Assembly: GCA_963817535.1 (NCBI GenBank) | Contig: CAWFOW010000001.1 | Location: 28,225 to 92,224, forward strand | Direction: 5' to 3' | From: an uncultured Alphaproteobacteria bacterium | GTDB lineage: Bacteria; Pseudomonadota; Alphaproteobacteria; MPNO01; DASWLB01 | Length of the DNA stretch: 64,000 bases | Shown: positions 1 through 64,000 of the stretch, in pieces | How the letters are laid out: every line of letters begins with the position of its first letter | Position numbering within the stretch: position 1 is the first letter of the stretch | The notes under the pieces: generated by a model | Database searches by the model: none | What the model was told of the DNA's origin: nothing | Seen by the model: the letters and a program-made list of their open reading frames with translations, nothing else | Position numbers and translations under genes: made by a program

Positions 1-1201
1 CCCCGAGGATCACGGTGATCAGCAGCGCGGTCCCGAGGCAGCCGAGGAACGTCTGGATAGCTGCCATCAGCCGCTCGTCCCATTCCGGCTCGTCGCGGAA
101 GCTGCTGCGGTCGATCATGTACATTTCGGCGCCGGCCGCGAACACCAGGGGGGCGACGAAGGTCGGCACGAGCGCGAGGCTGATCGCGAGGCAGATCGGG
201 ATGAACAATTCCAGTATGTCGCGCGGTGCGTCGACCGAAAGATATTGCATCGAAATGCCCGCGACCACGCTGCCCAGCACTGCGCAGAGGAACACCACGA
301 CGATGCCGAGCAGGATCTGGCTCGACTTGAACCGCCACGTGGTGGGCGCGATGCCGCGCACATTGAGGTCGTGAGTGAGGGTACGCATCGCGCAGTACTC
401 GTCGGCCTCGACGGCGAGGATTCCGCAGACGATAAACTGCGCCATGCGCTCGTTGGCGTCTTCGATCTGCTCGTTCAGGAATTCCGAACTCGCCTTCGCC
501 GAACGAAGCTCCTTCTGAATCGACTCGACGCTCTTTTCGATCTGGTCCTGGATCTTGAGGTATTTCGAGAAGAAGGCGATGTAGCTTCGGGCGGCGCGCA
601 GCCGTGTCAGGTGCTGCAGGTCATGGACCTTGGACTTCAGTCCCTCGAACAAAGCGAGCTTCGCGTCGATCCCGGCGTTGCCCGATTGCGCCGTGCCGCC
701 GCCAGCGCTTTCGACGTCCTTCTCCAGCCGGTCGATCAGCAGCCCCGCCATGAACTTGGCCTTGAGCGGGATACTGGCGAAGTCGCGCAGCGTGGCGCGC
801 AAATCGCCGTCGAGGTTGCGGACGAAAGGGATGGAAGGCAGGACGGAGGTCACCACGACCGCGGCGCCCAGCGGCGTGGCGATCGTGTGGTCGCCGATGT
901 CGACGCCGACGCCGACCGCGCCGAACCAGGTCTTGATCAGCTCCTGCAACTCCGGGAAGGCGCCGAGGCAGACCAGCGCGACATAGGTGGTCGACGAGAT
1001 TCCGCCATAGACGAACGCCGCGAAGTTGTAGCGGAAGCGCGTGGTGAAGGTGCGCATCGGGATGGGCAGGAGAAGCTCCTCGTCGATGCCGCTTTGGCGC
1101 TGGCCAAACCGTTCGCGCGCGAAAATGAACACAACGACCAGGCCAATCCAGAACGACGGATCGGACAGGGTCATGTCGAGCGTGACGAGGAACTTGTCCA
1201 T
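1..1201 (-). CDS. Multi-pass membrane hypothetical protein, 3'-truncated by the window edge
   Basis: Not in the ORF track because no stop occurs in the window. I read it from ATG 1201 (GAGGTAGG upstream): MDKFLVTLDMTLSDPSFWIGLVVVFIFARERF..., open to position 1, with several hydrophobic segments around a charged helical middle. Confidence 0.75.
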   Translation of the reverse strand, partial: MDKFLVTLDMTLSDPSFWIGLVVVFIFARERFGQRQSGIDEELLLPIPMRTFTTRFRYNFAAFVYGGISSTTYVALVCLGAFPELQELIKTWFGAVGVGVDIGDHTIATPLGAAVVVTSVLPSIPFVRNLDGDLRATLRDFASIPLKAKFMAGLLIDRLEKDVESAGGGTAQSGNAGIDAKLALFEGLKSKVHDLQHLTRLRAARSYIAFFSKYLKIQDQIEKSVESIQKELRSAKASSEFLNEQIEDANERMAQFIVCGILAVEADEYCAMRTLTHDLNVRGIAPTTWRFKSSQILLGIVVVFLCAVLGSVVAGISMQYLSVDAPRDILELFIPICLAISLALVPTFVAPLVFAAGAEMYMIDRSSFRDEPEWDERLMAAIQTFLGCLGTALLITVILG

Positions 1202-1206
1202 GGCGC

Positions 1207-1584
1207 CTACCTCTTGCAGCACCGCCACGTGAGACAGCCATTCGAATCGCGCCGCAGGTAGCACGGGCGCTCGTCCTGCTGGCAGCGCGGCGGGGGCGGG
1301 CAACTCTGCGCGACGACGTCGCCGGCGTCCGTGACCGTCAGCTTCGCCGTGCAGGCCGGAAGCAGCTCGGCGGAGCCCAGAAGGTCGTCGGTGCCGCCGG
1401 CCGTGATGGTCGCCGCAACCGTGGCATTCGTCGTGTCGACGACCGGCATGGCCTGCACGGGTACTGCAATCGCGGCGACGATGCAGGCGGCGATCGCAGT
1501 CGACACGGCGTTGCGGCAGGTCTCCGCGCCGGCGCGTGCCCGTCGCAACAAGATGCGTCCGAGCTTTCCGCTAAGAACCGTCAT
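1207..1584 (-). CDS. Putative secreted small protein with a six-Cys C-terminal peptide
   Basis: ATG 1584 after GAGGGAGAGGGG; hydrophobic signal-like stretch ending VPVQA; C-terminus SCPPPPRCQQDERPCYLRRDSNGCLTWRCCKR. Confidence 0.6.
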   Translation of the reverse strand: MTVLSGKLGRILLRRARAGAETCRNAVSTAIAACIVAAIAVPVQAMPVVDTTNATVAATITAGGTDDLLGSAELLPACTAKLTVTDAGDVVAQSCPPPPRCQQDERPCYLRRDSNGCLTWRCCKR

Positions 1585-1610
1585 CCCCTCTCCCTCTCGC
1601 GGCGGCGGCC

Positions 1611-1847
1611 CTACGAGGGCGGCTTCTCGTTGAACTCGGGCAGCGGGCCCTGTGCCGCGTCGCCACTTTCCACCCAGGCGAGAACGATCAACTGCTCGAT
1701 GCATTGATGTGCGAACAGCAGGTCGTCCATTTTCAAACGCGCCGGCCGCCTATGTTCCCGGCTGCTTTGCAGCGCGGCCACCGCCGCATCGACGAGGCCC
1801 GCATCGGGTATCTGGCGAACCAGATCGTGGATCAGACCGCGGTCCAT
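1611..1847 (-). CDS. Small hypothetical protein (78 aa)
   Basis: ATG 1847 after GGGAGGTGG RBS; co-oriented with and close to the two downstream genes. Confidence 0.5.
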   Translation of the reverse strand: MDRGLIHDLVRQIPDAGLVDAAVAALQSSREHRRPARLKMDDLLFAHQCIEQLIVLAWVESGDAAQGPLPEFNEKPPS

Positions 1848-2025
1848 TGCCCACCTCCCCGACAAGAAAACAAGTGCGCCAATATACCAAGCGGGCCTGC
1901 GTTGGTCCACGCAATATTTTACAGCGAAAGAATTGAAATGAGTTCATGTGGAATATGAAAGTAAATTTTGCGGCATATTACGAATCGTTTCGGAACTGAG
2001 CGAAGATTGTTGCCGCGCCGCGGCG

Positions 2026-4401
2026 TCAGTGTTCCGGGCCGAACAGCGGCATGGTCGCGAGGTCGGGCCGGTCGAGATCGGCGATCAGCAGGGCGAGACC
2101 CAGCTCGCCCTTGTACAGGCTGTGGCGCGGGTGATCGGCACTGCGCAGCTGGGGCGCCACCTCGATGGCGCGTTCGGCCAGGCGGCGTGCGCGGCCGAGC
2201 CAGGCGGGATCGCCGGTACTGCGATGCTGCTCGAGCAGGGCGTAGGCGCGGCCGGCGAAGCCGCAGCAGAGATCGACCGGACCTTCGCCGCCTTCCCATG
2301 CCTGCCACGCCGCGGACTGGCCCATCTCCAGCAATGCGCTGTCGCCGGTCAGGCGGTGGGCGAGGGTGGCGAGATGCACCATGCCGGCGGCGCCGTTGCA
2401 CCAGCCCGGCATCGAGGCCTCGTACCCGTCATCCGGTCCCTGGCGCCAGGGCCAGGTGGCGCCGCGGCCGGTCGGGCGTGCCGCTTCGCGCAGCTGCTCC
2501 AGCCGCGCACGTGCCGTCCCCGGCAGCGGCGCGCCGGTCAGTTCGTGCAGGCGCAAGGTCGCGTAGAGCAGCCCGGCCCAGCCATGGGCGATGCCGAGAT
2601 TGGGCCATTGTCGCCCGTCGCGCATCGGCTCCAGCGCGTCGGCCTCGCCCCATAGCGTCGCCAGGTTGCGTTCGGCGACCGTCCGCGCGGCGACGCGCGC
2701 CGCATCGCCGTCTGGCAGGCTGTCCATCAGGATCGTGCAGCCGAGCACCGTACCCGTTCGACCGAGGCAAAGGTCGCGCTCGCGGCACGGCGCCTCGATG
2801 GCGGCGAGGAACGCGTCGGTGGAGGCCTGGCGAATTTCCGTCTCGCCGGTGGACGTCGCGATCAGGGCCTGCACGAGATGCAGCCCGGGGCGCGTGTGGT
2901 AGAACGACACCGTGCCGATGGTCGCCTGGGTCATGTCCATCGCCGGGTCGTAGAAGGCCCGCTCGGCCACCGCATCGCGTTCGGCCTTGAGAACCCAGGC
3001 ATCGGAAGCCGCGAGCAGGCGCGGATCGTCGCGCCGGCAGGCGAGCCGGTGCAGGGCGTAGGCGATGCCCGCAGCGCCGAAATTTACGGAGCATCGTGGC
3101 CCTTCTGCGACACCGTCGCGGAACAGTCCGCCATCGAGCGCGAGATGGTCGAGCATGTCGCCGAGCAGCGCGTCCGCCTTTCGGTCCCAGCGCGCCGGCG
3201 ACGCGCTCGGCGGAACGGAGATGGCGGCGAGCGCGTCGGCCAGCGCGTCCATCCCGGGGTACCGCGCCACCGGGTCGGCGGACAGAGCGCGCCGCAGGAT
3301 CTCTTCGAGGGCAGGCCAGGGCGCGGTCCCGCGCTCGGCGAAGGGCAGCGGCTTTGCGTCGGCGATCTGGCGGAACATCTCCTCCTGCTGCAGGGTGAAC
3401 TCCATGTACGGCTCGCCGGTCGCCAGCAGGTAGAGAAGCGCGGCGATCGCGAACTGCTCGCCGGACGCGGTCGGCGGGCGCGGCGGCTGCCGCTCCAGAA
3501 GCTCGCGCGCGTGCTCCGGCTCCATGAAGAAGCCGACGCCTCCGCGAAGCTGCGGATCGGCATCGCCCCCTTCGAGCTGCGCAAGGCCGAAATCGATCAG
3601 CGTGACGCCGCCGTCGCGCCCGACGATCAGGTTGCCGGGATGGATGTCGCCGTGCAGGACGCCGCGCCGGTGCAGCTCGGCATAGGTGCGCGCGATCTCG
3701 GCCTGGAGCGCGAGCAGCCCGGCACGGTCGTCATCGCGGCGCAGCTCCGCTGCCACCGTCACCGCGTCGCTGCCCGCGGCCCAGCCCATCGCCAGATAGG
3801 GACGGTCTTCGATCGTGCCGGCGCCGAGGACGGGCGGGGCGACGCTGCCCGCGAGGCGCCGCAATGCCGCTTCTTCGCCGTCGAGCCGCCGGCGCATCGG
3901 CGCCGCGTGCTCCGCGCGCGCTACCTTGAGCGCGACGAAGCCGCCATCGTCGGCACGCGCCTGGAAGATCTCGCTGTCGTCCAGCACCTGCAGTGCACGG
4001 ACGATGCGATACGGACCCACCATCGCGCCCACGGGCCAGCTCGCCGCGATCGGGCGCGCCGCCGCCGATCCTTCGGGAACGAGCAGTCCGCTGCCCAGAA
4101 GCTGGCCGAGAAGCGGCAGCGAGTCCTCCAGCGTGCGTTCCGGGTCGGCACCGTGTGAGCGGCTGTAGGTGAGCACCGCCTGCACGACCGTGCGCGGCGT
4201 ACGGAACTGCTCGATCAACGCCGCCGCGCTCGCGTCGATCAGCTTGCTGGGCTCACGTGCCAGCGGTCGCGTCAGGGCGAAGCTCTCGCCGTCGTCTTCA
4301 TTCTCGCCGATCTGGCGCCGCATCTCCGCCGGCAGCTCGGCGACGGCGACGATCATGACGTCGTCGGGCAACACCAGCGGTTCGCGCAGCACGTTGCCCA
4401 T
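2026..4401 (-). CDS. Putative lanthipeptide kinase-cyclase: RRE/PqqD-like N-terminus + Ser/Thr kinase + LanC-like cyclase (791 aa)
   Basis: Kinase motifs VALK, HGDIHPGN, DFG; LanC motifs GIAHGWAG, GWCNGAAG, LCCGFAG, SLYKGELG. ATG 4401 overlaps the upstream stop (TGATG). Confidence 0.88.
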   Translation of the reverse strand: MGNVLREPLVLPDDVMIVAVAELPAEMRRQIGENEDDGESFALTRPLAREPSKLIDASAAALIEQFRTPRTVVQAVLTYSRSHGADPERTLEDSLPLLGQLLGSGLLVPEGSAAARPIAASWPVGAMVGPYRIVRALQVLDDSEIFQARADDGGFVALKVARAEHAAPMRRRLDGEEAALRRLAGSVAPPVLGAGTIEDRPYLAMGWAAGSDAVTVAAELRRDDDRAGLLALQAEIARTYAELHRRGVLHGDIHPGNLIVGRDGGVTLIDFGLAQLEGGDADPQLRGGVGFFMEPEHARELLERQPPRPPTASGEQFAIAALLYLLATGEPYMEFTLQQEEMFRQIADAKPLPFAERGTAPWPALEEILRRALSADPVARYPGMDALADALAAISVPPSASPARWDRKADALLGDMLDHLALDGGLFRDGVAEGPRCSVNFGAAGIAYALHRLACRRDDPRLLAASDAWVLKAERDAVAERAFYDPAMDMTQATIGTVSFYHTRPGLHLVQALIATSTGETEIRQASTDAFLAAIEAPCRERDLCLGRTGTVLGCTILMDSLPDGDAARVAARTVAERNLATLWGEADALEPMRDGRQWPNLGIAHGWAGLLYATLRLHELTGAPLPGTARARLEQLREAARPTGRGATWPWRQGPDDGYEASMPGWCNGAAGMVHLATLAHRLTGDSALLEMGQSAAWQAWEGGEGPVDLCCGFAGRAYALLEQHRSTGDPAWLGRARRLAERAIEVAPQLRSADHPRHSLYKGELGLALLIADLDRPDLATMPLFGPEH

Positions 4402-5528
4402 CACGCCTCTCCCGTCCAGCGGCCCGTGGGCATGAAGCTCGCAATGTCGACGCCTTCGGTTTCGAGCCGCGCGAGGGCAAACTGCGGCGGGGTCATCCCC
4501 ATCCCTCCGCCGGCGCGGGCGGCGACGAGGGCGGCGGCGAGCTTTTCGCAGATCCATTGGCGCCAGCTGATGCGGTCGCCGAGCCAGGCCACCGTCGGAT
4601 CGGCGCCCCACGACAGCGCGCCGTCCGCGGCGATTTCGGCCGTGAAGGGGACGGCATGGGCGGCACGCCCGGCGACGATGGGAAGCAGGGATTGTGCCGC
4701 CGCGAACAGCGCGTCCCGGGTCGGGAAGTACGCGACAAGCTTGTCAGCGCGCACGAGTCCCGGCAGGTCGGCGCCGATCTTGAACTGGAGCGCGTCGCTG
4801 CCCGCGAGCGCGTCGGCAATCCGCGGCAGGCCGTCCGGCAGTTCATCCAGTGCGAGCCCGACATAAAGCTTGCAGGGCCGGTCCGATGGTGCCCGACCCG
4901 CATGTCGGGACGAGAAGACGAGCCAGGGCGAGTTGTCGGCGCCGCGCGACCAATGGCGCATCAGGCTTTCGGGCGCACGGTCGGGCACGAGGCCGAGAAA
5001 GGCAAGGCAGGCCGCACGATCGGGAAGGCGCCGGCGCAGCTCGCGGGTCATCGGCCGTCGATTGTAGGCGTAAAGCTTCTGCGCCAGCACGGGTGCGGGC
5101 GCGTTGGCGAGCGACGCGCCGTACGCGAGCGCGTCGGTTGCCAGACGTGTCGCGTCTTTGCCGTCGGCGCTGAATGACAGGCCCAACGTTTCGGTCGCGT
5201 CGGGGCCGCTGACGAAGGTTCCGTCCCGCTCGACCTCGATGATCGAATCCAGCACCAGCCGGCGCAGCATGCGGTCATTGTCGCCATTGCTCTGCGGGAG
5301 CGCGAAGCCGGGCAGGGGGCCCGGCTCCTGCAGGCTGAGGAACAGGAGCGCGGTATCGCAATCGACGGCGACAACCGGCAGGCTCGCTCCGTCGCGCGGC
5401 ACGAGAACGCCGAAGCTGTCCGGTTCGGGCGGAGCGACCTCGCCCGCATCCGATCCCAGCCGGTTCCACGCCACGGCTCGATAGGCTGGATTGGCGCGAA
5501 CCCGCGCATGCACGAATGGCGTCCTCAC
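4401..5528 (-). CDS. RRE-like N-terminus + HopA1-like (LanY-type) putative phospho-Ser/Thr lyase
   Basis: KLYV...FKIG...RADKLVAYF...SWRQWICEKLA resembles the HopA1/LanY pattern; translationally coupled to the kinase-LanC gene. Confidence 0.65.
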   Translation of the reverse strand: MRTPFVHARVRANPAYRAVAWNRLGSDAGEVAPPEPDSFGVLVPRDGASLPVVAVDCDTALLFLSLQEPGPLPGFALPQSNGDNDRMLRRLVLDSIIEVERDGTFVSGPDATETLGLSFSADGKDATRLATDALAYGASLANAPAPVLAQKLYAYNRRPMTRELRRRLPDRAACLAFLGLVPDRAPESLMRHWSRGADNSPWLVFSSRHAGRAPSDRPCKLYVGLALDELPDGLPRIADALAGSDALQFKIGADLPGLVRADKLVAYFPTRDALFAAAQSLLPIVAGRAAHAVPFTAEIAADGALSWGADPTVAWLGDRISWRQWICEKLAAALVAARAGGGMGMTPPQFALARLETEGVDIASFMPTGRWTGEA

Positions 5529-5550
5529 GCGACTCTACCTGTCACCCCTT

Positions 5551-5598
5551 CGACGTGCGGACGCTGGCGCCGATGACGGGGGCGCCAGCGTCACGTCG
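5551..5598 (-). terminator. Stem-loop between precursor and modifying genes (attenuator or mRNA stabiliser)
   Basis: GACGCTGGCGCC (5560-5571) pairs with GGCGCCAGCGTC (5581-5592), extended by CGACGTG/CACGTCG; no clear U-tract. Confidence 0.55.
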
Positions 5599-5613
5599 TG
5601 TGCGCTCGCAGTC

Positions 5614-6048
5614 CTACTGTCTGGACTCCTTGATGACCTCGGCAATTTCCTTCTCGTGTGCGTCGAGCTCGCGGATGGCGGCTTGCAGGTCTGCCTTCAG
5701 CTCGGCCACCTGTTGCGCGTAGATCGCGGGATCGACCAGGATTTCGCCGGGATCGATATAGATGCTGCCGGGCCCGCAGCCGGGGTCGGGCTGCGTGCCG
5801 ATGCGGCAGGCAATCCAAGAGTATGGGCGATCGCACAGGATCGTGCCGCCGCGGCAGGTGAAGAAGCGGCACCATGACACGACGCCGAGACAGTAATGGG
5901 TCAGCAGCCTGCAGTTCGTCCAACCGAGGCACAGGTTGGTGTGCAGGACGCAGATGCGCAACTTGTCGGCGAGCTGGGCCAGCGGGCCCGTTGCGCCGAT
6001 GTTTACCGAGAGATTTCTGGCACGAAATTGCCGAGGCTGACGAGCCAT
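5614..6048 (-). CDS. Putative RiPP (lanthipeptide-like) precursor with leader, Cys/Thr/Ser-repeat core and helical follower
   Basis: Strong RBS GAGGGGAG; residues 33-95 hold 9 Cys and 9 Ser/Thr in C-x3/4-(T/S) units; first gene of the operon. Confidence 0.82.
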   Translation of the reverse strand: MARQPRQFRARNLSVNIGATGPLAQLADKLRICVLHTNLCLGWTNCRLLTHYCLGVVSWCRFFTCRGGTILCDRPYSWIACRIGTQPDPGCGPGSIYIDPGEILVDPAIYAQQVAELKADLQAAIRELDAHEKEIAEVIKESRQ

Positions 6049-6670
6049 GGCAGGACTCCCCTCTGTTGAAGACGAGACCTACGGGGCGGCCGAATACAGG
6101 CAGGCCGCCTCACGCCGTTCGGTCTGCGGCGTTCCAATTTCCGGATGGGGAAGTGCGTGGCGACGGCACCGCCTGTCTGGGTTCGCGCGTACAAGGTGCG
6201 GCAAATGCGACCCCGCGCGCCGGGCAATGGTCTGAATATTTTCACGTCGTCCCCTCGTCGGATGACGCATTCCGCGCAACCGACCATTTGCCCATTCGAA
6301 CATGGAATTAGGGTTCGCCCTGTGATCGTTCTGTGGCGTCAATTCTGTGCACATCACAGTACCGCATCGAATGAATTGACCGTTTCCGATTGAAGGACAG
6401 AGGGTCCGAGAACTATCGCAAAGAGTCGCGCAATCCGGTGTGCTCTGGAGCACCAGACGTGCACCACTCATCTATGCCAAGACGTCGTTGCGCTCCCGCA
6501 ACAAAGCCCTGGTCATGTCGCGATTTTGTGAATTGCGAAGCCGGCGCGGTCGGAAAATGCTTCAGCGGCTGCGTCGATTGGCGACAGCATCGCACAGTCG
6601 GTGCGTCAGGCCGATCGCTATTGGATTTAATTCGCCAGGTTTCGTTCCCTGGCGCTACGCCGAGGGGCTC

Positions 6671-7996
6671 ATGCCGCTTCCAAATCCGGTCATTGTTATC
6701 CCGGGCATTACGGCCGTTTATCTGCGCGACTTGTATCCATTGCCGCCCGAGTCGATCTACGAAGTGATGGAATGGTCAAAGGATTACGGCCGCGCGGCGG
6801 TACACCCGGACAGCTTCTCCTTTCCCCGTTTGCTCGAGGCGAAGGAGCCGGCGCAAGTCGTTCCCGATCAGATCTACGAAATCGCCTATCGCGAACTGAT
6901 CGAGGAGCTGCGTCACAATTTGCGTGACGCCGAGGAATTCCCCGTGCCGGTCTATCCGTTCGGTTACGACTGGCGCCAGCCCCTGAGCGTGATCGAGGCC
7001 GACCTCGAGCGCTTCATCGAGGACGTCGTGCGACGCACCTCTTTGATGAAGCACTATTTCGACGATGGCTACGACGACGTTGCGCGCCGCAAGGTGAACC
7101 TGGTCGGCCACTCGATGGGCGGGCTGATTATCGCGGGTTATGTGCAGAGCCGTCCGGGCGCGCCCGTCGATCGGCGCAACCGTGTCGAGAAAATCGTCAC
7201 GCTGGCGTCGCCGTTCCGCGGCTCGATCGAGGCAATCGCCAAGATTGTCACCGGCAACGCCAATCTGGGAACGGAGCCGCCGAGCTCCCGCGAGCGCGAG
7301 GCCGCTCGCGCCACGCCGTCCGTCTATCACCTGCTGCCGAGCTTCACCAACGGGATCGACATTCCGGCGACTCTGCCGCAGACCCTGTTCGATCGCGCGG
7401 TCTGGCAGCGCAGCGTGGTCGGCACGCTCGCCGAATATGTACGCAAGTATGGGCGCCAGCCGGGCAATGCCCAAGCCCAGGGCGATGCGCTGTTCGACCA
7501 GCTGCTCGACGTCGCCGGACAGCACCGTGCGCGGCTCGAAGGGCTCGACCTGCGCCAGGCGGGCTTCGATCCGGATAACTGGCTGTGCGTCGTCGGTGTC
7601 GATACCAAGACGCGCGTTCATATCGCGATCGATGCGCAGGGCCAGAGCGGGCCCGAGTTCCGCTTCGATCCCAACGTCGACCTACTCAACGACTGGCCGA
7701 ACAGCCGCATCACCGGCGATGGCACGGTACCGCTGGAAGGCGCGATCCCGGCGTTCCTGCCGGAGAACGCGCTTGTCTGCGTGACGCCGGACGATTTCGA
7801 TTTCTGGGAGATCCAGGATCGCGGCTTGGCTCAGGCCGCGGGGCTGCACGGGATCCTTCCGAACATGGACATGCTGCACCGCATGATCGTGCGATACTTC
7901 AAGCCGGATGCGCGTGGCGACGCGTGGGGCCGCCCGCTGCCCGGCGTTGCCGCCCCGAACTGGCGCCCGCCCCTGCCGATCACGCTGAAGAGCTGA
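6671..7996 (+). CDS. LCAT/PGAP1-like alpha/beta-hydrolase (lipase/acyltransferase)
   Basis: PVIVIPGI, GYDWRQ, nucleophile elbow GHSMGG, GDGTVP, C-terminal His. Confidence 0.8.
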   Translation: MPLPNPVIVIPGITAVYLRDLYPLPPESIYEVMEWSKDYGRAAVHPDSFSFPRLLEAKEPAQVVPDQIYEIAYRELIEELRHNLRDAEEFPVPVYPFGYDWRQPLSVIEADLERFIEDVVRRTSLMKHYFDDGYDDVARRKVNLVGHSMGGLIIAGYVQSRPGAPVDRRNRVEKIVTLASPFRGSIEAIAKIVTGNANLGTEPPSSREREAARATPSVYHLLPSFTNGIDIPATLPQTLFDRAVWQRSVVGTLAEYVRKYGRQPGNAQAQGDALFDQLLDVAGQHRARLEGLDLRQAGFDPDNWLCVVGVDTKTRVHIAIDAQGQSGPEFRFDPNVDLLNDWPNSRITGDGTVPLEGAIPAFLPENALVCVTPDDFDFWEIQDRGLAQAAGLHGILPNMDMLHRMIVRYFKPDARGDAWGRPLPGVAAPNWRPPLPITLKS

Positions 7997-8079
7997 CGCC
8001 CGCGCCGGTCGGGCCGCACCCCTGGTCGCGGTCCGCACTCTCCGTCAGAATGCGTCACGCATGACGGCGGAGGAGGGCG

Positions 8080-9327
8080 ATGGAGATCTTGATCGTCGGC
8101 GGCGGGATCGGCGGGCTGAGCCTCGCCCTCGCCCTCGACCACGCCAAGCTCGGAGCCGGCGTGAAGGTGTGCGAGGCGGCGACCTCGTTCCTGCCGCTCG
8201 GCGTCGGCATCAACCTGCTGCCGCATGCGATGAACGCGCTCACGACACTCGGCGTCGCCGATGCGCTGGCGAAGGTGGCGGTCGAGCCGAAGGAGTTCGC
8301 CTATTTCACGCATCACGGCCAGCATGTGCTGAGCGAGCCGTGCGGGCTGAACGGTGGCTACGCCATGCGGCATTTGTCTGCCCATCGCGGCGACCTGCAT
8401 TCGGTGCTGCACGATGCCGTGTGCGGGCGGTTGGGACGCGACGCGGTCGTGCTCGACCATCGCTGCGTCGGCGTCGACCAGGACGCCGATGGGGCGGTCG
8501 CGCATTTCGTGGACCACGAAGGGCGTCGCTTGCCGGACCGGCGTGCCGACATCATCGTCGCCTGCGATGGAATCCATTCGGCCGTGCGCAAGCAGTTCTA
8601 TCCCGCGGAAGGCGCGCCGGCGTTCCACGGCATCAACATGTGGCGCGGCGTGACGCGCGCAAAGCCGTTCCTGACCGGGGCCAGCGTCACCCGGATCGGC
8701 GGGCTGTTCACGACCAACAAGCTGCTGTTCTACCCGATCCGCAACGACATCGACGGCCAGGGAACGCAGCTCGTCAACTGGTCGGTGGAGGTCGTGACCG
8801 ACCAGCACGAGCCGGCCGACTGGCACCGGCGCGGCCGGCTCGAGGATTTCTACCCGATCTTCCAGGACTGGAGCTTCGACTGGCTCGATGCTGCCGCCAT
8901 GCTGCGCAACGCCGAGTTCATCCTGACCTACCCGATGGTCGATCGCGATCCCGTCGACCGCTTCGCATTCGGGCGCATCGCGCTTCTCGGCGACGCCGCC
9001 CACCCGATGTATCCGCGCGGCGGGAACGGCGGTGCGCAGGCGATCCTCGACGCCATGACCATCGCGCGGCTGCTCAAGGCCGGCGACGATCCCGTCGCGA
9101 CGCTCAAGGCCTATGAAGCCGAGCGGGTGGGGCCGACGATGCGCATCGTGCTGGAGAACCGCACGCGGCCGCCCGACCTGATCATCGATACGGTCGAGCG
9201 GCTGACCAGCGGCAAGCGGTTCGAGCGTCTCGAGGACGTGATCAGCCGGGAGGAGCTCCAGGCCATCTCCGACAGCTACAAGAAGGTGGCCGGCTGGGAT
9301 GTGGCGGCGGTCGCCCGCGGCAGGTGA
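8080..9327 (+). CDS. Flavin-dependent aromatic monooxygenase (salicylate hydroxylase/PhzS-like group)
   Basis: GGGIGG FAD motif, ACDGIHS, LLGDAAHPMYP. Confidence 0.88.
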   Translation: MEILIVGGGIGGLSLALALDHAKLGAGVKVCEAATSFLPLGVGINLLPHAMNALTTLGVADALAKVAVEPKEFAYFTHHGQHVLSEPCGLNGGYAMRHLSAHRGDLHSVLHDAVCGRLGRDAVVLDHRCVGVDQDADGAVAHFVDHEGRRLPDRRADIIVACDGIHSAVRKQFYPAEGAPAFHGINMWRGVTRAKPFLTGASVTRIGGLFTTNKLLFYPIRNDIDGQGTQLVNWSVEVVTDQHEPADWHRRGRLEDFYPIFQDWSFDWLDAAAMLRNAEFILTYPMVDRDPVDRFAFGRIALLGDAAHPMYPRGGNGGAQAILDAMTIARLLKAGDDPVATLKAYEAERVGPTMRIVLENRTRPPDLIIDTVERLTSGKRFERLEDVISREELQAISDSYKKVAGWDVAAVARGR

Positions 9328-9465
9328 GTGCCGTCCCCCGGTCCGGGGCGGGCTGAAGCCGGGCTGCGGATCGAGCTAGGCAAGACTCGGCGTCAGTGCC
9401 ATCATTTTGGCGAATCCAGCGGTCGTCTGGGTTCGGCAAATTTGGATCGCTATGGGGGGGAAGTC

Positions 9466-10848
9466 ATGGCGAGTATCGGAGCGGCCGCCGGCGGCGCCGG
9501 CAGCCTGAGGGACATCAACGCGCGGCTCGAGCGGCTGCCCTACTGTTCCTGGCACACCAAGATGCGGCTCATCTTCGGGACCGCATGGTTCTTCGACGCG
9601 TTCGATTCACTGGCGATCGCGTATGTTCTTCCGGTCCTGATCGGGTTGTGGAAGCTGGCGCCGGGACAGATCGGCGCGCTGATCTCGATCGGCTTCGCCG
9701 GCCAGCTCATCGGGTCGGTCGTCGCCGGCTGGATGGCCGAGCGCTGGGGCCGCATTCCGACGGCGATGCTGACGCTTCTGATCTTCACGCTCGGCTCGCT
9801 CGCCTGCGCGTTCGTCACCTCCTACGACCAGCTCTTCTGGTTCCGCTTCATCCAGGGGCTTGGGCTCGGCGGCGAAGTGCCGATCATGGCGGCCTACGTC
9901 AACGAGTTCGCGAAGGCCGAGCGGCGCGGCCGGTTCTCGCTGGGGCTTCAGGTGCTGTTCGCCGTCGGTCTGTTCATCGTCGGGCTGGTGGGGGTGTGGG
10001 TCGTGCCGCATCTCGGCTGGCACTGGATGTTCATCATCGGTGCCGTGCCGGCACTGATCGTGTTCCCGATGCGGACCATGCTGCCCGAGTCGCCGCGCTG
10101 GCTGGCGAGTCGCGGCCGCGCGGCCGACGCCAACCGGGCGATCGAGCGCATCGAGACGGTCGCCCAGGCCGAAGGCAAGACGCTGCCGCCGCTGCCCGCC
10201 TCGCTGCCGCCGGTGCAGGAGGCGCAGACGCGCTTCGGCGACCTGTTCAAGGGGCTCTACGCCAAGCGCACGGTGACGCTGTGGATGCTGTGGATCTGCA
10301 CCTACATCATCACCTATGGCCTGACGGCGTGGGCGCCTTCGCTGTTCCGCACGGTCTACAAGCTGCCGCTGCAGCAGTCGCTGACCTACGGCTTCGCGCT
10401 GAGCGGCATCGGGCTGATCGGCGCGTTCGCCACCGTCTGGCTGCTTGACGCGCTCGGCCGCAAGAAGCTGTTCTCGATCGGGTTGATCGTCGGCTGCCTG
10501 CCACTGCTGGCGTTCGTCGCCATCAAGCAGCCATCGGCGGCCGAGGTGCTGACCATGATCTGCCTCAGCTTCGTGTTCATAACGCCACTGGCACTCGGCC
10601 TCGCCACCTTCACGGCGGAGAGCTATCCGAACCACATGCGGGCGCTCGGCGGCGGCGTGGCCGGCGCGTGGCAGCGCGGTGCGTCGATGGTCGGCCCGCT
10701 GCTGGTCGGGTTCATCCTGCCGCACTGGGGCCTCAACGCGGTGTTCGTGGTGTTCGGGTGCTTCGCGCTGCTGGGCGGCCTGATCTGCATCGTCTTCGGC
10801 CACGAGACGAAGGGACGGGTGCTGGAGGAAATCTCCCCGGTCGTCTGA
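9466..10848 (+). CDS. MFS transporter (aromatic acid/sugar porter type)
   Basis: About 12 hydrophobic segments; AERWGR, PESPRWL, ETKG motifs. Confidence 0.9.
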   Translation: MASIGAAAGGAGSLRDINARLERLPYCSWHTKMRLIFGTAWFFDAFDSLAIAYVLPVLIGLWKLAPGQIGALISIGFAGQLIGSVVAGWMAERWGRIPTAMLTLLIFTLGSLACAFVTSYDQLFWFRFIQGLGLGGEVPIMAAYVNEFAKAERRGRFSLGLQVLFAVGLFIVGLVGVWVVPHLGWHWMFIIGAVPALIVFPMRTMLPESPRWLASRGRAADANRAIERIETVAQAEGKTLPPLPASLPPVQEAQTRFGDLFKGLYAKRTVTLWMLWICTYIITYGLTAWAPSLFRTVYKLPLQQSLTYGFALSGIGLIGAFATVWLLDALGRKKLFSIGLIVGCLPLLAFVAIKQPSAAEVLTMICLSFVFITPLALGLATFTAESYPNHMRALGGGVAGAWQRGASMVGPLLVGFILPHWGLNAVFVVFGCFALLGGLICIVFGHETKGRVLEEISPVV

Positions 10849-10869
10849 CGCGGGGCGATCGGGCGTAAG

Positions 10870-12648
10870 TCAGGTCCCGCCGGCGAGTTGGCGGCGCTTT
10901 GCCGCCGTCTCGTCGGCGCGCACCTTGCCAGCCTCGTCGAGAACGACGCCGTAAAGCTCGGCAGCCGCCTCGCGCGAGACGTAGCCTTCGCGCACGTCCG
11001 CCTCGACCTTCGCAGGGTCGCGCCGCAGCGGATCGCCATAGCCGCCGCCGCCCGAGGTCTCCACCCGCACCTTGTCGCCTGGCACGATCGGCTTGTTCGC
11101 CTTGCGCACCTCCTCGGGCGGCCGGTTGCCGTGCTCGACGGTGATGCAGGGCCGCGCCCCGTCGCGCCCGCCGCGGATTCCCCAGGGCGGACAGCCGGTC
11201 CGCTCGTTGAACACGTGCACGTTGCAAGGCACCAGCGGTTCCATCACCTTCTCGAGCCCGGTGCCGCCACGCCATTCGCCCGCGCCGGCCGAGTCCGGCC
11301 GCACCTGCCAGCTTTCGACACGCAGCGGATAGAGCGCCTCCTGCACCTCGATCGGGATGTCGAGCGTGTCGCCGTGGCTCATCGTCTTGTAGTGCGCCGG
11401 CCCGTCATGGCCCTTCGAGGCACCCCAGCCGCCATCCGCCGCGCTGAGATTGTAGAACGGCTCGCCGGTTTTCGGGTCGCGGCCCGCCAGGCTGTGGATG
11501 CAGAAATTGCCGTGATGCGCGGCGGCGACGTGATCGGGCGCCGCGTCGACCAGCGCCTTCACCACCGTGTCGATCACGGTCGGCAGCGGTGCGCTGTAGA
11601 GCCCCATCGGCGCCGTGCCCGCCGCGCTCAGGAACTTGCCGTCGGGGATCACCACCTTCAGCGGGCGGAAGCTGCCGTCGTTCGCCGGCTCGTCCGGCGC
11701 CGCGATATATTTGAACGCGATGCGCGCGGCTGTGACCGCGCCGCCCTCGCGCCCCGAATTGATCGGCCCCTTCACCTGGTCGGCGACGCCCGAGAAATCG
11801 ACAGTCATCTCGTCGCCTTCGACGGTGACGACCACGTCGACCGGCATCTTCTTGTCGAGTTCGACACCGTCATTGTCGAGGAACGAGCTGCCGCGATAGA
11901 CGCCGTCAGGAATCTTCGCGATGGCCGCGCGCGCCGCCGCCTCCGACCGGCGCCACATCAGCTCGACCGAGGCGCGCACAGCGGAAAGCCCGTACTTCTC
12001 GACCTGGGCCGCGATCAGGTCGCGCCCCATCAGGCAGCCGGCGAGCTGGGACTCGATGTCGCCCAGCAGCATGCGGGGGAAGCGCGTGTTGTTCTCGATG
12101 ATGCGGTAGATGTCCTTCAAGGGCTTGCCGCGCGACCACAGCTTGACCGAGCGGAACTGGATGCCCTCCTGGTAGATCTCGGTCGGGCCGACCGGCGCGC
12201 ACGAGCCGACGACCATCCCGCCCACGTCGATCCAATGCACCAGAACGCACATGAACGCGACGCATTCGTCGCCGGCGAACACCGGCGTGTACATCACCAC
12301 GTTGTTCAAATGCTGACCCAGCGTGGCGGCATGGTTGGAGAAGATCACGTCGCCGGGCTCGATCCCGTCGCGGCCGTGAATCTCGATGCCGTCGTTGACC
12401 GCCGTGCCGAGCGCGTTGGCGACGAACAGCGGAATGCCGCCCGAGGACTGTGAGATCAGCCGCCCCTGGGGATCGACGATGCCGACGGCATAATCCTTGT
12501 ATTCGTAGACCAGCGGGCTGTAGGCGGTGCGGGTGATGTTCACGTCGATCTGGTTGGGGATCGACAGCAGCCCATAGCGGATGATCTCCGCGGTGATCGG
12601 GTTGACGGTACCCGCCTGCGTCTCGATCGTCGCCGTGTCGGGGGCCAT
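10870..12648 (-). CDS. Hydantoinase B / 5-oxoprolinase family subunit
   Basis: HLNN, HWIDVGG, EIYQEG, DSAGAGEWRGG, SGGGGYGDP. Confidence 0.9.
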   Translation of the reverse strand: MAPDTATIETQAGTVNPITAEIIRYGLLSIPNQIDVNITRTAYSPLVYEYKDYAVGIVDPQGRLISQSSGGIPLFVANALGTAVNDGIEIHGRDGIEPGDVIFSNHAATLGQHLNNVVMYTPVFAGDECVAFMCVLVHWIDVGGMVVGSCAPVGPTEIYQEGIQFRSVKLWSRGKPLKDIYRIIENNTRFPRMLLGDIESQLAGCLMGRDLIAAQVEKYGLSAVRASVELMWRRSEAAARAAIAKIPDGVYRGSSFLDNDGVELDKKMPVDVVVTVEGDEMTVDFSGVADQVKGPINSGREGGAVTAARIAFKYIAAPDEPANDGSFRPLKVVIPDGKFLSAAGTAPMGLYSAPLPTVIDTVVKALVDAAPDHVAAAHHGNFCIHSLAGRDPKTGEPFYNLSAADGGWGASKGHDGPAHYKTMSHGDTLDIPIEVQEALYPLRVESWQVRPDSAGAGEWRGGTGLEKVMEPLVPCNVHVFNERTGCPPWGIRGGRDGARPCITVEHGNRPPEEVRKANKPIVPGDKVRVETSGGGGYGDPLRRDPAKVEADVREGYVSREAAAELYGVVLDEAGKVRADETAAKRRQLAGGT

Positions 12649-12655
12649 GGTTGCC

Positions 12656-14704
12656 TCACTCGCAGTGAATGCGGATTTCGCCGAGCGCGCCGATCTCGAA
12701 CCGGTCGTCCGGCCCGACGACGGTGGTCGAGCCGTACTCCTCGATGATCGCCGGGCCGCTGCCGGTCGTGCCGACGGCGAGGTTCGCGCGGTGCAGCACC
12801 GGCGTCGCGATCCGGCCGCGCGTCCCGAAATGGACCGAGCGCGATGCGGGTGCCGCGGGCGCGTTGCCGTTCGGCGTAGGGCGCAGCCCGGCGAGGTTCG
12901 GGCGCTCGATGCGGCCCGCCCCGGTGAGCACCAGCCCGACGAACTCGATGGGCGAGTTCACCTCGACATGGCCGTACTTGCGCTCGTAGGTCGTCTCGAA
13001 GGCGCGGCGCATTTCGGCAATGTCGCGCGCGTCGCCCAGCGGCGTCCGCAGCGTATGGCGCTGGCCGCGGAAGCGCATGTCGGCCTGGCGCTCGAACGTG
13101 ATCTCGGGGGCGTCGAGCTCGCGCTCGAGCTGGGCGCGCATCGCCGATTCCATCTCGGTGAAGATGCGCTCGGCCTCGGCAATTCCCTCGGGCGACAGGT
13201 CGCGCAGGAAGGTGCGCGTCTCGTCGACGCGTGCGTCGGCAAGGATCATGCCGAGCGCCGAGAAGATGCCCGGCTCGGGCGGAACGATCACCAGCGGAAT
13301 CGAAAGCTCGCGCGCGATCTGCGCCGCGTGCAACGGCCCGCCGCCGCCGAATGCGAACAGCGCGAACTCGCGCGGGTCGAGGCCGCGCTCGATGGTCACC
13401 TGGCGGATCGCGCCGGCCATGGTCATGGTGCCGAGCGCGAGGATGCCCTCGGCCGTCGCGTCGAGCCCCGTCGTGCCGGAGAATCCGAGCGGAGCCGCAA
13501 CGTGCGTCTCGATGGCGGTGCGGGCCCCGGCCGCGTCGAGCTGCATCTCGCCGCCAAGGAACGACTTCGCGCCGATCCGGCCCAGCACCAGGTTGGCGTC
13601 GGTGATGGTGGGTTCAGTCCCGCCATTGCCATAGCACACGGGTCCGGGGTTCGAGCCCGCGCTGCGCGGCCCGACATGCAGCCCGCCCTGCGGGTCGATC
13701 CACGCGATGGAGCCGCCCCCCGCGCCGACCTCGACGATGTCGAGCACGGCGCCGCGCACCGGGAAGCCGCGCTCGAGCCCGCCGACATAGTAGGGCGACT
13801 TGACCTCGAACCGTCCGTTCTCGACCACCGCGCATTTCGCCGTGGTGCCGCCCATGTCGAATGCGATCGCCTTGGCGATGCCAAGCGCGTCGGCATAGAC
13901 GCCGGTGCCGATGCAGCCGCCGACCGGGCCGGATTCGACCAGCATCACCGGCTGGCTCTCGGCGCGCGCGACGGAGAAGACGCCGCCGTTGGACGCCATC
14001 AGGTAGAAGCTGCGCGACAGCCCGTCGCGGCGCAGCCGGTCGTCGAGCCGCTCGACGTAATCCTTGAGGCGCGGCCCGACATAGGCGTTGGCGACCGCGG
14101 TCGCGGTCCGCTCGAACTCGTACCATTCGCGGGTGAGCTCGGTCCCGGCGGTGACGTACGTGTCGGGCAGAAGCTCGCGAAACAGCGCCGCAGCCTCGTC
14201 CTCGTGCCGGGTTTCGTTGTACGAGTTGAGGAACGAGATGGCGATGGCCTCGATGCCGAGCGCGCGCATCCGGTCGGCGAGCGCCATCGCCGCCTCGCGG
14301 TCGAGCGGGCGCAACACCTCGCCCTCGGCGCCGATCCGCTCGGGCAGCTCGAAGCGCAGATCGCGCGCGACCAGCACGGGGTCGCGCTTGTAGCGGAAGT
14401 CGAACGGGATCGGGCGGTTGCCGCGACCGATCTCCAATATGTCGCGAAAGCCCTCGGTGGTGACCAGCGCGGTCTTCGCACCGTTGCGCTCGATGAACGT
14501 GTTGATGACCAGGGTCGTGCCGAACTTCACCACCTCGGCCCGGTCCAGCGCGATGCCGGCCTTGCGGATGCAGTCCATCACACCTTCGACCAGGTCGGCG
14601 TGTGTGGTCAGGCTCTTGGTGTAGATCACACGGCCCCGGTCGCGGTCGAACGCCGCGAGATCGGTAAAGGTGCCGCCCGTGTCAGCGGCGAGAATATAGG
14701 TCAT
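12656..14704 (-). CDS. Hydantoinase A / 5-oxoprolinase family ATP-binding subunit
   Basis: DTGGTFTD, ESGPVGG, DMGGTT, GAGGGSIA, FGGGGPLH. Confidence 0.9.
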   Translation of the reverse strand: MTYILAADTGGTFTDLAAFDRDRGRVIYTKSLTTHADLVEGVMDCIRKAGIALDRAEVVKFGTTLVINTFIERNGAKTALVTTEGFRDILEIGRGNRPIPFDFRYKRDPVLVARDLRFELPERIGAEGEVLRPLDREAAMALADRMRALGIEAIAISFLNSYNETRHEDEAAALFRELLPDTYVTAGTELTREWYEFERTATAVANAYVGPRLKDYVERLDDRLRRDGLSRSFYLMASNGGVFSVARAESQPVMLVESGPVGGCIGTGVYADALGIAKAIAFDMGGTTAKCAVVENGRFEVKSPYYVGGLERGFPVRGAVLDIVEVGAGGGSIAWIDPQGGLHVGPRSAGSNPGPVCYGNGGTEPTITDANLVLGRIGAKSFLGGEMQLDAAGARTAIETHVAAPLGFSGTTGLDATAEGILALGTMTMAGAIRQVTIERGLDPREFALFAFGGGGPLHAAQIARELSIPLVIVPPEPGIFSALGMILADARVDETRTFLRDLSPEGIAEAERIFTEMESAMRAQLERELDAPEITFERQADMRFRGQRHTLRTPLGDARDIAEMRRAFETTYERKYGHVEVNSPIEFVGLVLTGAGRIERPNLAGLRPTPNGNAPAAPASRSVHFGTRGRIATPVLHRANLAVGTTGSGPAIIEEYGSTTVVGPDDRFEIGALGEIRIHCE

Positions 14705-14999
14705 TGCGGTCCGGGGCGCGCTCTCTGGACAGGGGTTTCGATCCGTCGGCGCACTATAAGGCGGCGCCGACCGTTGCAACAGCCGTCAGCTGGCGTACCA
14801 TTGCCGGTCGCGGCCTGCGAACGGGCTGGTTTTGTGACAATTGTCCGCTATAGGGGCGATCGCCCGCGGGGGCGGTGGTCGTTCGGTGGTGACCGAATTG
14901 GGCGACCGTAGGAAAATGTCCTAACCTCGTCTCAACCACGTTATGAGACAAACCGGACGACGTGCATCGCACTCGGCCGGTGCACAGGAGGGGGTGGTC

Positions 15000-17672
15000 A
15001 TGGCGTTGTGGACTGGGGAGACCGCAGTCGCGCAGGGCAGCGGCGCGCATGCGGCGCATGTCGAGCGGATCGAAGCGCACGGGCACGGCGAAATTGTCGT
15101 GCCCGGGGCGGACTTCATCGTCCATGCGTCGTACGCGCGCGTCGGCCATGACCTGGTCCTGACCGGCGACGGCCGCGAGGTCGTCGTCCACGGGTTTTTC
15201 GATTCCGATACGCCCCCGAACCTGATTACGGGCGAGGGGGCGCGCGTCAGCGGCGCCCTTGCCGCCCATCTCGCCGGGCCTGTGGCGCCCGGCCAGTACG
15301 CCCAGGCCGGTCCGGCCGCCGGTTCGGGTACCGCGCTGATCGGCCATGTCGAATCGATCGAGGGGACCGTCACCGCGCGCCACACGGATGGCACCAGTTC
15401 TACGCTGACCCAGGGGGCATCGGTCTACCAGGGCGACGTGCTGCAGACCGGCGCCGGCGCCAAGCTCGGCGTCGTGTTCGTGGACAAGACGACTTTCACG
15501 CTCGGCGATAACGCGCGGATGGTGCTCAACGAGCTGATCTTCGATCCGGTCACTCATTCGGGCGCGGCGCATTTCTCGCTGCTGCAGGGCGTGTTCGTGG
15601 CGGTGACCGGCGAGATCGGCAAGCTGAACCACGATGCCGTGCAGATCGATACGCCGGTCGGCAATATCGGCATTCGCGGCACGCAGTTCGCCTGCCAGAT
15701 CGCCAATGCGGGTGGCCAGTCGATCTTCACCTTGATCTCCGGGGCGATCCTCGTGACCACCAGCGTCGCCTCGATCCTGCTCGATGTGCCCGGCCTCTCG
15801 ACGGTCTCGACCGGCTTCACCGGCGCGCTTGCCGCGCCGTTCATCCTTCCTCCGAGCCAGCAGCTGCAGACTTTCGGCGCCGCGCTCTCGCTGTCGCAGC
15901 AGCTTGCGCCGTTCCAGGTGAACCAGGGTCACGAGCAGAACCAGCAGAACGGCAACGAGGATCAGAATCAGGACGGGCAGCCGGACAACCAGACCGCCCC
16001 GCCGGCACCGGATGCGCCACCGCCGCCCCCACCGCCACCACCACCGCCCACGCCGCCCTTGGGCCTTGCGCCGCTGCCGCCATTGCCGCTGCCGCTGATC
16101 AAGGCGCTGGGTTCCAGCCTTGAGAGCCCGCCGTCCATTCAGCAGCTGGTGCAGCACCTGATTTTCGGCACCCCCGGGCCGGACGTCCTGCTCGGCACGC
16201 CCGGCGACGACACGATCTTCGGCGCTGGCGGCAACGACCGGATCGACGGCTCGGGCGGAAACGATTTCCTCTATGGCGACGCTGGCGACGACATGATCCT
16301 CGGCGGCGGCGGCAAGGATACGATCTTCTGGCAGGCGGGCGACGGCAACGATTCGATCGACGGCGGGGCCGGCAACGATTCGCTGGTCGTCACGGGCGAT
16401 GGGCTGGGCGACAACGTCTCGATCAACGCGGCCGCAATGGGCCATATCACAGTATCGGTCGCGTCCGGCCAGCGCAGCGAGATGCTGCACCTCGTCGGGG
16501 TCGAGCAGATCGCCGTCGCGACCGGTCCGGGCAACGACACCGTCACCATCGGCGATCTTTCGGGCACCGACATTTCCTCCAGCGGCATCGCGGTATCGCT
16601 GGGGGACGGGGACGACACGCTCAACGCGACGGGAACATCCGTTTCCGTGTACGGCTTCGGCGGCGCCGGCGTCAACTCCGTGATCGGCGGAAGCGGCGAC
16701 GATTTCCTCGATGGCGGGCCGGGCAACGATAATGTGATCGGCGGACCCGGCAACGACATCCTGTCCGGTGGAACCGGCGACGACTTTGTGCAGGGTGGGG
16801 CGGGCAACGACACGTTCCGCTACGATTTCGGCGACGGCAACGACACGATCTCGGATGCGAGCGGCAATGACCTGCTCCTGTTCGGCGGCGTGCCGAACGA
16901 CGCGTTCGATACCGCCATGCAGGTCGGCAGCGATCTCGTGATCACCCTGACCGATGGCGGCAGCGTTACGATCTCGGGCCAGTACGGCGGCAACACGGTC
17001 GAGACCGCGATCGACCTCAGGACCGGCGAGGTCTTCACCCTGCCCACCAGCAATATGGCCGGCAGCCTGTCGGGTCCCACCCTGCTCGCGGGGACGTCAG
17101 GTCCCGACACGCTGGTCGGCGGGCCAAGCGACGACCTGATCATTGGCAATGACGGCGACGACCAGCTGTTCGGCGGGGGTGGGAACGACCGGCTGGAAGG
17201 CGGGCTCGGGAACGACCGGATCGAGGGTGGGATCGGTCAGGACAAGATCGAGCTCGGTCCCGGCAACGACACGGTGGTGCTGGCCGGCCCGAGCGACGGC
17301 ACAATGATCGCGACCAACGTGGTGCACAGCGCATCTCAGACCGGCGACCTGCTGGAGGATTTCCAGACCGGTCAGGACACGATCGAGATCGACTTCTCGA
17401 CCTTCAGCGTGTCGCTGGTAACTTCTGGCTCGACCGGAACGCTTGTGGATGGGGCGAACTTCTCGACCATCACGACGGCCTATGACGGTACAAATCCGGG
17501 GACGAGCACGGACTACAACTCGGCCGGCGTGTTCATCTACTCGACCGCGGACCAGACGCTCTATCACGACGACAATGGCGCCTCGGCCGGCTACACCGTG
17601 GTCGCGACGCTGGAGGGGGTCGCGCCGGGCACCGTCGCGCTCCATGCGAGCGACGTCGGGGTGCCCAGCTAG
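15000..17672 (+). CDS. FecR-like domain protein with poly-Pro linker and RTX (hemolysin-type Ca-binding) repeats
   Basis: FecR-like GDVLQTG...DTPVGNIGIRGT; PPPPPPPPPP linker; many GGxGxDx(I/L) nonapeptides. Confidence 0.8.
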   Translation: MALWTGETAVAQGSGAHAAHVERIEAHGHGEIVVPGADFIVHASYARVGHDLVLTGDGREVVVHGFFDSDTPPNLITGEGARVSGALAAHLAGPVAPGQYAQAGPAAGSGTALIGHVESIEGTVTARHTDGTSSTLTQGASVYQGDVLQTGAGAKLGVVFVDKTTFTLGDNARMVLNELIFDPVTHSGAAHFSLLQGVFVAVTGEIGKLNHDAVQIDTPVGNIGIRGTQFACQIANAGGQSIFTLISGAILVTTSVASILLDVPGLSTVSTGFTGALAAPFILPPSQQLQTFGAALSLSQQLAPFQVNQGHEQNQQNGNEDQNQDGQPDNQTAPPAPDAPPPPPPPPPPPTPPLGLAPLPPLPLPLIKALGSSLESPPSIQQLVQHLIFGTPGPDVLLGTPGDDTIFGAGGNDRIDGSGGNDFLYGDAGDDMILGGGGKDTIFWQAGDGNDSIDGGAGNDSLVVTGDGLGDNVSINAAAMGHITVSVASGQRSEMLHLVGVEQIAVATGPGNDTVTIGDLSGTDISSSGIAVSLGDGDDTLNATGTSVSVYGFGGAGVNSVIGGSGDDFLDGGPGNDNVIGGPGNDILSGGTGDDFVQGGAGNDTFRYDFGDGNDTISDASGNDLLLFGGVPNDAFDTAMQVGSDLVITLTDGGSVTISGQYGGNTVETAIDLRTGEVFTLPTSNMAGSLSGPTLLAGTSGPDTLVGGPSDDLIIGNDGDDQLFGGGGNDRLEGGLGNDRIEGGIGQDKIELGPGNDTVVLAGPSDGTMIATNVVHSASQTGDLLEDFQTGQDTIEIDFSTFSVSLVTSGSTGTLVDGANFSTITTAYDGTNPGTSTDYNSAGVFIYSTADQTLYHDDNGASAGYTVVATLEGVAPGTVALHASDVGVPS

Positions 17673-17866
17673 CCGTAAGAGGGCGCCGCACAGCTTGATG
17701 AGTAAATCGAAGAAATTTCCATAAATATATGATTCGAAATTGAAAAATTGGTTTACAGGGCCTTAAGCGAAGCCGCGTGAGAGTGGGTCCGCCGCAGCCG
17801 ATCCGGTCCCGACCGGTGGAATGGCCGCGTGCTGGTACGGCAACCTCTGACGCGTGGTGACCGATC

Positions 17867-18820
17867 GTGGACGCCAGCAGACACCCGCTCCGAAAGACCC
17901 GTCCGGCGCTCGACAATCCGGGATCGTCAAAGCTGGCGATCCTGGCGGGCGTGGCGGCACTGATTCTCGCGCTTGCGCTTCTTCCGCCACCGGGTGTCCT
18001 GGAGCCGCCCTTGCCCGGGCTGGGCGGTCCGGCCCCGCGTGGCGAGGTCCTGCGGTCTCCGACGGCCGTGGGGCTCAGCGGCATGTTCGCTGCGCGCGGC
18101 TACCAGCTCGAAACGGCAGGCCGCGAGCGTGGCGTGCCCCGGCTGTTCCTCGAGACGCTGCCCGCGGCGCTTGGCGAACTCGACGACGTCGACCAGGTGA
18201 AGTCGCTCTTCCTCCTCGGCGTGCTGCCGATGGTGCTCGAGGTCAACGACGTGATCCGTACCCAGCGCGAGCGCCTCCTTGCACTGGAACGCCGCATGCG
18301 CGCGGGCAAGATCCTGGGCGCGCAGGATCAGGCTTGGCTCGACCGCCTCAAGCGGCGCTACCGCGTGAAGGGCGACGTCGCGATGCTGAAGGCGCGCGTC
18401 GACGTGATCCCGCCCGCGCTGGCCCTGGCCCAGGCCGCGGTGGAAAGCGACTGGGGCCGGTCGCGCTTCGCCCGCGCCGGCAACGCGCTGTTCGGTCAGT
18501 GGACGTTCCGCCGCGACGAGGGCATGAAGCCGAACGAGGCGGAGGAGGGCTCGCGCCACCGGGTCCGCCAGTTCGACCGGCTGATGGATTCGGTCGCTGC
18601 CTATGCGATGAACCTCAACACCCATGCCGCCTACGCCCCGTTCCGTCGCGAGCGCGCGGCGATGCGCGCGGCCGGCGCGCCGCTGGACGCGTACACGCTG
18701 GCGGGGCACCTCTCCCTCTATTCCGAGCAGCGCGACGCCTATGTCATCACTCTGCGCCGCGTGATCCGCGACAACGAGCTGTCGCGGCTGCGCGAGGCCC
18801 GTCTGGTCGCGCCGTCATAG
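17867..18820 (+). CDS. Bax-like glucosaminidase (GH73-type) domain protein
   Basis: N-terminal TM segment; LAQAAVESDWGRSRFA, NALFGQW, NLNTHAAY, YSE motifs. Confidence 0.8.
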   Translation: MDASRHPLRKTRPALDNPGSSKLAILAGVAALILALALLPPPGVLEPPLPGLGGPAPRGEVLRSPTAVGLSGMFAARGYQLETAGRERGVPRLFLETLPAALGELDDVDQVKSLFLLGVLPMVLEVNDVIRTQRERLLALERRMRAGKILGAQDQAWLDRLKRRYRVKGDVAMLKARVDVIPPALALAQAAVESDWGRSRFARAGNALFGQWTFRRDEGMKPNEAEEGSRHRVRQFDRLMDSVAAYAMNLNTHAAYAPFRRERAAMRAAGAPLDAYTLAGHLSLYSEQRDAYVITLRRVIRDNELSRLREARLVAPS

Positions 18821-18954
18821 CGCCATAAGGGCATCGCCTTCGGCGCCGTCCTGTGGCGGACAAGCTGCCGGGTGGCGCGGCCGGAAGTGCGAACGTATGC
18901 TCGGCGGTTGACGCGAATGCGGGTGCGCGGCGCGACGACGGAGCAGGGGGACTC

Positions 18955-19905
18955 ATGACCGAGGGTGACGGACGCAATCCCACCGGATATGCGGGCAACC
19001 TGGACGATCCTTCCGCTCACAGGATCGCGTCAGGCGAGATCGAGGCTGTCTTTCTGCCCCGTCACGGCATGCTCGGCGCCTCGCTCCGCCACCGGGGCGC
19101 GGAGCTGCTCGGGCGCATCGAGGATCTGAAGGCGATGGCGGCAAAGGGCAGCGCCGCCGGGATCCCGCTGCTACACCCCTGGGCGAACCGGCTCGCCGGC
19201 TTCCGCTATCGCGCGGCGGATCGGGACGTGACGCTGGCGCCGTCGTCGCCGCTGCTGCATCTCGACGAGAACGGGCTTTCGATCCACGGCGTGCCGTGGT
19301 CGCACCTCGCCTGGCAGGTGAGCGACGCGCGGCCCGACGGGATCGCCGCGCGGCTGGACTGGGACAGCGACGAACGGCTCGCGATCTTTCCGTTCCGCCA
19401 CAGCCTCGAGATGACGGCGACGGTGAAGCCTGACGGGCTCACCGTCGAGACCACGCTTCTCGCGGGGCCCGACGCGCCGGTGCCGGTGAGCTTCGGCTTC
19501 CACCCCTATTTCCAGCTTCCGAACGTGCCGCGCGACGAATGGCGGCTGACCCTTCCCGCCATGCGGCGTCTCGCGCTCGACGGGCACCAGATTCCAACCG
19601 GGGAGGAGGTGCCATTTCCCGGCATGGACGGCCCGCTCGGCACGCTCACCTTCGATGACGGGTTCGCCATGACGCGCGAGACCGGCGCGTTCTCCCTCGC
19701 CGGCGGCGGGCGACGCATCACGGTCGAGCTTCTGGAAGGCTATCGCTACGCGCAGGTCTTCGCACCGAAAGTGACAGATGTCGTCGCGCTCGAGCCGATG
19801 ACAGCGCCGGCCAACGCCCTGGCCAGCGGCACGGGCCTTCAGGTCGTACCGCCGGGCGGCCGTTACAAGGCGTCATTCCGGGTCGGGATCGACGCGGTAT
19901 CCTGA
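18955..19905 (+). CDS. Aldose 1-epimerase family protein
   Basis: LHPWANR, IHG, FGFHPYF, FDDGF, ALEPMT. Confidence 0.85.
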   Translation: MTEGDGRNPTGYAGNLDDPSAHRIASGEIEAVFLPRHGMLGASLRHRGAELLGRIEDLKAMAAKGSAAGIPLLHPWANRLAGFRYRAADRDVTLAPSSPLLHLDENGLSIHGVPWSHLAWQVSDARPDGIAARLDWDSDERLAIFPFRHSLEMTATVKPDGLTVETTLLAGPDAPVPVSFGFHPYFQLPNVPRDEWRLTLPAMRRLALDGHQIPTGEEVPFPGMDGPLGTLTFDDGFAMTRETGAFSLAGGGRRITVELLEGYRYAQVFAPKVTDVVALEPMTAPANALASGTGLQVVPPGGRYKASFRVGIDAVS

Positions 19906-19945
19906 CGCGCGCGCCGCGACCTGCCGCCCATGACGGCATCGCGCG

Positions 19946-19979
19946 AAAAAGAAACCCCCTCCGCCCGGGGCGGAGGGGG
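19946..19979 (-). terminator. Rho-independent terminator between convergent genes
   Basis: CCCCCTCCGCC/GGCGGAGGGGG stem followed on the minus strand by TTTCTTTTT. Confidence 0.75.
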
Positions 19980-20008
19980 CCTTCCGAGCCAGCAAGTGGC
20001 GTCGATCG

Positions 20009-21046
20009 CTACATGCTCTTGGCGCGATATTCCGCGCTCAGCTTCTTCGCGGCGTCGTAGAGCGCCTGGCGGTGCGCCTTGTCCTCGTCGATCCAGCCCT
20101 GCTGGATGTGCTTGAACTTCGGCTCCCAGACCTTTTCGATCTCCTCGTCGCTCGGGCGCAGCACCGGGTGGTCCTTGCCGAGCTGGGCGCGCAGCTGCGC
20201 GCCTTCGTTGGCCCAGTACTTGCCGAACGCCATCGACAGCTTGAAGCCGCTGTTCTTTTCGATGGCGTCCTTCGCCTTCTGCGGCAGGCCGTCATAGACC
20301 TTGCGGTTGAAGGCGTTGAAGAAGGAGCGCACGCCGAAGGGCAGATCCACGTCGCCCTTGATCAGCGGCGTGATGCGGAACGAGTTGAGCGCCGACCAGC
20401 CGTTGAGCGTCCCCGCGATCAGATGGCGGTGCAGCGACTCGGCCACCTGCGTGATCGCGATGGCGACCGGCACGCCGCCGACCAGCTTGATCACGTCGGC
20501 CTCGCCCGGTCCGGCCGTTCGGATCTTGAGGCCCTTGATGTCGTCGAACGTCTTGATTGGCACGTTGAAGTGCAGGCCGGAATTGTCGTTGGTATAGACG
20601 GCGACGACCTTCACATGGTCGAGCCCGCCGATCATGCCCTTCTCATGCAGCTTCCAGGCCACGTAGGCCGCCTCGTCCGAGCCCGGGCCACGGAACATGA
20701 AGGGCAGCGAGAACAATCCGAAATCGGGGAACAGCTTCTCGGTGTAGGAGGTGACGATTGTCGCCGCGTCCTGCAGCCCGTTGATCAGCGCCTCGTACTG
20801 CTTCGGGTAGGAGCGGACCAGCGAGCCGCCGTGGAAGGCCTGGACGTCCAGCGTTCCGTCGCTGTCCTTCTCCATCGCGTCGATCCAGGGATCGTAGATA
20901 TCCTTCACCTGGCTCGATGCGGCCGGCGCGGTGGAGCCCATCTTGATCACGACGGGGCCGGCCGCCCTGGCGGTGACGGCGCCTCCCATGGCGGTCATGG
21001 CGATGACGGCGGCGCCCAGCGCGCCGATGCGGATACGATTAGGCAA
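20009..21046 (-). CDS. dctP: TRAP transporter substrate-binding protein (DctP family)
   Basis: Signal peptide; GGSL, DDIKGLKIRT, GGVPV, NRKVYDGLP. Confidence 0.8.
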   Translation of the reverse strand: MPNRIRIGALGAAVIAMTAMGGAVTARAAGPVVIKMGSTAPAASSQVKDIYDPWIDAMEKDSDGTLDVQAFHGGSLVRSYPKQYEALINGLQDAATIVTSYTEKLFPDFGLFSLPFMFRGPGSDEAAYVAWKLHEKGMIGGLDHVKVVAVYTNDNSGLHFNVPIKTFDDIKGLKIRTAGPGEADVIKLVGGVPVAIAITQVAESLHRHLIAGTLNGWSALNSFRITPLIKGDVDLPFGVRSFFNAFNRKVYDGLPQKAKDAIEKNSGFKLSMAFGKYWANEGAQLRAQLGKDHPVLRPSDEEIEKVWEPKFKHIQQGWIDEDKAHRQALYDAAKKLSAEYRAKSM

Positions 21047-21142
21047 TGCCGTTCTCCCAGCTTATGACGGGTCGGACATTTTGCCGCACCCGACAATTTT
21101 ACATGGCCATCTTGGCATTGCGCCCTCGCCCGGGCAACGGCC

Positions 21143-21451
21143 TCAGTGCGGGTCTTCCGGCGGCTTACCGGCGGCGTGGAACTCTACGAAGAACCGCACC
21201 GGTCCCAGAGGCTCGACCTCATGCGGCGCCTCCGGCCGGACGATGCCGGCAACGCCGGGCATCAGCACCTGCTCGTCACGCGGGTCGAGACGGCGATAGA
21301 TGAGGCGCCCCTCCAGAACATGGATGACCGCCCAGACGCCTTCCTTCGTCCGATGCTCGAGGCGCAGCCCGGCGGGAACGCTGTCCTGGTCGAATACCGG
21401 CGTGCGTCGGTAGGCGGTCAGCCCTTCGGGCAGGATGTCGGGCGTTGCCAT
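21143..21451 (-). CDS. DUF1971 / TehB N-terminal-like small protein
   Basis: YRRTPVF...PAGL..EHRTKEGVW...PHEVEP...FFVEF. Confidence 0.75.
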   Translation of the reverse strand: MATPDILPEGLTAYRRTPVFDQDSVPAGLRLEHRTKEGVWAVIHVLEGRLIYRRLDPRDEQVLMPGVAGIVRPEAPHEVEPLGPVRFFVEFHAAGKPPEDPH

Positions 21452-21453
21452 GG

Positions 21454-22320
21454 TCAGGGGCGGCCGGTTACGCGCCGCACGTAGGTTTCGGTCACCAGCC
21501 GCTCGACCTGGCGGATGCTGGCCAGGTTGGGGTCCGCGCAAATCCAGGCGCGGATCGCCGCGACGTCCTCGGCGCCGAGATGCTGGTTGGCGGCCAGCGT
21601 CCCCGCGACCTCGAGCAGTACGTCCTGCGCGGGGGCGCCGAACTCATAGGGCATCAGCCGGTCGATCAGCGCCTCGTCCAGCAGGTCGATCCGGTTGGTG
21701 GTCAGCACGACCGCGGTGTGCGACGTATCGAGCTCATCGATGGCGTGGAAGAACACCGAGTTCTGGCTGAAATGCCATTCGCGCGCCGCGCCGGCGCTGC
21801 GCGCCATGAACAGGGATTCGACGTCGTCGAACAGCAGGATGGTACGCCGCATCGCGTCGCCCTCGTGCCGGTGGCCGTGGCCCGAGCCGAAGCGGTGGCT
21901 GTGCGTCTCGCCCTCGCGCGCGTACTCGAACAGGTCGGCAAGGCGTTCCTCGCTGTCGCCGTAGCGCCCGCGCGCAATGTCGGCGCCATCGACCAGCACG
22001 AGCACGACCTCGTTCTCCGCGTCCTCGCGGTCGGTCGCGAACATGCGGCCAAGCTCGTAGGTGATGCGCTTGGCCATGGTGGTCTTGCCGACCCCGACCG
22101 CGCCGTGGAACAGGAAGCCCTTCACGGCACTGTCCTGGATGTGCTCGCGCCACTGGTGGCCGATCAGGCGCACCGTCTCGTCCAGGATGCGGCCGTAGCT
22201 TTCGCCGGCCATTTCGCGGGCGACGCGGCCGCGCCGCGTTGCGCCGGGCGCCTCGATGAATTCGCCGAACGTGCCTTGCAGCCGGTCCCAGTCGTACAGA
22301 TTGACGTCGATGTCGCGCAC
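21454..22320 (-). CDS. Stand-alone AAA+ ATPase
   Basis: Walker A GAVGVGKT, Walker B LLFDDVE, second region of homology LTTNR..LLDEALIDR. Confidence 0.85.
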   Translation of the reverse strand: MRDIDVNLYDWDRLQGTFGEFIEAPGATRRGRVAREMAGESYGRILDETVRLIGHQWREHIQDSAVKGFLFHGAVGVGKTTMAKRITYELGRMFATDREDAENEVVLVLVDGADIARGRYGDSEERLADLFEYAREGETHSHRFGSGHGHRHEGDAMRRTILLFDDVESLFMARSAGAAREWHFSQNSVFFHAIDELDTSHTAVVLTTNRIDLLDEALIDRLMPYEFGAPAQDVLLEVAGTLAANQHLGAEDVAAIRAWICADPNLASIRQVERLVTETYVRRVTGRP

Positions 22321-22322
22321 GC

Positions 22323-22856
22323 TCAGTCCTCGGGCGCCTTCTCGACCTGCTCGAAGACGGAGCCGCGGTCGAGACCGAGAAGATCGGCGAGGTTGAGGTC
22401 CGCCTGGATCAGCACGACCTTCTCGAGCGGGTCGAGATTCACGTGCTGCACGTCGACGCCTTCCGACCGGATCGGGACGTTGACCACGTCTTCCGCCTCC
22501 CAGTCGTGGCGCACGTCATCCAGCATCGTGTAGCCGCGACCTTCGATGATGTAGATGATCGCGCCGCCGGGCGTGCGCTGCACGCCGCTTTTGGATCCGG
22601 GCGCGATCTCTTGGCGGAAGAACATCATCGAGCGGATGGCCGTGCCCTCGATCGCGGGGTGCAGGTACCACTGCATGCGGCCCTGGTCGTTCTTCTCCCA
22701 GGGCAGGTCCTTGCCCTTGATGATCCAGGCGCCGTCGCGCTGCAGCCTGCGCTGGCGGTCCCGCAGCGCGTAAAGCCAGTCGAGCAGGTTGTCCGACCGG
22801 TCTGCGGGTGCAGCGCCCAGCGGTGCCAGGGGCGTACGGCGATCGTCGTCGCTCAC
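22323..22856 (-). CDS. Cupin-domain protein lacking the HxH metal motif
   Basis: GTG 22856 overlaps the upstream stop; SGVQRTPGGAIIYIIEGRGY...WEAEDVVNVP. Confidence 0.75.
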   Translation of the reverse strand: MSDDDRRTPLAPLGAAPADRSDNLLDWLYALRDRQRRLQRDGAWIIKGKDLPWEKNDQGRMQWYLHPAIEGTAIRSMMFFRQEIAPGSKSGVQRTPGGAIIYIIEGRGYTMLDDVRHDWEAEDVVNVPIRSEGVDVQHVNLDPLEKVVLIQADLNLADLLGLDRGSVFEQVEKAPED

Positions 22857-23377
22857 CGGCGGGGCCCCCGGCGGCCGGCGCGGAATTCCGGGTGCTGCTC
22901 GATCTGCACCATCTCGCTCGCGCCCCACTCGTAGATCGCCGTGTGGATGAAGGCGATCCACTTCACCGGCTTGTCCTCGTACTTGTTGAAGTGCTGGTGC
23001 TCGACGCCACCGGGCTTGATCGGCAGCAGCATCAGGTCGCCCGCTTCCCATTCCAGCCGCTCGCCGTCGACGATCGAGTGGCCCTCGCCCTCCAGGATGT
23101 AGATCACCAGCCCGCCCTGGTGGCGGTGCTTGCCGGAATGGACCTTCACCTCCTGGACGAACACGATCCAGCCGTCGAGCGCGGTGTCGACCTTCAGGCC
23201 GGTGTAGCACGAGGGCTGCATGTAGTTGCGCACCAGCCCCTGGCGGCTCATCTCCCACGGGTTGCCCTTGCCACGGATGATGACCTGGCCGGTGAAGGAA
23301 CGGTCGCGGTCGGTCCGCTGCGCGGCAATGATCTGCTCGTAGAACTCGCGTTCGCGAAGCCGGCTTCGCTCGCGCAT
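22853..23377 (-). CDS. Cupin-domain protein resembling one half of a gentisate 1,2-dioxygenase, with His triad
   Basis: SGKHRHQGG.VIYILEGEG...WEAGDLMLLP...EHQHFN. Confidence 0.8.
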   Translation of the reverse strand: MRERSRLREREFYEQIIAAQRTDRDRSFTGQVIIRGKGNPWEMSRQGLVRNYMQPSCYTGLKVDTALDGWIVFVQEVKVHSGKHRHQGGLVIYILEGEGHSIVDGERLEWEAGDLMLLPIKPGGVEHQHFNKYEDKPVKWIAFIHTAIYEWGASEMVQIEQHPEFRAGRRGPRR

Positions 23378-23521
23378 GAAGCACCTCGTTGCTGACGCGC
23401 CGCGATGATAGCAGCGGCCCCGGAGACTTGAAACGGTCGTTCTGGACGCGTCGATGCACGCCCTGTAGCGTCGGGACAGAGCTGGCTGCCGTGGCCGGCC
23501 GGGAGAAGGGAACCTCGGAAG

Positions 23522-24457
23522 ATGGCCAGCGCCGCGCCGCACCGCATCGACGTGCACCACCATTTCGTGCCGCCCGCCTACAAGGCGGAGATGAACAAGA
23601 AGCGCCCGATGCAGCCCTGCATGCAGGAATGGACCGTGCAGGGCTCGGTCGCCGACATGGACAAGGCCGGTACCGCGACCGCAATGGTGTCGATCACCAC
23701 GCCCGGCATCCATTTCGGCAACGCCGAAGAAGCGCGGCGTCTCACCCGGATCTGCAACGACTATGCGATGGAGATGATCCGCGACTATCCAGGCCGGTTC
23801 GGGCTGTTTGCGGCGCTGCCCTGGCCGGATGTCGACGGCTCGCTCAAGGAGATCGCGCACGCGCTCGACGTGCTGAAAGCCGACGGCATCGGCATGTATA
23901 CGAGCTATGGCAACACCTGGCTCGGCCATTCCAGCTTCGCGCCCTTGTTCGAGGAGCTGAACCGGCGCAAGGCGGTCGTCTACACCCATCCGGTCTGCGC
24001 ACCTTGCGTGCGCGACGTCATCCCGGAAATCAACGAGTCGGTGATCGAGTACGGCACCGACACGACGCGCGCGATCGCCAGCCTGATCGCCACCGGCAGC
24101 GCGGCGCGCTATCCGGACATCACCTGGATCTTTTCGCATGCGGGCGGCACGATGCCGTTCCTGATCGAGCGCATGGTCAGCCTGTCAAAGGTTCCCGCCG
24201 TCGCCCGCAACCTGCCGCACGGGCTGATGCACGAGCTGCAGCGCTTCTATTACGACACCGCCCAGGCGGCGAACCCGTCGGCCCTCGGCTGCCTGAAATC
24301 CGTCGTGCCAGTCTCGCAGGTCGTGTTCGGCACCGACTATCCCTACCGTCAGTCCATCGAGCACGTCGAAGGCATTGCGCGCTGTGATTTCAGCGCCGAG
24401 GAGCGGCGCATGATCGACCGGGCCAACGCCTTGCGCATCCTGCCGAAGCTCGGCTAG
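23522..24457 (+). CDS. Amidohydrolase_2 family (ACMSD-like decarboxylase/hydratase)
   Basis: IDVHHH, YTHP, SHAGG, YYDTA, FGTDYP. Confidence 0.88.
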   Translation: MASAAPHRIDVHHHFVPPAYKAEMNKKRPMQPCMQEWTVQGSVADMDKAGTATAMVSITTPGIHFGNAEEARRLTRICNDYAMEMIRDYPGRFGLFAALPWPDVDGSLKEIAHALDVLKADGIGMYTSYGNTWLGHSSFAPLFEELNRRKAVVYTHPVCAPCVRDVIPEINESVIEYGTDTTRAIASLIATGSAARYPDITWIFSHAGGTMPFLIERMVSLSKVPAVARNLPHGLMHELQRFYYDTAQAANPSALGCLKSVVPVSQVVFGTDYPYRQSIEHVEGIARCDFSAEERRMIDRANALRILPKLG

Positions 24458-24485
24458 CTTCGACGGGTCGAAACCAACCCGACGG

Positions 24486-25031
24486 ATGGTAGACATGGAC
24501 CACGAAACCGACAGCGCAACGCTCGCAGAGACGCCCGACGCGAAGATGGATGGGCCGCGCGAGCCGCTCAACCGGCCGGTGATCCTGTCGCACGGGACGA
24601 TCACCTGCCGCGATCTCGAAGCCTCGCGCCGCTTCTATGAGGAGTTCCTGGGGTTCGACGTCGTGCAGCACACCGAGCGCGGGGTTCTGCTGCGCAAGGG
24701 TGGCTATTGCGCGATCGTGTGTCTCGAGGTGGGCGACCACGTGAAGCCCGTCGACCGGCAGCACCATTGGGGCCTCGACCTCGCGTCGCGCGAGGATGTC
24801 GACCGCGCCCTCGAGCTGGCCCATGAGTGGAAGGACCATTACGACATCCGCCAGATCTCGCGGATCACCACGCATCACGGCGGCTATTCGTTCTACTTCC
24901 GCGACCGCGACGACAATTACTGGGAATTCCAGTACAACGGCGGCGGTCAGGATAGCGGCGACGGCGAGTACGACCGCTACTTCGCCCGCGGCGACGTGAC
25001 CACCAAGAACCGGTTCGAAGAAAAGACCTAG
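24486..25031 (+). CDS. VOC (glyoxalase/extradiol dioxygenase-fold) protein
   Basis: SHGT, FYEEFLG, HWG, YSFYFRDRDDNYWE. Confidence 0.8.
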   Translation: MVDMDHETDSATLAETPDAKMDGPREPLNRPVILSHGTITCRDLEASRRFYEEFLGFDVVQHTERGVLLRKGGYCAIVCLEVGDHVKPVDRQHHWGLDLASREDVDRALELAHEWKDHYDIRQISRITTHHGGYSFYFRDRDDNYWEFQYNGGGQDSGDGEYDRYFARGDVTTKNRFEEKT

Positions 25032-25044
25032 CGGAAGTGTTCCG

Positions 25045-27279
25045 TCAGGCGGCGGCCGACATGCCTGGGTCGAACCTGCGGGCAGCGGGGAAGTGCAGCG
25101 TGACCTCGGTCCCGGCGCCGGGTGTGCTGTCGATGTCGACGCTACCGTCGTGCAGCGTGATGAACCGCGTGACCAGATAGAGGCCGAGGCCGGTGCCCTC
25201 ATGGGTGCGCGAGAGCGTGCCGTCCACCTGATAGAAGGGCTCGCCGAGCCGCGGCAGGTGCTCCGCAGCGATGCCGACGCCCGTGTCGCGGACGCTGGCC
25301 GCGAGCCCGCCATTGCCTTCGGGTGAGATCGTGACGGTGACGGACCCGCCCTCGGGCGTGAACTTGACGGCATTGGACAGGAGATTCAGCAGGCTCTGCT
25401 TGACCATGCGCTGGTCCCCCGTGAGGCGCGCCTTTCCGGCAGGCGGGGCCTCCAGCCTCATCCGGATGCCGCGCGCGTCGGCACGCCCGGCCACGATGCG
25501 CATGCAGGATTCGGCGATGCGCGTCAGGTCGATCGCCTCCTCGCTGATCTCGAGCTTGCCCGCCTCGATCTTGGAAACGTCGAGAATGTCGTTGACCAGA
25601 TCGCGCAGATGCTCGCCGCTGGCATGGATGTCCTTCGCGTAGTCGAGATAGTGCCGATCGCCGACCGGGCCGAACACCTGCTCGCACAGCATCTCCGAGA
25701 ATCCGATGATCGCATTCAGCGGCGTGCGCAGCTCGTGGCTCATGTTCGTCAGAAACTCGGACTTGGCGCGGCTCGCCGCCATTGCCTCGTCGGTCGCGGC
25801 GACCTGCGCCGCCAGTGCCCGCCGGCGCTCGCTTACGTCGCGGAAGGTGAAGATCAGGATGCGGCGGGGTTCCTGCACGGACCGGCGCCGGCCGCGGGCT
25901 TGCCGGACGGTCGAGGTCGACACCACCAGCTCGACGGCGAGGGGCGAGCCCCCCTCTTCGCCGAGCTCGATCTCCCACGGCGCGTCGAAGCGGTCCGGGA
26001 TTTCGCCGCGGGTGGCGAGGGTGGCGCCGAGCTCCGCGGGCAGCGGCAGCACCGAGGCGATGTGCAGGCCAGCGACGTCGTCGGGCGACCGGCCCAGCAT
26101 GCGGCCCGCACTGGCGTTGAACATCTCGACAATGCCGCGCTCGTCGGTGATCGCGATGCCGTCGAATGAGTCCTCGACGACGCCGCGCAGCATGGCGCCC
26201 TTCGAAAGAACCTCCATTCCCTGCAGGAACAGCTCGCGCGCCTGGCGTTCCAGCTCGCCGACCAGGTTGACGGCGAAGCCGAACAGGGCCGTCAGGATCC
26301 AGGGCGTCACCGCCACGCTGACCGGCCAGCGCGCCTGCACCGCCAGCGCCGAGGCGAAGGATCCGGCCGCGACGACCAGCACCGCGGCCGCGCCCCAGCG
26401 CCATGAGCGCCGGGTAAACAATGGTCCGAGCGCGAGCGCAAGGACGAGGGCGACGCCCAGCACCGCCCAGCGCTGCACGCCGTGGATGGCTCGGCCCTGG
26501 ACGATGAACTCGTAGGCCAGCCCCTGGACCAGCGGGCCCGGCAGCGAGCGGTAGATCGGCACGGCGAGGCGGTCGCCGAGCTCGACCGCCGTCGCGCCGA
26601 CAATGACGGTCTTGCCTGCGATCGCCGCCGGGTCGAACCGGCCGGCGAGCACGTCGGCAAAGGACAGCGTTGGAATTGTCGAAGCGGCAATTCCATAGTC
26701 GATGAGGAACGGTCCGCCTTCACCCGACGTCCCCGCGAGCGCGGCGGCGAGGCTCGGGTAGTCCGTCCCTTCGATGTACTCGCCCATGAGCGCCCGGCGC
26801 ACCAGCCCGTCCGGTTCGGGCCGCACCGTGACGGAGGCGAGGCGCGCCTTGGCGCCGATCGCCGGGCGCGGGCGGGTGACATGCATCGGCCCGCCGTCGC
26901 GCGCCGGACCCGTCGCGGTCTGGCGGAACAGCGGCAGGACGATACGGCTGCCTGCGGCCGCGATCGCCTCGGCCAGCGCCAGGTCGTTCGGCGCGGTCGA
27001 GCGCGACGAAAAGTCGATGTCGAGCGCTATTGTGCGGGCGCCCGCGGCGACAAGCTTCTGCAGCATCTGGGCGTGCAGGGTGCGCGGCCAGGGCCAACGG
27101 TCCAGCTCGGCGAGGCTCTTGGGATCGATTGCGACGACCACGAGGCCGCCGGTCGCGGGCCGCTGCAACATGCGGAACCGCGTGTCCACCAGCTCGTGCT
27201 CGACGGGGTTCGTCGCGCCCGTCAGGTAGAGAAAGGCAGCGGCGCCGAACGCGATCAGGGAGCGGATAAACCACGTCAT
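25045..27279 (-). CDS. CHASE2-PAS sensor histidine kinase
   Basis: CHASE2 WPWPR and DIDF; three TM segments; PAS; SHELRTPL H-box; NAVKF, DTGVG, GTGLGL. Confidence 0.9.
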   Translation of the reverse strand: MTWFIRSLIAFGAAAFLYLTGATNPVEHELVDTRFRMLQRPATGGLVVVAIDPKSLAELDRWPWPRTLHAQMLQKLVAAGARTIALDIDFSSRSTAPNDLALAEAIAAAGSRIVLPLFRQTATGPARDGGPMHVTRPRPAIGAKARLASVTVRPEPDGLVRRALMGEYIEGTDYPSLAAALAGTSGEGGPFLIDYGIAASTIPTLSFADVLAGRFDPAAIAGKTVIVGATAVELGDRLAVPIYRSLPGPLVQGLAYEFIVQGRAIHGVQRWAVLGVALVLALALGPLFTRRSWRWGAAAVLVVAAGSFASALAVQARWPVSVAVTPWILTALFGFAVNLVGELERQARELFLQGMEVLSKGAMLRGVVEDSFDGIAITDERGIVEMFNASAGRMLGRSPDDVAGLHIASVLPLPAELGATLATRGEIPDRFDAPWEIELGEEGGSPLAVELVVSTSTVRQARGRRRSVQEPRRILIFTFRDVSERRRALAAQVAATDEAMAASRAKSEFLTNMSHELRTPLNAIIGFSEMLCEQVFGPVGDRHYLDYAKDIHASGEHLRDLVNDILDVSKIEAGKLEISEEAIDLTRIAESCMRIVAGRADARGIRMRLEAPPAGKARLTGDQRMVKQSLLNLLSNAVKFTPEGGSVTVTISPEGNGGLAASVRDTGVGIAAEHLPRLGEPFYQVDGTLSRTHEGTGLGLYLVTRFITLHDGSVDIDSTPGAGTEVTLHFPAARRFDPGMSAAA

Positions 27280-27354
27280 CTTCGTGCCCCGAGTCTTAAC
27301 TTGTTCCCGTCGCGCCGCAGCCGCGAACCTGAACCGAATTGCTTTCGGTTCGAT

Positions 27355-29013
27355 TTAGCGCCCGCGACCGAGCCCGCCGAGCAGGCCGCGTACCGTATTC
27401 GTGACGGTCGAGACGATCGTAGTTGCCGGCGGCGTGACCGGGGGCGGGGTCACGACCGGCGGGGTCACAACCGGCGCCGAGACGACCGGCACGGTGACGG
27501 GCGGCAGCGTGACGGCTGGGACCGTGACGACCGGGGTGAGGCCGGCACGGTTACGGCCGGCACGGTTATGGGGGGGGTACTTACCACCGGTGTGCTGACC
27601 GCCGATGTCGAGGACTGCAGGTGTAGAAACGACGACTTGAATGGCGGCAGGAGCGTTGCTGTGAGCATTATTGACCAGCCCCGGCGGCGTGCCGCCATTT
27701 CCCGGATTGGCCGGAGCAGGACTTCCCGTCGCCACGGCGACCGCGGCCGGCGCGTTGGCGTTGTTGGCAAGGCCCGGCGGCGTACCGCCATTGCCGGGAT
27801 TGGCCGGAGCAGGGCTTCCCGTCGCCACGGCAACCGCGGCCGGGACGTCGGCGTTGCCATTGCCGTTGGCAAGGCCGGGCGCCGTGCCGCCATTGCCGGA
27901 ATTGTCGGTGGCGGCGACAGGTGCCACGGCGCTGGCGTTGCCGTTTGCGGCGACCTGGCTCGTGCTACTCGATGCGGCGTGATCCGCGTTCGCTTTGTCC
28001 GTGGCGGCAACTTCGCGTGACGGGCCCTGCGCGACGGATTCCACAGGTGCGGACGGGGTTGCGGCGACGACAAGGCCGCCGGTCGACTGGACGACGTCGA
28101 TGGACGGCGCACCCAGCGTTCGGGTGATCACGATGGAGGGCGTGTCACCGCCGCTGCGTCCGCTGGCCGGCAGCTCGACCGCCTGGTCGAGAACGACGGC
28201 TTTGGCGCCGCGCGGGGGATTGGCTTCCGGCGCCGGCGCCGTCACAACCTCGGCCAGCGCGGTGGACGTGGCAGGGACCACCCGCTGCGAGTCATGCTGC
28301 GCCGGGGCCGTGCGCTTCTCCTGGCCGTCTTCCTTTGCGGCCGGTTCGGGATCGGGCTCGGTCAAATCGACCTTGGACTTGCCGGTCCGCGGCGCGAGGC
28401 TGGTGTGGCCGCGATCGGTGATGGTCATGCGCGCGCCGGGCACGGACGACACGCGGGCGATCTGGCCAGGGCGTACCAGCGCGATGTCGGGCGAGCGCGA
28501 CGATGCCACCTGCACAGCGCCGCGCGTCACCTGCACGGCGCCGCCGTCCGGGCGGACGGTGACCGAGAACGCGGTGCCCTTCACGACGGCGGCGAGATAC
28601 GGCGTATCCACCTCGAAATGGCGTGCCGGGTTGTGCTCGATGTCGAACAGGATCGTGCCGACCGACTGCAGGAAGTCGGTGAGGCCGCTCGTGGCCTTGG
28701 CCGCCGGCACTGCGACGCGGCTGTTCGGCGCCAGCGTGACGACATCTTTCGCGCTCTTGAGGACAACGCGCGCGTCGGCGCCGGTCTCGATCATGGTGCC
28801 GGGTGTGACCGCGGCACCGGTCGCGACCCCCTGCCACGGGTCCAATCCGTGACGCAGGCGCGCCGAGCCGGAAACCGCCGTCACCCGCCAGGTGCCGGCC
28901 GCCTCGCCGGCGCGGGCGGTGGGCGCGAAAGAGACATGCAGGGCGAGGAGGGCGAGCGCCACAATCGCGCCGCCAAGGACCCGGCCAACACCCTTAACAA
29001 CCAATGTACTCAT
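27355..29013 (-). CDS. Exported FecR-domain protein with repetitive low-complexity tail
   Basis: Signal peptide; FEVDTPYLAAVVKGTAF FecR motif; Pro/Val/Thr/Asn repeats. Confidence 0.75.
   Translation of the reverse strand: MSTLVVKGVGRVLGGAIVALALLALHVSFAPTARAGEAAGTWRVTAVSGSARLRHGLDPWQGVATGAAVTPGTMIETGADARVVLKSAKDVVTLAPNSRVAVPAAKATSGLTDFLQSVGTILFDIEHNPARHFEVDTPYLAAVVKGTAFSVTVRPDGGAVQVTRGAVQVASSRSPDIALVRPGQIARVSSVPGARMTITDRGHTSLAPRTGKSKVDLTEPDPEPAAKEDGQEKRTAPAQHDSQRVVPATSTALAEVVTAPAPEANPPRGAKAVVLDQAVELPASGRSGGDTPSIVITRTLGAPSIDVVQSTGGLVVAATPSAPVESVAQGPSREVAATDKANADHAASSSTSQVAANGNASAVAPVAATDNSGNGGTAPGLANGNGNADVPAAVAVATGSPAPANPGNGGTPPGLANNANAPAAVAVATGSPAPANPGNGGTPPGLVNNAHSNAPAAIQVVVSTPAVLDIGGQHTGGKYPPHNRAGRNRAGLTPVVTVPAVTLPPVTVPVVSAPVVTPPVVTPPPVTPPATTIVSTVTNTVRGLLGGLGRGR
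27421..27627 (-). repeat. Degenerate 15-bp (pentapeptide T/S-x-P-x-V) tandem array
   Basis: TVPAV TLPPV TVPVV SAPVV TPPVV TPPPV; the array continues in another frame between about 27540 and 27613. Confidence 0.65.
27680..27900 (-). repeat. About 93-bp intragenic tandem repeat (roughly 2.3 copies)
   Basis: CCCGGCGGCGT at 27680 and 27773; encodes NPGNGGTPPGLANNANAPAAVAVATGSPAPA. Confidence 0.8.
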
Positions 29014-29270
29014 CCACGGTTTCCCGATCCTGCGCCCCTCCCCAAGAGCGCGCGTTTGGTAAAGCTCACTCGACGGAACGGACACGCAACTACTCCCTCG
29101 CCGCTCTAAGTATAGATGGTGTTGGTTAATAACAAATACTTTCGTATTCAAATTCTATAAAATACAAGTCGAATTTTTTATTCATTTATTTTTTCTTTAC
29201 GCGGCCTGCATATACGGGCTTCCGGTTGCGCCACGTTTCGGGTATCGGAAGGGCGTCTGGGGGAAGGGGT

Positions 29271-30971
29271 GTGACGTTGCTGGGGCGATTTGCGGCGCTC
29301 GCGATCGGTCTGTCCGCCATCGGTGTCGTAACGGCAGCCCGGGCACAGCAGGCGGCGCCGCGCGCGGCCGAACCCGGCCAGATCGAACGGCGCATCGAAC
29401 GGCCGCCGGCCGCGCCGATGGCGCCGCGTCCCAAGATCGCCCCAGTCGCGCGAGGCCCACAGCTCGAAATCACCGAGCGTCCGGGCACGTTCGTACTCAG
29501 CGGCGTCGACATCGAGGGGTCGACGGTCTACGACGGCGCCGAGCTCTCAAAGCTCTACGAGCCGCTGCTCGCGCGGCGCATCTCGCTGGTCGAGATCGAG
29601 CGGCTCCTTGCCGCGATCACCCGCAAGTACCATGCAGACGGCTACATCCTGTCGCGCGCGGTCGCGCCCCCGCAGAAAGTGTCGCTCGGCATCCTGAAGA
29701 TTCGGGTCATCGAAGGATATGTCGCACGCGTCACCTTTGTCGGCGACGCGCCCGGCGGCCAAGGGCTGCTCGAGGCCTATGGCCGCGCCGTCGTCGCCCA
29801 GCGGCCGTTGACCCAGTCAGTTCTGGAGCGTGAGACCCTGCTGATGGGCGACCTGCCCGGCATGACGGTGCGGCCGGCGCTGGTGCCTCTCGACGAATCG
29901 AAGGGCGAATACGAGCTGCGCGTGACGCTCGCGCGCGACGCCATTGCGGGGACGGCCGGCTTCGACAATCGCGGCACCGATTCCGTCGGACCGCTCGAGG
30001 CCTACGGCATCGCCGACTTCAACTCGGTGTTCGGTCGGCTCGAATCCACACGGCTCACCTTCTTCACAATCCCGAACCAGCCGCGCGAGCTGCTCTATGG
30101 CGAACTGCGCCACGACGAGCCGGTCGGCACCGATGGCGCGCGCCTTGCCCTCTCGGCCAGCCGCAGCTGGGTCGATGCGGGCGACGATCTCCGCTTCTCC
30201 GACGTCAACAGCCGCTCGCTCCGGTTTTCGGCGGAGATGACGTACCCGCTGCTGCGAAGCCGGACGGAAAGCCTGTTTCTAAGCGGCCAGACCTACTGGT
30301 CGGACAGCTTCCAGGACGTGCAGGGCGGCAAGGCCTTCGCCGACCGCGTGCGCGCGATCGTGGCCGGGGCACGCTACACGCTGTCGGACGAGCTGGGCGG
30401 CAATTCCGTCGTGGGAGTGGGCGTCGTGGCCGGGCTTCCGGTGCTCGACGCGTCGCGAAAGGGCGACATGCTACTGTCGCGCCCGCTCGGGACGGGCAGC
30501 TTCGCGAAGCTGACATTCAATGCGGCGCGCCAGCAGCGCATCGTGGGTCCGTGGAGCGCATTCGTTTCTGCGGCCGGCCAGACGGCCGACACGGTCCTGC
30601 TGTCGTCGGAGGAGTTCGGCGTCGGCGGGGCGCAGTTCGGGCGCGCCTACGATCCCTCCGAGATAACCGGGAGCCGCGGCGTCGCCGGCGCGGTCGAACT
30701 GCGCTACGACAATTCGATCGGCGGCCAGGGCATCGCGATCGGCTATCAGCTCTACGGCTTCGCCGATTACGGTGCAGTGTGGAACGATCCGGCGACGGGC
30801 GGCGTCGATCGCGACACGCTGGCCTCGGTCGGGCTCGGCGTGCGCACCGGTTGGGCCGGCCGGCTGTTCGGCGACGCCGAGCTGGCGTTCCCGCTGACCC
30901 GCGGCGTCGCGACGAATGGCGGCACAACCGACGGACCGCGCATCTTCTTCCGGCTGACGGCGACGTTCTAG
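29271..30971 (+). CDS. ShlB/FhaC/HecB-family (TpsB/Omp85) POTRA outer-membrane protein
   Basis: Signal peptide; POTRA Y...GYILSRA..P.Q; DNRG; GRAYDP; C-terminal Phe. Confidence 0.88.
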   Translation: MTLLGRFAALAIGLSAIGVVTAARAQQAAPRAAEPGQIERRIERPPAAPMAPRPKIAPVARGPQLEITERPGTFVLSGVDIEGSTVYDGAELSKLYEPLLARRISLVEIERLLAAITRKYHADGYILSRAVAPPQKVSLGILKIRVIEGYVARVTFVGDAPGGQGLLEAYGRAVVAQRPLTQSVLERETLLMGDLPGMTVRPALVPLDESKGEYELRVTLARDAIAGTAGFDNRGTDSVGPLEAYGIADFNSVFGRLESTRLTFFTIPNQPRELLYGELRHDEPVGTDGARLALSASRSWVDAGDDLRFSDVNSRSLRFSAEMTYPLLRSRTESLFLSGQTYWSDSFQDVQGGKAFADRVRAIVAGARYTLSDELGGNSVVGVGVVAGLPVLDASRKGDMLLSRPLGTGSFAKLTFNAARQQRIVGPWSAFVSAAGQTADTVLLSSEEFGVGGAQFGRAYDPSEITGSRGVAGAVELRYDNSIGGQGIAIGYQLYGFADYGAVWNDPATGGVDRDTLASVGLGVRTGWAGRLFGDAELAFPLTRGVATNGGTTDGPRIFFRLTATF

Positions 30972-30991
30972 CCGTTGCCGCATCCTGCCGG

Positions 30992-31297
30992 CTAGATCTC
31001 GACGAAGACCCGTCCGTCGCGCAGCGTCACCGGATAGGTGCGCGCAATCAGCTTGTCGTAGGTGACGCTCTTGCCGCTGCGCAGGTCGAAGCGGAAGCGG
31101 TGCCACGGGCAGATGATCTCGCAGCGGTCGGTACTGACGCGTCCTTCCCATAGCGGCCCGTCCTTGTGCGGACAGGTGGCGGCGAAAGCGAACACTTCGC
31201 CCGCAATTCGAAACAGGGCGATCCTGCGGCCAGCCAGTTCGACCAGGTGGCTGCCGCCGTCGGGAATGTCGGCGACGGCGCAGGCGGGTGAGCTCAT
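30992..31297 (-). CDS. Rieske [2Fe-2S] ferredoxin
   Basis: CPHK...CPWH; ATGA overlap with the upstream gene. Confidence 0.9.
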   Translation of the reverse strand: MSSPACAVADIPDGGSHLVELAGRRIALFRIAGEVFAFAATCPHKDGPLWEGRVSTDRCEIICPWHRFRFDLRSGKSVTYDKLIARTYPVTLRDGRVFVEI

Positions 31298-31878
31298 ACG
31301 TCCATCCACCCGGCGCGCCGGGCGCGTGCCTCGTCCGAACTGTCGGCCGCCGGGTCGAATCCGTGCACGGCGGGGTGGACGGTGCCGCACGACGTACAGG
31401 TGCGCGAGGCGGCATCGGCGTTGAACGCGCGGACATGATCGAGCTGGGTGCGCCAATAGCTCTCGGGGTCGCCACCCTTGGCGTGGCGATGGCGGACCAG
31501 CGCACCACCACAGCCGGGGCAGAACCACACCGTCTCTTCGGCGACGTCCGCGCCGTCGAGCCCGCCGATCAGCATGACATGGTACACGCCGTCCTCCTGC
31601 ACCGAGCGGACCCAGTTGGTGTCGGCCGCGCTCAGCCGCCAGAACCCGAACAGATGCTCGATATGGTAGGGCGTTCCCGCCGGGATCATGTTCAGCGCGT
31701 TGTCGGCGATGGGCAGGCGGACGATGCCGGCATCGCGCCATTCCCAGACCTCCAGCGGCGGATGGTCGAGCGGAAAGCGCGCATGCCAGATGTGGTGATC
31801 GCCGCTCGCCGCCCAGCGGCCGAACGGCATGTCGGGCGCGCGGAGCGCGAAATTGAGGCTAAGGACTGGCTCTTCCAT
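31294..31878 (-). CDS. 3-HAO-like cupin/rubredoxin protein, 'beta' type, copy 1
   Basis: IPAGTPY; WFCPGC...RTCTSCGTVHP. Confidence 0.65.
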   Translation of the reverse strand: MEEPVLSLNFALRAPDMPFGRWAASGDHHIWHARFPLDHPPLEVWEWRDAGIVRLPIADNALNMIPAGTPYHIEHLFGFWRLSAADTNWVRSVQEDGVYHVMLIGGLDGADVAEETVWFCPGCGGALVRHRHAKGGDPESYWRTQLDHVRAFNADAASRTCTSCGTVHPAVHGFDPAADSSDEARARRAGWMDV

Positions 31879-31914
31879 CTGTCGCGGTGCGGCGTCCTTG
31901 CGGTCGCCCTCCGG

Positions 31915-32553
31915 CTACCAGAGTTTGCGCGCCGCCGCCGTCTCCGGCGAATCCGTCGCGGTGTTCCAGCGATAGGCGAGCGGGTGGATCGCGCCGCATT
32001 CGGGGCAGGTGCGGTTGCCGATGTCGGCATTGAACGACAGGACCGCGTCGGTCTCGGCGCGCCAGAATCCGTTGAAGCCGAGCCGTCCGGTCTCGAATAC
32101 GAACTCGTGCAGCAGGGTCAGGCATTCGGCGCAGTACCACGAGAACCGGTCGGTCTCGCCGTCGCGCGGATAGCCCATGATCACCAGGAAATAGCCGGGT
32201 GCGTCGGCCTCGGGACCGGGCAAGGGCAGGTAGATCTCGTCCTTGTCGTTGACGTGCCAGTAGCCGAAATTGTGCGAGACGCGGTGCGGCGTGCCGCTGG
32301 TCGTCACGTGCATCTTCAGCGCCTCGTGGTGCCATTCGCTGATGCCGCGGGGGCCCATCTCGAAGTGCCGGCTGATATTGCCCTTGCGCGGGTCGTCCAC
32401 CGTGCCGCCGACGATCTTGCGCCGACGGACGCCGTAGATATTCTGGCCCATCGCCTTGAAGCTGGAGAATTTCGGTAGGACGCGATCCTCGAAGAAGTCC
32501 CAGTCCTCGGCGATTCGCTCGATAGGCTCCTTGACCATGAGTTCGGCGAACAT
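31915..32553 (-). CDS. 3-HAO-like cupin/rubredoxin protein, 'alpha' type, copy 1
   Basis: GTPH...WHVNDKDE; DRFSWYCAEC...RTCPECGAIHP, like the C-terminus of bacterial 3-hydroxyanthranilate 3,4-dioxygenase. Confidence 0.7.
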   Translation of the reverse strand: MFAELMVKEPIERIAEDWDFFEDRVLPKFSSFKAMGQNIYGVRRRKIVGGTVDDPRKGNISRHFEMGPRGISEWHHEALKMHVTTSGTPHRVSHNFGYWHVNDKDEIYLPLPGPEADAPGYFLVIMGYPRDGETDRFSWYCAECLTLLHEFVFETGRLGFNGFWRAETDAVLSFNADIGNRTCPECGAIHPLAYRWNTATDSPETAAARKLW

Positions 32554-32683
32554 AGCTCTCTCCCCGAGGCCCTGACGAAAATTTGCATCCGAAATCCGTT
32601 AGTTGATGCTAAGGTGACGAAGGAAGTCCGTCAAGTTCGGGCTCTGCCAAGCGCGTATTCCGTATTTCCTGCCCTTCGAGGAG

Positions 32684-33211
32684 ATGATTGTGGCGAAGCC
32701 TGACCGATCGCCTGCGTTGAAGGAATCGGCCGATTCGAAAGAGGCACGGCACGTCCTGCAGCGATCGCTGGGCTACCAAATTCGTGCCCTGCACCATGCG
32801 ATGCGCCAGGAGCTGGAGGCGCGCCTCGCCCGGCACGGCATCCCGTTCGGTATGGGCTATTACCTCCGCGCGCTGTGGGAAGCCGACGGTCTGACGCAGA
32901 AGGAGTTGAGCGCGCGCGCCGGCACGACCGAGCCGACCACGGTGGAGATGGTGCGCAAGATGGAGGCGCGCGGCATCGTCGAGCGGCGCCGCTCTCCCAC
33001 CGACCGGCGGAAGCTCCACGTCCATCTCACCCGCAAGGGCAAGCGTCTGGAAGCGAAGGCGTTGCCCTACATGATCGAGATTCAGGACATCGCGCTGGAG
33101 CAGATCAGCGAGGCGGAGGAGCGCATCTTCCGCTCGGTCCTCACGCGCATGCGCGCCAATCTGGACGGCTCGCGCGCCGACGCCAGGGATCACGACGAGA
33201 GCGCAGCCTGA
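32684..33211 (+). CDS. MarR family transcriptional regulator
   Basis: GLTQKELS, MEARGIVERR, DRR...LTRKG. Confidence 0.9.
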   Translation: MIVAKPDRSPALKESADSKEARHVLQRSLGYQIRALHHAMRQELEARLARHGIPFGMGYYLRALWEADGLTQKELSARAGTTEPTTVEMVRKMEARGIVERRRSPTDRRKLHVHLTRKGKRLEAKALPYMIEIQDIALEQISEAEERIFRSVLTRMRANLDGSRADARDHDESAA

Positions 33212-33220
33212 CCGCTCCGG

Positions 33221-33787
33221 TCACCATGCGATACGGGCGGCGGCTTCCTCGGGCGTATCGTCGTGAGGCTCGAACCCGTAGCCGAGCGGATGGGCACGTC
33301 GGCAGGCCGGGCAGGGCTCCGGCGCGCGGTTGAACGCGCGCACGCGCTGCAGCTGGAAGTCCCAGAACGCGACCAGCCCGTTCTTCTTCGTGTCGAACGG
33401 GTCGCGCCCCATCTCCTGGCCGCAGTGCGGGCAGATCCACACCACCGCGTCCTCCCGCACCGGCTGGGACAGGGCGGTCAGCAGCGCGGAGTACGTGCCC
33501 TCGGGCTCGGCGACGCGCATGTAGATCGTATCGGCGTCCGACGCGCGCCACGGCGCGAATCGATGAACCATCCGGTAGGGGCAGCCCGCCGGGATCAGGT
33601 GCATCATGCGGGGGTTCATCGGCAACAGAAGGATCTTGTCTTCGGGCTTGACCAGAAGCCGCCACGGCTCGTCCGTCTCGGGCTGCAGCCCGACCCACAT
33701 GCAGTAGTTGTTGGCGATCTGCCAGCCCGGTTGCTTCGCCAACTCTTCCAGGGAAAAGTCGAAATTGAGGACCGGCGCGTGCAGCAC
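33221..33787 (-). CDS. 3-HAO-like cupin/rubredoxin protein, 'beta' type, copy 2
   Basis: GTG overlaps the upstream TAG; IPAGCPY; WICPHC...CPAC..AHP. Confidence 0.65.
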   Translation of the reverse strand: MLHAPVLNFDFSLEELAKQPGWQIANNYCMWVGLQPETDEPWRLLVKPEDKILLLPMNPRMMHLIPAGCPYRMVHRFAPWRASDADTIYMRVAEPEGTYSALLTALSQPVREDAVVWICPHCGQEMGRDPFDTKKNGLVAFWDFQLQRVRAFNRAPEPCPACRRAHPLGYGFEPHDDTPEEAAARIAW

Positions 33788-34425
33788 TACCAGATCTCGC
33801 GCGCCAGCTTCTGCTCGGGAGTGTCCTTCGCGCTGTTCCACGAATAGGCCAGCGGGTTGACCGTGCCGCAATCGGGACAGGTGCGTCTGCGCACGTCGCC
33901 ATTATATTCGGCGATGGCGATGGTCTCCGCCTTCCAGAACCCTTCAAGCCCGAACTTGCCGGTGTTGTAGCGGTATTCGTGCAGCATGGTGTGGCATTGC
34001 TCGCAGTACCACGCCCAGCTCTCGCCCTCGCGCCCGGTGGGGGTCTGCATGATCACCACGAAGTGGCCGAACTCGTCGCCCGGCATGCGCGGCAGCGGCA
34101 GGTACAGTTCGTCCATGTCGTTGACGTGCCAGAAGCCGAACGAGTGCGGCACGCGATGCGGCGTGCCGCCCGTCGTGACGTGCACGCGCATCGGTTCCAT
34201 GTGGATGTTGACCACGCCGTCGGGACCGAGTTCGAGCGAGTCCGAATAGTTGCCCTTCTTCGGGTCGATGATGTCGGTCCGGGTGATGATGCGCCGACGG
34301 ATGCCATAGATGTTCTGGCCGACCTCCCGGAAGCCGGTGAACTTGCCCACGACGCGCTCGGCGAAAAAGTCCCAGTCGTCCGCGACCTTCTCGATCGGCT
34401 CCGCGATCGTCATCTCGTGAAACAT
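33787..34425 (-). CDS. 3-HAO-like cupin/rubredoxin protein, 'alpha' type, copy 2
   Basis: GGTPH...WHVNDMDE; WYCEQC...RTCPDCG. Confidence 0.7.
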   Translation of the reverse strand: MFHEMTIAEPIEKVADDWDFFAERVVGKFTGFREVGQNIYGIRRRIITRTDIIDPKKGNYSDSLELGPDGVVNIHMEPMRVHVTTGGTPHRVPHSFGFWHVNDMDELYLPLPRMPGDEFGHFVVIMQTPTGREGESWAWYCEQCHTMLHEYRYNTGKFGLEGFWKAETIAIAEYNGDVRRRTCPDCGTVNPLAYSWNSAKDTPEQKLAREIW

Positions 34426-34529
34426 GGCGGCGGCCCCGGATGTCCAGAAAGCCATGGACGCTAGCATGGCGTCCCGCTAGAGTCCATTCGTTAGGGGGCA
34501 AAGTAATTTGCCCATCGAGGGAGGAAGAA

Positions 34530-35546
34530 ATGAGGTCAATCGGGCTGGCCACCGGTCTGGCCGCGCTCGTCATCTTATTCGGGTCCGGAGCCGGCGCCCA
34601 GACGGGCGACGTCATCAAGCTCGGCGTGTCGGGTCGTCCCGACCAGGCGGCGCTCGAGCTCGCCCTCCGGCGCGGCTATTTCGAGCAGGAAGGGCTGAAG
34701 ATCGAGACGGTCCAGGGCACGACCGGCATGCAGATGCTGCCGTCGCTCGCGACCAACCAGCTCCAGGTGGCCAGCGGCTCGCCCAACGCGGCGCTCTACA
34801 ATGCCTTCAACCGCGGCATCGACATCAAGATCGTCGCGGACTTCGCTCATATCGGCGAAGGCGACGATCGCACGGTTGCGCTGATCGTGCGCTCCGACCT
34901 TCTCGATTCCGGTGCGGTGAAGACGATCGCCGACCTCAAGGGGCGGTCGATCTCCTACGGTCCCGGCCAGGGCCAGATCACCGACGTATTTTTTGCCAAG
35001 TTGCTGGCCAAGGCCGGGTTGACCAAGGCCGACGTGACGCCGCGCTATCTCAATTTCGGCGATACGATCCCGGCCCTTGCCAACAAGAGCCTCGATGCCG
35101 CTTTCATGGTCGAGCCGCTGGTCACGGTCGCCGAGGCGCGCAAGATCGCCCGCGTCATGGTGCCGGGCTCGGCGGTCGATCCGGGCGCGGAACTCGCGGT
35201 CGTCTACTACTCGCCGCAGTTCGCCAAGCGCACCGAGGAGGCGACCAAGTTCATGGTCGCCTTCCTCAGGGGCGCGCGCGACTACTACGACGCGTTCTTC
35301 CTGAACAAGGGCAAGGAGGCGGCGATCGACCTGCTGGTCAAGTATCTGCCCGTCAAGGATCGCCGCGTCTGGCAGACCTCGAAGCAGCACACCGACATGA
35401 ACGGAAAGGTCAACGTCGCCGATCTGAAGGCGCAGGCCGCCTTCTATCACAAGATCGGGCTGGTCACCGGTCCGGTTCCGGATGTCGACAAGTATGTCGA
35501 CACCTCGTTCGCCGAGGCGGCGGTGAAGCGCCTCGGCGCGCGCTAG
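34530..35546 (+). CDS. ABC transporter substrate-binding protein (NMT1/SsuA/TauA-like)
   Basis: Signal peptide; GYFEQEGL, IADLKGR, DAAFMVEP. Confidence 0.85.
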   Translation: MRSIGLATGLAALVILFGSGAGAQTGDVIKLGVSGRPDQAALELALRRGYFEQEGLKIETVQGTTGMQMLPSLATNQLQVASGSPNAALYNAFNRGIDIKIVADFAHIGEGDDRTVALIVRSDLLDSGAVKTIADLKGRSISYGPGQGQITDVFFAKLLAKAGLTKADVTPRYLNFGDTIPALANKSLDAAFMVEPLVTVAEARKIARVMVPGSAVDPGAELAVVYYSPQFAKRTEEATKFMVAFLRGARDYYDAFFLNKGKEAAIDLLVKYLPVKDRRVWQTSKQHTDMNGKVNVADLKAQAAFYHKIGLVTGPVPDVDKYVDTSFAEAAVKRLGAR

Positions 35547-35602
35547 TGCCTGTCGGCTGGCCAGTGCTGGGCCGTTCGCAACCCGTTGCATAAGGTCGAA
35601 GG

Positions 35603-36349
35603 ATGCGCGTGATCATCGAGACTCTCAGCTATCCCGCCGACGACGGTGCGACCGTAGCCGCCTATCTCGCCCGTCCCGACGGCAAGGGCCCGTTTCCCGC
35701 CATCGTCCTCGGTTACGAATTTTGGGGCATGCTCGAGGTGCCGGGCGGCGGGCCGCACATGCGCGACGTTGCCGGACGCTTCGCCGCGGCGGGCTACGTC
35801 GCCGCCGTGCCGGACTACTACGCCGCGCGCGGCCAGCAGCCGACGATGGAAGGCGGCACCATCAAGGGCGGGCCGTCCGACGAGCAGTCCGGCCGCGACC
35901 TCGAGGCCTGCGTGCGCTGGCTGGCGGCGCGGCCCGACGTGGACGGGTCGCACATCGGCACGATCGGCTGGTGCGGCGGCGGGCGCCAGGCGCTGTTCCT
36001 TGCCGCACGGTCGGACGCCATCCGCGCCTGTGCCTCGTTCTACGGCCGTCCGGTGAACCGGCCGAACCAGCCGAAACCCGGCCCGATCGACGTCGTGCCG
36101 CAAATCCGCTGCCCGGTATTCGGCGCCTACGGCGAGGACGACAAGGCGATCCCTGTCGAGACCGTGCGCGAGTTCGAGGCGGCGCTCGACCGCGCCGGCG
36201 TCGCGCACGAGATCCACTACTATCCCGGCGCCGGCCATGCCTTCATGAACGACCAGCGCGACAGCTATTACGAGCCCGCGGCGAACGAATCCTGGCAATC
36301 CGTGTTGGCCTTCTTCGGCCGCCATCTCGGCGCCGGTGCGGCGGCATGA
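35603..36349 (+). CDS. Dienelactone hydrolase family protein
   Basis: EFWG, GWCGGG nucleophile, YPGAGHAF. Confidence 0.88.
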   Translation: MRVIIETLSYPADDGATVAAYLARPDGKGPFPAIVLGYEFWGMLEVPGGGPHMRDVAGRFAAAGYVAAVPDYYAARGQQPTMEGGTIKGGPSDEQSGRDLEACVRWLAARPDVDGSHIGTIGWCGGGRQALFLAARSDAIRACASFYGRPVNRPNQPKPGPIDVVPQIRCPVFGAYGEDDKAIPVETVREFEAALDRAGVAHEIHYYPGAGHAFMNDQRDSYYEPAANESWQSVLAFFGRHLGAGAAA

Positions 36350-36365
36350 TCTTGCGGAGCGGCAG

Positions 36366-37445
36366 ATGACCCTGAAGTTTGGCCTGTTCGATACGTTTTC
36401 TCACCGCGAGGGCGAGATGCGCCGCGCGGCGGAGCTGTACCAGGAGCATCTGGAAGACGCGAGCCGCGCCGACCGGCTGGGGTACGACTATTTCTTCTTC
36501 ATCGAGCACCAGAATGCCGGCTTCCCTTGCGTGACGGCGCCGTCGGTCTATCTCGCCGCGCTCGCCCAGGTGACGAAGCGCATCCGCATCGGCGCGATGG
36601 TGTTCCAGATGCCGCTGCACCATCCGGTGCGGCTTGCCCAGGACACGGCGCTGGTCGACCAGCTCTCGCAAGGGCGGTTCGACTTCGCCATCGGGTACGG
36701 CACGCGGCTCGGCGAATTCACCCCGTGGGACCTGCCGTTCGACGACCGGCGCGAGATGGGCATCGAGTGCATGGAGATCGTCCAGCGTGCCTGGACAGAG
36801 GAGAAGTTCTCCTACGACGGCAGGTTCTGGACATTCAAGGACGCGCTGCCCCAGCCGCTTGCCTACCAGCAGCCGCATCCACCGGTGTGGGTCGGCGGGC
36901 ACAGCCCGCGCTCGTTCGACTACGCCGCGGACAACAACTTCAATGTCGCGCAGAACATCGACGTCGAAAAGCTGATCATCGAGAAGTTCGACTATTTCCG
37001 TGCGGCCTGGAAGAAGCGCAACCATCCGGGGCCGATGCCCAAGCTCATGCTGGTCCGCCACGTCCACGTCGCCGAGACCGACGATCTGGCGCGCGCCGAG
37101 GCCGAGCCCTACATGCTCGAAGGGCTGATCGGGCTCGACGGTGTCAAGCGCGCCAAGTCGCTAATGGCGCAGGAGGCAACGCCCGCCATGCTCGAGACCG
37201 CGCGGGTCTATCTCAAGACCGCCGAGTCCTACGATTTCTGGATCGACGAGGGGCTCGGCTTCGTCGGCAGCCCGGAGACCGTGGCGCGCCAGATTTCCGA
37301 GCAGCAGACGCGCGTCGGTTACGACATCCTGCTCACCCAGCACAATATCGGCAACATGCCGCACGCGCTGGCGCACAAGTCGGTGCGGCTGTTCGGCGAG
37401 AGGGTGCTGCCCGCGTTCGGGACTTCGGAACGCGCCGAGGCGTGA
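36366..37445 (+). CDS. Luciferase-like (LLM) flavin-dependent monooxygenase
   Basis: EHQ, HPVRLAQD, DQLSQGR, QQPHPPVW, VGSPETV. Confidence 0.88.
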   Translation: MTLKFGLFDTFSHREGEMRRAAELYQEHLEDASRADRLGYDYFFFIEHQNAGFPCVTAPSVYLAALAQVTKRIRIGAMVFQMPLHHPVRLAQDTALVDQLSQGRFDFAIGYGTRLGEFTPWDLPFDDRREMGIECMEIVQRAWTEEKFSYDGRFWTFKDALPQPLAYQQPHPPVWVGGHSPRSFDYAADNNFNVAQNIDVEKLIIEKFDYFRAAWKKRNHPGPMPKLMLVRHVHVAETDDLARAEAEPYMLEGLIGLDGVKRAKSLMAQEATPAMLETARVYLKTAESYDFWIDEGLGFVGSPETVARQISEQQTRVGYDILLTQHNIGNMPHALAHKSVRLFGERVLPAFGTSERAEA

Positions 37446-37469
37446 CGGTCGCCCGGGATTCGAATCTTC

Positions 37470-37547
37470 GTCATTGCGAGCGAAGCGAAGCAATCCAGGA
37501 TTTGCATGCGAGCCGGATTGCTTCGGCGCTGCGCGCCTCGCAATGAC
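37470..37547. repeat. REP-like palindromic element
   Basis: GTCATTGCGAG...GAAGCAATCC...GGATTGCTTC...CTCGCAATGAC between convergent genes. Confidence 0.8.
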
Positions 37548-37570
37548 AAGGAAACAGCAGGCCGCTTCCC

Positions 37571-38215
37571 CTACCAGACGGCCCGGGCGGCGCGTTCCTC
37601 GGGCGTGTCGTGGTTGGCGTTCCACGCATAGCCCATCGGGTTGACGTGACCGCATTCGGGGCAGGTGCGGTTCCTTACGTCTGCGTTGTAGTCGCGCACG
37701 GCCTGTTCGGTCGCCTTGAACAGTCCGGCAAGCCCAAGCTCGCCAGTATGGAAATGCCGCTCGAACATCAAGGTCAGGCAGACGTCGCAGTACCAGGCCC
37801 AGCTATCGCCCTCGTTGCCCTTTGGCGTCTGCATGATGACGAGATAATGGCCCAGCGGATCGCCCGGCAGGTTGGGCAGGCCGAGATACAGCTCGTCCAT
37901 GTCGTTGATGTGCCAGAATCCGAAATTGTGTCGCACGCGGTGCGGTGTGCCGCCGGTGGTGACGTGCAGCGACATCGGCCGGTGGTCGATCTCTATGACT
38001 CCCTTCGGGCCGAGCTCGATCATCTTCGAGATGTCGCCCTTCACCGGGTCGATCATCGCATCGGTCGAAAGGTCGCGCCGGCGGATGCCGTAGATGTTCT
38101 GGCCCAGCGGGCGGAAGCGGGTGAACTTGGCGACCACCTTCTCGTCCAGGAAATCCCAGTCGCCGATGATCTTGTCGAGAGGCTCGTCGACGGTGATCTC
38201 GGTCAGCATCGTCAT
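37571..38215 (-). CDS. 3-HAO-like cupin/rubredoxin protein, 'alpha' type, copy 3
   Basis: ATGA overlap with the M24 gene; GGTPH...WHINDMDE; WYCDVC...RTCPECG. Confidence 0.7.
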   Translation of the reverse strand: MTMLTEITVDEPLDKIIGDWDFLDEKVVAKFTRFRPLGQNIYGIRRRDLSTDAMIDPVKGDISKMIELGPKGVIEIDHRPMSLHVTTGGTPHRVRHNFGFWHINDMDELYLGLPNLPGDPLGHYLVIMQTPKGNEGDSWAWYCDVCLTLMFERHFHTGELGLAGLFKATEQAVRDYNADVRNRTCPECGHVNPMGYAWNANHDTPEERAARAVW

Positions 38216-39507
38216 TCTCCCCGGCAGGCGACGACGTCGGTCGGATAGTCGGCGAAGGGCACGGCGGGCGACAGGATCATGCCGATCGGCGCCTTGCCCA
38301 TGCGCTTGCCGCCCGAGGGCGTCACCCGCACCGTGTCGCCCCAGATATACTGGTAGGAATTGTCGGCCGACCAGATGGTCGGCTTCACGATATAGACGCC
38401 GTTCTCGGGAAAGCCCATCGCCAGCGCCCGCTCGGTGCCCTCGTAGTCGGGCTTCGCGTCCGGTGTGGTGAGCAGGAGGGGCCGGTCGTCGCCGAGCCCG
38501 CGCCCGTGGATGATCAGCGACGCGCGTGCGCCGGCGAGCTTGCCTTTCGATTTGCCAATGCGCGTCCCGAGCGCGATGATCTTGTCGATCATCTCGCCGA
38601 CGGTCGCGCCCGGCCTCAGCGTTTCCAGGAGCTCGGGATAGATGTCGGCGTGCGCCTTCGACATCTCCATCAGCATCGGGTCGCAGCGATGCACGGCAAG
38701 CGGCCGGATCTGCTGGGCGCGATAGCCGATCACCGAAGACTCGATCTCCGCCACGATGACGTCGCCTTCGACCAGGCGGCGTGCGGTGGGCCGGGTCAGC
38801 GTGCGTCCGGGGTTTTGTGCCGCCACCCAGTTGTAGTGGACGGAGAGCTCGGAGCCGCGCGCGAACAGCCCGTGCATCGTCTCGGCCCAGACCACGTAGT
38901 CGGGCACGCCGGGCTGCGCGGCGCGTGTCTGCGCCTCGATCGCCCGCTCGACGATGTCGACCGAATCCTGCAGAACGGCGATCTCTTCCTCGCTTTTCAC
39001 CTCGCGCACTTCCTGCAACAGGTCGGAGGCGTCGATGAAGGTGGCGTCGGGCAGCGCGTCGGCGATCGCCTTCAAGGTGCCGCGCATGATCGTGCCTTCG
39101 GGCGTGCGGGTCCCGCCGCCGAGGCCGCAGATCCCGATCCGCTCGCGCTTCAGCCCGAGCTCGAGCAGCCGGTCGGCCATCACGCGTCCGTAGCGGCGCT
39201 TCGCTTCGCGCACGTCCGCCACCCAGCCCTGCACCGACGGCCCCCAGCGTTCGGCGGCGGATGTGGCGACAGCGGTGACGTCGCCTTCCGACGGGAAGAC
39301 GACCGCGATCGACGCGTCCGCGCCGCCCCCGACATGAGAAAGGTATCGCGCGTCGGCCTGCCAGTCGGTCGAGTTGCCCGGGTTCTGCGGTGCGACGATG
39401 GCCGCGATCCCGTCGCGTCGCATCAGTGCGCGCACCTTCCGCCAGCGCCGGTCGCGCTCGGCCAGAGAGAACCGGCGATAGGGATGCGTTGCTGGGGTGA
39501 CATTCAT
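38212..39507 (-). CDS. M24 (creatinase/Xaa-Pro peptidase fold) hydrolase with atypical metal site
   Basis: ERDRRW, REVKSEEEI, HGRGLG, WGDTV. Confidence 0.8.
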   Translation of the reverse strand: MNVTPATHPYRRFSLAERDRRWRKVRALMRRDGIAAIVAPQNPGNSTDWQADARYLSHVGGGADASIAVVFPSEGDVTAVATSAAERWGPSVQGWVADVREAKRRYGRVMADRLLELGLKRERIGICGLGGGTRTPEGTIMRGTLKAIADALPDATFIDASDLLQEVREVKSEEEIAVLQDSVDIVERAIEAQTRAAQPGVPDYVVWAETMHGLFARGSELSVHYNWVAAQNPGRTLTRPTARRLVEGDVIVAEIESSVIGYRAQQIRPLAVHRCDPMLMEMSKAHADIYPELLETLRPGATVGEMIDKIIALGTRIGKSKGKLAGARASLIIHGRGLGDDRPLLLTTPDAKPDYEGTERALAMGFPENGVYIVKPTIWSADNSYQYIWGDTVRVTPSGGKRMGKAPIGMILSPAVPFADYPTDVVACRGE

Positions 39508-39681
39508 GGCGGACCCGTTCCGAAAGGCGCGGCGACGTGGGCGCATGGTTGCGCCTTCCGGCGCGCTGATCAAGCAAATCGCTTGCGCACCACCGCCTCT
39601 ATGATACGCTTAGGTACCGAGGAAATGATCATCACAAGATGTCGCGGCGGTAAAGCTGCGGCGAAAAGCGGGAGGGTTCTC

Positions 39682-40710
39682 ATGCGGAGATTCGGTTTCG
39701 CTGCCGTGGCGGGTTTCGTCACGCTGCTGGCGGCATCGGCGGGCTGGGCCGCCGACATGACGGTGGTCAAGGTCGGCGTTACGGGCCGGCCAGACCAGGC
39801 GCAGCTCGAGATCGCGAAGGCGCGCGGCTACTTCGCGAAGCAGGGCATCGACGCGCAATTCGTGCCGGGCGGCACGAGCGGCCAGGACTACATCTCCTCG
39901 CTTGCCACCGACCAGATCCAGGTCGCCGCCGGCTCGCCCAACGCCGGGATGTTCAACGCCGTCAATCGCGGCATTCCGGTGCGCATCGTGGCGGACTGGG
40001 CGCATCTCGGCGATTCGAACGACGACGCCACGTTCTCGTTCGTGATCCGCAAGGAACTGAAGGATTCTGGCGCTATAAAGACGCCGGCGGACCTCAAGGG
40101 CCAGCATATCGGCGTCGGGCCGCACTATGGCGCCTATAACGAGATGTTCATCTACAAGATGCTGAAGAGCGTCGGGCTGACGATGAAGGACATCGTGCCC
40201 GAGTTCATCGGCTTTCCCGACGGGCTGGCCGCGATGGCCAGCAAGAAGATCGTCGGCACGCTGATGATCGAGCCGCTGGTGCTGATCGCGCACGAGCGCA
40301 AGATCGGCGAACTCTTGATGCCGGCGAGCGCGGTCGATCCCGGCGCGCAGGTGGCCGTCGTGATGTTCTCGCCCAAGTTCGCCGCGAACAAGGACCTCGC
40401 GACGCGCTATTTGGTCGCCTACCTGCAGGGCGTGCGTGACATGCTCGACGCCTACGTCAAGCACAAGGACACCTCTGCGGTCACCGACATCTTGATGAAG
40501 ACCCTGTCGATCAAGAGTTGCCATGTGTGGGAAACGATGGCGCCACACCTCGTCGACCCGAACGGCAAGGTCAACGCCGCCCACATCCGCGAGCAGGCCG
40601 AGTTCTACAAGATGCGCGGCGAGGTGACGGGGCCGGTGCCCGACGTCGACAAGATGGTCGATACCAGCTTCGCCGAGGCCGCGGTGAAGATCCTCGGTAC
40701 CTACAAGTAG
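39682..40710 (+). CDS. ABC transporter substrate-binding protein (NMT1/SsuA/TauA-like), paralog of 34530..35546
   Basis: Shared GRPDQA, GSPNA, NRGI, SAVDPGA, VDTSFAEAAVK. Confidence 0.85.
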   Translation: MRRFGFAAVAGFVTLLAASAGWAADMTVVKVGVTGRPDQAQLEIAKARGYFAKQGIDAQFVPGGTSGQDYISSLATDQIQVAAGSPNAGMFNAVNRGIPVRIVADWAHLGDSNDDATFSFVIRKELKDSGAIKTPADLKGQHIGVGPHYGAYNEMFIYKMLKSVGLTMKDIVPEFIGFPDGLAAMASKKIVGTLMIEPLVLIAHERKIGELLMPASAVDPGAQVAVVMFSPKFAANKDLATRYLVAYLQGVRDMLDAYVKHKDTSAVTDILMKTLSIKSCHVWETMAPHLVDPNGKVNAAHIREQAEFYKMRGEVTGPVPDVDKMVDTSFAEAAVKILGTYK

Positions 40711-40715
40711 CGACG

Positions 40716-41288
40716 ATGCAGAACGCGCCGGTCCTCAACTACGACTTTCCGCTCGCCACGGCGGCGGCGGAGGGAGGCTGGCACCAGGCCAACCGCTACA
40801 GCCTGTGGATCGGCCGCCAGACTCCGGACGAGCCCCCCTACGAGATGGTCGAGCGCCATCCGGAGGGGTTCGTCCGCCTGCCGCTCAAGACCCGGATGAT
40901 GCGCCTCGTTCCGGCGGCAACGCCGTTCCGCATCGCGCACTTGTTCGCACCGTTCCGCGCCTCGGATGCGGACCTGATCTATCTGCGCGCGGCGATGGAC
41001 GAGGGCACCTATCACATGCTGCTGGGTGCGACGGGTCGCGAGGTGCGCGAGGACTTGCTGCTCTGGATCTGTCCCGCCTGCGGAGCCGAGATGGAGCGCA
41101 AGCCGTTCGACAGCGGTCGCCTTGGCCTCAACGCCTTCTGGCCGTTCCTGCTCGACGAGGCGCGGGCCTTCAACGGGGCACCCGAGCGCCAGGCCTGCCC
41201 GTCCTGCGGCGCGACGCACCCCGCCTGCTACGGATTCGACGCGACGCTCGACCGGCCCGGTGAGGCCGAGGCGCGCGCGACCTGGTGA
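40716..41288 (+). CDS. 3-HAO-like cupin/rubredoxin protein, 'beta' type, copy 3
   Basis: APVLNYDF, VPAATPF, WICPAC...CPSCGATHP. Confidence 0.65.
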   Translation: MQNAPVLNYDFPLATAAAEGGWHQANRYSLWIGRQTPDEPPYEMVERHPEGFVRLPLKTRMMRLVPAATPFRIAHLFAPFRASDADLIYLRAAMDEGTYHMLLGATGREVREDLLLWICPACGAEMERKPFDSGRLGLNAFWPFLLDEARAFNGAPERQACPSCGATHPACYGFDATLDRPGEAEARATW

Positions 41289-41295
41289 GGAGCCC

Positions 41296-41607
41296 ATGAG
41301 AGTCGAAACTGTCTGCCGGCTCGACGAGCTGGCGCCGGGCACGGCGCGCCGCGTGATGGTCGGGCAGCGCCCGCTCGCCATCGTCCGCTCGGGCGAGAAC
41401 GTCTATGCCTGCCTCGACAGCTGTCCGCACAAGGGTGGATATCTCAGCGACGGCGTGGTCAGTGTCGCGCGCAACGAGGTGATCTGCCCCTGGCACCGCT
41501 TCCGTTTCCACCTGGAGAGCGGCGCGAGCGTCACCAACCCCGAGCTTGTTGTCCCGACCTATCCGGTTCGGATCGTCGACGGCCAGGTCCAGGTCGAGCT
41601 TCCCTAG
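41296..41607 (+). CDS. Rieske [2Fe-2S] ferredoxin
   Basis: CPHK...CPWH; GAGGAG RBS. Confidence 0.9.
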   Translation: MRVETVCRLDELAPGTARRVMVGQRPLAIVRSGENVYACLDSCPHKGGYLSDGVVSVARNEVICPWHRFRFHLESGASVTNPELVVPTYPVRIVDGQVQVELP

Positions 41608-41649
41608 CGGCGCCCCGCCGGCGCCCAGACCAACAAGATGGAGTGAACG

Positions 41650-42882
41650 ATGAGCGCGGACGCAGAGCGCAACCCCTGGGACCCGTCCTGGTCGAACGCA
41701 GTCTTCACGCTGAAGGAGCGGGACCGGCGCTGGGCCATGGTGCGCAAGCTGATGGCGCGGGACGGGATCGACCTGATCCTGTGCCTGCCCTGCACCAACA
41801 GCCACGACCGCGGTCAGGCCGACTCGCGCTATCTCACCCAGCTCGGCGAGAACAGCGACGAAACGACGGTGGCGTTCCCGATCGAGGGCAACGTGACCGC
41901 GTGGCATTCCCGGCCGGGCGTGTGGCCGTCGTCGAACTGGTTCGCCGACATCCGCGCCTGTGGCCGCGGCACGGGCGGCGCGACGAGCGTCGAATGGATC
42001 AACGAGAACCCGCGCTTTGCCACGGGGACGATCGCGATCGCGGGTCTCGATTCCAGCCCGCTCGCCCATGTTCGCACCACCGAGGGCGAGGTGAACTGGC
42101 AGTCGGTCGACATCCTGAAGCGGGCCTTTCCCAAGGCGCGCTTCGTCAGCGCCACGGGCGTGCTGGGCGAGGCGCGCTGGCGCAAGAGCGGCGAGGAGAT
42201 CGAGTTCCTGCGCAAGGGCACCGAGGTGGCCGAGGTCACGCTCGACGCGGTGCATCGCCATGCCAAGCCGGGCGTGCGCGAGCGGCACGTCTTTGCCCAG
42301 ATCATGTTTGCGAACGCCGATGCCGGGGGAAGCTTCGCTCCGATGATCGGCTGGGCTTCGGGCCCCGACAACGCGGTGCGCCATCGCGTCGAGCAGCCCA
42401 CCTTCCGCAATTTCGAGACGGGCGACATGCTGCTGCTCGAGATCGAGGGTCGCTGGGGCGGCTATATCGCGCAGATCGACCAGACCTTCGCATTCGGCAC
42501 CGTGACCCAGCTGCGCCAGGACGCGATGAAGCTGGCGTTCGAGGCGTTCGACCGCGTGATGGACAGGCTGAAGCCCGGCGTCACCGTGCGCGAGCTGATC
42601 GCGGCGGCGCAGAGCTCCGCGCTGGGCGGGCGGATGACGACCGGGCTCGGCGGGCACGGGCGCGGCACCGGCGACGACGGGCCGCTGCTGGTCGCACGGC
42701 GCCAGGAGGACAGCGCCGTGCTTGACATCGCGATCGAGGAGAATTGCAGCTTCGTGATCAAGCCGTCGGCGCAATATGACGGCGAGGGCGACTATGCGCG
42801 CTGGGGCGACACGGTGGTGGTCACGAAGGACGGCGCGAAGCGGCTCGGCACCCGCCCACAGGAGATGCGCGTCCTCAAGTGA
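41650..42882 (+). CDS. M24 (creatinase/Xaa-Pro peptidase fold) hydrolase with atypical metal site
   Basis: ERDRRW, KSGEEI, HGRGTG, WGDTV. Confidence 0.8.
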   Translation: MSADAERNPWDPSWSNAVFTLKERDRRWAMVRKLMARDGIDLILCLPCTNSHDRGQADSRYLTQLGENSDETTVAFPIEGNVTAWHSRPGVWPSSNWFADIRACGRGTGGATSVEWINENPRFATGTIAIAGLDSSPLAHVRTTEGEVNWQSVDILKRAFPKARFVSATGVLGEARWRKSGEEIEFLRKGTEVAEVTLDAVHRHAKPGVRERHVFAQIMFANADAGGSFAPMIGWASGPDNAVRHRVEQPTFRNFETGDMLLLEIEGRWGGYIAQIDQTFAFGTVTQLRQDAMKLAFEAFDRVMDRLKPGVTVRELIAAAQSSALGGRMTTGLGGHGRGTGDDGPLLVARRQEDSAVLDIAIEENCSFVIKPSAQYDGEGDYARWGDTVVVTKDGAKRLGTRPQEMRVLK

Positions 42883-42924
42883 GGCGTTATGCCCAATTCC
42901 GGTGATCCGGCCTTTTTCCGGGTC

Positions 42925-43012
42925 GTCATCGCGAGGCCGAGAAGCGGCCGTGGCGATCCAGAACATGAATTCTTTGGATTGCCGCGTCGGCCTCCGGCCT
43001 CCTCGCAATGAC
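42925..43012. repeat. REP-like palindromic element, same family as 37470..37547
   Basis: GTCATCGCGAG...GGCGATCCA...TGGATTGCC...CTCGCAATGAC between convergent genes. Confidence 0.75.
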
Positions 43013-43038
43013 AGTCCCTGGGAGTCTTCAACGACCTG

Positions 43039-43848
43039 TCAGCGCACCTTCCACGGGATCAGGGTGCGCTCGAAATAGTTGAGCAGCACCGCGCTGCCGA
43101 AGCCGAGCACGGCCGAGACCAGCAGCCCGACATACATCTTCTCGACCTGGAACACCTGCCAGGAGGTCCAGATCAGGTAGCCGATGCCGCTCTGCGCCCC
43201 GACGAACTCGGCGGCGACGATGACCAGCAGCGCCACCCCCATGCCGAGCTTCAGCCCGGCGAGGATCAGCGGCAGCGCGCCGGGCAGCGCTACGTCGACG
43301 AACATCATCCATCGGCTGGCGCCGTAATTGGTGCCGACGTCGAGATAGATCTTGTCGATGTTGCGCACGCCCGCGACCGTGTTGATCAGCACCAGGTAGA
43401 TCACCGCAATCGCGATGATCGCGTACTTGCTCGCTTCGCCCAGCCCGAAGATCATGATGAACAGCGGCAGGATCGCGATCTTGGGGATCGGGAACGTCGC
43501 GTCGACCAGAGGCTGGATGACCGCGCGGACCGGGCTGAACAGACCCATCGCAAGTCCGATGGCCACCCCCGGGACCGCGCCCAGGGTGAATCCGATGACG
43601 ATGCGCTGAAGGCTGATCTCGAGATGCTTCCACAGCTCGCCCGAAAGCAGCATATCCCAGGCCGTGGCGAAGATCGCCGACGGCGCCGGGAAGAAGCGCG
43701 TGTCGATCCAGCCGAGGATCGCACCTGCTTCCCAGAACAGCAGCAGCACCAGCGGCGAGGCGAAGGAAAGACAGCGCTCGAAGTTGACGCGGGTGAATAA
43801 GCGCGAGGCCGGTTCGGGCACTTCGGCGTCGGCGGCAAGGGTGGTCAT
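43039..43848 (-). CDS. NitT/TauT-family ABC permease
   Basis: FFPAPS, PIPKIA, LPGALP, VAAEF. Confidence 0.9.
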   Translation of the reverse strand: MTTLAADAEVPEPASRLFTRVNFERCLSFASPLVLLLFWEAGAILGWIDTRFFPAPSAIFATAWDMLLSGELWKHLEISLQRIVIGFTLGAVPGVAIGLAMGLFSPVRAVIQPLVDATFPIPKIAILPLFIMIFGLGEASKYAIIAIAVIYLVLINTVAGVRNIDKIYLDVGTNYGASRWMMFVDVALPGALPLILAGLKLGMGVALLVIVAAEFVGAQSGIGYLIWTSWQVFQVEKMYVGLLVSAVLGFGSAVLLNYFERTLIPWKVR

Positions 43849-43858
43849 CGGGTCCTTC

Positions 43859-44743
43859 TCACGCGGGCGGCTGGTCGTGGCGCATGGCAGCGGCGTCCTC
43901 GGCGGCGCGGGCGGCGGCCACCTCGTCGCGCAGCAGGCCCCAGACCCGGCCGAACAGCTCGCCATAGCGGGCGCTCGATTTGACGCTGTCGACATGGCGC
44001 GGCCGCCCGAAGACTGCGCCCACGTCGATGATGTCCTTGATGCGACCAGGCCGCGCCGTCATCACGAGGATGCGGTCGGCGAGCACGATCGCCTCGTCGA
44101 TCGAATGGGTCACGTAGACGACGGTCTTGCGCATCTCTTCCCAGATGCGTACCAGCTCGGCCTGCAGCACCAGCTTGGTCTGCTCGTCGAGGGCGGCGAA
44201 CGGCTCGTCCATCAGCAGGATCTCGGGATCGTTGGCGAAGGCCCGCGCGATCGACACGCGCTGCTTCATGCCCCCCGACAGCTGGTGGGGCAGGGCGTCC
44301 TCGAAGCCCTTGAGACCCACCTTGCGAATGTACTCGGCGGCAATCTCGTGCCGGTCGCGCCGTGAAAAGCCGCGCGCCTTCAGCCCGAACGCGACGTTGT
44401 CGCGCACCGTCTTCCAGGGAAAGATGCTCTGCTCCTGGAACACCATGGAGTTGAGGGGACGGGCCGTGCTGCCCGCGTCGTCGCGGGCGACCTCGATCGT
44501 GCCGGCCGTCTTGGTCTCGAGCCCGGCGAGCACGCGCAGCAACGTCGTCTTGCCGCAGCCCGAGGGCCCCACGATGCAGAAGAATTCCCCCGCACGGATG
44601 TCGAGGTCGATGCCCGCCAAAGCCTCGACCGGCCGTCGGCGCACCTGAAAGCGCTTGGTGACGCCGCGGACCGCGATCTTGGTTGCCGGCTCGTCGATGC
44701 CGGCTTTGGCCGCCGGCTTTCCGCGTAATGCCGTTGTTGTCAC
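43859..44743 (-). CDS. NitT/TauT-family ABC ATPase
   Basis: [23 protein letters not shown]; GTG start after GGGAGG. Confidence 0.9.
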
Positions 44744-44888
44744 AATTCCGGCACCTCCCGCCCGCAGTGTGCGTGGCCGGTTCGAACGCGTCAAGAACTG
44801 AGGCGCCGAAGCGTTTTGCACCGGATCGACGGTTTCGGGGCCGGGTGGGGGTTCCTAGCGGGCGGCGATGGAGGTCGACCCTGCCTGT

Positions 44889-44909
44889 CCTCCCCCTTTC
44901 TGGGGGAGG
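44889..44909. repeat. CCTCCCCC-loop-GGGGGAGG intergenic hairpin (short repeat element or terminator)
   Basis: Perfect 8-bp stem downstream of ureG. Confidence 0.45.
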
Positions 44910-44953
44910 GACCCTCGGCATGAATCTTTGTTTCGATCCGAGGGTAACACGCT

Positions 44954-45594
<641 letters not shown>

Positions 45595-45598
<4 letters not shown>

Positions 45599-46281
45599 GA
45601 GCGGAACAGCCTCGTGTACTGGGTTTCGTGGCGGGCGGAGGCGATGTCGAGCATCAGCGCGGCAGAGCCGAGATCGTCGAGCGTGGCGTCGGCCGCTTCG
45701 GCGGCGGTGGCGAGCACCGCGTCCTCCAGGGCGGCGACGGCGATCTGCCCGTCGGTCTGGCCGAGTGGCACCAGCCGCACGCCAGCCGTCACCAGGTTCG
45801 CGCTCGTGGCCTGGAAATAGAGTACGAGCGCGGCGTCGAGCGGTGCGCCGTCGAGCGCAGCCGCCGCGCCGGCGATCACCGCAAGCGTCGGGGCGATCGA
45901 GCGCACGGCCAGGATCGCCGCGATGTTCTCCAGCGCCGGGTTGGGCCAGGCGCGCCGCAAAGTCGAAAGAAACGCCGCGCCCTGCGCGGCGGATTCGAGG
46001 GCGAGCTCCGCGGTGCCGCGCATCGCGGCGGCCAGCGCGGCAATCTCGGCGAATGCGTCCAGGTCGTGCGCCGCGCGGAAGGCGTGGGCGAACAGGATGG
46101 CGTCGCACCGCCCCGCGCCGTAGCGCAAATCGGCGTCGAGCCAGTCGACCAGCGTGGCGCGGTCGCTCACCCGGTCGGCCTCGATGGCCTGCTCGAGCCC
46201 GTGCGAGTAGCTGAACGCCCCGACCGGAAAGGCCGGCGACAGCCAGCTTTGCAGCCGCATCAAACGGCGCAGATCAGTCAT
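45595..46281 (-). CDS. ureF: Urease accessory protein UreF
   Basis: [27 protein letters not shown]. Confidence 0.95.
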
Positions 46282-46738
46282 GATCGTGCGCGTGTTCGTG
46301 CGCGTGCGCGTGATAGGCACCGCCCTCGGGCTGGAAGGGGGCTACGACATGGCGAAGCTTCGCGCCGAGCCCTTCGAGCATCGCCTCGATCACGTGGTCG
46401 GGGCGGATGCGCAGCACGTCGCCCGCGATCTCGGTCGCCAGGTGACGATTGCCCAGATGCCAGGCGAGGCGGGCGAAATGCGTCCGGTCGTCAGCGCGGA
46501 TTTCGACCACGGGCTCGGCGGCGGCGCGCACGCGAAGCCAGCGCCCGTCCTCGAGGTGAAGCCCGTCGCCGTCGGCCATCGCCACGGCCTGGGGCAGGTC
46601 GAGCAGCACCGTCTCGCCCGCGTCGGTGGCAAGGCGAATCCGGCGGCGGTGGCGCGCGTCGAAATCCAGGGTCACGCCGTCGCTGGCCGAGGCGCTCGGC
46701 CAGTCGGTCGCGGGGGCGTGGCGGGTTGCGCGCAGCAT
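46274..46738 (-). CDS. ureE: Urease accessory protein UreE
   Basis: AWHLGNRH, FQPEGGAY, His-rich tail. Confidence 0.95.
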   Translation of the reverse strand: MLRATRHAPATDWPSASASDGVTLDFDARHRRRIRLATDAGETVLLDLPQAVAMADGDGLHLEDGRWLRVRAAAEPVVEIRADDRTHFARLAWHLGNRHLATEIAGDVLRIRPDHVIEAMLEGLGAKLRHVVAPFQPEGGAYHAHAHEHAHDHD

Positions 46739-46745
46739 TGCGATC

Positions 46746-48451
<1,706 letters not shown>

Positions 48452-48455
<4 letters not shown>

Positions 48456-48775
48456 GGGGTGCCTCCCTTGTCCAGCGGACCGGCGACCGCGCCGGCGAAG
48501 CCGTGCACGATACGCGATCCACGGAACGGCACCAGCGAGACCTCGCGCGACTGGCCGGGCTCGAACCGGACGGCGGTGCCCGCCGGAATGTCGAGCCGCA
48601 TGCCGCGCGCGGCGTCGCGATCGAAGGCAAGCCCGTCGTTCACCTCGAAGAAATGGTAGTGGCTGCCGACCTGCACCGGCCGGTCGCCCGTGTTGGCGAC
48701 GGAGAGGCGCACGGACCTGGCGCCCTCGTTCAGCACGATCTCGCCGGGGGCGGGGATGATCTCGCCGGGGATCAT
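48452..48775 (-). CDS. ureB: Urease beta subunit
   Basis: [27 protein letters not shown]. Confidence 0.97.
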
Positions 48776-48804
48776 GAGGCTCCCTTCTTCGATCCGTTAC
48801 CGAT

Positions 48805-48915
48805 GTCACCCCGGACGGCGCGCGTGGCGCGCCGAGCCGGGGCCCATCTCGCAGCGATACCGGCGCGGAAAAATGGGTCCCGGCTCGCGCCGCCTTGCGG
48901 CTTGGCCGGGATGAC
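48805..48915. repeat. REP-like palindromic element between ureA and ureB
   Basis: GTCACCCCGG...GAGCCGGGGCCCAT...ATGGGTCCCGGCTC...CCGGGATGAC. Confidence 0.7.
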
Positions 48916-48956
48916 AAGCTTGGGGTCGTCCGGACTTGCGAGCATGGCTCCTAACC

Positions 48957-49259
<303 letters not shown>

Positions 49260-49276
49260 GGCTCCCTCTCTCCCTC

Positions 49277-50143
49277 TCAGAGGCCCCAAACGCGGGGCAG
49301 CGCGGCACCGGCGCCAACGATGTTCGGACGCAGCGCGGCCAGCATGGCGGCAACGGCGCGGCGCAGCCCGGATGCGCCGGCCGACACGAAGCGGCAGACC
49401 AGGATGCCGGACACGATTGTCGCGCCGGCCGGGCAGGGCGCGGCAGCCGTGGCGGCGCGCGCCGGCTCGATCAGGTTCGCGGCGTCCGGGGCCGCGTAGA
49501 TCAGCGTCGCCAGGGAGTCGCCGCCGTCGAGCAGTGCGCGCCGGGCGGCCACCGTGGCGATGTCGCCCTCGATCCGGAATGCGTCGGCCCAGGCCAGCTT
49601 TCCGTCGCGCACGACGCGCCAGCAATCGCGAAGTTGTCCGTGGCGCAGCATTTCACCATGGGCGGCGCGGCCGAGGACCAGCCATTCCAGCGCCAGCACC
49701 CGCCCGCCTTGCGACACCTCCACGTTGGTGCGGCGCTCGATCCGCGCCCCGTCGAAGGCGATGGTCTCCTGCGGCAGCCATTCGCACAGCGCACCGTCGC
49801 GCGCCCCGATCGTGGTGTCGATGCGCGCGGGAGCGTCGATCGCGCGGTAGATCTTCTCTGCCGCTTGCGTGGTGACGACGCAGGCGGCGCCTTCGCCGAC
49901 CTCCACCGAAACTGCCATGCGGTCGCCGCCGGCGATACCGCCCGCCGTGTTGACCAGCACCACTTCGCCGCCCGTGCGCCCGTCGATGCGCGGCAGGATC
50001 GCGCGGGCCGGGCTCCTTTGGTACAGGTCCCGGAGGCATGTCTTGCCGTCGCGGCGGCCCATCGCGAGCCGCACCGCGCCGTCGCAGCGCTGCAGGTCGG
50101 AGTCGGAGACGCCGTGTTCAGACGGTGAGGTAGCGTCGAACAT
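49277..50143 (-). CDS. ureD: Urease accessory protein UreD
   Basis: [32 protein letters not shown]. Confidence 0.93.
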
Positions 50144-50813
50144 CCTCTTCCACCATGTCGGCGCGCCGGCCGGCGAGAACGACCTCGCCGCGGTCCATCA
50201 CCGCGAAGGAGTCCGCGAGGTCGCGCGCGAACTCGAAATACTGCTCGACCAGGACGATCGCCATGTCGCCGCGGTCGCGCAACAGTGCAATGACGCGCTC
50301 GATGTCCTTGATGATGGAAGGCTGAATGCCCTCGGTCGGCTCGTCAAGCACCAGGAGCTTGGGCCGCATGACCAGGGCGCGGGCGATGGCGAGCTGCTGC
50401 TGCTGCCCGCCGGACAGGTCGCCGCCGCGCCGGCGCAGCATATCGCGCAGCACGGGGAACAGGTCGAAAATCTCCGAAGCGATTTCGCGTGCCTTGCGGG
50501 GCAGGGCGGCGAGGCCGGACTTGATGTTCTCTTCGACCGTGAGAAGGGGAAAGACCTCGCGTCCCTGCGGCACGTAGGCCACACCCGCGCGCGCGCGCTC
50601 GTAGGAAGGCAGGCGGGTCATGTCGCGCCCGTCGAGCGCGATCCGCCCGGCGCGCACCGGGTGCTGACCGACGATCGCGCGCATCAGGCTCGACTTGCCG
50701 ACTCCGTTCCGGCCCAGTACGCAGGTCACCTGGCCCGGCTCGGCGACGAGCGAGACCTGGCGCAGCGCCTGGCTGGCGCCGTAATAGAGATCGATGGATT
50801 CCACGGTCAGCAT
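50118..50813 (-). CDS. urtE: Urea ABC ATPase UrtE
   Basis: GRNGVGKS, LSGGQQQQLAI, DEPTEGIQPS. Confidence 0.93.
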   Translation of the reverse strand: MLTVESIDLYYGASQALRQVSLVAEPGQVTCVLGRNGVGKSSLMRAIVGQHPVRAGRIALDGRDMTRLPSYERARAGVAYVPQGREVFPLLTVEENIKSGLAALPRKAREIASEIFDLFPVLRDMLRRRGGDLSGGQQQQLAIARALVMRPKLLVLDEPTEGIQPSIIKDIERVIALLRDRGDMAIVLVEQYFEFARDLADSFAVMDRGEVVLAGRRADMVEEDVRRYLTV

Positions 50814-50816
50814 CGG

Positions 50817-51566
50817 TCAGCGCCCCAGATAGACTTCGATCACGCGCGGGTCGTTCTGCACCGCTTCGAGCGAGCCTTCGGCCAGGACCGAGCCCTCATG
50901 CAGCACGGTCACGCGGCAGCCGAGCGAGCGCACGAATTCCATATCGTGCTCCACGACCACCACCGAGCGGGTGCGCGCCACCTCGCGCAGCAGGTCGGCG
51001 GTCGCCGCCGTCTCCGCGTCGGTCATGCCGGCGACCGGCTCGTCGACCAGCAGAAGGTCGGGCTCCTGCATCAGCAGCATGCCGATCTCCAGCCATTGCT
51101 TCTGGCCGTGCGACAGCGAGCCCGCCATCGCGTCGCGCCGAGCCTCGAGCGCGATGGTCTCGAGCACGGCATCGAGCCGGTCCATGTCCGCCGCCGTCGG
51201 CTTGTCGCACAGCGTGGCGAATACGCCGCGCGGCGCCTTGCGGGCCAGCTCCAGATTGTGGAGCACGGTCTGGTTGTCGAACACGGTCGCCTTCTGGAAC
51301 TTGCGGCCGATGCCCAGGTTGGAGATGTCGGCCTCGTCGAGACGGGTAAGGTCGGTGTTGCCGCGGAACAGCACCTGCCCCTCGTCCGGCCTTGTGCGGC
51401 CGGTGACGACGTCCATCATCGTTGTCTTGCCGGCGCCGTTCGGCCCGATGATCGCGCGCATCTCCGATTCGAGCACGTAGAAGCTGAGCTCGTTGAGCGC
51501 CTTGAACCCGTCGAAGCTGACGCTCACCCCGTCCAGGTACAGCACGGTCTCGGCAGCGGCGGTCAT
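50817..51566 (-). CDS. urtD: Urea ABC ATPase UrtD
   Basis: GPNGAGKT, LSHGQKQWLEIGM, VIEVYLGR. Confidence 0.93.
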   Translation of the reverse strand: MTAAAETVLYLDGVSVSFDGFKALNELSFYVLESEMRAIIGPNGAGKTTMMDVVTGRTRPDEGQVLFRGNTDLTRLDEADISNLGIGRKFQKATVFDNQTVLHNLELARKAPRGVFATLCDKPTAADMDRLDAVLETIALEARRDAMAGSLSHGQKQWLEIGMLLMQEPDLLLVDEPVAGMTDAETAATADLLREVARTRSVVVVEHDMEFVRSLGCRVTVLHEGSVLAEGSLEAVQNDPRVIEVYLGR

Positions 51567-52726
51567 GGCTTGGCCTTTCCGAGGCGGGCGCCGGCCTCGG
51601 TGAGCTGCGAAATGCGCGCGCGTGCGGCGGCGAGGTCGAACCCGTTGCCGGACAGGAGCCCGGCGATGCCGCGCGGCAGGAACAAAGTGACGGCGACGAA
51701 CAGGGCGCCGAGCGCGAACAACCACACCTCGGGGATCGTACCGGTCAACCAGCTCTTCGCCATGTTGACGGCGATTGCGCCCATGATCGCGCCATAAAGG
51801 GTGCCGCGCCCGCCGAGCGCGACCCAGATCACGATCTCGATGGAGTTGGCCGGCGCGAACTCGGACGGGTTGATGATGCCGACCTGCGGCACGTAGAGCG
51901 CCCCGGCGACGCCGGCCAGCATCGCCGAAAAGACGAACACGAACAGCTTGTAGTGCTCGACCTTGTAGCCGAGGAAGCGCGTGCGGCCTTCTGCGTCTCG
52001 GATTCCGACCAGCACGCGGCCGAGCTTGGAGGTCACGATCAGCCGGCAGGCGGCAAAGCCGAGCGCAAGCGCGACGGCGGTCGCGGCGCACAGGCCCGCG
52101 CGCGTCGCCTCGCTTTGCAGGTTCATCCCCAGCAAATCCTTGAAGTCGGTCAGGCCGTTATTGCCGCCGAACCCCATGTCGTTGCGGAAGAAGGACAGCA
52201 TCAGGGCGTAGGTCATCGCCTGGGTGATGATCGAGAGGTACACGCCCGTGACGCGCGACCGGAACGCGAACCAGCCGAACACGAAGGCGAGCAGTCCCGG
52301 CACCAGGAACACCATGAGCGCGGCGAAGGCGAACGAGTCGAACCCGTGCCAGTACCAGGGCAGCTCCTTCCAGTTCAGGAACACCATGAAGTCGGGCAAG
52401 GTCGGGTTGCCGTAGACGCCGCGGCTGCCGATCTGGCGCATCATGTACATGCCCATCGCGTAGCCGCCGAGGGCGAAGAACGCGCCGTGGCCTAGGCTCA
52501 GGATCCCGCAATAGCCCCAGATCAAATCGACGGCCAGGGCGAGCAGGGCGTACGCGAGATACTTGCCCAGGACGCTGACCGTGAAGCTGGACATGTGCAG
52601 CGCCGAGCCTGCCGGCACGGCGAGGTGCAGCACCGGCACCAGCACGGCGGTGGCGATGAGCAGGCCAAGCGTGATCGCGCTGCCACGCGCTCCCAGGGCG
52701 GTAAGGAGCGGTCCGCGTTGACTCAT
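51563..52726 (-). CDS. urtC: Urea ABC permease UrtC
   Basis: LPDFMVFLNW, GGNNGLTDF, GGRGTL. Confidence 0.93.
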   Translation of the reverse strand: MSQRGPLLTALGARGSAITLGLLIATAVLVPVLHLAVPAGSALHMSSFTVSVLGKYLAYALLALAVDLIWGYCGILSLGHGAFFALGGYAMGMYMMRQIGSRGVYGNPTLPDFMVFLNWKELPWYWHGFDSFAFAALMVFLVPGLLAFVFGWFAFRSRVTGVYLSIITQAMTYALMLSFFRNDMGFGGNNGLTDFKDLLGMNLQSEATRAGLCAATAVALALGFAACRLIVTSKLGRVLVGIRDAEGRTRFLGYKVEHYKLFVFVFSAMLAGVAGALYVPQVGIINPSEFAPANSIEIVIWVALGGRGTLYGAIMGAIAVNMAKSWLTGTIPEVWLFALGALFVAVTLFLPRGIAGLLSGNGFDLAAARARISQLTEAGARLGKAKP

Positions 52727-54354
52727 GATTCCACCGCCCGGCCGCGAAGGGCGAACAGGCCGCGCGGACGCTTCTGGATGAACAGGATGATCGCCACCAG
52801 CACCAGGATCTTGCCGAGCACGGCGCCGGCATAGGGCTCGAGGAACTTGTTCGCGATGCCCAGCACCGTGGCGCCGACCAGCGTGCCCCACAGATTGCCC
52901 ACCCCGCCGAACACCACGACCATGAAGGAGTCGATGATGTAGCCCTGGCCCAGGTTGGGGCTGACATTGTCGATCTGGCTAAGCGCCACGCCGGCGATGC
53001 CCGCGATGCCCGAGCCCAGCCCGAAAGTCAGAGCGTCGACCCAGGGCGTGCGGATACCGGTCGAGCCGGCCATCGCGCGGTTCTGCGTCACCGCGCGGAG
53101 ATGGAGGCCGAACGAGGTCTTGCGCAGCACAAGCGTCAGCAGCGCGAACACGGCCAGTGCGAACACGACGATCCACATCCGGCTGTAGGTGACGGTCATG
53201 TGGCCGAGCTGGAACGCGCCCGCCAGCCACTCGGGCGTCACCACGTCGCGGTTGGTCGGGCCGAAGATGGACCGCACCGCCTGCTGTAGGACCAAAGACA
53301 GGCCCCAGGTGGCGAGCAGGGTTTCCAGCGGGCGGCCATAGAGGAACCGGATCACGCAGCGCTCGATGCCGATGCCGACCCCGCCCGCCACCAGGAAGGC
53401 GAGCGGCACGGCGGCGGCCAGCGAGTACTCGGCGAGGCCGGGCGTCCACGCGCCCATCGATTGCTGCACGACATAGGTCGTGTAGGCGCCCAGCATCACC
53501 ATCTCGCCATGCGCCATGTTGATGACGCCCATCACGCCGAACGTGATGGCGAGCCCGATGGCGGCGAGCAGCAGGACCGAACCGAGCGAAATGCCATACC
53601 AGACGTTCTGTGCGGCCGACCACGTGGCGAGATCGGCTCGGATATCGCGGACGGCCTTGGTGGCCGCTTCCTTCACAGGGCCGACGGAACCGTTCGCGAC
53701 CGCGCCGAGATAGGCCAGCGATGCCTGGTCCCCGCGCGCGGCGAGGACCGGGATCGCGGCGAGGACCGCTTCCTGGGTCTGGTCCTTGGCAGCGGCCAGC
53801 ACCGACGCGGCGCGCGCCTGCTCGAACAGGGTGCGAATGTCCGGATCGCTCTCGGACTTGATGGCGGCGTCGAGTGCGGCGATCGAGGACGGGTTGGGCG
53901 ACTGGAAGATGTCGTTGGCCGCCTTGCGGCGGACGGCGGGATTCTTGGCGGCGAGGGTGAGCCGGCCGATGGCCGTCTGGACCGCCTCGCGCAGCGCATT
54001 GTTCACCCGGATGCGCTTCACGGCGAACGGGTCGACCTCGCCGATCGTCTTGCCCGACAACGGATCGGCGGCGATCTTCTTGTCGCCGGCATCGCGCACG
54101 ACCACGACCGATTTGTTTGACTTGAGCAGATAGAGGTTGCCCTCGACCAGGGCTTTCAAGACAGGGGCCACCTCGCCCGCGCCGCTCGCGGCCAGCGCCT
54201 CGACGGCAGCGCCGGTCTCGTTGAACTTGCCGAACTCGGCGCCCACCGCCAGCGCGTCGACCAGCTTGCGAAGGTCGTCTCCGGCCGCGCGGGCCGACGG
54301 CGCGAGGGCCGTGGCAAGCGTGAGAAGGAGCGCGATGAGGCGAAGGAAGGCCAC
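52723..54354 (-). CDS. urtB: Urea ABC permease UrtB with N-terminal periplasmic extension
   Basis: GVINMAHGEMVMLGAY, LYGRPLETLLATW, RPRGLF. Confidence 0.92.
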   Translation of the reverse strand: MAFLRLIALLLTLATALAPSARAAGDDLRKLVDALAVGAEFGKFNETGAAVEALAASGAGEVAPVLKALVEGNLYLLKSNKSVVVVRDAGDKKIAADPLSGKTIGEVDPFAVKRIRVNNALREAVQTAIGRLTLAAKNPAVRRKAANDIFQSPNPSSIAALDAAIKSESDPDIRTLFEQARAASVLAAAKDQTQEAVLAAIPVLAARGDQASLAYLGAVANGSVGPVKEAATKAVRDIRADLATWSAAQNVWYGISLGSVLLLAAIGLAITFGVMGVINMAHGEMVMLGAYTTYVVQQSMGAWTPGLAEYSLAAAVPLAFLVAGGVGIGIERCVIRFLYGRPLETLLATWGLSLVLQQAVRSIFGPTNRDVVTPEWLAGAFQLGHMTVTYSRMWIVVFALAVFALLTLVLRKTSFGLHLRAVTQNRAMAGSTGIRTPWVDALTFGLGSGIAGIAGVALSQIDNVSPNLGQGYIIDSFMVVVFGGVGNLWGTLVGATVLGIANKFLEPYAGAVLGKILVLVAIILFIQKRPRGLFALRGRAVES

Positions 54355-54385
54355 GTTCGATCCGTTCGTTCGTGTGGGAAGAGGG

Positions 54386-54412
54386 GCGCGGGGAGGCGGT
54401 GCCTCCCCGCGC
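54386..54412 (-). other. Intercistronic stem-loop after urtA
   Basis: GCGCGGGGAGGC-GGT-GCCTCCCCGCGC, a perfect 12-bp stem. Confidence 0.6.
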
Positions 54413-54423
54413 AACGAGATGGC

Positions 54424-55729
54424 TCAGGCGCCGTTGCCCTTGCCGCCGCACTTGCCGGTCTTGACGTTGAAGTTTCCGCAGGACATCGGCTTGCGCCAGT
54501 CCGAGATCAGCGGCTTCGAGTCCGGCAGATAGTCGGACCATGCGTCACCCGGCACGAGGCCCGGGGTCTTCCACACCGTGTCGAACTGGCCGTCGGCCTG
54601 CACCTCGCCGATCAGCACCGGCTTGGTGATGTGGTGGTTGGGCATCATGGTCGCGTAGCCACCCGTGAGGTTGGGGACGGACACGCCGACCATCGCGTCG
54701 ATCACCTTGTCGGGGTCGGTGGTGCCGGCCTTCTCGACCGCCTTCACCCACATGTTGAAGCCGATATAGTGGGCTTCCATCGGGTCGTTGGTCACGCGCT
54801 TCGGGTTCTTGATGAAGGCGTGCCAGGACTTGATGAAGGCCTCGTTCGCGGGCGTGTCGATGCTTTCGAAGTAGTTCCACGCGGCCAGGTGGCCGACCAG
54901 CGGCTTGGTGTCGATGCCGGCCAGCTCCTCCTCACCCACCGAGAACGCGACGACCGGGATGTCGGTCGCCTTCACGCCCTGGGCGGCGAGCTCCTTGTAG
55001 AACGGCACGTTCGCGTCGCCATTGATAGTTGACACGACGGCGGTCTTCTTGCCGGCCGCGCCGAAACGCTTGATCGACGCCACGATCGACTGCCAGTCGG
55101 AATGGCCGAACGGCGTGTAGTTGATCATGATGTCGGCGTCGGCGACCCCCTTCTGCTTCAGGTACGCCTCCAGGATCTTGTTGGTCGTGCGCGGGTAGAC
55201 GTAGTCGGTGCCGGCTAGCACCCAGCGCTTCACCCCCTGCGCCATAAGGTAGTCGACGGCCGGGATCGCCTGCTGGTTCGGCGCGGCGCCGGTGTAGAAC
55301 ACGTTCTTCGACAATTCCTCGCCCTCGTACTGGACGGGGTAGAACAGGATGGAGTTCGAGCGACTCGAACACGGGAAGCACGGACTTGCGGCTGACCGAG
55401 GTCCAGCAGCCGAACACCACGGCGACCTTGTCCTTCTGGATCAGCTCGCGCGCCTTTTCGGCGAACAGCGGCCAGTTGGAAGCGGGGTCGACCACCACCG
55501 GCTCCAGCTTCTTGCCGAGGATGCCGCCCTTCTTGTTCTGCTCGGCGATGAGCATCAGCATCACGTCCTTGAGCGTCGTCTCGCTGATCGCCATCGTGCC
55601 CGACAGCGAATGCAGGATGCCGACCTTGATCGTGTCGTCGGCCGCCCTCGCGGGCGTGCCGGGCAGGGCAAGGCTGGCGGTGAGTACCGCCGCTGCCGCG
55701 CCGGCAAGACAGGTGCGTCTGGAAATCAT
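54424..55729 (-). pseudogene. urtA: Urea ABC substrate-binding protein UrtA with a +1 frameshift near 55357 (real or sequencing error)
   Basis: The N-half ([20 protein letters not shown]) and C-half ([12 protein letters not shown]...GAAPNQQ) are in different frames; the span of 1306 nt is 3n+1. Confidence 0.85.
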
Positions 55730-55772
55730 TGCGTGCCTCCGGAAGGTTTCTGCGATCCACCGCAACGTCCAT

Positions 55773-55788
55773 TGCAAGCCGCGTGCCA
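55773..55788 (-). promoter_or_regulatory. Sigma-54 (-24/-12) promoter of the urt-ure operon
   Basis: Minus strand reads TGGCAC-GCGGC-TTGCA, 44 nt upstream of the urtA ATG. Confidence 0.85.
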
Positions 55789-55847
55789 AATGGGCAGGCC
55801 CCGCGAAAGTGGTTTTTTTTCAAGCGGATAGTTCCTCGACACGCATC

Positions 55848-55920
55848 TGCCGCCTTTTTGAGCAGCACGTGGGGTGATTAAAGTTTAAGCATCTCGACCA
55901 AGTCGCCTACGAATTAGGCA
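55848..55920. promoter_or_regulatory. Three NtrC-like 17-bp boxes
   Basis: TGCCGCCTTTTTGAGCA (55848-55864), TGATTAAAGTTTAAGCA (55875-55891) and CGCCTACGAATTAGGCA (55904-55920) match or nearly match TGC-N11-GCA. Confidence 0.6.
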
Positions 55921-55995
55921 GAAGTCACGTTCGACGGCTTGAAGGCCGGGGCAGCGGCTCGCGATGGCGGTGGCGAACGTGGTACGCAATGGGGC

Positions 55996-57579
55996 ATGGC
56001 ACAGCGTTATCAGGTGATCATCGTGGGGGGCGGGCCGGTCGGAGTCGGGCTGGCCGTCGAGCTCGGGTTGCGTGGCGTGTCCTGCGCGCTGGTCGAGCGC
56101 TATCGCGAGATGCAGCGCATCCCCAAGGGGCAGAATCTCAGCCCGCGCACCCTGGAGCATTTCTGGTCCTGGGGGATCGTCGACGAGCTGCGCGCGGCCC
56201 GCATCATGCCGCCCGGTTTCCCGATCAGCGGCATCGTCGCCTATGGCGACCTGATGAGCCCGTACTGGTACGCGCCGCCTCAGCGCGAGGTGCTGCGCCC
56301 CTACTATTTCCAGGACGTCGAGCGCCTGCCCCAATACCTCACGGAAGAGGTGCTGCGCGCGAAGATGGCGCGGCTGCCCTGGGTCGAAAGCCGGTTCGGC
56401 TGGTCCGCCGAAGCGGTCGCACAGGACGAGAACGGCGTACGGGTCACCATCGCCGAGCGCGAGGGCGGCGGGCGTGAGACGCTGGAGGCCGATTATGTCG
56501 TCGGGTGCGACGGTGCGCGCTCGGTGGTGCGCGAGCAGATTGGTATCGCGCGTGGCGGCGCCGACTACGACCAGCTCATGGTGCTGGCCGTACTCCGCTC
56601 GCGCGAGCTGCATGAGGGGCTGAAGCGCTTTCCCGAACGTTCCACCTACAACGCGTTGCACCCGGACCAGAAAGGCTACTGGCAGTTCTTCGGCCGAATC
56701 GACGTGGGCGAAGGCTGGTTCTTTCATGCACCGGTGCCCGCCGATACCACCAAGGACAATTGCGATTTCCACGGCCTCGTGCAAAAGGCGGCGGGGTTTC
56801 CGTTCGCCTGCGCGTTCGACCATGTCGGGTTCTGGGACCTGCGGGTGGCGGTCGCCGAACGCTATCGCGTCGGACGCGCCTTTATTGCCGGCGACGCGGC
56901 GCATTCGCATCCGCCCTATGGCGGGTTCGGGCTGAACAACGGGCTGGAGGACGCGCGCAACCTGGGCTGGAAGCTGGCCGCCGTCCTGCAGGGCTGGGGC
57001 GGTGAAGGATTGCTCGGGTCGTACTCGGCCGAGCGCCATCCGATCTTCAAGGAGACCGGCGAGGATTTCATTGCGGCTCGCATCAACACCGATCGCGCGT
57101 TCCTGGAGCGCTACAGCCCGGAGCGCGACCGCGCGGCGTTCGAAGAGGCCTGGGCCGGCCGGACGGCGCGCACCGATACGACCATCCGCAGCTACGAGCC
57201 GAACTACGAAGGTTCGCCGGTGGTGGCAGGACCGCCGGGCGGGGTGTGCAGCGCCCATGGCGTCCACAGCTTCGCGGCGCGCGCCGGCCACCACCTGGCG
57301 CCGCGGCGCCTGTCCACCGGCTGCGATCTGTTCGAGGCGCTGGGGACCGGATTCACCCTGGTCGCGCTCGGCGGGGAGGACGGACCGGTGCGCGGCTTCG
57401 AGGCGGCAGCGCAGGCGCTTGGCGTGCCGCTCACCATCGTGCGCGACAGCTTCGGCGACGGGCGCGAAGATTACGGCGTTCCGCTGTTCCTGGTGCGGCC
57501 CGACCAATACGTGGTCTGGACCGGCGAAGCGGCGCCCGCCGACCCACGCGCGCTGCTTGAAAAAGTGACCGGACGCTAG
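55996..57579 (+). CDS. FAD-dependent monooxygenase (PheA/TfdB-like FAD_binding_3 family)
   Basis: GGGPVG, GCDGARS, AGDAAHSHPP.GG.GLN.G, LVRPD. Confidence 0.88.
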   Translation: MAQRYQVIIVGGGPVGVGLAVELGLRGVSCALVERYREMQRIPKGQNLSPRTLEHFWSWGIVDELRAARIMPPGFPISGIVAYGDLMSPYWYAPPQREVLRPYYFQDVERLPQYLTEEVLRAKMARLPWVESRFGWSAEAVAQDENGVRVTIAEREGGGRETLEADYVVGCDGARSVVREQIGIARGGADYDQLMVLAVLRSRELHEGLKRFPERSTYNALHPDQKGYWQFFGRIDVGEGWFFHAPVPADTTKDNCDFHGLVQKAAGFPFACAFDHVGFWDLRVAVAERYRVGRAFIAGDAAHSHPPYGGFGLNNGLEDARNLGWKLAAVLQGWGGEGLLGSYSAERHPIFKETGEDFIAARINTDRAFLERYSPERDRAAFEEAWAGRTARTDTTIRSYEPNYEGSPVVAGPPGGVCSAHGVHSFAARAGHHLAPRRLSTGCDLFEALGTGFTLVALGGEDGPVRGFEAAAQALGVPLTIVRDSFGDGREDYGVPLFLVRPDQYVVWTGEAAPADPRALLEKVTGR

Positions 57580-57656
57580 CGCAGCGCAGGGGCGCGGCGT
57601 GTTGACGGCCCCACCGCGGGGCGACATCCTAATGGTCCAATATCACGGGGGTTCGC

Positions 57657-58460
57657 GTGGCGCGTCACATTCCAGGTCCGCTCTATTTTCAGCAGATCGG
57701 CGACAGCGGAAAGCCGATGATCTTTCTCCATTCGACGCCGGACGACCACCGGCTCTGGCTCTACCAGACCGCGCGCTTCTCGTCGTGGTATCGGACGATC
57801 GCCGTCGACCTGGCGGGCTATGGCCGCTCGGCCGCGCCGCAGGAGGGCGTGTCGCTGGGCGACCAGGCCGAGGCGTGCTGGGAGGTGGTGGACCGCGTCG
57901 CCGGCCCGGCCAAGACGATCATCCAGGGCAACTCGATGGGCAGCTTCATCGGCTACCACATGGCGAAACAGCGCCCGGCCCAGACCCATTGCCTGATCAT
58001 GTCGGGCACGGGCTATATTCCGGGCCCCGTGCGCGAGCCGATGAAGCGCTGGGCCGAGCGCTACGCGGCCGAGGGGATCGGGCTCCGCCGGCACCAGCTC
58101 TTCGATCACTTCTCCGACACCGCGAAGGAGATGCCCCACGTGCAGCACTACGTCGCGATGGTGGACGAGCTGAACAATCCCGGCACGGTCGGCGCGATCA
58201 TCGCGATGAACAAGGCGCTGATGAACGCCGAGCCGGATTCGTTCTGGGAGGAATGCCCGGTGCCGCTGATGATCATCTCCGGCACGGGGGACCGCAACCA
58301 CGCGTCGGCGGAGACGCTGCACAAGCGCTTGAAAGGCTCGGAGTTCCGCGTCATCGAGGGCGCCGGCCACGCGGTGATGCAGGAGGCGCCGTGGCTCTAC
58401 GATCGCTACGCCATCGAGTTCCTGACCAGGCTCGGCCTTTATCCGGGAGCGGCATCGTGA
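57657..58460 (+). CDS. Alpha/beta-fold hydrolase
   Basis: DLAGYGRS, GNSMG, GAGH. Confidence 0.85.
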   Translation: MARHIPGPLYFQQIGDSGKPMIFLHSTPDDHRLWLYQTARFSSWYRTIAVDLAGYGRSAAPQEGVSLGDQAEACWEVVDRVAGPAKTIIQGNSMGSFIGYHMAKQRPAQTHCLIMSGTGYIPGPVREPMKRWAERYAAEGIGLRRHQLFDHFSDTAKEMPHVQHYVAMVDELNNPGTVGAIIAMNKALMNAEPDSFWEECPVPLMIISGTGDRNHASAETLHKRLKGSEFRVIEGAGHAVMQEAPWLYDRYAIEFLTRLGLYPGAAS

Positions 58461-58891
58461 CGGCACGCCTCAAGACGCGGTTCATCTCGCACGCCACGCT
58501 CGAGGCGTCGGACCTCGCCGCCTCGAAGACCTTTTACGAAGAGTTCCTGGGCTTCGACGTGATCTATATGAGCCCGCACGCGCTCTGCGTCCGGCTGGGG
58601 GGCAGGAATTCGATTGTCGTGGTGCGCACCGCGAACCGCGCGTTGCATACGCTTGCCAACCACAACGGCATCGACGTGGCGAGCCGCGAGGAGGTGGACG
58701 AGGCGTACCGCGCCTGTCTCGACGAGAAGGACAAGTGGGGGCTGCAGCGGATCACGGAGCCGAAGGACCAGCACGGCAATTACAGCTTCTATTTCTGGGA
58801 CCGCGACAATAATTGCTGGGAGATCCTGGCGAACCCGCCGGGCGGCTATTCCGACCTGTTCGACAAGTCCAATCAGGAGACGCGTTCATGA
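58457..58891 (+). CDS. VOC family protein
   Basis: GTGA overlap; SHAT, FYEEFLG, HNG, YSFYFWDRDNNCWE. Confidence 0.8.
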   Translation: MTARLKTRFISHATLEASDLAASKTFYEEFLGFDVIYMSPHALCVRLGGRNSIVVVRTANRALHTLANHNGIDVASREEVDEAYRACLDEKDKWGLQRITEPKDQHGNYSFYFWDRDNNCWEILANPPGGYSDLFDKSNQETRS

Positions 58892-60171
58892 GGGCGGCCG
58901 ACCATAAGCTTCTGTCGCAGACCGGACCCGGCACGCCGATGGGCAATCTGCTGCGGCGCTACTGGACGGCGGCGCTTCTGTCGCGCGAGTTGCCGGAACC
59001 GGACGGCGCGCCGGTGCGCGTGCGCATCCTGGGCGAGAACCTTGTGGCGTTCCGCGATACCAACGGACAGGTGGGGCTTCTCGCTGAGCATTGCTGCCAT
59101 CGCGGCGCCTCGCTCTATTACGGCGAGAATGCCGCGTGCGGGCTGCGCTGCTGGTATCACGGCTGGAAGTACGACGTGGACGGCAACTGCGTCGACATGC
59201 CGAACGAACCGCCGGATCGCCAGTTCAAGGAAAAGGTCAAGCACATTGCCTATCCGTGCGTGGAGAAGGCGGGCGTCGTCTGGGCCTATCTGGGCCCGCC
59301 CGACACGATGCCCGAACTGCCGGCGCTGGAATGGCTGACCGTGCCGGAAAGCCACGTCTACGTGTCCAAGCGCCAGCAGCAATGCCACTGGACGCAGGGC
59401 ATGGACGGCGACATCGACGGGGCGCACCTGTCCTTTCTGCATTTCCGTACGGTGGACAAGGCGCTCGACCTGCAGGGCTCCCAGTCGATCGACTGGCTGC
59501 GCGACGACCTGCACCCGACCTTCCACATGAAGAAGACGCCGTCGCGGATCCTGCTCGCCACCCGCCGCAAGGCGGGCGATGACCAGTACTACTACCGGAT
59601 CAACCAGTGGTTCATCCCCGGCTATACCACCATCCCGCTTCCGGGCGACGGCACGCTGGCCGGACATAGCTGGGTGCCGGTCGATGACGAGCGGAGCTGG
59701 ACCTTCACCTGGTCATGGCACCCGAAGCGCCCCCTGACCGACGAGGAGCGCGACCTGTTCGCCAATGCCAAGGTCTCGGTGCACGCGCAGCTCATTCCCG
59801 GCACGTTCACGCCGGTGCACAACGCCTCGAACGAGTATGCCGGCCCGGACGCGCCACCCGCGCGTCAGCCCTGGATGCGGATAAGGAACTTCCAGGACCA
59901 GGACATGTGCATCACCGAGTCGATGGGCACGCTGTTCGACCGCACGAAGGAGACGCTGGGCTCGACCGACGTGGTGATTGTCGCGGTGCGGCGCACCTTG
60001 ATCGAGGCCGCGCGCGCGCTCGCCAAGGGCAAAACGCCGCCGGGCCTCGAGCCGCGCGACTACGCGCTGCGCCCGTTCTCGGCGCTGCTCCCGCGCGACG
60101 TCGATGACTGGCAGGCGGCGGTCGGTGACGCCCTCGAGACGCGACCGGAGACGTTCCGCTTTTCGGTTTAG
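58888..60171 (+). CDS. Rieske non-heme iron oxygenase alpha subunit (phthalate 4,5-dioxygenase/LigX-like group)
   Basis: GPGTPMG, CCHR...CWYHGWK, D..HLSFLH, QDQD. Confidence 0.9.
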   Translation: MRAADHKLLSQTGPGTPMGNLLRRYWTAALLSRELPEPDGAPVRVRILGENLVAFRDTNGQVGLLAEHCCHRGASLYYGENAACGLRCWYHGWKYDVDGNCVDMPNEPPDRQFKEKVKHIAYPCVEKAGVVWAYLGPPDTMPELPALEWLTVPESHVYVSKRQQQCHWTQGMDGDIDGAHLSFLHFRTVDKALDLQGSQSIDWLRDDLHPTFHMKKTPSRILLATRRKAGDDQYYYRINQWFIPGYTTIPLPGDGTLAGHSWVPVDDERSWTFTWSWHPKRPLTDEERDLFANAKVSVHAQLIPGTFTPVHNASNEYAGPDAPPARQPWMRIRNFQDQDMCITESMGTLFDRTKETLGSTDVVIVAVRRTLIEAARALAKGKTPPGLEPRDYALRPFSALLPRDVDDWQAAVGDALETRPETFRFSV

Positions 60172-60174
60172 GGG

Positions 60175-60684
60175 TTACACGGTTTCCGGCGAGACGGTCA
60201 TTCCCTCGTCGTCCATGGGGAAGCGGTCGCCGAAATCGAACGCGTCGTCGTGCTGGAACCCGTCGTAGTATAGGATCTCCCACCAGTTGTGGTCGAGGTC
60301 CTCGAAATAGAACGAGTACACCCCGTGCTGCAGCGAGGGGCTGTAGATCTTGCCGATCTTGTAGCTGTCCTTCAGCTCGTTGGCCTTCGCGAAGGCCTGA
60401 TCCACCTCCTCGCGGCTACGGACCTCCAGCCCCCAGTGCTGGTGCACGTGGGCGGGCTTCAGATGCTCGCCCGCCTGCACGGCGACGATGTGCCACTTCA
60501 TGCCGCAGCGCACGAAGATCGCGGGCTTGCCCTGGCGCACGCATTCGAGCCCGAGGAATTCTTCGTAGAAGCGACGCGACTCCTTCAGGCTGCGGCACTG
60601 CATGGTGCCGTGCGACATCAGCCAGGGCTTGATCACCGAGGACTTGTTGTTCGGTTCGAATACGGGTTCGGGAATCTCGGTCAT
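60175..60684 (-). CDS. VOC family protein
   Basis: SHGT, FYEEFLG, HWG, HGVYSFYFEDLDHNWWE. Confidence 0.8.
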   Translation of the reverse strand: MTEIPEPVFEPNNKSSVIKPWLMSHGTMQCRSLKESRRFYEEFLGLECVRQGKPAIFVRCGMKWHIVAVQAGEHLKPAHVHQHWGLEVRSREEVDQAFAKANELKDSYKIGKIYSPSLQHGVYSFYFEDLDHNWWEILYYDGFQHDDAFDFGDRFPMDDEGMTVSPETV

Positions 60685-60685
60685 A

Positions 60686-61735
60686 TCAACCTCCCTGTTG
60701 TGGCGCGCCGGCAAGCTCGGCTTCGGTGAGGAACGAATCCGCGAAGAACTCCGTGCCGGGCAGCCCACATGCGTTGGCGAAATCGCGCCGCGCCGCCTCG
60801 ACCATCGCCGGCGTGCCCGATGCATAGACCTGGTGACCCGCGAGATCGGGGAAATCTTCCATCACCGCGCGATGAACGAGGCCGGTGCGCCCGGTCCATC
60901 CGTCGTTCGGCGCCGGATCGGAGAGCACCGGCACGAAGTGGAAGTTGGGTGCCTCGTCGGCCCAGCGCTCGGGCAGGTCGGCCATGTAGAGATCGGCACG
61001 CGCCCGGCAGCCCCAATACAGCGTCATGGGCCGCGCGATGCGCCGCTTCAGCGCGTACTCGACGATCGCCTTGATCGGCGCGAAACCTGTGCCGCCGGCG
61101 AGCAGCACGATCGGCTTGTCGGACTCCTCGCGCAGGTAGAACGTGCCGAGCGGTCCTTCGAACCGCAGGATCTCGCCAATTTTCAGCGTGCCGAACACGC
61201 GATCGGTGAACGCGCCGCCCGGCGTGTGGCGGACATGCAGGTCGATGTCCATCAGCGAGCCTTCGAGGTCGGGCGCTGTGGCGATGGAATAGCTGCGCCT
61301 CTTGCCGTCCGGCAGCAGGAAGTCGACGTACTGGCCGGCGGCGAACAGCATGTTGTCGTTGTAGGGAAGGCGCAGCCCGATCACCGCGACGTCGGGCGCC
61401 GGTCGCTCGATGCGCTTTACCCGGCACGGCACAAGCCGCGGCTGGGACAGGTGCAATGTCAGTTCGTGCGCCTCGATCACCAGGTCCGAGAGCGGCACGG
61501 CCTGGCACAGGAGGGCGTATCCGGCGGCCCGGCTTGCCGCATCCAAATGGTGCTCGTTGATCTTGCCGTATTCGACGCGCCCGTCGAGGACGCGCGCCTT
61601 GCAGGTGGTGCAGGATCCGGCGCGGCAGCTATAGGCGAGGTTGCGCCCGGCGGTGAGGGCGGCGGCGAGCACTGTCTTGCCCTCCGCCACCTCGAATTCG
61701 TGCCCACCCGGGCGCAAGATCACTCGATAGCCCAT
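60686..61735 (-). CDS. [2Fe-2S]-FAD-NAD(P)H oxidoreductase (oxygenase reductase component)
   Basis: CRAGSCTTC...LLCQ, RSYSIA, GGTGFAP. Confidence 0.9.
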   Translation of the reverse strand: MGYRVILRPGGHEFEVAEGKTVLAAALTAGRNLAYSCRAGSCTTCKARVLDGRVEYGKINEHHLDAASRAAGYALLCQAVPLSDLVIEAHELTLHLSQPRLVPCRVKRIERPAPDVAVIGLRLPYNDNMLFAAGQYVDFLLPDGKRRSYSIATAPDLEGSLMDIDLHVRHTPGGAFTDRVFGTLKIGEILRFEGPLGTFYLREESDKPIVLLAGGTGFAPIKAIVEYALKRRIARPMTLYWGCRARADLYMADLPERWADEAPNFHFVPVLSDPAPNDGWTGRTGLVHRAVMEDFPDLAGHQVYASGTPAMVEAARRDFANACGLPGTEFFADSFLTEAELAGAPQQGG

Positions 61736-61760
61736 CGCCCCTCCGGACGAACTGGCGCTG

Positions 61761-62828
61761 CTACTCCTTGTCCCAGTCGCGCAGCGTGTCGATGTGGCGC
61801 GCCCGCAGCTCGTCCATGTAGGCGCCCAGCAACCTGCGCCCGGGCAGGCCGCGCTTCTCGGCGCTGTCGGCCCACGCCGTCGCGAGGTTCGGCAGGGCCA
61901 TCGCCCATTTCTTGCGCTCGTCGTGCGGCAGGTTCGAGAAGGAAACGCCCTTCTTCATCATCATCCCCTTGAACATGCCGGTGCGCGCGTCCTCCAGCTT
62001 GGCGTAGCGCGGGCCGTACTCGGCCGAGACGTCGCGCACGATCTTCTGCACCCAGTCGGGCAGCGCATCCATCGCCTGCTTGTTCACGCTGACCGTCGGC
62101 GAAATCGTCGCCGCGAACCCGATGTCGGAAACGTTCTTCATCACCTCCTGCAGCCGGAAGGGGAAGGCGAGCGAGGTGGAGATCACGTAGCCTTCGTAGA
62201 CGCCGTTCCGAATGTCGTTGTAGGCGTTGAACATCAGGGCATTGACGGCGACCGCACCGGTATTGTGCAGGTAGTTGGCATAGGAACCGCTGGCGCCGAT
62301 CTTGTGGCCCTTGATGTCGGCCATCGTGTGGACGGGGAAGGTGGTGAAGAGCTGCAGCCCGGCATTCGCCGCCGAGGACAGGCGGTACTGCTTGTGGCTC
62401 GCCCACATCTTCTCCATTTCCGGTGTGGACGTGCGGAGCTTCGCGTCGATGGCCGACGCGGTCTGCGAATCCTCCGGCCCGAACGGCACGGCGCGCGTGT
62501 ACTGCTCGAGCGGCAGCTTGGCCTCCTCGAAATTGGTGAATTGCAGGCCGTACTGGGCGATGTTCTCCTCGACGGTCTCGAACACCTCGGGGAACTTGGC
62601 GAGCGACTGGGCGTAGGCCTCGACCCATTCGATCTTGAAGTCCTTGTTCGCCGCCGCGATGCGCTTGTTGATCTCGGGGATGATGTATTCGTGCACCACC
62701 TTGAGCGGCAGCTGGACCGGCGGCGAGCCGGCGACGGCGGTCCACTTGACGGTGGCGGCCGGGGCGTCGGCGGCAAAGGCGGTGACAAGCCCGGCAACCA
62801 GCGCGGCGAGGGCGATCCGGTGTCTCAT
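61761..62828 (-). CDS. dctP: TRAP substrate-binding protein (DctP-like)
   Basis: Signal peptide; ADIKGHKI, VNKQAMDALPD. Confidence 0.75.
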   Translation of the reverse strand: MRHRIALAALVAGLVTAFAADAPAATVKWTAVAGSPPVQLPLKVVHEYIIPEINKRIAAANKDFKIEWVEAYAQSLAKFPEVFETVEENIAQYGLQFTNFEEAKLPLEQYTRAVPFGPEDSQTASAIDAKLRTSTPEMEKMWASHKQYRLSSAANAGLQLFTTFPVHTMADIKGHKIGASGSYANYLHNTGAVAVNALMFNAYNDIRNGVYEGYVISTSLAFPFRLQEVMKNVSDIGFAATISPTVSVNKQAMDALPDWVQKIVRDVSAEYGPRYAKLEDARTGMFKGMMMKKGVSFSNLPHDERKKWAMALPNLATAWADSAEKRGLPGRRLLGAYMDELRARHIDTLRDWDKE

Positions 62829-62879
62829 GGCGTTCCTCCCAAAAATCGTCTCTTGTTCGGTTGCGGCAATCGGCGCCCG

Positions 62880-63620
62880 TTACAGCGGCACGCCATCCAT
62901 CGCCACTTTGCGTTCGTAGTAGTCCCACAGAAGCCGCGCGCCGTAGTCGCCGCGGCGCTCGGCCGCAAGCTGGTCCCAGGCCTCCTTGGGGAAGGCTTTG
63001 ACCCCGCCCAGCGGCTGGGCGTCGATCTGGTATTGCGCGTTCTCCTCGATGAAGGTGCAGGCGGCCAACGCCGTTTCGGCGGACGGACCAACCACCACCG
63101 ATCCATGGCCGCGCATCTGACACGCGACGCTGCTGCCCAGCGCCTGCGACAGCGACGCGGCGGACGTGTCGTCCAGCACCATCAGCGGGGTGTCCCAGGT
63201 CGGGATGCCGCCGGCGAGGATCGAGCCCTGCGAATAGCACGGCACGATGTCGTGGCCGGCGATGCCCAAAAGCGTCGAGGCGCGCGCGTGCAGATGCGCG
63301 ACGCATAAGGCGTCCGGCCTGTCGCGGTGGATCTGTGTATGGATGCGCCATTCCGCCGGGGTCTGAATCGGCCGGTCGCCGCCCGGATGGTTGAGCAGTG
63401 TGCCGCCGATGTCGAACACGAAGATCTGGTCCATCCGGCAGGTGGTTTTTTCGATGCCGGCGCCGGGGGTGATCAGGACGATGTCGGTGTCGGGCACGCG
63501 CAGCGACACGTGTCCGAACAGCCCGATCGCGCCCTGCTGACCGAGAATCCGACACATGATGGCGAGCTTCCGGCGCAGCGCCAGCTCTTGATCGGAAATT
63601 GTACGCTTCTCGTTGGCCAA
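62880..63620 (-). CDS. Class II aldolase/adducin family protein
   Basis: TTG after AAGGAGG; GHVSLR, EWRIH..IH, HLH, MRGHG. Confidence 0.85.
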   Translation of the reverse strand: MANEKRTISDQELALRRKLAIMCRILGQQGAIGLFGHVSLRVPDTDIVLITPGAGIEKTTCRMDQIFVFDIGGTLLNHPGGDRPIQTPAEWRIHTQIHRDRPDALCVAHLHARASTLLGIAGHDIVPCYSQGSILAGGIPTWDTPLMVLDDTSAASLSQALGSSVACQMRGHGSVVVGPSAETALAACTFIEENAQYQIDAQPLGGVKAFPKEAWDQLAAERRGDYGARLLWDYYERKVAMDGVPL

Positions 63621-63802
63621 CGCTGCCTCCTTGCGCAAATCGTGTGTTGTTGGCTCTATCCTCTGCCAAGCTGGCCCGCCGTGCAATTTTGAAATCCGCA
63701 GTATGTGCGAATTTTTTCGGCCGAAGCTTGCCAAGATGATGGGCGAATGACAAACTTTCGTGCGTGACTTGCGCCAGCATTTGCGCGTGAGGGCCTGTTT
63801 GC

Positions 63803-64000
63803 ATGATGCCGGAAGACCACAAGCTTCTGTCGGAGACGGGCAGGGGGACGCCGATGGGCGAACTGCTGCGGCGCTTCTGGATGCCGGCTCTGCTGTCGCG
63901 CGAGCTGCCGAAGCCGGACGGCGCGCCGGTGCGGGTCAGGCTGTTGGGCGAGGACCTGGTGGCGTTCCGCGACACGCGTGGCCGGGTCGGGCTGCTGCGC
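63803..64000 (+). CDS. Second Rieske oxygenase alpha subunit, 5' part only
   Basis: MMPEDHKLLSETGRGTPMGELLRRFW...LGEDLVAFRD, closely similar to the N-terminus of 58888..60171; runs off the window. Confidence 0.85.
   Translation, partial: MMPEDHKLLSETGRGTPMGELLRRFWMPALLSRELPKPDGAPVRVRLLGEDLVAFRDTRGRVGLLR

Follow-up and report, generated by a model that had tools for sequence, protein, structure and literature searches.

Lanthipeptide classes are defined by the arrangement of kinase, lyase and cyclase, and the locus described here raises the question of how a kinase-cyclase protein without a lyase domain of its own could act in such a scheme. The window, by which we mean the whole analysed stretch of 64,000 nucleotides, encodes a RRE-kinase-LanC fusion (P0001), a free-standing protein with a lyase fold (P0002) and a putative precursor peptide (P0003; Table 1). 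We consider it very probable that P0001 is the kinase-cyclase half of a split two-protein lanthipeptide synthetase, which obtains its lyase from the overlapping upstream gene, and likely that the three genes together make a sulfur-bridged multi-ring peptide. The reading frame of P0001 has no internal stop over its 791 amino acids, and the motifs quoted in the sequence-only reading, GIAHG, WCNG, LCCG, FALTRPLAREPSKLIDASAAALIEQFRTPRTV (aa 41-72) and LGQLLGSGLLV (aa 98-108), are all found in its translation. A GTG start at position 4611 was rejected, since the homologues start at the ATG at position 4401; an RBS accompanies this codon, and the upstream stop overlaps it. A scan for promoters and terminators remained at chance level.

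Table 1. Coordinates of the features of the locus within the window.
Feature	Position	Strand	Content and basis
RRE-kinase-LanC fusion P0001	2026..4401	minus	791 aa; Pfam, NCBIfam, AlphaFold2, fold search
N-terminal RRE-like domain, aa 1-110 of P0001	4072..4401	minus	AlphaFold2, Pfam, profile, predicted complex
Hanks-type Ser/Thr kinase domain, aa ~125-398 of P0001	3208..4029	minus	Pfam, alignment, fold search
LanC cyclase domain, aa ~401-791 of P0001	2029..3201	minus	Pfam, alignment, fold search
GIAHG motif, aa 603-607 of P0001	2581..2595	minus	translation, alignment
WCNG motif, aa 667-670 of P0001	2392..2403	minus	translation, alignment
LCCG motif, aa 711-714 of P0001	2260..2271	minus	translation, alignment
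RRE-like + HopA1/LanY-fold phospho-Ser/Thr lyase P0002, free-standing	4401..5528	minus	375 aa; fold, homologues
Putative precursor P0003	5614..6048	minus	144 aa; leader, nine-Cys core, follower
P0003 core C33-S95, nine Cys-x3/4-Ser/Thr units	5764-5952	minus	sequence

Pfam assigns a Pkinase domain (PF00069, aa 144-380) and a LANC_like domain (aa 438-784) to P0001, each above cut-off, and the AlphaFold2 model (mean pLDDT 93.6, pTM 0.91, built from 116 sequences) is parsed into an RRE-like N-terminus, a kinase and a complete LanC domain. Foldseek gives CuvL as the structure nearest to this model, and the fold-search listings for the entire 791-aa model are taken up by kinases and LanC proteins. 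The top NCBIfam match is the class IV LanL model NF038150 with 156.9 bits (cut-off 650 bits). The alignment with NF038150 begins only at profile position 188, and therefore the lyase region of LanL has no counterpart in P0001, which bears out the earlier proposal that the polypeptide carries no lyase. The class III model NF038151 reaches 105.6 bits (cut-off 575), and TIGR03897 (LanM) aligns with the cyclase part alone (442-753).

In the AlphaFold2 model, residues 1-110 of P0001 form strands 16-19, 40-44 and 53-56, followed by helices 57-67, 72-83 and 87-104, which is the RRE layout of three strands and then three helices with one added helix (25-31) that separates strand 1 from strand 2. As this domain occupies the lyase position of LanL and LanKC and its Pfam RRE matches fall below cut-off (PqqD, E 0.025), it could instead be taken for a degenerate lyase remnant. 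However, none of 74 homologous N-terminal domains matches RamC_N or HopA1 in Pfam at E up to 1, whereas ThcOx matches 26 of them (best E 1.5e-4) and PqqD 14. Moreover, the profile of the domain aligns with the N-terminus of P0002 (probability 73%, E 3e-5, 66 columns), but not with the lyase domain of P0002. The RRE profile (A3) found nothing useful among PDB sequences (best E 3). For residues 1-105 of the P0002 model, 11 structure rows were obtained at Z 5.0-6.6, the mark of the tool being 8, and eight of these are TigE, MibB, TbtB, MadB, TbiB1, MccB, NisB and lasso B1, which we take to be RiPP proteins bearing RREs. Individually these modelled likenesses are middling; it is their consistency that suggests an RRE, on the N-terminus of P0002, which is homologous to that of P0001. 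When residues 1-112 of P0001 were modelled together with precursor residues 1-32, the predicted complex scored 0.61, compared to 0.01 for the best of three controls; the mark for this score is reached by 116 of 157 solved pairs and, among 215 mismatched pairs, by 2. At least 81% of contacts recur between runs, with a partner pLDDT of at least 61. Leader residues 8-13 pair here with P0001 strand 52-56 and F8 packs against residues 59, 62, 93, 94 and 97, the leader being placed as a strand beside beta-3 within the cleft that helix 3 borders, an RRE trait that is seen in the predicted complex only. The score may echo a likeness to solved RRE-leader structures, and as a model it supports leader binding. 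Given the strand-helix layout, the profile matches and the leader predicted within the RRE cleft, a lyase remnant is extremely improbable, and the assignment of the P0001 N-terminus as RRE-like, made before from the letters of the DNA, stands.

The missing lyase is most probably P0002, whose TGA overlaps the ATG of P0001 by one base. Neither Pfam nor NCBIfam has a match for P0002 itself, and the Pfam model HopA1 (PF17914) finds nothing in its own genome at E up to 1, so the lyase assignment rests on fold and homologues. Among 95 P0002 homologues, HopA1 matches 14 at E up to 0.5 and RamC_N matches seven; the profile of the lyase family (A2) returned nothing useful from PDB sequences (best E 0.51). 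The model of P0002 (pLDDT 90.8) resembles HopA1 (4rsw; Z 15.6, rmsd 4.1, 222 residues aligned) as well as LxmKY (9dk1_B; Z 15.2, rmsd 4.0, 227 aligned), CuvL (Z 13.2, rmsd 3.5, 161 aligned), ThurKC (Z 11.9), SalKC (Z 11.1) and the phosphothreonine lyase 2q8y (Z 8.9, rmsd 3.0, 133 aligned), and these rows rank above all unrelated ones; Foldseek is in agreement. None of the 95 homologues deviates at K220, K250, R260 or K263, and Y267 is present in 93. The spacing of K220/K250/R260/Y267 (30/10/7) is close to that of R187/K219/R229/Y236 in CaoY (32/10/7), of which R187, K219 and R229 were mutated according to the available text on CaoY (PMC9486802). At the position of the catalytic His of OspF and LanL, P0002 has Tyr222 (94 of 95 homologues), which counts against a lyase, but CaoY is likewise described as being without this His (PMC9486802). 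By fold and residues, P0002 corresponds to a free HopA1-fold lyase with the catalytic Lys/Arg/Tyr set of class V.

The arrangement of both genes is conserved. In the best 80 of 486 GTDB stretches that encode relatives, a lyase homologue is located directly upstream in all 73 loci that include the RRE start of the synthetase, its end being 5-155 nt away from the synthetase start; six of the remaining seven loci end at contig ends, and one (L063) has neither the RRE nor the lyase. Long (735-2095 aa) fused lyase forms were absent among 7991 candidates, which is weak evidence. The term lyase-less, used for P0001 in the sequence-only reading, is therefore correct for the polypeptide but not for the system, which has a HopA1-fold gene overlapping upstream. 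Tandem kinase/PD40 proteins flank many of the Thermoanaerobaculia loci. P0001 was not found at E 1e-40 in any of 40 related genomes, including three of the same genus, which suggests a patchy distribution at that cut-off.

To compare the catalytic sites, P0001 was aligned with 115 homologues taken from the 120 listed (of 431 found); fragments and two long forms were left out. K159, E176, D252, N257 and D270 of the kinase are invariant in all 116 sequences, so that P0001 has the central Ser/Thr kinase with catalytic residues that is typical for class IV. The Gly-rich loop is absent and replaced by the acidic LQVLDDSE, in which D142 is invariant, a point against the proposed mechanism; the kinase part of the model aligns with PknB over 255 residues (Z 26.3, rmsd 2.5). 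In the cyclase, all 116 sequences carry D543, H606, C668, C712 and C713, so that the motifs are not accidental, and G714 is kept in 115. The best fold match of this part is the eukaryotic LanCL-type GCR2 (Z 41.3, rmsd 4.2, 376 aligned), others being MadC and NisC, with 367-376 residues aligned to MadC and GCR2. With Z scores of 41 for LanCL and 39 for LanL versus 31 for LicM2 and 25 for CylM, the modelled cyclase resembles LanCL and LanL more than LanM. In human LanCL1, the segments aligned with WCNG and LCCG read WCHG and LCHG, and the spacing D543-H606-C668-C712 (63/62/44) parallels D642-H710-C769-C814 of SgbL (68/59/45), where D642, H710, C769, C814 and H815 are the residues given as tested in the available text (PMC9292228). 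Judged from these alignments, C668, C712 and C713 are predicted to form a Cys/Cys/Cys triad in the standard zinc position. The Cys-Cys zinc motif proposed earlier is thus placed correctly by LanCL1 and SgbL, but it would be a triad and not just a pair. This triad differs from the Cys/Cys/His triad of class IV, as the third ligand position is Cys713 in 116 of 116 sequences, and also from the class III cyclase without zinc ligands, as all ligand positions are occupied.

The putative precursor P0003 has a leader motif at F8-I17, a core with nine Cys and exactly nine Ser/Thr, and a helical follower after the core. The Ser/Thr stand at +4 from the Cys seven times and at +5 twice. In at least 55 of the best 80 of the 486 loci, 62 precursor-like ORFs (61 distinct) were detected. 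They carry 2 to 20 Cys and share the N-terminal motif F-x-x-K-D-L-M-V-x-V, and their very variable cores lie between the conserved leader and a conserved, helical, Leu-rich C-terminal follower. Of 524 cases, 274 show Ser/Thr at +4 from the Cys, compared to 19.6% in shuffles (z 20); Ser/Thr is nearly absent at +2 (17/524) and is also enriched at -3 (123/524, z 3.8); as these statistics include related sequences and repeats, z overstates independence. A Ser/Thr stands behind the last Cys in 58 of 61 precursors but ahead of the first in 16 of 61. This asymmetry around Cys, as read from the precursor sequences, favours Cys-first rings.

How these cores are used by the enzymes can be read in different ways. 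Most characterised lanthipeptides have the Ser/Thr N-terminal to the Cys, and the same enzymes might form rings that are Ser/Thr-first, overlapping or partial, with no nine-ring Cys-first product. The enrichment at -3 and the internal Thr of P0003, which stand one to six residues ahead of the next Cys, agree with this usual direction. However, the +4 signal is much stronger, the forward pairing would leave C33 and S95 single and give irregular ring sizes, and Ser/Thr is found far more often behind the last Cys than ahead of the first, so that we regard the usual direction as rather unlikely. The sequence-only reading had gone further and deduced from the CCG motif a ProcM-like promiscuous cyclase suited to a nine-ring substrate. 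Reviews do connect CCG/CCC with a more reactive and less specific cyclase, in the passages available to us for ProcM-type LanM (PMC12328550; PMC11251773), and P0001 has the CCG of ProcM (LCCG, 711-714), but it has no LanM dehydratase. Against such a role, the CC pair is found in all 116 homologues and in 81 of 81 cyclase copies of the best 80 of 486 loci (79 with CCG, in addition to ACCG and LCCF). LCCG was among the three seed patterns, which biases the set of 81 copies but not that of 116 proteins. The pair is also present at three loci (L006, L058, L069) whose adjoining precursor has two Cys, and 48 of the 55 loci with a detected precursor, from the same best 80 of 486, have a single one. 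A genome scan for scattered precursors revealed none, but it speaks neither for nor against a ProcM-like role, as at its threshold of 5 bits it also missed the precursor of the window itself, whose leader reaches 4.8 bits. The fold of the cyclase is nearer to LanCL and LanL than to LicM2 and CylM, and the CCC triad is stated to have arisen in three independent clades (PMC11251773, as far as available). The motif does not track the Cys number, nothing here supports a step from CCG to promiscuity and on to nine rings, and we consider a ProcM-like cyclase to be quite unlikely.

A further alternative concerns the fate of the product. The cassette could modify a small cellular protein that keeps leader and follower and is never released as a peptide; the cyclase might then add external thiols like LanCL, or the trio might be an irreversible phosphorylation switch. 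The follower is conserved, the best cyclase match is of the eukaryotic LanCL type, the tandem kinase/PD40 proteins lie beside many Thermoanaerobaculia loci, and no conserved protease, transporter or exporter was seen among 22 neighbouring ORFs scanned, mostly from recurring families, all of which would fit such a role. The LanCL1 structure 8czk, as far as its description is available, contains GSH and a Dhb-Erk peptide, which points in the same direction. On the other hand, the strict 1:1 ratio of Cys to Ser/Thr at fixed spacing points to intramolecular thioethers, and a hypervariable core inside conserved leader and follower is typical for a RiPP. A missing protease is common in class III/IV clusters, which often have no dedicated one. 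We therefore judge it improbable that the peptide is never released, a judgement that refers to the release only, as a retained protein is compatible with ring formation. The best reading remains a widespread split, class IV-like lanthipeptide synthetase with a class V-type lyase, for which Cys-first rings are probable.

For this split synthetase the following course is proposed. The N-terminal F-x-x-[KR]-[DN]-L-x-V-x-V strand of the precursor would dock on the RRE of P0001, as in the predicted complex, and the second RRE-like domain, on the lyase P0002, would probably bind the same leader. In view of its invariant catalytic residues, the P0001 kinase would phosphorylate Thr/Ser of the core, from which the HopA1/LanY-fold lyase would eliminate the phosphate to give Dhb/Dha, as its fold and catalytic residues suggest. 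By analogy to SgbL, the cyclase would use its Cys3 zinc site to activate the Cys thiols, and D543/H606 would protonate the enolate. The precursor statistics suggest that each Cys would add to a Dhb/Dha four to five residues downstream, and that as many as nine small (methyl)lanthionine rings in direct succession could result. It is about evenly balanced whether the locus represents, in its full extent, a lanthipeptide machinery of an undescribed class that is widespread among uncultured bacteria, including Acidobacteriota, Chloroflexota and Gemmatimonadota. In this reading a precursor built of leader, core and follower would be handed between two docking domains, one on an RRE-lyase and one on an RRE-kinase-Cys3-cyclase, and its hypervariable repeat core would receive tandem five-residue thioether rings of the Cys-first type, up to ~20 per peptide. 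The system is common, with 984 clusters at 50% identity matched by the RRE profile and 486 GTDB stretches with relatives. If true, a leader of ~10 residues, variable cores and regular Cys-first rings would make it a compact peptide-stapling platform, and the family offers a view on whether a Cys3 zinc site is of consequence beyond the relatives of ProcM.

Among the known systems, P0001 is most similar to class IV LanL such as SgbL and CuvL (8car/8cav), with which it shares a Hanks kinase fused to a zinc-type LanC cyclase, Asp/His/Cys/Cys at near-equal spacing and the top NCBIfam and Foldseek matches. However, its bit score stays far under the LanL cut-off, an RRE-like domain replaces the N-terminal OspF-like lyase, and the third ligand position is Cys where LanL has His. 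The leader is predicted here as a beta-strand, whereas, according to the available text of PMC11330476, the leaders of classes III/IV are bound in helical form, and in contrast to LanL substrates the precursor has a long follower. Similar to class V LanK-LanY (CaoK/CaoY, LxmKY 9dk1), the lyase is a free HopA1-fold protein with the catalytic pattern of CaoY and an adjoining kinase gene. Unlike in class V, the kinase is Hanks-type and fused to LanC, whereas LanK is separate, APH-type and without a LanC-type cyclase; furthermore, both enzymes have RRE-like domains, and an AviCys decarboxylase was not seen among the recurring neighbours. With class VI (He et al. 2023), as a review describes it (PMC10676316, in part), P0001 shares a kinase-centred synthetase departing from the three-domain LanKC/LanL plan. 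Class VI is described there as having truncated cyclase and lyase domains and miniature substrates and as being restricted to Streptococcus, whereas P0001 has a complete cyclase, its lyase is a protein apart and the substrates contain 2-20 Cys. The positions of the Cys/Cys/Cys triad are shared with the CCG cyclases of class II, ProcM/SyncM, and with the 'L-CCC' group, which comprises eight CCC-triad clusters of the lyase/kinase type and is delimited by a VenL-type lyase HMM (PMC11251773, as far as available). Unlike P0001, ProcM works with a LanM dehydratase and with numerous precursors dispersed over the genome.

The closest published arrangement is that of the HopA1-LanC clusters of Eyles 2021 (PMC8153245, families 11/20 and 22), which, in the parts available, unite a HopA1-like lyase, a phosphotransferase and a LanC-like cyclase in one cluster, as is the case here, and were proposed as an uncharacterised lanthionine synthetase. 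However, lyase and cyclase are fused or neighbouring in those clusters, whereas in the window it is the kinase that is fused to the cyclase, the lyase being a protein of its own. Five rows of the peptide table available from that paper contain the leader motif, none with the leader-core-follower build. The main text of a structure-based RRE survey (PMC12710340) makes no mention of HopA1, kinase or lyase, and our search of the mainly open-access literature gave no description of an RRE-kinase-LanC protein with a free RRE-lyase. As Walker 2020, in the part available, binned any kinase-LanC protein as class III/IV, members of this family may be hidden in those bins. The layout presented here corresponds to the kinase-cyclase of class IV together with the free lyase of class V, with RREs replacing the recognition of a helical leader. 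Because of this combination it fits none of the classes I-VI as tested and is possibly a new lanthipeptide class.

The kinase domain of the synthetase P0001 carries the sequence LQVLDDSE where the Gly-rich loop of a kinase would be; in the alignment of P0001 with 115 of its 120 listed homologues, D142 of this stretch is invariant (116/116) and E144 is kept in 104/116. The L063 kinase-cyclase, a relative with 42% identity, lacks the RRE and has EFG in place of DFG, with both WCNG and LCCG retained, and within its locus no lyase gene lies beside it. It is possibly an orphan or repurposed form. Two homologues, P0097 and P0122, are annotated from the cultured organisms Streptomyces sp. NBC_01310 and Bacillus cereus. 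In four loci (L002, L009, L017, L052), the assembly breaks the lyase or synthetase gene into different frames, which may be due to sequencing errors or pseudogenes.

Positions of the features in the window and in related loci (L handles)
Feature	Location	Strand	Remark
Small ORF	window 1207-1599	minus	downstream of synthetase
LQVLDDSE	window 3970-3993		P0001 aa 137-144
LCAT-like alpha/beta hydrolase	window 6443-7996	plus	PF02450, E 1e-10
Kinase-cyclase without RRE	L063:5749-7989		Myxococcaceae genome
Repeat-built precursor core	L012:4120-4635
Repeat-built precursor core	L014:4143-4625
Repeat-built precursor core	L034:3984-4493
Repeat-built precursor core	L013:4167-4778
Two-Cys precursor-like ORF	L003:4508-4801		Gemmatimonadota
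Two-Cys precursor-like ORF	L038:383-676		Gemmatimonadota
Two-kinase-domain proteins	L040:902-4423, L040:8398-11925		beside cassette
Tryptophan-halogenase-family gene	L027:2989-4728		upstream of lyase
RHS-repeat protein	L006:8457-14144		directly 3' of synthetase

In the window, the hydrolase gene lies upstream of the precursor gene in divergent orientation. Part of the small ORF resembles a signal peptide, and its C-terminus is rich in Cys (six within the final 35 aa); the ORF is without a match in Pfam or NCBIfam and is absent from the set of recurring neighbours. Among the related loci, the cassette is flanked by ~1,170-aa proteins with two kinase domains in L040, L006, L013, L016, L024, L026, L030, L035, L047, L051, L052, L060 and L064-L066, for the most part from Thermoanaerobaculia; a PD40 propeller was confirmed in both L040 copies, and a further short 2-Cys precursor often follows these genes. 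The RHS-repeat protein, which has a C-terminal ribonuclease domain, is also found in L060 and L066. Three loci (L019, L027, L061), in which no precursor was detected, have the tryptophan-halogenase-family gene upstream of the lyase, and the upstream genes scanned in L061 include a methyltransferase farther upstream; both proteins are possible tailoring enzymes.

Both Gemmatimonadota precursor-like ORFs contain only 2 Cys, in IPxCTLPSxCPY, and the leader variant KFRYGNLSITI. Since the cores in L012, L014, L034 and L013 are made up of tandem repeats with the units CYASGGG, CSNCTG and CxxCTGTT, it is suggested that repeat expansion alters the ring number.
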